A stretch of 27,195 bases of DNA from Elusimicrobiota bacterium (GTDB taxonomy: Bacteria > Elusimicrobiota > Elusimicrobia > Elusimicrobiales > UBA9959). The position numbers and the translations under genes were made by a program. The notes below the pieces were generated by a model, which did not search any database, was not told the origin of the DNA, and saw only the letters and a program-made list of their open reading frames with translations. The DNA is taken from assembly GCA_036574205.1 (NCBI GenBank), contig JAINCQ010000006.1, forward strand, positions 1 to 27,195. The letters run 5' to 3'. Below, in pieces: positions 1 to 27,195 of the stretch; position 1 is the first letter of the stretch; every line of letters begins with the position of its first letter.

Positions 1-68
1 TTTAAGGGGGAAGAGACGGTTTAACAGTCTAAGGAAAGTAAAACCAGTTTTATTTGGGTTAAAAAAAT

Positions 69-266
69 CATCCACAGTTTAACCACGGCCGTGGAAAATT
101 AGTGGATGTTGTTTTGAAGGCAAAATACCTTAGACTGACCGCCCCGGTCAGTCCACTATTGGAGATATATCTGTTTTTTATTACACACTTTTCAATAGAT
201 TTACAAATATTATTCTACGGTTCCACAGACTTAAAAGTCTGTCCAATATGTTTCTGATATTTTGCA
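69..266 (+). repeat. Dispersed ~195-bp structured intergenic repeat, copy 1
   Basis: Nearly identical to 25379-25577, similar to 6308-6500 and to the reverse complement of 10175-10320. Contains CATCCAC..CCACGGCCGTGG..GTGGATG and GACTGACCG-CCC-CGGTCAGTC dyads. Confidence 0.93.
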
Positions 267-304
267 GCCCCGTAATATAATTAACATAATTATATTATCA
301 GTTA

Positions 305-409
305 GTGGATTCAAGTAGTAACTGCAACAAAACCGTTAAACACTTCTGCCGGTGTTTTAAAGCCCAGACATTTTCTGGGGCTGTCATTTAAACCGTTTTC
401 AACTTCTTT
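305..409 (-). mobile_element. IS30-family remnant: transposase C-terminus plus right end
   Basis: Minus strand 409-311 reads KEVENGLNDSPRKCLGFKTPAEVFNGFVAVTT*, matching the IS30 C-terminal LNxRPRKxLGxKTPxEVF motif. It runs into GTTGCAGTTACTACTTGAATCCAC, which resembles IS30 right ends. Confidence 0.8.
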
Positions 410-524
410 ATTATAATATTTTAAGTTTATGTAAAATCAATATGTATATTTCTTTATTAATTTACACTCCCGGTGTATAGAAGATATTCAATCCCGCAGT
501 TAAGACAAATTTATAACTTTTCTA

Positions 525-632
525 GATGCTGAAACATATCATAAACACCGGCTTATTTATGAGAAATTAGGTGAATATGATAAGTCAGCGAAAGATTTTC
601 AAAAAGGGGAGGAACTTAAAAAACCCAAATAA
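525..632 (+). pseudogene. Single TPR-repeat C-terminal fragment
   Basis: Reads DAETYHKHRLIYEKLGEYDKSAKDFQKGEELKKPK*, close to TPR consensus (AEAYYNRGxxYxxLGxYDxAxxDFxKAxEL). In-frame TAA at 501-503 and no ATG/GTG/TTG start between it and the repeat. Confidence 0.55.
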
Positions 633-653
633 TTATAGGAAAAAATTTTGATA

Positions 654-1154
654 TCAATTGATTTCTTTGAGTTTTTCTTTTACTTTTTTAACTACATATG
701 GAGGGACCATTTTTGATATATCACCATTAAATCTGGCTATTTCTCTTACAACTGAGGATGAAAGGTATGAATACCTTAATTTTGGCATAAAGAATATAGT
801 TTCTATTTTAGGACAAAGAGTTCTATTTGCAGCCGCATATTGAAATTCATATTCAAGATCTGAAACAGCTCTAAGCCCTCTTATTATAATTTTTATTTTT
901 TTCCTTTTAAGATAGTTAACCAGTAGCCCCTCAAAACAATCTATTTCTATATTCCTGTATTTTCTTAGAACATTTTTTAAGATATCTATTCTTTCTTCAA
1001 GACTAAAAAGTGGCTTTTTATTGTGATTTATAAAAACACTTACTATTACTTTATCAAATATTTCAAGGCTTCTTTCTATTATATCAAGATGGCCATAAGT
1101 AAGTGGATCAAAGCTTCCTGGATAAATAGCAATTCTTTTCATTTTCATATTCAT
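654..1154 (-). CDS. coaD: Phosphopantetheine adenylyltransferase
   Basis: YPGSFDPLTYGHLDII, IIRGLRAVSDLEYE and LSSSVVREIA motifs. Confidence 0.97.
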   Translation of the reverse strand: MNMKMKRIAIYPGSFDPLTYGHLDIIERSLEIFDKVIVSVFINHNKKPLFSLEERIDILKNVLRKYRNIEIDCFEGLLVNYLKRKKIKIIIRGLRAVSDLEYEFQYAAANRTLCPKIETIFFMPKLRYSYLSSSVVREIARFNGDISKMVPPYVVKKVKEKLKEIN

Positions 1155-1187
1155 AATTTATTATATAAAAATTAACTTAAAAATAAG

Positions 1188-2723
1188 TTACACTGTTTTT
1201 ATATTTAGAATTCTATCTACTTTGAAAAATCGCTCCGCTTTTCTTGTGTGGCAATAAGCTTTGACCCCTTCTATTTCTTTATTACCAAAAATAATTTTTT
1301 CAAAGCTTATTGGCTCTATTACCCTTTTTGATTTTTCATCCGTGGTTTTTAAATAGGTTATTTCCAGCTTCTTTTTATTCTTTATGGCTTTATCTATAAT
1401 CTCTTTTTTTATTTCCTGTGGTAAATTCTTCTCGGATATTGAGTATTGTTGGTTTGTAAGGAAATGAACTATTTTCCTGTCCATTATTATATGACGCTTT
1501 TTTATTGGCGTTTTAAGATAAAGACCTTCTATTGTCCTGCATCTTGAAAGAGCTACATATGTCTGCCCATGTGCAAAAACTCCAGATGAAAGATCTATAC
1601 AAACCTTATCAAATGTTTTACCCTGGCTTTTATGTATGGTGATAGCCCATGCGAGTTTTAGAGGAAGTTGAGTAAAACTTCCAATGGTTTGTGTGGTTAT
1701 TTTTTTGTTTTTCTCATCATATATATATTTGAATATTTCCCATTTATATGGTTTAACCTTTACGATATCTCCGTCTTCCTTTTCTACTATAACAGAATAT
1801 TCCCCCTCCTCAGATATTTCAAAATCCACTATTTTCCCAAGTGTTCCATTGGCCCATCTTTCGTTTTTGTCGTTGTTTAAAAACATTACCTGAGCACCGA
1901 CGCAAAGCTTTAGTTTTGCATCTGTTGGATAGTCTGTTTCATTAAATTCTCCCTCTATATATGCGGGAAAAGAATATATTTTTTTGTTTAAGGAATGAAG
2001 CTCCCTTTCATTTATCTCTGTAGCGGTTTTGTTGAGCGGAGTGAGATAGACGAGATAATTTTCACCTTTTTTCGGTAATCGAACTTTTTTATTCAACAAG
2101 TTAAGATCGTGCTCATCTATTGTATTGTTTCTTATTTTATTTAATATTGTTATGAATTCTTTCTCGCTTTGCCTGTAAATTTTTTCAAGCTCTACGAATC
2201 TTATATCTATTTTTTTAAAAACATTAGAATCAAAAAAATATTGTGATTGGTATTTTTCTTTAAAAATATTTTTTTCGTCTGATTTTACCACAGGCGGTAG
2301 CTGGTAAAGATCGCCTATGAAAATCATTTGTTTGCCGGCAAAAGGAATGTTGTTATTAAGGTTTTTTCTTAAAAAAATATCAATATAATCCATCAGGTCT
2401 GCTCTGACCATAGATACTTCGTCTATTACTATTGTCTCTAATTTTTTATAAATTTTAACTGATTTTTCTTTGAGTTTTTCTATTTTATCTTCTGTTATGT
2501 CCGGTTTGAATCTGAAAAAAGAGTGTATTGTTTGTCCTCCAACATTTAACGCACTTACGCCTGTCGGAGCTAAAATTACAATATTTTTTCTTGTTATTTT
2601 TTTAAAATAATTTAGTAAGGTTGATTTTCCTGTTCCAGCTTTTCCTGTCAAAAAGAGATTATCGCGGGAATATTCCATTATATCTATGGCTTTTTGAAAT
2701 TCAGGATTTATTTCTATCTTCAC
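1188..2723 (-). CDS. Pif1-family SF1B DNA helicase with C-terminal WYL domain
   Basis: Walker A GKAGTGKS, APTGVSA, GQTIHSFF, DEVSM, GDLYQLPPV, QLPLKLAWAITIHKSQGKT and YVALSR. The C-terminus LEITY..KRVIEP..AYCHTRKAERFFKVDRI is WYL-like. Confidence 0.9.
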   Translation of the reverse strand: MKIEINPEFQKAIDIMEYSRDNLFLTGKAGTGKSTLLNYFKKITRKNIVILAPTGVSALNVGGQTIHSFFRFKPDITEDKIEKLKEKSVKIYKKLETIVIDEVSMVRADLMDYIDIFLRKNLNNNIPFAGKQMIFIGDLYQLPPVVKSDEKNIFKEKYQSQYFFDSNVFKKIDIRFVELEKIYRQSEKEFITILNKIRNNTIDEHDLNLLNKKVRLPKKGENYLVYLTPLNKTATEINERELHSLNKKIYSFPAYIEGEFNETDYPTDAKLKLCVGAQVMFLNNDKNERWANGTLGKIVDFEISEEGEYSVIVEKEDGDIVKVKPYKWEIFKYIYDEKNKKITTQTIGSFTQLPLKLAWAITIHKSQGKTFDKVCIDLSSGVFAHGQTYVALSRCRTIEGLYLKTPIKKRHIIMDRKIVHFLTNQQYSISEKNLPQEIKKEIIDKAIKNKKKLEITYLKTTDEKSKRVIEPISFEKIIFGNKEIEGVKAYCHTRKAERFFKVDRILNIKTV

Positions 2724-2761
2724 ATTAAAGTTACTCCCTATAAGTATTCATTAAGGATGTA

Positions 2762-3208
2762 TCATTCTTTTGCTCCACAGCATTTTTTATATTTTTTCCC
2801 GCTTCCGCATGGACATGGCTCATTTCTTCCCACCTTTGGTTTTTCCCTTCTATATGTTTCAACTTTTTGAATTCCTCTTCCTTGAAATAAATGAGCATTT
2901 TTATCCATCCATTTTTGAACTTCCTTCTCATTTTTTAAATTAACTCCATCTGCCACCATTTTTTTATATATATCGATTATCATTCTTTTCATCTCAGGTG
3001 TTTTAGCCTGAGAAAATATTCCTGGAGCTAAATCGTTTATTTCTGCTATAATTTCCTCTTCTGATTTTTCTTTTACGCTTTCAGTAATTTTTTCTGGTTG
3101 TTTTATATCCTGTTGTTGAGCATCTTTTTGCACTTCGGTTTCTTTTATTTTTTCTTTAAGATTATCTTTGCCTGTGAATTTTTCAAGTATTTTTTTAAAG
3201 AAGTTCAT
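2762..3208 (-). CDS. SEC-C metal-binding motif protein
   Basis: C-terminal [30 protein letters not shown] upstream. Far too short to be SecA. Confidence 0.88.
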
Positions 3209-3230
3209 ATTATCTCCTTTGCCTTAAAGG

Positions 3231-3809
3231 CTATTTAGATTTAATAACTTTATCTTCCACTATTTCTATTGCTTTTTCAACTTTTATTAGAAAATCCTTC
3301 TTGTCTGCTATCAAATATCTTTCTGGGTGTTTTTTCCAGGCTTTCTGGGTTTTTAAATCAAGTTCTAATGCTAGTTTATGAGTTTCATTTCTCGATCCAG
3401 AGATTTTATATAGCTGAGGGTCAACAGGTGATTTTAGATGTATAAGAATATCATACCTGTTTATTTCCCTTTCTATAGTTGTGCCAACAGATTTTATAAA
3501 ACTAATTCTTGAACTTTCAGGCCAGTATGCAATTCCATCAAGAGTCCCTCTATCACATAGCTGAATTTTATCTGGATATAATTTTAAATACATATCCTCA
3601 AGCTCAACTATCGTAAAGTAGATCGCCCTTTGAGTATGCATCATTGCATCATCATCTTTTATTCTGGGAAAACCGCCAGAGTAAAGTATTGAGGCAGCTT
3701 CAGGGACTGAAACAAAATATCTTGGGTATCTACGCTGGATTATTTCAATTATTGATGTTTTTCCAGCAGAGGGCCCCCCTGTAAACAATATTCTCCTGAT
3801 TTTTTTCAT
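3231..3809 (-). CDS. AAA_28 (NadR/Ttd14-like) ATP-binding protein
   Basis: TGGPSAGKTS Walker A, VPEAAS and CDRGTLD motifs; ATGA overlap with the ptb stop. Confidence 0.78.
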   Translation of the reverse strand: MKKIRRILFTGGPSAGKTSIIEIIQRRYPRYFVSVPEAASILYSGGFPRIKDDDAMMHTQRAIYFTIVELEDMYLKLYPDKIQLCDRGTLDGIAYWPESSRISFIKSVGTTIEREINRYDILIHLKSPVDPQLYKISGSRNETHKLALELDLKTQKAWKKHPERYLIADKKDFLIKVEKAIEIVEDKVIKSK

Positions 3810-4741
3810 TTCACTTTTGATTCATTAATCTGTTTAATGTAGGAGCTAAGAGCTATTGAATATAGTTTTGTTTTTGGAGAATCTGTTCTTGAAGGCAGTA
3901 TTACTGGAAAATTTGCTCCTGCCAGTATTGTGGCTGATGTCATCCCTGCTCCAAAGAAAGATATAAATTTATATGATGAATTTGCCGCATCAAGATCATC
4001 TAAAACTACAATATCCACATCGCCCGGCACCACCCCGTCTTTTACACCTTTTTCTAAAGCAAGTTTTTTTGAGAAGGTTATATAGACATCGTAAGGTCCT
4101 TCTATTATACAGTCTTTAATCTTACCTTCTTTGTTAATTTTTACAAGTTCAACCGCGTCCATTGTGCTTTGAATCTTTGGATTTGGCTTTTCAACCGGAC
4201 ATATCATTGAAACTTTTGGTTTCTCAACACCTAAAAGTCTCATTAGCTCAACCGCGTTGTTTATTATTTTGACCTTATCTTCAATAGTTGGTTTTATTAC
4301 AATTGCCGCATCTGTGAGAGCAAAAAACTTAGGATAGTTATCAAGTTTAAATAGAACAAAGTGAGAAAGAAGTCCGCCTTCTTTTACAGCTCCTATATCT
4401 TTTCTTAAAATAGCCTTCATATAAAGCTTTGTATCAACAAGCCCTTTTACCAGAAAATCACCTTTTCCTTCCTTAATCAATTCAACTGCTTTATTTGACA
4501 TATTTTCAGGGTTATCCTCGTTTATAATTTCAAACTTGTTTAATGGAATATTTTTGCTTTTTAAAAGATTTTCTATATCTTTTTTTGGCCCTATTAGTAT
4601 TCCTTGAGATATCAACTTATTTTCAATTCCCATTTCAAGAGCTTCCATTACTTCAAGATTATTTGCTCCGGGAACAACCACCCTGTTTGGCATCCCACTG
4701 ACTTTTTTTATTAATTCATCATAGGTTTTGAATTTGATCAT
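3806..4741 (-). CDS. ptb: Phosphate butyryltransferase (PTA/PTB family)
   Basis: LVKGLVDT, LSH, TDAAI..P, ILPSRTDS motifs; adjacent to butyrate kinase. Confidence 0.88.
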   Translation of the reverse strand: MIKFKTYDELIKKVSGMPNRVVVPGANNLEVMEALEMGIENKLISQGILIGPKKDIENLLKSKNIPLNKFEIINEDNPENMSNKAVELIKEGKGDFLVKGLVDTKLYMKAILRKDIGAVKEGGLLSHFVLFKLDNYPKFFALTDAAIVIKPTIEDKVKIINNAVELMRLLGVEKPKVSMICPVEKPNPKIQSTMDAVELVKINKEGKIKDCIIEGPYDVYITFSKKLALEKGVKDGVVPGDVDIVVLDDLDAANSSYKFISFFGAGMTSATILAGANFPVILPSRTDSPKTKLYSIALSSYIKQINESKVK

Positions 4742-4771
4742 AACATCTCCTTTTAATTTTAATTTATTAAT

Positions 4772-5890
4772 TTAATTGTAAATTTTAATTTTTTTAGGGT
4801 TTTTAAGAGCTGTTTCACATGCTATCATAAGAGCAGTCATCTCATCCCCGCCTGGATAGACTATTATGGGGGCTATCCATTCAACCCTTTTTTTGATTTC
4901 AGGAACTATGAATTCATCATCATAAACTATTCCGCCTGTCAAAACTATAGCGTCAACCTTTCCTTCTAAAACTGTAGAAAGCGCTCCGATTTCTTTGGCA
5001 ATTTGATATGCCATTGCAAGTAAAACCTCTTTGGCCTTTTCTCGAGTTACAAGTTCTGATTTTATTCCACCGCTTATCTCTCCTGTTTTTATATATTTTT
5101 TAATAGCGACTATATCGCTTGTTCCGGTATATGCAACAAGCCCACCTCTACCTTTTAGTTTTAATTTCATCTCTTCCAGAGTATATTTGCCTGAAAAACA
5201 CATTTTAACCAGCCCCCCTGATGGGACTCCGCCGCTTCTTTGAGGGGTAAAAGGGCCTTCTCCATCAAGAGCATTATTTACATCAACAACTTTCCCCTTT
5301 TTATGTGCCCCTACAGAAATCCCACCTCCGCCATGCATTACAATTAGATTGCATTCCTCATAGGGTTTGCCGAGTTGTTTTGCGGCATGTCTTGCAACCC
5401 TTTTTTGATTTAAAGCATGGAAAATTGAAATTCTTGGATTTTCTGGCATGCCGGAGTATCTTGCCAGAGGATCCATCTCATCAACTACAACTGGATCAGC
5501 AATAAATGCTTTTATCTTTAAATCATTTGCTATGCTTTTTGCTATAAGTCCTCCAAGATTTGACGGATGATCCCCCATAACACCAGTTTTTAAATCCTCA
5601 GTTAGTTTATCAGTTACCTCATAAACTCCGCTCTCAATTGGCTTAACAAGTCCCCCCCTTCCTATTACTGCGTTGATTTCTGAAATTTCTATCCCATTTT
5701 CCGTCAAAGCATCCATCACTACCTTTTTCCTCATCTCAAATTGAGCTGTTACTTTTTGATTCTCAAATGGCTTTAGATCTTCCGGGGTGTATCTTACTGT
5801 TTTATGAAATATAAGCTTTCTTCCTTTAAAAAAACTAACCTCATCACTTGTAGAACCAGGATTTATAACAAGTATTCCAAAACTACTCAT
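4772..5890 (-). CDS. buk: Butyrate kinase
   Basis: INPGSTS, GRGGL, HPSNLGG, HALNQK, HGGGGISVGAH, DVNNALDGEGPFTPQRSG and AMAYQIAKEIG motifs. Confidence 0.96.
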   Translation of the reverse strand: MSSFGILVINPGSTSDEVSFFKGRKLIFHKTVRYTPEDLKPFENQKVTAQFEMRKKVVMDALTENGIEISEINAVIGRGGLVKPIESGVYEVTDKLTEDLKTGVMGDHPSNLGGLIAKSIANDLKIKAFIADPVVVDEMDPLARYSGMPENPRISIFHALNQKRVARHAAKQLGKPYEECNLIVMHGGGGISVGAHKKGKVVDVNNALDGEGPFTPQRSGGVPSGGLVKMCFSGKYTLEEMKLKLKGRGGLVAYTGTSDIVAIKKYIKTGEISGGIKSELVTREKAKEVLLAMAYQIAKEIGALSTVLEGKVDAIVLTGGIVYDDEFIVPEIKKRVEWIAPIIVYPGGDEMTALMIACETALKNPKKIKIYN

Positions 5891-5898
5891 AAATCCTC

Positions 5899-6165
5899 CT
5901 ACTCAAATTTATAATGTTTTTTCACTGGAGATTTTACTATCCACTTACAATGAAGTCCTTTCGGAAAAACAACAAAATCTCCTTTTTTTATAGCGTATTC
6001 TTCATTTTCAGTTTTAACGATTACTTCACCTTCAAGAAAATAACACATTTCTTTTGTATCGTAATACCAATTAAATTCTGATATTTCCTTTGTCCAGACT
6101 GGCCATGTTTTGATTTTAAGGTTTTGTATTTCATCCGGATGTAATTTTTTTATCTCAACTTTCAT
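5899..6165 (-). CDS. Cupin_3 (DUF861-type) protein
   Basis: WPVWTKE.S.F.W.Y...E.CYFLEG.V and GDFVVFPKGL.C.W...V.KHY pattern. Confidence 0.85.
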   Translation of the reverse strand: MKVEIKKLHPDEIQNLKIKTWPVWTKEISEFNWYYDTKEMCYFLEGEVIVKTENEEYAIKKGDFVVFPKGLHCKWIVKSPVKKHYKFE

Positions 6166-6307
6166 AAACTCTCCTTAAAATCTGGACTTTTACAAATTTT
6201 ATTATACAATTTTTTAGTAATTTTTAGAAAAATTTGTAAAATATCTCCACATATTGAATTAGTAATATTTTTTTGAAAGATAGTGATTGATTTTATGCCA
6301 AATTATT

Positions 6308-6500
6308 ATCCACAGTTTAAACACGGCCGTGTAAAATTAGTGGATGTTGTTTTAAAAGCAAAATACCCTAAACTGAGCAGGGCGGTCACTCTGGTTTTGT
6401 TGTTGTTTTTTTTATTACACAGTTTTCAATAGATTTACAAACATCATTTTAGGATTTTCTGATCTTAAATCTGTCCAATATCTTTCTGAGATTTTGTGCA
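6308..6500 (+). repeat. Dispersed structured repeat, copy 2 (diverged centre)
   Basis: ATCCACAGTTTAAACACGGCCGTGTAAAATTAGTGGATG.. and TTATTACAC..TTTTCAATAGATTTACAAA..TCTGTCCAATA match copy 1; the GC-rich hairpin is degenerate. Confidence 0.9.
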
Positions 6501-6530
6501 AAAAAATTATTTTTCTGGTGTTATTTTGTT

Positions 6531-7286
6531 TTATAATAAACCATGTTGAAGGAAACTAAATGAATTATATTTATTTTTCCCGATGATTATATGATCAAGG
6601 ATGCGAACATTTATAAATTCAAGCGCTGATTTTATTTTTTTAGTTAGGTCAATGTCATTTTTTGATGGTTCTGTCTCACCAGATGGGTGATTATGAATAA
6701 GGATTACAGCTGAGGCGGATTTAGTTGAAACAAGTTTGACTATTTCCTTTATATCAACAACCGTTGTGTTTGAACTGCCGATACTTATACAATAATGTCC
6801 CATGGGAATATGTTTGTTGTTTAAAAGCAGAATATGAAATTCTTCTTTTTCTTTGTCTCTGGAATAAACTCCTATGGTTTCAAAAATATAATCAATTGCT
6901 TCATTAAAAGAAGTAATTTTAGCCGCAGATTTATTTTTCTCCTCTACTATAAACCTCCTTCCTATCTCAAATACAGCTTTTATCTGAGCTGCTTTGGAAA
7001 ATCCTATCCCTTTTATTTTTGAAAGTTCATAGGCTGTTAGTTTGTCTATTTCTCTAAGTGAACCGAATTTATTTAAAAGATCTAATGCAAGGTCTTCAGC
7101 GGTTTTTCCCCTTGTTCCAGTTCTTAGAATTATTGCTAAAAGTTTTGAAAGAGGCAGGTTTTCTGGTCCTTTTTCAAAAAGCATCTCCCTTGGTCTTTCT
7201 TCCTTGATCCATTTTTTTATTGGAATTTTTTCCCTATCAGAATTTTCAATCTTTGCAGGTTGGGTATCCCTTTTCCTTCCACGCAC
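6531..7286 (-). CDS. radC: RadC/JAB-domain protein (UPF0758)
   Basis: ERPRE, LLAIILRTG, IKGIG..KA.QI.A..E.G.R, HNHPSG..EPS..D, LDHIIIG. Start uncertain because of a 41-bp overlap with the upstream gene. Confidence 0.93.
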   Translation of the reverse strand: MRGRKRDTQPAKIENSDREKIPIKKWIKEERPREMLFEKGPENLPLSKLLAIILRTGTRGKTAEDLALDLLNKFGSLREIDKLTAYELSKIKGIGFSKAAQIKAVFEIGRRFIVEEKNKSAAKITSFNEAIDYIFETIGVYSRDKEKEEFHILLLNNKHIPMGHYCISIGSSNTTVVDIKEIVKLVSTKSASAVILIHNHPSGETEPSKNDIDLTKKIKSALEFINVRILDHIIIGKNKYNSFSFLQHGLL

Positions 7287-7686
7287 TTATCCCCCCCTTT
7301 ATATGGTGTATGTTCCTGAAGCCAAGTTCTTTCATTATTTCAAGTGTCTGTGCGCTTCTTCTTCCTGTTCTACAATAAATTAAATAGTTTTGATTTTTAT
7401 CAAGTTGATTTAATCTATCTTTAAAATCCGGGGAATAAAAATCTATATTATATGAAACGTTACAAAGTCTTTCTGTTTTATATTCTTCTTGAGTTCTTAC
7501 ATCTATTATTAATGGCTTTTTCTCAATAATGAAATAATATGCTTCCTCTGGATCTACCTCTACTGGTGTTGTGCAGTTTCCGGGTTTTCCCTGCTTTTCT
7601 AAAATTGGTTTTATTTGAGTTTTTATTTCTAACTCTTTAATTTCAGAAAGTTTTAATGTAAAAGATGCAAGAAGAAATATTGACAT
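7246..7686 (-). CDS. Rhodanese-like domain protein, probably exported
   Basis: IIDVRTQEEY, YCRTGRRS active-site loop, GGISAW; hydrophobic N-terminus. The true start may be ATA at 7707. Confidence 0.88.
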   Translation of the reverse strand: MSIFLLASFTLKLSEIKELEIKTQIKPILEKQGKPGNCTTPVEVDPEEAYYFIIEKKPLIIDVRTQEEYKTERLCNVSYNIDFYSPDFKDRLNQLDKNQNYLIYCRTGRRSAQTLEIMKELGFRNIHHIKGGISAWKEKGYPTCKD

Positions 7687-7716
7687 TATTGTAATTATTT
7701 TTTTTATAGTTCCTCC

Positions 7717-8862
7717 TCAGTTTTTTTCACGATTATAGTTTTGTTTTTCAATATAGTCTATATAAAAGGAATAACCACTTTCAATTTCATAAACGACAGA
7801 GCTTATAACATATAACCCTGCCGAATTAAAAGCATCACTTTTTTCCTCCATTGCTTTTTTAGCTTCATTTTCAAAGTCAAATGTTTGCATGCTATGATAT
7901 CTTTTTATTAGATGTTCTTTCCCCACAAAATTCCCCCATCTGTATATATTTTTAACAACATAATCAGTTGAAAAAGACCAATCATCGTCTATTTCATAAG
8001 CATAGTTATGAATTGGATATAATCCAGCTTTTGTAAAAAGTTCATTTCTTTTTATTCCTTCTTTTAATGCATTGTCTTCAAATGGAAAGATTTCGCTGGA
8101 TTTATATGTTTCCACAGAATATTGCGGATTTTCTTTTACGAATTCTATATTGTCTGATTTATTTAGATACTCAACCTCTATAGCATAATCGTTTTCATTC
8201 TCAATAACTTTTCCCCTCACAGATGCAACACCATCTTGTTTTAAAAGATTTAAAACTATTGGTATATTTTTCTTTGCTTCTGATTCAAAAGTATATTTTC
8301 CATATTTAAACCTGCCAAAAATAGCATAATAAGTTTTTGATTTTTTCAGGATATTTCCTGCAATATAAGTGATTTTAAAAGAATAATTGTTTTCAACCTC
8401 AATTATTTTTGAATCAATTGTTTTTAATGGCGAGTTTTTAAATTTTGAGAGTGAATTTGAAAGTTCTTTTTTTGCAAGATTTTCGTTCCAGTATAGTTTT
8501 TGTGGCAGATACTCTTTTATCAGAATTGAATTTATCGCATCTGGGTTTTTTAATTCTGGAAGATATTCTATTGTAAATGTATAGTTTCCGTTTTTTTCAA
8601 AAATATTGCATCCTATTGTAGATATGCCATAGTTTTTAAAGAGGCTAACTCTGTCATTGCACTCCTTTTTAGCTTCTGATTCAAAGCTAAACTCTTCATC
8701 TGTTGTATATGTAAGAAATTTTGATGGTTGAGTTTGAGACAACTCTATCTGAGCCTGCGGTTTTCCGGTTTCAATCTTTTTTAACTCTGTCTCGTTTATA
8801 TCCAGAGTTTCATTGGAAAATCCATAAGAATGAAATAACAATATAATTAAAATCGTCTTCAT
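7717..8862 (-). CDS. Secreted hypothetical protein with five internal repeats
   Basis: Signal-peptide-like MKTILIILLF; five copies of [FY]x[FW]ExxAxK..(G)..[YW]x[FI]xxxY; GAGG RBS. Confidence 0.8.
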   Translation of the reverse strand: MKTILIILLFHSYGFSNETLDINETELKKIETGKPQAQIELSQTQPSKFLTYTTDEEFSFESEAKKECNDRVSLFKNYGISTIGCNIFEKNGNYTFTIEYLPELKNPDAINSILIKEYLPQKLYWNENLAKKELSNSLSKFKNSPLKTIDSKIIEVENNYSFKITYIAGNILKKSKTYYAIFGRFKYGKYTFESEAKKNIPIVLNLLKQDGVASVRGKVIENENDYAIEVEYLNKSDNIEFVKENPQYSVETYKSSEIFPFEDNALKEGIKRNELFTKAGLYPIHNYAYEIDDDWSFSTDYVVKNIYRWGNFVGKEHLIKRYHSMQTFDFENEAKKAMEEKSDAFNSAGLYVISSVVYEIESGYSFYIDYIEKQNYNREKN

Positions 8863-9038
8863 AAAACCTCAAATACATATTTTACTTTAATTTTTACTTT
8901 TTTAACAATGGAACTTTAGTCCTATTTTTTTATAGTAAATAAAAATTTCTTAATTTAGGCCTTTTAGTAAATTAATTTTGTTATTATTATGCTAAAATGA
9001 ATTATATAATGAAAATAATTATATGACAGGGAGGAAAA

Positions 9039-10007
9039 ATGTGGTTAGTATTGTCATTTGTTTTAGGATTAAATCTTTTTTCTTTAACTGAGGAGTTAAC
9101 TGATTTTAATATTAATAAAAATATTTTAGAGGGATATCATCTGCCTCATCCAAATGCTGTTAGTGATAAATATAATCAGCAAAATATCGCTTTAAGAAAA
9201 ATAAAAGTAAATAAGGTACAACCTGATATGGATAATACAATAATACTTAAACTTGATAAAGGTGATATAGATTTTATGGTAAAAGACCTTAACAAAGATG
9301 GTTTTAATGCAAAAGCTTATATTGATAATCTTGGTTTTTATTTTATATCTGTAGATTTTACCGGCAAAGATATCCCTTATATTGCTGATGCTGCTGTTGG
9401 GCTTGGAAAGTATTACTATGTAAACGAAGTTCTGGTTAGCAAAAAGGTTTATGATGAAATTTTTGTATTAAAAAATAAGACAAATTTTAGCAAATCATAT
9501 GCTACCAGAATTGGAACCATAACAGGAGGGATGAACCACTCTCCAGTAGATATAACAATAAACAAGATAGCATGGACAATAAAAGGAGGAATAAATTTAA
9601 GTCCAGTAGATATAACAATAGATCATCAGAGTAAAACAATAAAAGGCGGAGTCAATCACAGCCCCGTTGATTTAAAATTTGAATGGTCAGATGAAGAAGT
9701 TATTATAGAGGGGGGAGCGAATTTGAGTCCTGTTAGATATAAAGTCAACTGGAAAAAAGGCATTTTAGAAGGATATTCTAATAATAGTCCTATAAAAGTT
9801 GAATTTGATATGAAAGAGGGCGTGGCGGGAGAAAATATTATTGAGATAAAGGGATATGCAAATTATTCTCCCGTTGAGTTAAAGTTTGATAAGATATCAG
9901 GAAAATTAACTGGCGGGATGAACTATTCTCCGGTTGATATAAAATTAGTTAATTGTGATTTATATGATTTTCTTCAATATTTTTTCCTTTTTTTAAATGT
10001 AAGGTGA
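9039..10007 (+). CDS. Secreted hypothetical protein with seven ~20-aa G[GY]xNxSP[VI] repeats
   Basis: GGAGG RBS, hydrophobic N-terminus; repeats GGMNHSPV, GGINLSPV, GGVNHSPV, GGANLSPV, GYSNNSPI, GYANYSPV, GGMNYSPV. Confidence 0.82.
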   Translation: MWLVLSFVLGLNLFSLTEELTDFNINKNILEGYHLPHPNAVSDKYNQQNIALRKIKVNKVQPDMDNTIILKLDKGDIDFMVKDLNKDGFNAKAYIDNLGFYFISVDFTGKDIPYIADAAVGLGKYYYVNEVLVSKKVYDEIFVLKNKTNFSKSYATRIGTITGGMNHSPVDITINKIAWTIKGGINLSPVDITIDHQSKTIKGGVNHSPVDLKFEWSDEEVIIEGGANLSPVRYKVNWKKGILEGYSNNSPIKVEFDMKEGVAGENIIEIKGYANYSPVELKFDKISGKLTGGMNYSPVDIKLVNCDLYDFLQYFFLFLNVR

Positions 10008-10174
10008 TTTATTACAATTAAAAACAATAGATAAAACCTGATTTCCAGTAAAACAAGAAATCTTAGAAATTAAATATTCAGAGTAGGGGGGAATTTATAT
10101 TATCATTTAATCCATATATTCAATTTAATAATTATGTATTATGCAAAAAATGCATTCTTCTACAATTTAGGTTA

Positions 10175-10320
10175 TGCAAAATATCAGAAACATATTAGAG
10201 AGATTTTTAAGGCCATTAAACCGTAGAATAATATTTGTAAAATATTTGTAAATCTATTGAAATGTGTAATAAAAAACAGATATATCTCCAATAGTGGACT
10301 GACCGGGGCGGCCAGTCCAG
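10175..10320 (-). repeat. Dispersed structured repeat, copy 3 (inverted, lacks first hairpins)
   Basis: The reverse complement matches copy 1 from the GC hairpin to TTTTGCA; contains a short tandem duplication of AATATTTGTAA. Confidence 0.9.
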
Positions 10321-10332
10321 TGCTCGCTTCCG

Positions 10333-10637
10333 GGACTGTAAAACCGTCCCTTCCCCCTTATATCTCCTCACCCTAACCCTCTCCAAAAAAGGAGAGGGGA
10401 TGTATTAAAATGGGGGAGGGGGCAAATATAAACATATGAAAGGAATTAAGCTGTCCTGAAATCTAATATTCATGCCTTGCTGACACTTATTTTCCTCTCC
10501 ATTGATGTGAGAGGATTAAGGTAAGGGTTAAAAAATGAGAGGGGAATAAGACAGTTAAACCATCCAGAAAGGTAATATTTATCACATAAAATTTAAGTGA
10601 TAGGGCTTATGGATTAGTATTGAAAAACGCAATAAAT
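10333..10637. repeat. Cluster of BoxC/REP-like palindromic modules
   Basis: 10363-10401 TCTCCTCACCCTAACCCTCTCC-AAAAAA-GGAGAGGGGAT is the reverse complement of 25132-25170 with 1 mismatch. 10333-10360 matches positions 3-28 (rc), 10537-10578 matches 25101-25141 (rc), and 10617-10637 matches 25285-25305 (rc). Confidence 0.8.
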
Positions 10638-10678
10638 TGGTTTTTAGATAAACAATTTAAAAATCATAAAAAGTCCAA

Positions 10679-10738
10679 CCTGCCTGTGCGTGTCCGCCTG
10701 ACTGCGAGTGTCTTCGCTCAGGCAGGCACTCAGACAGG
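10679..10738. repeat. GC-rich nested imperfect palindrome (REP-like)
   Basis: Outer arms CCTGCCTGTGCGTG..CACTCAGACAGG enclose inner arms GCCTGA..GCGA..TCGC-TCAGGC, within an otherwise AT-rich spacer. Confidence 0.55.
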
Positions 10739-10762
10739 TATGTATAGATATTTTACAGGTTA

Positions 10763-10792
10763 TTGACTTTAAACTAATTTTTAGGTTATAAT
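10763..10792 (+). promoter_or_regulatory. Sigma70-type promoter for parAB
   Basis: TTGACT (10763-10768)-N18-TATAAT (10787-10792), 80 bp upstream of the parA ATG. Confidence 0.65.
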
Positions 10793-10802
10793 TTATTTAT
10801 TG

Positions 10803-10820
10803 AGTTTTCACGTGAAAACT
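10803..10820. promoter_or_regulatory. parS-like centromere site
   Basis: Perfect 18-bp palindrome AGTTTTCACGTGAAAACT; its central 12 bp equal the parS consensus core TTTCACGTGAAA; directly upstream of parA. Confidence 0.75.
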
Positions 10821-10872
10821 TTTTAAGAAAATTAATTGAGTAAAAATTTTGAGGTATTGAAAGGGAGATGTT

Positions 10873-11697
10873 ATGTGTGAGATTGTGTGTATAGCAAATC
10901 AAAAGGGTGGTGTTGGAAAGACTACCACGGCTATAAATCTTGCTGTTGCTCTTGCAAGTTTTGATTTTGAAACCCTTATTATAGATTTTGATCCGCAGGG
11001 GAATGCCACTTCAGGTCTTGGTATAGAAGTTAAATCAGGTGTTAATACAATTTATGACGCAATTTGTGAAAATGTAAGTATTGAAAAAGCTGTGGCTCAA
11101 ACTTCTATAGAATGGCTTGATATACTTCCAACTGATCATAATTTGGCCGGAGCTGAAATAGAATTGGTAAGCGAGTTTTCCAGAGAAAGTGTATTGAAAA
11201 GGACGATAGAACCTATTAAAAATATGTATAAGTTTGTAATAATAGATTGTCCGCCTTCTTTAGGTCTTCTTACTGTAAATGCTCTAAATGCGGCTGATAG
11301 CATAATAACTCCAGTCCAGTGTGAGTATTATGCAATGGAAGGGCTTACTTATTTTACCACTACTGTTGATAAAATAAAACAGGCGTTAAATCCTAATTTA
11401 AAGATAGATGGCGCTGTTGTTACGATGTTTGATTCAAGAATTAATTTGGCTAATCAGGTGCTTGAAGAGATAAGAAAATTTTATGGCGAAAAACTTTATA
11501 ATACAGTTATCCCAAGAAATATAAGATTAGCCGAAGCACCTAGTTTCGGCCAACCTATATTTATATATGATCCAAGTTCAAGAGGAGCAAAGGCATATAA
11601 AAATTTAGCTGTTGAATTTTTGTCAAGAAGGGGATTTAACCCTGATGATTATAATAAATCAGAGATATCTGTTACAGATGAAGTCATACTGGAATAA
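10873..11697 (+). CDS. parA: Chromosome partitioning ATPase ParA/Soj
   Basis: ANQKGGVGKTTT, DFDPQGNATSGLG, IDCPPSLGLLT, PVQCEYYAMEG, IPRNIRLAEAPS. Confidence 0.97.
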   Translation: MCEIVCIANQKGGVGKTTTAINLAVALASFDFETLIIDFDPQGNATSGLGIEVKSGVNTIYDAICENVSIEKAVAQTSIEWLDILPTDHNLAGAEIELVSEFSRESVLKRTIEPIKNMYKFVIIDCPPSLGLLTVNALNAADSIITPVQCEYYAMEGLTYFTTTVDKIKQALNPNLKIDGAVVTMFDSRINLANQVLEEIRKFYGEKLYNTVIPRNIRLAEAPSFGQPIFIYDPSSRGAKAYKNLAVEFLSRRGFNPDDYNKSEISVTDEVILE

Positions 11698-11711
11698 AAG
11701 AAGGAGGAAAT

Positions 11712-12563
11712 ATGTCAAAAAGAGCTTTAGGTAGAGGAATAGATGCTATAATTTCAAAGGTCAACGAAAGTTCAAGGGAAACAGAATCAGTATATAAAAT
11801 ACCTCTGGAGAATATAATTCCAAATAGATTTCAACCAAGACATAATTTTGATGAGGATAATATAAAGGAATTAGCTCAATCAATTAAAGAAAACGGTCTG
11901 GCTCAACCTATATTGGTAACAAGGATAAACGAAAATAAATATGAGATAATAGCAGGGGAGAGAAGGTATAGAGCTTGTAAGTATTTAGGTTGGAAAGAAA
12001 TAGATGCAATAGTAAAAAATGAAATAAATGACAATAAAAAACTTACAATTTCTTTAATAGAAAATATCCAGAGAGAAGATTTAAATCCAGTGGAAAAAGC
12101 GCTTGCTTACAAAAAGATGATTGAAATGGGAATGAATCAGAATCAAATAGCCAGTTATTGTGGAAAATCAAAGGCTTCTATTTCAAATACTCTTAGAATA
12201 CTGGAACTTGACGATGAAATAATAGATGCTTTGAAAAATAACATAATAACAGAGGGACATGCAAGGGCTCTTATGCAAATCCCGGATATTGAGGAAAGAA
12301 AACGTGTTTATCAAAAAATAATAGTAGAAAAATTAAGCGTTAGAGATGTAGAAAATTATTCGAAACAGTTTTATTCTAACTTAAGGCCTAAATCCCAGAA
12401 AAAAACGCATAAAACTCCACATACAATAGAAATGGAAAAATATTTTGAATCAAAGCTGGGTACAAAAGTAGAGATTAAGCAATCAAGCGAAACATCAGGA
12501 AAAATAATTATAAACTATTTTTCATTAGAGGATTTTGAAAGAATAAAAAATAAACTTTCTTAA
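11712..12563 (+). CDS. parB: ParB/Spo0J partition protein
   Basis: PNRFQPR, GLAQPILV, IAGERRYRA, ENIQREDLNPVE, helix-turn-helix region, GHARAL. Confidence 0.97.
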   Translation: MSKRALGRGIDAIISKVNESSRETESVYKIPLENIIPNRFQPRHNFDEDNIKELAQSIKENGLAQPILVTRINENKYEIIAGERRYRACKYLGWKEIDAIVKNEINDNKKLTISLIENIQREDLNPVEKALAYKKMIEMGMNQNQIASYCGKSKASISNTLRILELDDEIIDALKNNIITEGHARALMQIPDIEERKRVYQKIIVEKLSVRDVENYSKQFYSNLRPKSQKKTHKTPHTIEMEKYFESKLGTKVEIKQSSETSGKIIINYFSLEDFERIKNKLS

Positions 12564-12577
12564 ATTAAAGGAGGAAT

Positions 12578-13582
12578 ATGAATTTTATAAAAAAAATGTT
12601 ATTTTTTAATACTTTTTTTGTTTTTTTGCTGCCTTCCTTCTCGCAGGAACAGCAGAAATATTATAAATTTCCTCCGATAAAATATGTATCTTTAATAAAA
12701 GACCTTAATGATTATTATTTATATGCAAACGGAGGATTTCATGCTGATTGGTACATAGGATATAATAATGCATGGATTGTAAAACTTCCGCCAATGGATA
12801 TAAAAAATTATTCAAGGGCTTATGTTGGCGTTAAAATGGGAAGAACAAAAAATAAAACATACCCAACATCTGATGATACAGATGTTTATGAAAGTAAAAT
12901 ACTTATTTCAGTTTCTCAGTCTTCTGTATTTCCGAGTTTTTCTTATGTTATAGCCGAAAATTCAGAGATACCTTTAGAGCCGCTTGCCGGTGATAGTTTA
13001 AAAAAAGTTGATAGCGCAAAATGGTTTTGGGTTAATGTTCCTTTAAACAGATTTTCATCTGAAAAGGATAATTATATCTCTGTCTGGGCTCAGTCTCAAG
13101 ATCTTTCCGATTCTTCTAAATCCCCTATAATAGCGGCAGGGTATTTAGAAGATGGAGTTGAAAATGTCTGGGTTAATCATTCTATAAAAGGAGCTATGCC
13201 GGTTAATGATAGCGCACTTGAAATGGCTATATCAGGGCTTAAACCAGCTATTGTTGTCAAGCTTATAGCTGAAAACGATTTTAAGGTAGTTATTAAAAAC
13301 TTTTCTTACGAATTTTTGGATGACAGATACATTTATAACTGGAATGTTATTGGGACTGATGTTTATAAAAGCTGGATTGAAATTTCTTATGACAGGCTTG
13401 AATGGAAGAAATATGGAGATTATGTTTATTCTCCGCCATATTTTATCTCTTTTTCATCAGCTGATATGCCAAAAGATATTTTTTATTTGAGAGCCTGCGC
13501 TACTGATATTTATGAGAATGTTGGTTGCTCAAATCATATAAATATGAATTTGATTAAACAAGAAAAGAAAGAGGATTTATGA
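12578..13582 (+). CDS. Secreted hypothetical protein
   Basis: 334-aa ORF with AAGGAGG RBS and a signal-peptide-like N-terminus; overlaps the asd start by 4 bp. No family recognised. Confidence 0.75.
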   Translation: MNFIKKMLFFNTFFVFLLPSFSQEQQKYYKFPPIKYVSLIKDLNDYYLYANGGFHADWYIGYNNAWIVKLPPMDIKNYSRAYVGVKMGRTKNKTYPTSDDTDVYESKILISVSQSSVFPSFSYVIAENSEIPLEPLAGDSLKKVDSAKWFWVNVPLNRFSSEKDNYISVWAQSQDLSDSSKSPIIAAGYLEDGVENVWVNHSIKGAMPVNDSALEMAISGLKPAIVVKLIAENDFKVVIKNFSYEFLDDRYIYNWNVIGTDVYKSWIEISYDRLEWKKYGDYVYSPPYFISFSSADMPKDIFYLRACATDIYENVGCSNHINMNLIKQEKKEDL

Positions 13583-14586
13583 ATAAACCAATATTATCAA
13601 TTGTAGGAGCGGGGGGAATGGTAGGGGGGGAATTGTTGGATTTAATAGTTAAAAGAAAATTACCTTATAGAGAGATAAGATTTTTTGGTTCAGGAAAGAG
13701 AAAAAAATATCTCTTTTTTAAAAATAAGAAATATTTTTTAGAAGAATCTACACTTGAAAAACTTAAAGACTCAGATATTGTTTTTTTTGTGAGTAGCGAT
13801 GAGGTTTCAAGAAAATTTGCAAAAGAAGTTTCTAAAGAAGGGGTATGGTGCATAGATGATTCTTCGGCTTTTAGAATGGATAAAGATGTTCCTTTAATAA
13901 TACCAGAAATAAATGGTAGTTTGATAAGCTCAAAAACAAAACTAATTGCCGGGCCAAACTGCACATTAACCCCGCTTGCTATTTCATGCTATAATATCCA
14001 TAAAAAATATAAAATTACGGAAATCAGGGTTGCTACATATCAGGCTGTTTCAGGCGCAGGGTGGAGAGCTTTGAATGAAATGTTTTATGAAGTTAAAAGT
14101 TTTATTAAAAATGGAAAAGTTAAAATAAAGGAAAAAGTATTGCCGAGACAAATCGCATTTAATCTCTTTCCGCAGGTTGGAGATTTTGATGAAAAGGGAA
14201 ATAGCGTTGAAGAAAATAAAGTAGAGGCTGAACTTAAGAAGATATGGGGGGATGAAAACATAAAAATGAGTGTTTATGCTGTTAGGGTTTCTGTAATAAG
14301 AGGGCATAGTCTTTGTGTATGGGTAAAAACCGAAAGACCATGGAAGATAGGAGATATTAAAGAGATACTCTCTAACACCAAAGGATGTAAATTTTTTGAA
14401 AATCATATTGACTATCAAACCCCCTGCGATGTTGAAAAAAAATATTATGTTACTGCGTCAAGACTTAAAACAACTCCATTTAAAAATGAATTTTCACTCT
14501 GGTTATGCGGGGATAATTTGTATAAAGGCGCAGCTCTAAATTCAATTCAGATAGCAGAGATAATTTTAGAGAGATTTTTTAAGTAA
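13579..14586 (+). CDS. asd: Aspartate-semialdehyde dehydrogenase
   Basis: VGAGGMVG, IDDSSAFRM..DVPL..PEIN, PNCT, TYQAVSGAG, RV.V..GHS, DNLYKGAALN. Confidence 0.95.
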   Translation: MNKPILSIVGAGGMVGGELLDLIVKRKLPYREIRFFGSGKRKKYLFFKNKKYFLEESTLEKLKDSDIVFFVSSDEVSRKFAKEVSKEGVWCIDDSSAFRMDKDVPLIIPEINGSLISSKTKLIAGPNCTLTPLAISCYNIHKKYKITEIRVATYQAVSGAGWRALNEMFYEVKSFIKNGKVKIKEKVLPRQIAFNLFPQVGDFDEKGNSVEENKVEAELKKIWGDENIKMSVYAVRVSVIRGHSLCVWVKTERPWKIGDIKEILSNTKGCKFFENHIDYQTPCDVEKKYYVTASRLKTTPFKNEFSLWLCGDNLYKGAALNSIQIAEIILERFFK

Positions 14587-14592
14587 TATCAA

Positions 14593-15420
14593 CTAAATAC
14601 TGTTTAAAATCTTCCTTGTGTTTGAGAGATTAATTAAATCATCTTTCAAACTTTTTTTAGGGGTTTCAAGAATTATTGGTATTTCTTTGAAACGAGTTAT
14701 TGAGAAGAAATTTTTAAATCCTTCTGTTTTTATTTCTCCTTTTCCTATATGATCATGTCTGTCTATTCTTGATGAAAGTTTAGTTTTAGAATCATTTAGA
14801 TGGATTAATTTAATGAGTTGTAAATCTTTAACTTCTTTTTTTATCCTTTCAAGATCTTCTTTTTTTCTTATATCATAACCAGCTTCAAATAAATGAGCTG
14901 TATCTAAGCAAATTCCAGAAAATAGACCAGTCTTTTTAAGTTCTTTATAAAACTTTATGAGATTCTCAATAACTGATGTTAATCCTGAGGCTGAGTTTTC
15001 CAGTAAAATTTTTGTTTTTATATTTAAATTGATATCTTTAAAAAATTTAATAGCATTTTTTATGTTTTCATCTATACTTTTATTTTTATTACATCTTATA
15101 TGTAATACATAATAATCAGCTGAAAGTTTGTTTGCGGTTTTAAGCTCACTTTCAATTAATTTTCTTGACTTTCTTATAGTTTCTTTATTTTCTGAAAGCG
15201 GATTTATTAAATAAGATGAATGTATTATAATGAAATAGATTCCTATCTCTTTTGATTTTAAAACAAAATTTTTAGCCTCTTCATTTTTTATTTCAAGCAT
15301 GTCCCAGTTTCTTGGCGAATGGCAGAAAAACTGCGTAGCGTTGGTTTTTAAATAACTACATTCTTCTAAAACATTTAATACTCCGCCATTTATTGAGTTG
15401 TGAACACCTAATTTTATCAT
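14593..15420 (-). CDS. nfo: Endonuclease IV (AP endonuclease 2)
   Basis: LGVH.S, HSSYLIN, LLENSA, CLDTAH..AGYD, HLNDSK, DRH.HIG.G.I, ILETP. Confidence 0.93.
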   Translation of the reverse strand: MIKLGVHNSINGGVLNVLEECSYLKTNATQFFCHSPRNWDMLEIKNEEAKNFVLKSKEIGIYFIIIHSSYLINPLSENKETIRKSRKLIESELKTANKLSADYYVLHIRCNKNKSIDENIKNAIKFFKDINLNIKTKILLENSASGLTSVIENLIKFYKELKKTGLFSGICLDTAHLFEAGYDIRKKEDLERIKKEVKDLQLIKLIHLNDSKTKLSSRIDRHDHIGKGEIKTEGFKNFFSITRFKEIPIILETPKKSLKDDLINLSNTRKILNSI

Positions 15421-16082
15421 AAATAAATAAAGCTTAATTGATAGAAATTAGTATTTTTATGGTATCTAAAAGATTGATATTCGTCATTTTTACAGTAAGT
15501 GCAGTCATTAATAATGTCTATATTTTCAGGTTTTATTCCTTCCTTGATTAAAAGATGAACATTTATCTCTTTTAAATCTATTTTAAAATGCTCATTGTCT
15601 ATTTCGTGGTAAAACTTAAAATCAATAATTTTTCTAATCTCATCTATTACATCATTTCTAACAATATAACAATTTTTACATATAGAAGGACCAATTGCTA
15701 CGACTATATTTTCATCACTTACTGAAAAGTTTTTTTTAATTTCCATTACACTCTTTCCTGCTATATTTTTAGCAGTTCCTCTCCATCCGCTATGAACACA
15801 TGAGACAAAATTTTTGTTTTTATCCGCAATTAATATTGGAAGGCAATCTGCTGTTTTAATAGCAATGGCAACATTTTTTAAGTTTGTTATTATACTATCG
15901 CCAGTAATTTTTTGGGTAAGCATATTATAATCATTTAAGAAAATGATATTATCGGTATGTTTTTGATTTAACAAGAAAACAGGGATATTCAAAGACAAAT
16001 CTTTATAATCTTTCAGTTTTTTTGAAAAACCGTGCTGTATGTTTGTTTTTTCTAAAAGATTTGATTTTATAATTTCTACCAT
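15417..16082 (-). CDS. pgeF: PgeF/YfiH family protein
   Basis: HGFS, LNQKH, KTADCLPIL, HSGWRG, IGPSI...CY, CT.C. Confidence 0.9.
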   Translation of the reverse strand: MVEIIKSNLLEKTNIQHGFSKKLKDYKDLSLNIPVFLLNQKHTDNIIFLNDYNMLTQKITGDSIITNLKNVAIAIKTADCLPILIADKNKNFVSCVHSGWRGTAKNIAGKSVMEIKKNFSVSDENIVVAIGPSICKNCYIVRNDVIDEIRKIIDFKFYHEIDNEHFKIDLKEINVHLLIKEGIKPENIDIINDCTYCKNDEYQSFRYHKNTNFYQLSFIYL

Positions 16083-16141
16083 TTAAGGATTACTACTCTT
16101 TAAAAAGATTTTTGATCTTGCCGATTTTTTTTCATAAAAAG

Positions 16142-17374
16142 TTAGAAGACAATTGAAGCAAATGATACAAAACCGCCAAATGGATCGTCAGCTTGAGAAT
16201 AATCCAAGAGCTCTGGTTTTGAATTTGGATTTAATGCTTTTATCATTCTTAAAGCGGAATAGATGGCAGAAAGCCCACATATGTTTGTGGCATTTTTTTC
16301 ACTCATAACAGACATATAAAAACCATCAGGGTCAAGATTGAGTATCTTGTCTATTTTTTCTTTGTCCTTTTTCTCTATCTCTGATTTTAACTGCGGAGTT
16401 ATTTCTATCGGATCACCAAAGCGAGGACCGACATGAGAAAGATCTGCACCAGCAAGTATGAGGACCTTTTTATTTTTCGCAAGCTCTTTTATAAAATTTT
16501 CAGTTTCTTTAAATAATTTCTCAACAGTTTCTATTTTTGATGGAGGACTATCACTAGCAAATCTTTCAAAGTTTGAAGTAAGTATTGGAATCCATTTTGG
16601 AGTTTCTTCCCGCCATATATATTTTAGCCACACTGCCTGAAATTCAAGCGAATGCTCGTTTTTATGATAATATTCTTCAGCATCTGGATCATACCATAGT
16701 ATTTCTTTGAATTTATCATAAATTTCTTTATCAACCTCTATCAAACCATATGGTGTTTCATATTTTTTTGGGGTTAATATGAAAGGACTGTTTCCGCCTC
16801 TGTGAGATGTGCCAAATGCTATAATTACTTCTGGCTTTATGGAATTATTAAGCTTTGCATAGGTAGCAGCGTAAACCCTTCCTCCTCTATGAAAATCTAT
16901 ATGCGGAGATATAGCCCCTGTAACAGGTGATATTGGAGTTATTTTTTCAATTCTATAAAACTTTGACATAAAGGATGTTAACTCCAGAATTTCCTTTGGA
17001 TAAGATAAACCAGAATGTATTGGTTTGCGAACATTAGAGTTTTTAAATTCAGATATTATTTTTTCCCTAAGCTCTTTTGATCGCTCATTTTCAAGGAAGT
17101 AAGCATCATCAAGCTCTTTTACAATGTGAATTAACTCTGATTCTGGCAAAAGAGTTTTAGTCTCTTTCATAATTTCAGTTTGGATGTCTTTTATTGAAGT
17201 ATTTCCATCAAACATCCCGATTATTATCAACATTTCAAAGGGCATTATGAGACTTTTATCGGTAAGTCCTTCTTTATCTCTAATCAAAATAAAATTTGCA
17301 TCCTGTTTTTCATCTCTTGCGGGCAGAATTTCTATTTCACTTCTTAAAAGCGGTTTATAATTTGAATCTATCAT
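16142..17374 (-). CDS. amrB: AmmeMemoRadiSam system protein B (Memo1 family) with N-terminal extension
   Basis: R.P.H.G.SYP, ISPHID, GTSH, ETPYG, H..EHSLEFQ, ADLSHVG..FGD, ICGLSAI, VSFAS. Confidence 0.85.
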   Translation of the reverse strand: MIDSNYKPLLRSEIEILPARDEKQDANFILIRDKEGLTDKSLIMPFEMLIIIGMFDGNTSIKDIQTEIMKETKTLLPESELIHIVKELDDAYFLENERSKELREKIISEFKNSNVRKPIHSGLSYPKEILELTSFMSKFYRIEKITPISPVTGAISPHIDFHRGGRVYAATYAKLNNSIKPEVIIAFGTSHRGGNSPFILTPKKYETPYGLIEVDKEIYDKFKEILWYDPDAEEYYHKNEHSLEFQAVWLKYIWREETPKWIPILTSNFERFASDSPPSKIETVEKLFKETENFIKELAKNKKVLILAGADLSHVGPRFGDPIEITPQLKSEIEKKDKEKIDKILNLDPDGFYMSVMSEKNATNICGLSAIYSALRMIKALNPNSKPELLDYSQADDPFGGFVSFASIVF

Positions 17375-17387
17375 AATTATATTTTAT

Positions 17388-17908
17388 CATATTACACTTG
17401 ATGGGGATGAGATATCCCACAACAAGACGAGATGTCTAATAAATGGCGCGGGCACATTTAGTGTAATATAGAAAAATCTTGAAGATATAAAAGGGTTAAA
17501 AGAACACTATGATATGGCGATAAGAGTAAATTTCTTAAAAGGAATGGAAGTAGAAATAGAATCACCGGCAAAAAAATTTGCCGATGTATTTGGCAAAGAT
17601 GAGAGATTTAATATTTAAGTGTGATTCTTATATAGGGAATAAAGATCAGGCAGTCGGTGAATTACTAGAAAACGGTGACATAAAAAAATACATGGACACT
17701 TATAATTGGGATAAAAATATTTATGAGGAAGGTGAAACCCAAAAATGCCTTGATTGTAAATTGTTGCCTATCTGTCAGGGGGGGATGTCCTCGTATGAGA
17801 AAGGAACAAAAAAACATATGTTATTTATCTGAAGACCAGTTGAAATCTGCTTTAATTAAAACATATAGATTTAACTTAAATTTACAAGAAAATTCCAAAA
17901 TTAGATAA
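17388..17908 (+). pseudogene. Radical SAM/SPASM peptide-maturase-like pseudogene
   Basis: Frame 1: HITLDGDEISHNKTRCLINGAGTFSVI*KNLE..IRVNF..DERFNI, with TAG at 17469. Frame 2: IFKC..G...VGEL..CLDCKLLPICQGG. A G-run frameshift then gives GGCP..C. The N-terminal CxxxCxxC region is absent. Confidence 0.82.
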
Positions 17909-17923
17909 AATAAAGAAAATAAT

Positions 17924-18031
17924 ATGTTTATATGGTATCAAAGAGGAATTAGTGACTCAGAAACAGTTGAAAGTAGTCGTTTCACTGGTGCGTGTTGCTT
18001 GAGCGGCGCATGTTGCAAGGAAGAGCGTTGA
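17924..18031 (+). CDS. Putative Cys-rich RiPP precursor peptide (35 aa)
   Basis: MFIWYQRGISDSETVESSRFTGACCLSGACCKEER*, starting 15 bp after the SPASM remnant. The two GACC copies differ only at synonymous positions. RBS is weak and the start uncertain. Confidence 0.55.
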   Translation: MFIWYQRGISDSETVESSRFTGACCLSGACCKEER

Positions 18032-18131
18032 AAAAAGATATTCTGAGTAAAATAGGAGTGGTTCTTGAGGAAGATTGCATGGTTTAAAAAAGATAAAATT
18101 TGCTTAGTTTAGATAAATAATTATTTCAGGT

Positions 18132-19667
18132 ATGCCAGTAGTAAATCCTGTGGAGGAGATTATGAATAAACAACCTTTGCGTTATTGGTTTTGGTATTTA
18201 CCAACTACACTTGATACTTATAAATCAGATCGAGCCGGTGTTATGATGGTTGCCAAAAATATATATGCTCCTTTGGTTTCAACATTTCTTGATGGTAAAC
18301 CACAGGGAATGATTGCGGAAAGTTGGGAAATTGATAGCGCGGGAAAAATATGGCATTTTAAAATTAGAAAAGGTCTTAGATTTGATGATGGCACTCCCAT
18401 TACTGCAGATATTGTCCTTAAAAATTTCAGACGTATTTTATGGCTAACCCGCAAAGAGGGGTTACTTTTAAATTCATTAATGCCGGAAATATCAGAATGG
18501 GAAAAATATGATAAACCACTTAGTTGTATATATGTAGAAAACGACATAATTGTTTTTAAGTTTAGTAAAAGACCTGTAAACCTATTTGAGGAAATAAGCA
18601 TGCCCATATATGGTATAGCCAATCCAAAATGTTTTGATGAAAAAGGACAGTGGAAGGATGCATTATGTATTTCATCATCTGGACAATATAAAATAAAGGA
18701 GATAACAACATCTAAGATTGTGTTGGAATCCAGACATATTTTTCCGAAAGTTCAATTTGCTCCGGATATTGTTGAAATTAGAGCCAGAACAGATAGAAAT
18801 ACGATAGAAGAGATTTTGAAAGGAAATGCTGATTTAATAATACAACCCAGTTTTGATTTGAGTGATGAGGTTTTAAATAAAGTGTGTTATTCAGAACTAC
18901 AAATAACATCGGAACCTACAGCGCGTATGCATTTCATGCAATTGAATGCATATAGGCCGCCGTTTAATAACAAAACTCTCCGCCAATCCATTCGCGATGT
19001 GTTTTTAAATCTATTGCAAAAAGACACTACATTTTTATCAGAAACAGAACTAAATCCTTCTTTTATCCCTAAAGGAGGGGTTGGATATATATCGTTTAAA
19101 ATACCCCGAAATGTAAAAATCAAAAAGGTTGCAGAAAAAGAGGTTGTGGTCTTATTGTCTCCTGTAGAAGAGTATCCGATAAATAAGGGGCAGAAAATTC
19201 AAAAAATCCTTGAACAAAAGATTCTGCAAACCTTAAAGATGCACGGATTAAAACCTAAGGTGATTAGGTGTGACGGAGGAGAATTGATAGAAAGGAGAAG
19301 ACGTGGTGATTTTGATGTCTTGTTTAGATTTTCTGGGGTATCAATTGATGATCCCTATGCTGCCCTTAGAATGATGTTTATGAGTAATATTGGAGCATGT
19401 ATCCCTGATCCATCAAATACTATATCAAGACTTATTGAACAAGCAGAATCTGTTGATGACCCTAATATACGGAAACAGATTGCTGAAAAAATAAATAAAA
19501 CTATTTATGATGAGGCAGCTATAATTACTTACACACATTCCAGTCTGGTTTACATTCATACAAATAATGTTGATTTATCCCATATTAATTTGTTTTCTGA
19601 CCCAATAGAATTTCGCGCAGTGAATTTCCCTCCAGGGGATTTTAAAAGCGGGGATAAGTTTTATTAA
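18132..19667 (+). CDS. Family-5 (OppA/DppA-like) solute-binding protein without signal peptide
   Basis: IY..LV, P.GMIAESW, W.FKIRKGLRFDDGTPITA, SGQYKI, LN..RPPFNN..LRQ, D...RK. The likely start is ATG 18162 after GGAGG. Confidence 0.85.
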   Translation: MPVVNPVEEIMNKQPLRYWFWYLPTTLDTYKSDRAGVMMVAKNIYAPLVSTFLDGKPQGMIAESWEIDSAGKIWHFKIRKGLRFDDGTPITADIVLKNFRRILWLTRKEGLLLNSLMPEISEWEKYDKPLSCIYVENDIIVFKFSKRPVNLFEEISMPIYGIANPKCFDEKGQWKDALCISSSGQYKIKEITTSKIVLESRHIFPKVQFAPDIVEIRARTDRNTIEEILKGNADLIIQPSFDLSDEVLNKVCYSELQITSEPTARMHFMQLNAYRPPFNNKTLRQSIRDVFLNLLQKDTTFLSETELNPSFIPKGGVGYISFKIPRNVKIKKVAEKEVVVLLSPVEEYPINKGQKIQKILEQKILQTLKMHGLKPKVIRCDGGELIERRRRGDFDVLFRFSGVSIDDPYAALRMMFMSNIGACIPDPSNTISRLIEQAESVDDPNIRKQIAEKINKTIYDEAAIITYTHSSLVYIHTNNVDLSHINLFSDPIEFRAVNFPPGDFKSGDKFY

Positions 19668-19683
19668 AAATGAAGTATTTGAT

Positions 19684-20439
19684 ATGAAGGAGGTAAATAG
19701 CGGGAATGTAAATTTAGTTAAGGTTGAGAAGATTGAAGTAGATATTAAAAGTTTTAACTATGGTAACAAAATAGTACTTGAGAATATCAGGACGTCTTTT
19801 ATACCCGGTAAGAAATATGGGATTGTTGGAGATTCTGGTTGTGGTAAATCTACGCTTGTTAAACTTTTTGTAAAGCTATATGAAAGCGATGGTGTAATGA
19901 TAAATGGAAAAAATATTCATCAATATTCTTTAGAGTCATTGAGAAATAAAATATTTCTTTTACCCCATCAACCACAAATTTTTCCTCTGTCTATAAAGGA
20001 GAACATTCTTATAGGGGCGAGTGAAGAAGAAAAAAGTAGATATGATGATGTTAAAAAAATGTCTTTTCTTTGAGATCTTCTTTCTAAATATGATTTTGAG
20101 AAGAGATTACTTTCAAAAGGGGTTACCTTATCCAGTGGTGAAAAGCAGGCTATAGCCTGCGCAAGGGTGTTCATAAAAAGACCTGATGTGGTTATTTTTG
20201 ATGAGGCTACATCCGCAATGGATCCAAGGTTAGAAGAAGTATTTCTTAACGAACTTGAGGAAAAACTTGGTTGTAAAGATAGAATTTTTATATTTATTTC
20301 TCATCGTCTTTCCCCAATAAAAAGATGTGATGAAATAGTTTTAATGGGTAAAAAGGCTATCCAGTTTATATATAAATCTTATGATAAAGCAGTTTTAGAT
20401 GAAAGATTTATTAAACTTTATAAATCCCAGTTGAAATAA
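19684..20439 (+). pseudogene. ABC exporter ATPase domain interrupted by an in-frame TGA
   Basis: Walker A GDSGCGKST, then TGA at 20071-20073. The same frame continues DLLSK..LSSGEKQAIACARV, FDEATSAMD, ISHRLS. No transmembrane domain is present. Confidence 0.88.
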
Positions 20440-20744
20440 TGTTAATTCAAAAAAATGATTGTTTTTAGAGATGTTTCAAGTAGGTTATATATAATTGCAT
20501 TATCCTGACAGAAAAGAAGAAAAGAAATTATAAAATGATTTTTAAGCTGAGAAGATATGAAAAAGGCAAAAATATTTATAGCGTTTGAGCGCTATAATAT
20601 TTTTATTGCCTGGTTTTATTGTAAATAATAGCCACAAAACAAATTTTCAGAAGAAAATAGGAAAGGTTGTGAAAATTAAAACCACTAAAAACCTAAAATT
20701 TATATATAATATAATGAGAATATTTTTGAAATCAGGGAGATATA

Positions 20745-21024
20745 ATGAAAAAAATAATGAGTTTTGCTGGTGTTTTTGTATTTTTTTTCAATTTAATTGC
20801 CTGGGGGGCTCAGGCAAGTTCAAATTCAATTGAGTCAAAGATAGCCATTGAAAATTCGCTTGAAAAAAAAATTATACGCAGTTCTTTCAGAGGCTCTTGG
20901 CACTGATGATTTGATAATTATGATTTCAGCTCAGCTTCAGGATGAGGAAAAGAAAATTAAAGAGGAAACAGACAATCCCATTGATGATGAACAAGATAAA
21001 ACAAGCGAAAAGGAGAAGGTATGA
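20745..21024 (+). pseudogene. Small exported protein frameshifted at an A9 run
   Basis: GGGAGA RBS and MKKIMSFAGVFVFFFNLIAWGAQA signal peptide. Removing one A from 20863-20871 gives a 92-aa ORF whose TGA overlaps the dapB ATG. Confidence 0.6.
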
Positions 21025-21704
21025 ATATAGTTTTGAACGGCGCTTGTGGGAAAATGGGCAGATCCATTATAGATTTATGTAAGCGAAAATATAAAGAAAT
21101 AAATATTTTTCCAGTAGATATCAAAAAAGATGAAAAAGTTTATTCAATAGAGGAATTAAAAACTATAAATTTTGATGGGATTATAGATTTTTCCTCGCCA
21201 GAGGGATCTTTTGAGATAATAAAATTAGCATTGGATCTTAAAAAACCAATAGTAATCGGAACTACTGGTTTTAGTGATATTCAAATTGAAAATATAAAAG
21301 AATACTCTAAGAAAATTCCAATTTTCTTATCTCCGAATATGAGTCTGGGGGTTAATATATGTTTCATTGTAGCTGATATAATATCAAAAAGTATTGATTG
21401 TGATATCCATATTAATGAGACTCATCATAAGTTTAAAAAAGACGCGCCAAGTGGCACAGCTTTACAATTTAAAAAGATAATGGAATCAAATGGAAAAAAA
21501 GTTTCTATTTCAAGCTCAAGAATAGGAGATATTACAGGCGAGCATGAAATTATTTTTGCGTTAAATGGTGAAAAAATCTTGCTCTCACATACTGCTTATA
21601 ATAGAGAAATATTTGCTGAGGGTGCTTTAACTGCTTTGAAGTGGCTTATAAATCAACAGCCGGGCTTTTATAATTTTAAAAATATTTTTGAGGTGAAGAT
21701 ATGA
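21021..21704 (+). CDS. dapB: 4-hydroxy-tetrahydrodipicolinate reductase
   Basis: GACGKMG, IDFSSP, VIGTTGF, SPNMSLGVN, ETHHKFKKDAPSGTA, R.G...GEH, FAEGA. Confidence 0.96.
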   Translation: MNIVLNGACGKMGRSIIDLCKRKYKEINIFPVDIKKDEKVYSIEELKTINFDGIIDFSSPEGSFEIIKLALDLKKPIVIGTTGFSDIQIENIKEYSKKIPIFLSPNMSLGVNICFIVADIISKSIDCDIHINETHHKFKKDAPSGTALQFKKIMESNGKKVSISSSRIGDITGEHEIIFALNGEKILLSHTAYNREIFAEGALTALKWLINQQPGFYNFKNIFEVKI

Positions 21705-22867
21705 TTAAACTTTCAAATTTTATGAGGCTCTTTAAGCCTTATCTTTTTGAGGAGTTATACAGAAAAGCAAGAAGATGCGCAGAAGATGGAGTTGAGGTAA
21801 TCAATCTTGCAATAGGAGATCCAGATTTACCAACCAATAAGGATATTGTCAATGTTGCAGTTGATGAAATTAAAAATCCAGTTAATCATAGATATCCAAA
21901 TACAAAGGGGAATGAAAAATTAAGAAAAGCTATTTCAAACTGGCATAAAAGGAGACATCAAATTACCTTAGATTATAATGATGAAGTTTCTATATTGATA
22001 GGTTCAAAAGAAGGAATAGCTCATTTACCAGTTGTTTTGATGAATAAAAATGATATTTGTCTAATATGTGATCCGACATATCCAACATATAGAACCGGGG
22101 TGTGGATGGTTGGGGGAAAAATATATAACGTTCCTCTTAAAGAAAAAAATAATTTTTTACCGGATCTTGCTAAAATACCAAAGAAAATAATTTCAAGGGC
22201 AAAACTTTTTTTCTTAAATTACCCCAATAATCCAACCGGCGCAACCATGGATTTTGATTATATGAAAGAACTTGTTAAATGGGCGAAAAAAAATAATATT
22301 TTTCTTGCTCTTGACTGTGCTTACTCTGAGATATATTTTGATAAACCCACGCATTCAATTTTTGAAATAGATGGGGCAAGGGATATAGCAGTTGAATTTT
22401 ATTCAGTATCAAAAACATATTCAATGGCTGGATGGAGAATCGGCTGGGTATGTGGAAATTCAAAAGTAGTATGTGCATTAAATACTGTAAAAGAAAACAT
22501 AGATTCAGGTCAGTTTAATGCGATTCAAAATGCATCCGCCTATGCCCTGGATAATCATGAGAAAATAGTTCCTGCAATTAGAGAGGTCTTTAGAAAAAGA
22601 TGTGATAGATTTTGTGATGTATTGTATAAAAGTGGATGGCGTTTTATAAAACCATCTGGAAGTTGTTTTGTCTGGGCAAAACCTCCAATAGATATGGATT
22701 CAATTAAAGCATGTGATTTTATTTTAAATAAAACGGGAGTATTACTTGCACCTGGAAGTGGATTTGGAAAATATGGGGAAGGATATGTTAGAATTTCAAC
22801 AACTGAAAATGATGAACTCCTTGAAAAAGCGATGAAGAAGATTTCTGAGATAAGGTGGGATATATGA
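21701..22867 (+). CDS. dapL: Class I/II PLP aminotransferase, probably LL-diaminopimelate aminotransferase
   Basis: L.IGDPDLP, IGSKEGIAH, NYPNNPTG, D.AYSE, SVSKTYSMAGWRIG, PGSGFG.YGEGYVR; coupled to dapB. Confidence 0.82.
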   Translation: MIKLSNFMRLFKPYLFEELYRKARRCAEDGVEVINLAIGDPDLPTNKDIVNVAVDEIKNPVNHRYPNTKGNEKLRKAISNWHKRRHQITLDYNDEVSILIGSKEGIAHLPVVLMNKNDICLICDPTYPTYRTGVWMVGGKIYNVPLKEKNNFLPDLAKIPKKIISRAKLFFLNYPNNPTGATMDFDYMKELVKWAKKNNIFLALDCAYSEIYFDKPTHSIFEIDGARDIAVEFYSVSKTYSMAGWRIGWVCGNSKVVCALNTVKENIDSGQFNAIQNASAYALDNHEKIVPAIREVFRKRCDRFCDVLYKSGWRFIKPSGSCFVWAKPPIDMDSIKACDFILNKTGVLLAPGSGFGKYGEGYVRISTTENDELLEKAMKKISEIRWDI

Positions 22868-23718
22868 TGTATATATATGTATTGTTTATAGGAGTATTAG
22901 TTTTCTTCTTTTTTTATAAATGGTTGGACGGAAAATTTTTTAGCCTTTTCACAAATTCAAAAAAAAATATAAATTTTTCACCTGAGGATTTAAGAATGGT
23001 ATATGAGCCAGTTTATTTTAAATCTCAGGATGGAATTGAGTTAAGCGGCTGGTTCATCCCAAAGCTGGATGGTGAAAGTGATACTACTGTTATAGTTGGT
23101 CATGGTGCTGGAGAAAACAAATCAGATGCTTTGAAACAAACCTCATTTCTGGCTAAGTACTTTAATCTTTTATATTTTGATTTTAGAGCCTGTGGAGAAA
23201 GTAAAGGTAAGATCTGCTCATATGGATTTTATGAATCAAGGGATATACTTGGAGCATATGATTTTTTGAAAACTGTGAAAATAGAATTTGCCAGAAAAGT
23301 TGGGCTTTACTCTTCATCATGTCATTCTTTTGCTGGTGTTGATACCTTTTGTAAAACAGATATTGATTTTCTTATTCTTAAATCTCCTTCAATAAACTTC
23401 TTCAAATTTCTTAGGAAATATGCAAAAGAAAAGATTAAAATACCCTTTTTGCCAGAGTTTTTTATTAAGAAATATCTTAAAACAAAAGATTTTAATCTTG
23501 AGTTAAATTTTTCAAGCAATAACCTCAATCGTCCTATAATTTTTATATATGGCGATAAAGATGAATTTATAACTCTTGAAGAATTTGAGACTTTTTATAA
23601 TTCAGTTAATCTTCCATCAAAAAATAAAATACTTCTTGTTGGAGGTTCTCATTTTAATATTCCAGATATAGCCTATTTTAGCGAAAAACTTATTGAAAAC
23701 CTAAATCTAATTAATTAA
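22855..23718 (+). CDS. Membrane-anchored alpha/beta hydrolase
   Basis: N-terminal TM helix, F.S.DG..LSGW..P, HG, FDFRACGES.G, G.KD and GGSH motifs. Confidence 0.8.
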   Translation: MGYMMYIYVLFIGVLVFFFFYKWLDGKFFSLFTNSKKNINFSPEDLRMVYEPVYFKSQDGIELSGWFIPKLDGESDTTVIVGHGAGENKSDALKQTSFLAKYFNLLYFDFRACGESKGKICSYGFYESRDILGAYDFLKTVKIEFARKVGLYSSSCHSFAGVDTFCKTDIDFLILKSPSINFFKFLRKYAKEKIKIPFLPEFFIKKYLKTKDFNLELNFSSNNLNRPIIFIYGDKDEFITLEEFETFYNSVNLPSKNKILLVGGSHFNIPDIAYFSEKLIENLNLIN

Positions 23719-23761
23719 AAATGTTTAAAAAAAGCGTTTAAGGATGATTTTCTAATAAATC

Positions 23762-25030
23762 CTAATTTTTAGGAGCAAATATATAAAAACTTCCATTTGC
23801 TTTCATTGACGAGGCTTCTAACTCAGCTTTTTTCCCACTTCCCCAGAACAAATCTATCCTGCCTGCGCCTCTTATAGCACTTCCTGTATCGTGAGTGACT
23901 ATAAATCTAGAAAATCTTTTAAACTCAATTATAGTTTCTCCGTTTTCATCGCTAACAGGTTTTGTAGAGCTTATATAAGCAACAAAACCATATGGGATAT
24001 AAGCAGGATCTATAGCTACTGAACGACCACTTACAAGATCTTTTGATATAGCTCCTTGAGGAGATGAGTCCTTATCTTTGATGGTGAAAAATATATATCT
24101 TGGATTTAAATTTACAAGTCTTTCCTCCCTATCCTGAGGTTGAGATGAAAGATATTTAATAAAACTTTTAAAATTCATTGAAGGGATTTCACCACAATCC
24201 ATAAGTATTTTTTGAACACTTACAAACTTCCAGCCATTTGCTCCATCAAATCCTATCCTTGCATAATCCCCATCTAAAAAGCGCAGGATGGAAGAGCCCT
24301 GAATTTGAGCAAGCATTATCTCAGCAGGGTGATTTGAATATGCTATTTCAATATTAAACTTATCTATTTCCCCTTTTCTTATCTCTTCAGTGGAATAATA
24401 TTTTACAAGATTTCCGTTTTCATCATATCTTCCGTAGTCAAAATCCATACCATTCACTTTAACAAGATCCGGTGGTTTTAGATGAAGTGGATATTTGTAT
24501 ATATCATCTTTTTCCCTTTTAACAGCTATTTCACTTTCATAGTATCCAGTAATTGTAACATCATTTGTTTCATCGCTTACTGCTTTATAAATGTTAAACT
24601 CTTTTTTTAAGACATTTAAAATTTCGCTTAAAGACATTGAAGATGAAAAAATTTCATAAAGCCTTTTGTTAGCTTTAAGCATTTTAGATTTTGAATATGA
24701 ATCTTTTCCTATTTTTGCATAAAAACTTTCAGGTTTTACCTCCCAGTATTCTATATTTTCAGAAATCGCTTTTAAAAGCGAATTTCTATCTATGTCGTCT
24801 TCCAGTTTGGTTAAGGCGCTAAAATCGGTAGAGGAAACATCTTTGACAGGATTGTCTATATCATAATATTCAACGCCTTTTATTTCAGAGAAACTTTTTG
24901 GACAGGAGTTTTTATTTTCAAAAAAAGTGGGGGAAGGAGATGGCAAATCGGTTTCTTGGGTAAACCTAAATTCAAAAGCTTCTACATTAAAACTTATTAC
25001 TGAAATTATCAACACAATGATTATGCTCAT
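23762..25030 (-). CDS. mltA: MltA-family lytic murein transglycosylase (3D domain)
   Basis: TGYYE, QIQGS, NPRYIFF, SVAIDP.YIP.G, DTGSAIRGAGRIDLFWGSG. Confidence 0.92.
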   Translation of the reverse strand: MSIIIVLIISVISFNVEAFEFRFTQETDLPSPSPTFFENKNSCPKSFSEIKGVEYYDIDNPVKDVSSTDFSALTKLEDDIDRNSLLKAISENIEYWEVKPESFYAKIGKDSYSKSKMLKANKRLYEIFSSSMSLSEILNVLKKEFNIYKAVSDETNDVTITGYYESEIAVKREKDDIYKYPLHLKPPDLVKVNGMDFDYGRYDENGNLVKYYSTEEIRKGEIDKFNIEIAYSNHPAEIMLAQIQGSSILRFLDGDYARIGFDGANGWKFVSVQKILMDCGEIPSMNFKSFIKYLSSQPQDREERLVNLNPRYIFFTIKDKDSSPQGAISKDLVSGRSVAIDPAYIPYGFVAYISSTKPVSDENGETIIEFKRFSRFIVTHDTGSAIRGAGRIDLFWGSGKKAELEASSMKANGSFYIFAPKN

Positions 25031-25100
25031 ACATCTATATAAAAATTTTAATAAAAGATATTAAAAACATCAAGGGTCTAAAGGACATGAAATAATATGA

Positions 25101-25305
25101 ATATTACCTGCCGGGACGGTTTAACTATCATATCCCCTCTCCTTTTTTGGAGAGGATTAGGGTGAGGAGATTTAATTTTTCACCCTCATCCTTCACCTTC
25201 CCCCATCAAGGGGGAAGAGATTTTGACACTCACTTTGTTTCCTCCCATTAAAAAACAATTCATCGGTGTTTTCCCGATTCAATTATTTATGGCGTTTCTC
25301 AATAC
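25101..25305. repeat. Cluster of BoxC/REP-like modules preceding repeat copy 4
   Basis: Contains inverted matches to 10537-10578, 10363-10401 and 10617-10637, plus CTTCCCC-ATCAAG-GGGGAAG (25197-25216). Confidence 0.78.
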
Positions 25306-25378
25306 CATAACATATACATAACCAATTACAGTCGTAGAAAATTTTAAAAGATAAACAGCTAATTTTATAAAGAATTAT

Positions 25379-25577
25379 CATCCACAGTTTAAACACGATC
25401 GTGTAAAATTAGTGGATGTTTTTTTGAAAGTAAAATACCCTAGACTGACCGCCCCGGTCAGTCCGCTATTGGAGATATATCTATTTTTTATTACACACTT
25501 TTCAATAGATTTACAAATATTATTCTACGGCTCCAGCGGCCTTAAAAATCTGTCCAACATGTTTCTGATATTTTGCA
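25379..25577 (+). repeat. Dispersed structured repeat, copy 4
   Basis: Highly similar to copy 1 over its full length; inner palindrome ACACGATCGTGT. Confidence 0.93.
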
Positions 25578-25582
25578 ATTAC

Positions 25583-25701
25583 ACGAATCAAATCATCTAA
25601 AAGTAACCATGAGGCTCAATGTCAACTCATTTAGAATGTAACCGAAATTTATATAATCCCCAACTAAAGGAGTGTTGCATTATGAACTTGAGCTTTAAAA
25701 T
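25583..25701 (+). repeat. ~120-bp direct repeat, copy A (possible IS left end with truncated ORF start)
   Basis: Aligns with 27072-27195; contains GGCTCAATGTCAAC, TATAAT, AAAGGAG and ATG 25682. The ORF stops after 15 codons. Confidence 0.7.
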
Positions 25702-25891
25702 GAAATTAAAATGGAATATCTTAATTTGAAGAAAGTAAAATTAAATATCCATTAGATTGATTTTTATCAACTCCACTTTAAAAGACGATCGTCTTCCAGA
25801 GTGGAGTAAATTTTGGAAGATAAAATGTTATAAATATGTTTTTATGATCTAACACACACAAAAAAACTGCTTATGTGGATAACTAATATGG

Positions 25892-26482
25892 TTACATTTT
25901 TAGATGAGCTGCCCGGTTAAAGGCTTCTTCTATTTCCCTTTTAAATTTGTTTTTTTTCACCTTAATAAGGAAATGTTGTTCAATCTGAAGCATTCTAAAA
26001 GCAGGATTTCCTGTATCAGTAGTACTCTTTTTAGCTTTCTCCTTGAGTTCATGAAAGCATTTAGTATATTCATCATTGATAACCAATTTAAGCTCTTCTT
26101 CACTATTTAGTGTTTTTTTAAATTCACTAATTTTTTCTTCTAATGCTTTAAGAGTATTTCCTGAAACTTTAGGAGCCCAAAACATATAATGAACTTTATT
26201 AAAACATTTATTTTTGTTAATATTTTCTTCTACATAAGTTTTCATATTCTCAAATTTACTTAAGATTTTCTCTACTGTTGTGTCTAGAGTTTTTCCATAT
26301 AATATCCCATCCAAATGTGTAGCAACTTCACAAATAAATATAGTCTTTTCAGGAAAATTAAAGCCCATAACATCTATTTCTCCTTGACCCTTACCCGTTT
26401 TTACATTATAACAGACAATTTTACAGCCTTTACAGTGTTCTAAGTAAGCTCTTACCAAATATTCTCCCATTTCTGGTAGCAT
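25892..26482 (-). CDS. Putative PD-(D/E)xK restriction-endonuclease-like protein
   Basis: N-terminal E..GE.LV..YL helix, GEIDV, ICEVATH; GGAGG RBS. Lacks the canonical ExK lysine. Confidence 0.6.
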   Translation of the reverse strand: MLPEMGEYLVRAYLEHCKGCKIVCYNVKTGKGQGEIDVMGFNFPEKTIFICEVATHLDGILYGKTLDTTVEKILSKFENMKTYVEENINKNKCFNKVHYMFWAPKVSGNTLKALEEKISEFKKTLNSEEELKLVINDEYTKCFHELKEKAKKSTTDTGNPAFRMLQIEQHFLIKVKKNKFKREIEEAFNRAAHLKM

Positions 26483-26517
26483 TTTATCCTCCTAAAATCA
26501 CAGTTTTATTATAAAAA

Positions 26518-26776
26518 ATTTTTTCGCAGGCCGCCCCTCGCAAAACTGTATTGCAAATGTTTTGCTGCGGGCTTTCGAATCCCGCGAAATGCTTGACGCA
26601 TTTCTTAGTAAAGCACGGAAGGGGTGGGATTCGGTTGCAAATAAAATTCGCTCACCGCTCATTTTTTCGCAACCCGCTCCTCGGCAAACTGTAAAGCACA
26701 AGTTTGCCTGCGGACTTTCGAATCCCGCGAAATGCTTGACGCATTTCTTAGCAAAGCACGGAAGGGGTGGGATTCG
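26518..26776. repeat. tRNA-linked tandem repeat (period 143 bp) including the tRNA 3' end
   Basis: 26518-26633 aligns with 26661-26776; both end in CGGAAGGGGTGGGATTCG, the last 18 nt of the tRNA on the minus strand. Confidence 0.88.
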
Positions 26777-26846
26777 AACCCACGAGGCGGATAAACCGCC
26801 TACCGGTTTTCAAGACCGGCGCTTTCAACCGCTCAGCCACCCTTCC
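26759..26846 (-). tRNA. tRNA-Ser(UGA), 88 nt, CCA not encoded
   Basis: GGAAGGG/CCCTTCC-G acceptor stem, anticodon arm CCGGT-CTTGAAA-ACCGG, long variable arm AGGCGG-TTTAT-CCGCCT, T arm GTGGG-TTCGAAT-CCCAC. Confidence 0.97.
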
Positions 26847-27038
26847 ATTAAACTTACATTTATCCAGTTCTAATCTGTCTTCTAATAGAACTTTTGTTTT
26901 CAAAACTTTTTTGCTTCGCGGTTACACCGCGTTGGCGACTCCGCGCCAAACTCTCCCTGAGCAGAAAACCCACGTTAAGTCGAGCGCAGCCACCCTTCAA
27001 CTAATTAAATCTTTCTAAAAGACTTACACTAAAAATAA

Positions 27039-27047
27039 ATTATATCA
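27039..27047 (-). promoter_or_regulatory. Possible extended -10 promoter for tRNA-Ser
   Basis: TG-A-TATAAT on the minus strand about 190 bp upstream of the tRNA. The AT-rich background lowers specificity. Confidence 0.4.
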
Positions 27048-27071
27048 ATTTTTGTAATCCAATTACTAAAA

Positions 27072-27195
27072 ACGAATCAAATCATGTAAAATGTAACCAT
27101 AAGGCTAAATGTCAACTCATTTAAAATGTAACTGAAATTTATATAATGTAACCCTCAATAAAGGAGGGTTGCATTATGAAGTTGAGGTTCAAAAT
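27072..27195 (+). repeat. ~120-bp direct repeat, copy B; ORF MKLRFK.. starts at 27176 and leaves the window
   Basis: Aligns with 25583-25701; three AATGTAAC motifs, AAAGGAGG RBS. Confidence 0.7.

Follow-up and report, generated by a model that had tools for sequence, protein, structure and literature searches.

An eroded radical SAM/SPASM peptide locus with a family-5 solute-binding protein gene in an Elusimicrobiota contig, and the conserved module found with this protein in relatives

Results and discussion

The locus at 17385-20439 of the window, i.e., of the whole 27,195-nucleotide stretch analysed, is a dead cluster for the production and export of a Cys-peptide RiPP, non-functional here. 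Probably, two linked units that other Elusimicrobiota retain intact have recently eroded at this site, namely, a RiPP unit and a signalling unit composed of a solute-binding protein (SBP) and a kinase. The first unit would have comprised a small Cys-rich precursor, a radical SAM (rSAM)/SPASM maturase, and a fused ABC exporter, and the second a secreted family-5 SBP (SBP5) as receptor, docked on a two-TM kinase via the kinase's periplasmic domain, plus a small secreted peptide and a minimal YcaO.

Layout of the locus

All four units of the locus, i.e., an rSAM/SPASM maturase relic, a 35-codon Cys-rich ORF, an SBP5 ORF, and an ABC relic reduced to its ATPase, were present (Table 1), flanked by a Memo/AmrB gene on the minus strand (16142-17374) and by dapB (21021-21704). 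As described in the first-pass annotation, the four are co-oriented between amrB and dapB, all on the plus strand. The 23 long ORFs of the window, which has a G+C content of 31%, end in TGA (10), TAA (10), or TAG (3). Because all three codons terminate long ORFs, the internal stops of the locus are read as real stops rather than as recoding, and the standard genetic code is supported for the window.

The window has no YcaO, kinase, or regulator gene. Profile searches of the six-frame translations of 16900-21100 and of the whole window revealed no trace of a YcaO, a kinase, or a small secreted peptide, the best E values for these profiles across the six frames of the window being 0.025-0.34. 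Near the locus, no promoter, terminator, or repeat stood above chance except a hairpin at 20576-20597. The locus had earlier been called the relic of a peptide-modification and export system, a description that holds for the maturase and the ABC exporter relics and fails for the SBP5 as a component; the accompanying expectation that intact versions may exist in relatives agrees with the finding of each part intact in Elusimicrobia relatives.

Table 1. Features assigned to the locus, with positions in the window
Feature	Position	Strand	Remarks
Radical SAM/SPASM peptide maturase relic	17385..17908	+	~175 of ~452 codons, in three frames; tblastn with P0101-P0103
Cys-rich ORF, 35 codons, core ...GACCLSGACCKEER	17924..18031	+	Candidate precursor peptide
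Decayed signal-peptide-coding stretch of the SBP gene	18084..18161	+	TTA at the relatives' start position; in-frame stops
Family-5 solute-binding protein, mature part intact	18162..19667	+	501 codons; PF00496; last ~10 codons foreign
Deletion junction, SBP 3' end to mid ABC exporter gene	19635..19641	+	Homology breakpoints
Fused ABC exporter relic, nucleotide-binding domain only	19642..20439	+	In-frame TGA at 20071-20073

Remains of a peptide maturase

Lesions of the maturase relic were mapped by tblastn with P0101, an intact 452-aa Elusimicrobia homologue, as the reference, and identity to P0101-P0103 across the three frames was 65-76%. Residues 199-275 of P0101 align to 17385-17615, where a TAG (17469-17471) takes the place of a Trp. 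Residues 276-354 (79 aa) are deleted, with the frame changing at 17611-17616, and residues 355-413 align to 17611-17787. A frameshift lies inside a G7 run (17778-17784), and residues 410-452 align to 17777-17905, ahead of the natural stop (17906-17908). The relic is also truncated at its 5' end, lacking residues 1-198 with the CxxxCxxC region, a motif that P0101 itself carries. The alignment therefore confirms all the damage previously noted for the rSAM gene, namely, the lost N-terminus, the TAG, an internal deletion near 17611-17619, and the G-run frameshift. When the G run is read as one step, a clean SPASM motif (C-x2-C-x5-C-x3-C) appears, which is restored only with this read-through of the G7, and the SPASM domain TIGR04085 matched 17611-17829 with 33.3 bits (cut-off 27).

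Among the named families, P0101 scored highest with TIGR04463 (208 bits; curated cut-off 525), followed by Clo7bot (187), geopeptide (178), CefB (166), PapB (151; cut-off 340), and sulfatase maturase (108; cut-off 349), and its nearest solved structure by sequence was CteB (5WGG/5WHY). These comparisons support the grouping of the relic with SPASM maturases of the Cys-rich-peptide/ranthipeptide type, not with sulfatase maturases. Since P0101 remained below the cut-off of every named family, P0101-type maturases are regarded as a separate subfamily. AmrS, the AmmeMemoRadiSam partner of the adjoining AmrB/Memo protein, was rejected as the source of the relic, as it occurred neither in the relic's family list nor among the best 25 of 32 for P0101, and the relic has a SPASM domain, which AmrS is not known to have.

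Similar to the maturases of the TIGR04463 (CrpC), PapB-type, and CteB (SCIFF) systems, P0101 carries a SPASM domain in addition to the Cys motif of rSAM enzymes, aligning end to end with the profiles and with CteB (5WGG). In the window, the maturase relic has a small Cys-rich ORF and the remains of an ABC exporter gene beside it. Unlike in those systems, the window copy is without its catalytic half, and the candidate precursor fits no known precursor family. CrpC, a member of TIGR04463, is reported to install thioether cross-links (PMC13692751). The maturase would most likely do the same, a chemistry that we infer.

A candidate precursor peptide

The 35-codon ORF starts 16 nt past the maturase relic and encodes four Cys. 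Its core (17975-18022) has a G+C content of 54%, compared with 18-32% in intergenic stretches and 31% in the window, and the encoded peptide resembles the paired 34- and 35-aa ORFs preceding the maturase of a related locus (L005) in its size and its C-terminal Cys-rich core. It is considered a candidate precursor peptide. This "double-GACC" peptide, as the first-pass annotation named it, had no match in Pfam or NCBIfam, and no homologue was found by a word search with the 40-codon stop-to-stop stretch, a search that needs shared 5-mers and in which small ORFs are poorly represented; the want of a homologue or a family was counted against the reading of two linked units. No clear ribosome-binding site was observed ahead of the ORF. 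A sigma-54 promoter in front of it was rejected, given that the sole GG-N-TGC match (17566) lies within conserved maturase coding sequence and has off-consensus spacing.

The solute-binding protein gene

The SBP_bac_5 domain (PF00496) was matched with 100.3 bits (cut-off 32.4), and the ATG of the ORF is preceded by GGAGGAG 3 nt upstream. Like OppA, NikA, and DppA, the window SBP has PF00496 and ~500 aa, and its best sequence matches in the PDB are nickel and oligopeptide binders. Unlike them, these matches are weak (<=52 bits), the protein lies under all NCBIfam cut-offs, and no importer genes are found nearby. Homologues form ~78 clusters at >=40% identity, mostly from Elusimicrobia MAGs, with the next relative at 26% identity, and the nearest homologues (75% identity) are on short contigs. 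They constitute a small, lineage-restricted family.

In the former signal stretch, in-frame stops occur at 18105-18107 (TAG) and 18114-18116 (TAA), and the best 10-residue hydropathy of the upstream extension is 0.53. Of 18 relatives, 17 have an in-frame hydrophobic signal peptide here and reach a hydropathy of 2.1 or more, with L012 as the exception. Owing to the two in-frame stops, the absence of a signal peptide from the window SBP is attributed to a lesion, not to design. The earlier description of a "signal-less" SBP5 is thus correct for the window copy and incorrect as the native state, and a cytoplasmic nature of the family was rejected in view of the signal peptides in the relatives' upstream frames.

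A conserved module around the protein in relatives

The neighbourhoods of 21 related SBP loci were analysed, and 237 neighbour proteins (129 + 108) were scanned against Pfam. A HATPase_c gene was found directly 3' of the SBP gene in 15 of the 21 loci, or in 17 when the L005 kinase served as tblastn query. An outside loop of ~130 aa lies between the two TM segments of the kinase, whose periplasmic domain matched no Pfam family. Directly upstream of the SBP gene, 10 of the 21 loci encode a protein of ~310 aa that scored 34-35 bits with PF02624 (cut-off 25.7; L003 and L009) and whose AlphaFold model (pLDDT 84) gave 37 PDB fold matches with E <= 1e-3, all of them YcaO enzymes. On the basis of this score and the fold matches, it is identified as a minimal YcaO; an ORF of L020 (39-968) was rejected as another YcaO, with 19% identity and a poor alignment. 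Furthermore, a small ORF whose product has a signal peptide and carries the motif ATxFD(K/R)xGV adjoins the YcaO gene in seven loci, with longer variants in two more. No Pfam or NCBIfam match was obtained for these small secreted peptides or for the L005 and L010 precursors. ABC importer permease or ATPase genes beside the SBP gene were found neither in the window nor among the 237 neighbour proteins of the 21 loci.

The module of small secreted peptide, minimal YcaO, secreted SBP5, and histidine kinase is conserved in MAGs of uncultured Elusimicrobiota and Bdellovibrionota. It appears to be undescribed, and a literature search returned nothing relevant on the module, on Elusimicrobia radical SAM RiPPs, or on ranthipeptides with sigma-54. 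Like LynD/TruD, McbD, and the methanogen thioamide YcaO, the ~310-aa protein has the YcaO fold with the conserved S-x3-KA-x2-EA-x-ER, whereas it is about half the usual size of these enzymes, and, among the genes scanned in relatives, an E1-like, TfuA, or dehydrogenase partner was found neither fused to it nor beside it.

Interaction of the SBP with the kinase was modelled for the L001 SBP and residues 27-160 of its kinase in three runs with three controls. The median ipSAE was 0.65 (runs of 0.69, 0.65, and 0.00), while the best of the three controls gave 0.00. In the calibration, 116 of 157 solved complexes and 2 of 215 mismatched pairs attained the mark, counts that apply here only approximately, as own alignments were used. 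The partners had a pLDDT of 55 or more, and 1% or more of the contacts are shared between runs; the one run at 0.00 was counted against the reading of two linked units. The predicted interface joins SBP residues 304-311 (with the invariant SFIPKGG) and kinase residues 53-59 (with the invariant EGN), and the model supports docking of the SBP on the kinase periplasmic domain via the most conserved motifs of both families.

Binding-protein-dependent sensor kinases are represented by LuxP-LuxQ and TorT-TorS. As in these systems, a secreted binding protein is encoded in the relatives beside a two-TM kinase, with predicted periplasmic docking. In contrast to them, the binding protein of the module belongs to family 5 (peptide/nickel type), the kinase periplasmic domain is without a Pfam match, and there are two further components, the minimal YcaO and the small secreted peptide; of all this, the window keeps only the mature part of the SBP.

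RiPP genes linked to the module

Past the kinase, L005 harbors a divergent sigma-54 response regulator gene, the sigma-54 promoter motif CGGCAT-N5-TTGCT (15281), a pair of Cys-rich ORFs (34 and 35 aa), an rSAM/SPASM gene, and an ABC exporter gene. The same plan was observed in L010, with TGGCAT-N5-TTGCT (15143), two Cys-rich ORFs, and a TIGR04463-like maturase. The maturases of both loci are only 23% identical to P0101, so that a P0101-type maturase was not seen beside the module outside the window among the loci examined, and the rSAM/SPASM types found by the module differ between genomes. Within the examined flanks, homologues of the SBP and an rSAM/SPASM gene co-occur in four of the 21 loci and a sigma-54 regulator is present in three, and these low numbers were counted against the reading of two linked units. 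The gene order of the window (maturase, small ORF, SBP, exporter) was in none of the relatives' loci examined, which, like the 23% identity, was counted against that reading. The co-occurrence in four loci and the grouping away from sulfatase maturases speak against both outcomes that the first-pass annotation had named as refuting its proposal.

Fate of the binding protein in the window

It is rather unlikely, though well worth weighing, that the SBP still works as a cytoplasmic protein translated from an internal ATG (18162), in a role that does not depend on the lost kinase, and that only the RiPP genes are dead. The mature ORF (1,503 bp) has neither a stop nor a frameshift, compared with five point lesions in its surroundings, ~1.39 kb made up of the two relics (maturase and exporter) and the signal stretch, and about five would be expected in the ORF at one uniform rate, which is assumed; this lesion-free stretch of 1.5 kb, owing to which the mature part may still be used, was counted against the two-unit reading. 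In addition, the window SBP keeps all 83 of the columns that are >=90% conserved among 34 relatives, together with the motif predicted for docking on the kinase. In 11 of the 11 relatives that have a conserved internal Met, this Met is preceded at 5-12 nt by a GGAG, in differing codon phases, and with the GGAGGAG of the window this sequence could mark a family-wide second start; the SBP of L012 is also without a signal peptide. However, among the columns identical in three intact relatives, the maturase relic keeps 105 of 116 (90.5%), nearly as many as the SBP (263 of 277, 94-95%). This difference in column retention is too small to show any differential constraint between the two, and the conservation may merely reflect recent decay. 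Moreover, the signal peptide, kinase partner, and YcaO of the family are all missing in the window, and the C-terminus of the SBP has been replaced by junction sequence.

The exporter relic and the deletion junction

Over residues 311-571 of the L005 exporter, a fused permease/ATPase of 580 aa, the ABC relic shows 46% identity, and it matches positions ~470-708 of the bacteriocin, HlyB, and NHLP-type exporters in NCBIfam, with the part before ~470 of 708 unmatched. PF00005 matches both halves of the relic, and the TGA interrupts this domain. These alignments support its identification as the ATPase half of a peptide exporter of the fused type. They also agree with the first-pass annotation in that the gene has no TM domain and an in-frame TGA, its homology beginning at residue 311 of the L005 exporter.

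SBP homology stops at ~19634, near codon 491, and exporter homology starts at 19642 in another frame, inside the 3' end of the SBP ORF. A single deletion has therefore joined codon ~491 of the SBP gene to codon ~311 of the ABC gene, and the last 9-10 residues of the SBP are foreign, having been created at the junction. The reading that follows the first-pass annotation, in which the SBP5 is integral to an unusual RiPP system with the ABC ATPase and would serve uptake, immunity, or export of the modified peptide, is very unlikely in this light. The SBP ORF does have the small Cys ORF immediately on one side and the ABC ATPase on the other, and SBP5 proteins bind peptides, the nearest solved relatives by sequence being NikA-type nickel and OppA-type oligopeptide binders. 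Nevertheless, its adjacency to the ABC relic is the deletion junction itself, the relic is of an exporter type with a fused permease in the intact relative, and exporters are not known to use binding proteins. In relatives, the protein is normally secreted, is predicted to dock on the kinase, and has a YcaO gene and, as its constant neighbour, a histidine kinase gene beside it, with no permease gene in any of the 21 loci. That the lesions arose in sequencing or assembly, and that the organism itself has an undamaged cluster, is extremely improbable, since, although the G7 homopolymer (17778-17784) is a classic error site and the single-base stops could be errors too, the four large losses (maturase residues 1-198 and 276-354, the first ~310 codons of the exporter, and the YcaO and kinase genes) are not base or homopolymer errors and their junctions are clean, inside otherwise colinear homology.

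Proposed function and implications

In the preferred reading of two linked units, the kinase of the intact relatives presumably signals to the sigma-54-dependent response regulator, which would switch on the sigma-54 promoter ahead of the precursor and maturase genes. We infer this regulatory wiring, as well as the SBP ligand and the ancestral gene order; the lesions, homologies, gene neighbourhoods, signal peptides, and sigma-54 promoter motifs are observed. In the same reading, deletions in the window removed the radical SAM half and 79 internal codons of the maturase, the YcaO gene, the kinase, any regulator, and the membrane domain of the exporter, and point lesions struck the maturase, the exporter, and the SBP signal peptide. 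A modified peptide can be neither made nor exported here, with the mature part of the SBP as a probable surviving orphan.

More tentatively, the four-gene module of the relatives may be an undescribed peptide-pheromone circuit, a possibility to which we give less than even weight. The YcaO would modify the small peptide before export, the SBP would capture it outside and dock on the kinase, and the sigma-54 regulator would activate neighbouring, interchangeable RiPP clusters; the window would then be a natural knock-out in a low-G+C lineage, in which the mature part of the receptor is possibly kept via the conserved internal start.

The locus itself is dead DNA and documents recent gene loss in an Elusimicrobia-like genome of 31% G+C, nothing more; it also illustrates that gene adjacency in a decaying genome can arise by deletion and mislead functional inference. 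Its value is that of a pointer, the intact SBP ORF having led to the conserved module in relatives. If this module is a peptide-sensing circuit controlling RiPP production, it would represent a new receptor type (SBP5 plus kinase) and a new signalling role for a YcaO enzyme.

Gene order and genetic code of the locus

ORF, profile and tblastn mapping of the window (31% G+C) bore out in detail the four co-oriented units of the first-pass annotation, all on the plus strand between the Memo/AmrB gene and dapB. The stop codons of 23 long window ORFs (10 TGA, 10 TAA and 3 TAG) point to the standard code, indicating that internal stops in the locus are true lesions, not recoding.

Features of the window locus, and the small secreted-peptide ORF of relatives carrying a homologue of the family-5 solute-binding protein (SBP; loci numbered with L)
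Feature	Position	Strand	Remark
Memo/AmrB gene	16142-17374	minus	Left flank of four-unit locus
rSAM/SPASM maturase relic	17385-17908	+	NCBIfam; tblastn of intact homologues
35-codon ORF	17924-18031	+	Candidate precursor
GGAG-bearing stretch of SBP	18132-18161		Upstream of internal Met
SBP ORF	18162-19667	+	Family 5
ABC exporter relic	19642-20439	+	ATPase domain only
dapB	21021-21704		Right flank of four-unit locus
Small ATxFD(K/R)xGV ORF	e.g. L005 8748-8921, L010 8777-8956		L001-L005, L009-L011, L013

Directly before dapB, two overlapping short ORFs (20745-20906, with a signal-peptide-like start, and 20848-21024) had no family match and may be one frameshifted small gene. Four window copies of an intergenic repeat of ~200 nt (67-266, 6271-6496, 10175-10320 (reverse) and 25342-25577) are 77-92% identical by blastn self-comparison; Rfam gave no family for it at the gathering threshold, and a small mobile element and an unknown RNA are both conceivable. 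Short repeat pairs (26518-26633/26661-26776, 25583-25701/27072-27195 and 10358-10401/25132-25175 (reverse); 86-95% identical) lie close to a gene for tRNA-Ser (26758-26847) and to the end of the window.

Relics of a peptide maturase and an ABC exporter

NCBIfam aligned the two main maturase fragments with positions ~200-257 and ~341-400 of SPASM maturases for Cys-rich peptides (~440 aa), with the SPASM domain model scoring 33.3 bits (cut-off, 27). Reading the G7 run as one step gave a clean SPASM C-terminus, and this read-through retrieved three intact homologues (451-473 aa, 74% identity), one named 'SPASM domain-containing protein [Elusimicrobia bacterium]'. The full lesion map, obtained by tblastn of these homologues against the window, located every defect proposed for the rSAM gene: residues 1-198 are lost, a Trp of the homologues is replaced by TAG (17469-17471), a deletion that also changes the frame (17611-17616) has removed residues 276-354, and the G run (17778-17784) holds a frameshift; the gene still ends at its natural stop.

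The intact homologues scored best against TIGR04463 (208 bits; cut-off, 525), followed by Clo7bot, geopeptide, CefB and PapB, and reached 108 bits against the sulfatase maturase family (cut-off, 349); the relic is thus not a sulfatase maturase. By sequence, CteB is the nearest protein of solved structure, and PMC13692751 reports thioether cross-link installation by CrpC, a TIGR04463 member. Taken together, these scores, the CteB match and the CrpC report indicate that the relic probably represents a separate subfamily of thioether-type peptide maturases. Its being the radical SAM partner of the adjoining AmrB gene was rejected, as AmrS is absent from the families listed (for the intact homologue P0101, the best 25 of 32) and the relic has a SPASM domain.

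The 35-codon ORF encodes four Cys within a C-terminal GACC-LS-GACC core, whose 54% G+C, against 18-32% in window intergenic DNA, argues for a real coding history. In size and layout it is like two ORFs of L005 (34 and 35 aa) that lie upstream of the maturase and have Cys-rich cores at their C-termini. It showed no family match and no clear ribosome-binding site, and a homologue search, itself a weak test, found none; as a precursor peptide it is plausible but unproven.

The ABC relic aligns with the 580-aa fused exporter of L005 from residue 311 to the end (46% identity) and has an in-frame TGA (20071-20073), as described for an ABC gene without a TM domain. Intact parts do exist in relatives, as had been thought possible, namely this exporter and the three maturases found with the reconstructed rSAM. 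The exporter alignment begins ahead of the SBP stop codon (19665-19667) and in a different frame, and SBP homology to 34 relatives stops at about codon 491 (~19634), followed by a foreign ten-residue tail, so that one deletion must have fused the SBP gene at its 3' end with mid-gene exporter sequence. What was initially remarked on as SBP-ABC adjacency is thus a deletion scar.

Binding protein and its lost signal

The SBP ORF clearly matches PF00496 and belongs to a small, sharply bounded family (~78 clusters at >=40% identity, mostly Elusimicrobia MAGs), outside which its nearest relative shows 26% identity. An in-frame hydrophobic extension precedes the conserved Met in many database members and in 17 of the 18 loci with upstream sequence, by which a cytoplasmic family was rejected. 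In the window, TTA stands where the start would be, and stops follow at 18105 and 18114; the signal-less state of its SBP is thus a further lesion; the absence of a signal noted in the first-pass annotation stood, but not as a native trait of the family. Within the 30 nt before the conserved Met, GGAG was found 5-12 nt upstream in all 11 relatives having that Met (L001, L002, L003, L004, L005, L009, L010, L013, L016, L017 and L020), in varying codon phases, and the window has GGAGGAG at the same place, which suggests that there may be an internal translation start and a second, signal-less isoform.

A conserved sensor-like module in relatives

An alignment of 35 SBP family members, used to scan genomes, yielded 21 loci, whose neighbour proteins (129 + 108) were scanned against Pfam; the loci were also searched by tblastn. 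Directly 3' of the SBP lies a histidine kinase (HATPase_c in 15/21 loci; 17/21 by tblastn) with two TM segments flanking a ~130-residue outer loop, and no importer permease was seen among the Pfam-scanned neighbours of the 21 loci. Directly 5', ten loci carry a ~310-aa protein (several other contigs end at the SBP), which is a minimal YcaO: PF02624 was above cut-off in L003 and L009, and its model (pLDDT 84) matched 37 PDB folds at E <= 1e-3, every one a YcaO enzyme. A profile search with this protein gave 738 representatives (~300 aa) at the E <= 1e-3 level and 33 at the stricter E <= 1e-30. Adjoining the YcaO is the small ORF with a signal peptide, a conserved ATxFD(K/R)xGV and often a C-terminal NW (seven loci, longer variants in two more), which had no family match and varies in orientation (minus strand in L001, L003 and L004; two copies in L002). 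The module seems undescribed in the literature searched.

The L010 kinase (11496-13419) matches that of L005 as two pieces in different frames (11496-12317 and 12358-13419), possibly owing to a frameshift or sequencing error in that MAG. In the low-G+C Bdellovibrionaceae locus L012, an SBP copy without signal peptide (10001-11485) is followed by a 128-aa SBP5 fragment (11655-12041); ATP-grasp genes lie upstream, as does a kinase homologue on the other strand.

Three model runs pairing the L001 SBP with its kinase (residues 27-160) scored 0.69, 0.65 and 0.00 (median, 0.65; best of three controls, 0.00), with partner pLDDT of at least 55 and contact agreement between runs of at least 1%. The tool was calibrated on 157 solved complexes, 116 of which came up to its mark, and on 215 mismatched pairs, of which 2 did; these figures apply only approximately here, with own alignments used. 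Confident contacts join the invariant SFIPKGG of the SBP (residues 304-311) to the invariant EGN of the kinase (residues 53-59). The model supports binding of the SBP to the kinase outer domain, being consistent with it, not proof.

Association with RiPP units and decay of the window locus

The expected co-occurrence of SBP and rSAM/SPASM homologues was found within the fetched flanks of 4/21 loci (L005, L007, L008 and L010). In L005 the order is small peptide, YcaO, SBP, kinase, divergent sigma-54 response regulator, GG-N10-GC promoter motif (15281), two Cys-rich ORFs, rSAM/SPASM gene and ABC exporter. L010 is arranged likewise, its promoter motif reading TGGCAT-N5-TTGCT (15143), and carries two Cys-rich ORFs, a maturase resembling TIGR04463 and peptidases; upstream there are also a sigma-54-like factor and another regulator. 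Proteins of ~340-350 aa with only the sigma-54 DNA-binding domain (L010, 5810-6859; L016, 4930-5952; both minus) adjoin a sigma-54-dependent response regulator just 5' of the SBP module and may be a dedicated sigma-54 paralogue. P0101, an intact 452-aa homologue of the window maturase, shares only 23% identity with the L005 and L010 maturases; since the maturases differ between genomes, the module appears to stand beside interchangeable RiPP units.

A search of the window for the YcaO, the kinase and the small peptide came back empty. To reach its present state the locus must have undergone three or more deletions: one of the 5' half of the maturase gene, one between the maturase stop and the SBP signal region, which would have taken the YcaO gene, and one between the SBP end and codon ~311 of the exporter, which would have taken the kinase gene. 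The 79-codon internal maturase deletion and five point lesions are additional. The L005 maturase lies between kinase and exporter, whereas the window relic lies upstream of the SBP. The decay looks recent: of 116 columns that three intact relatives share unchanged, the relic still has 105 (SBP, 263/277).

The SBP retains all 83 strongly conserved columns and runs 1.5 kb without lesion, which leaves room for its still being in use in this organism, but it is without export signal, partner and its own C-terminus. The SBP is probably a receptor orphaned by the loss of its kinase-based sensor module. Of the original RiPP interpretation, the dead cluster of Cys peptide, rSAM enzyme and exporter held, whereas the role given to the binding protein did not, in view of the kinase neighbour and the lack of a permease in relatives. 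What the window shows is in itself unremarkable gene decay; the interesting lead is the module in relatives to which it points.
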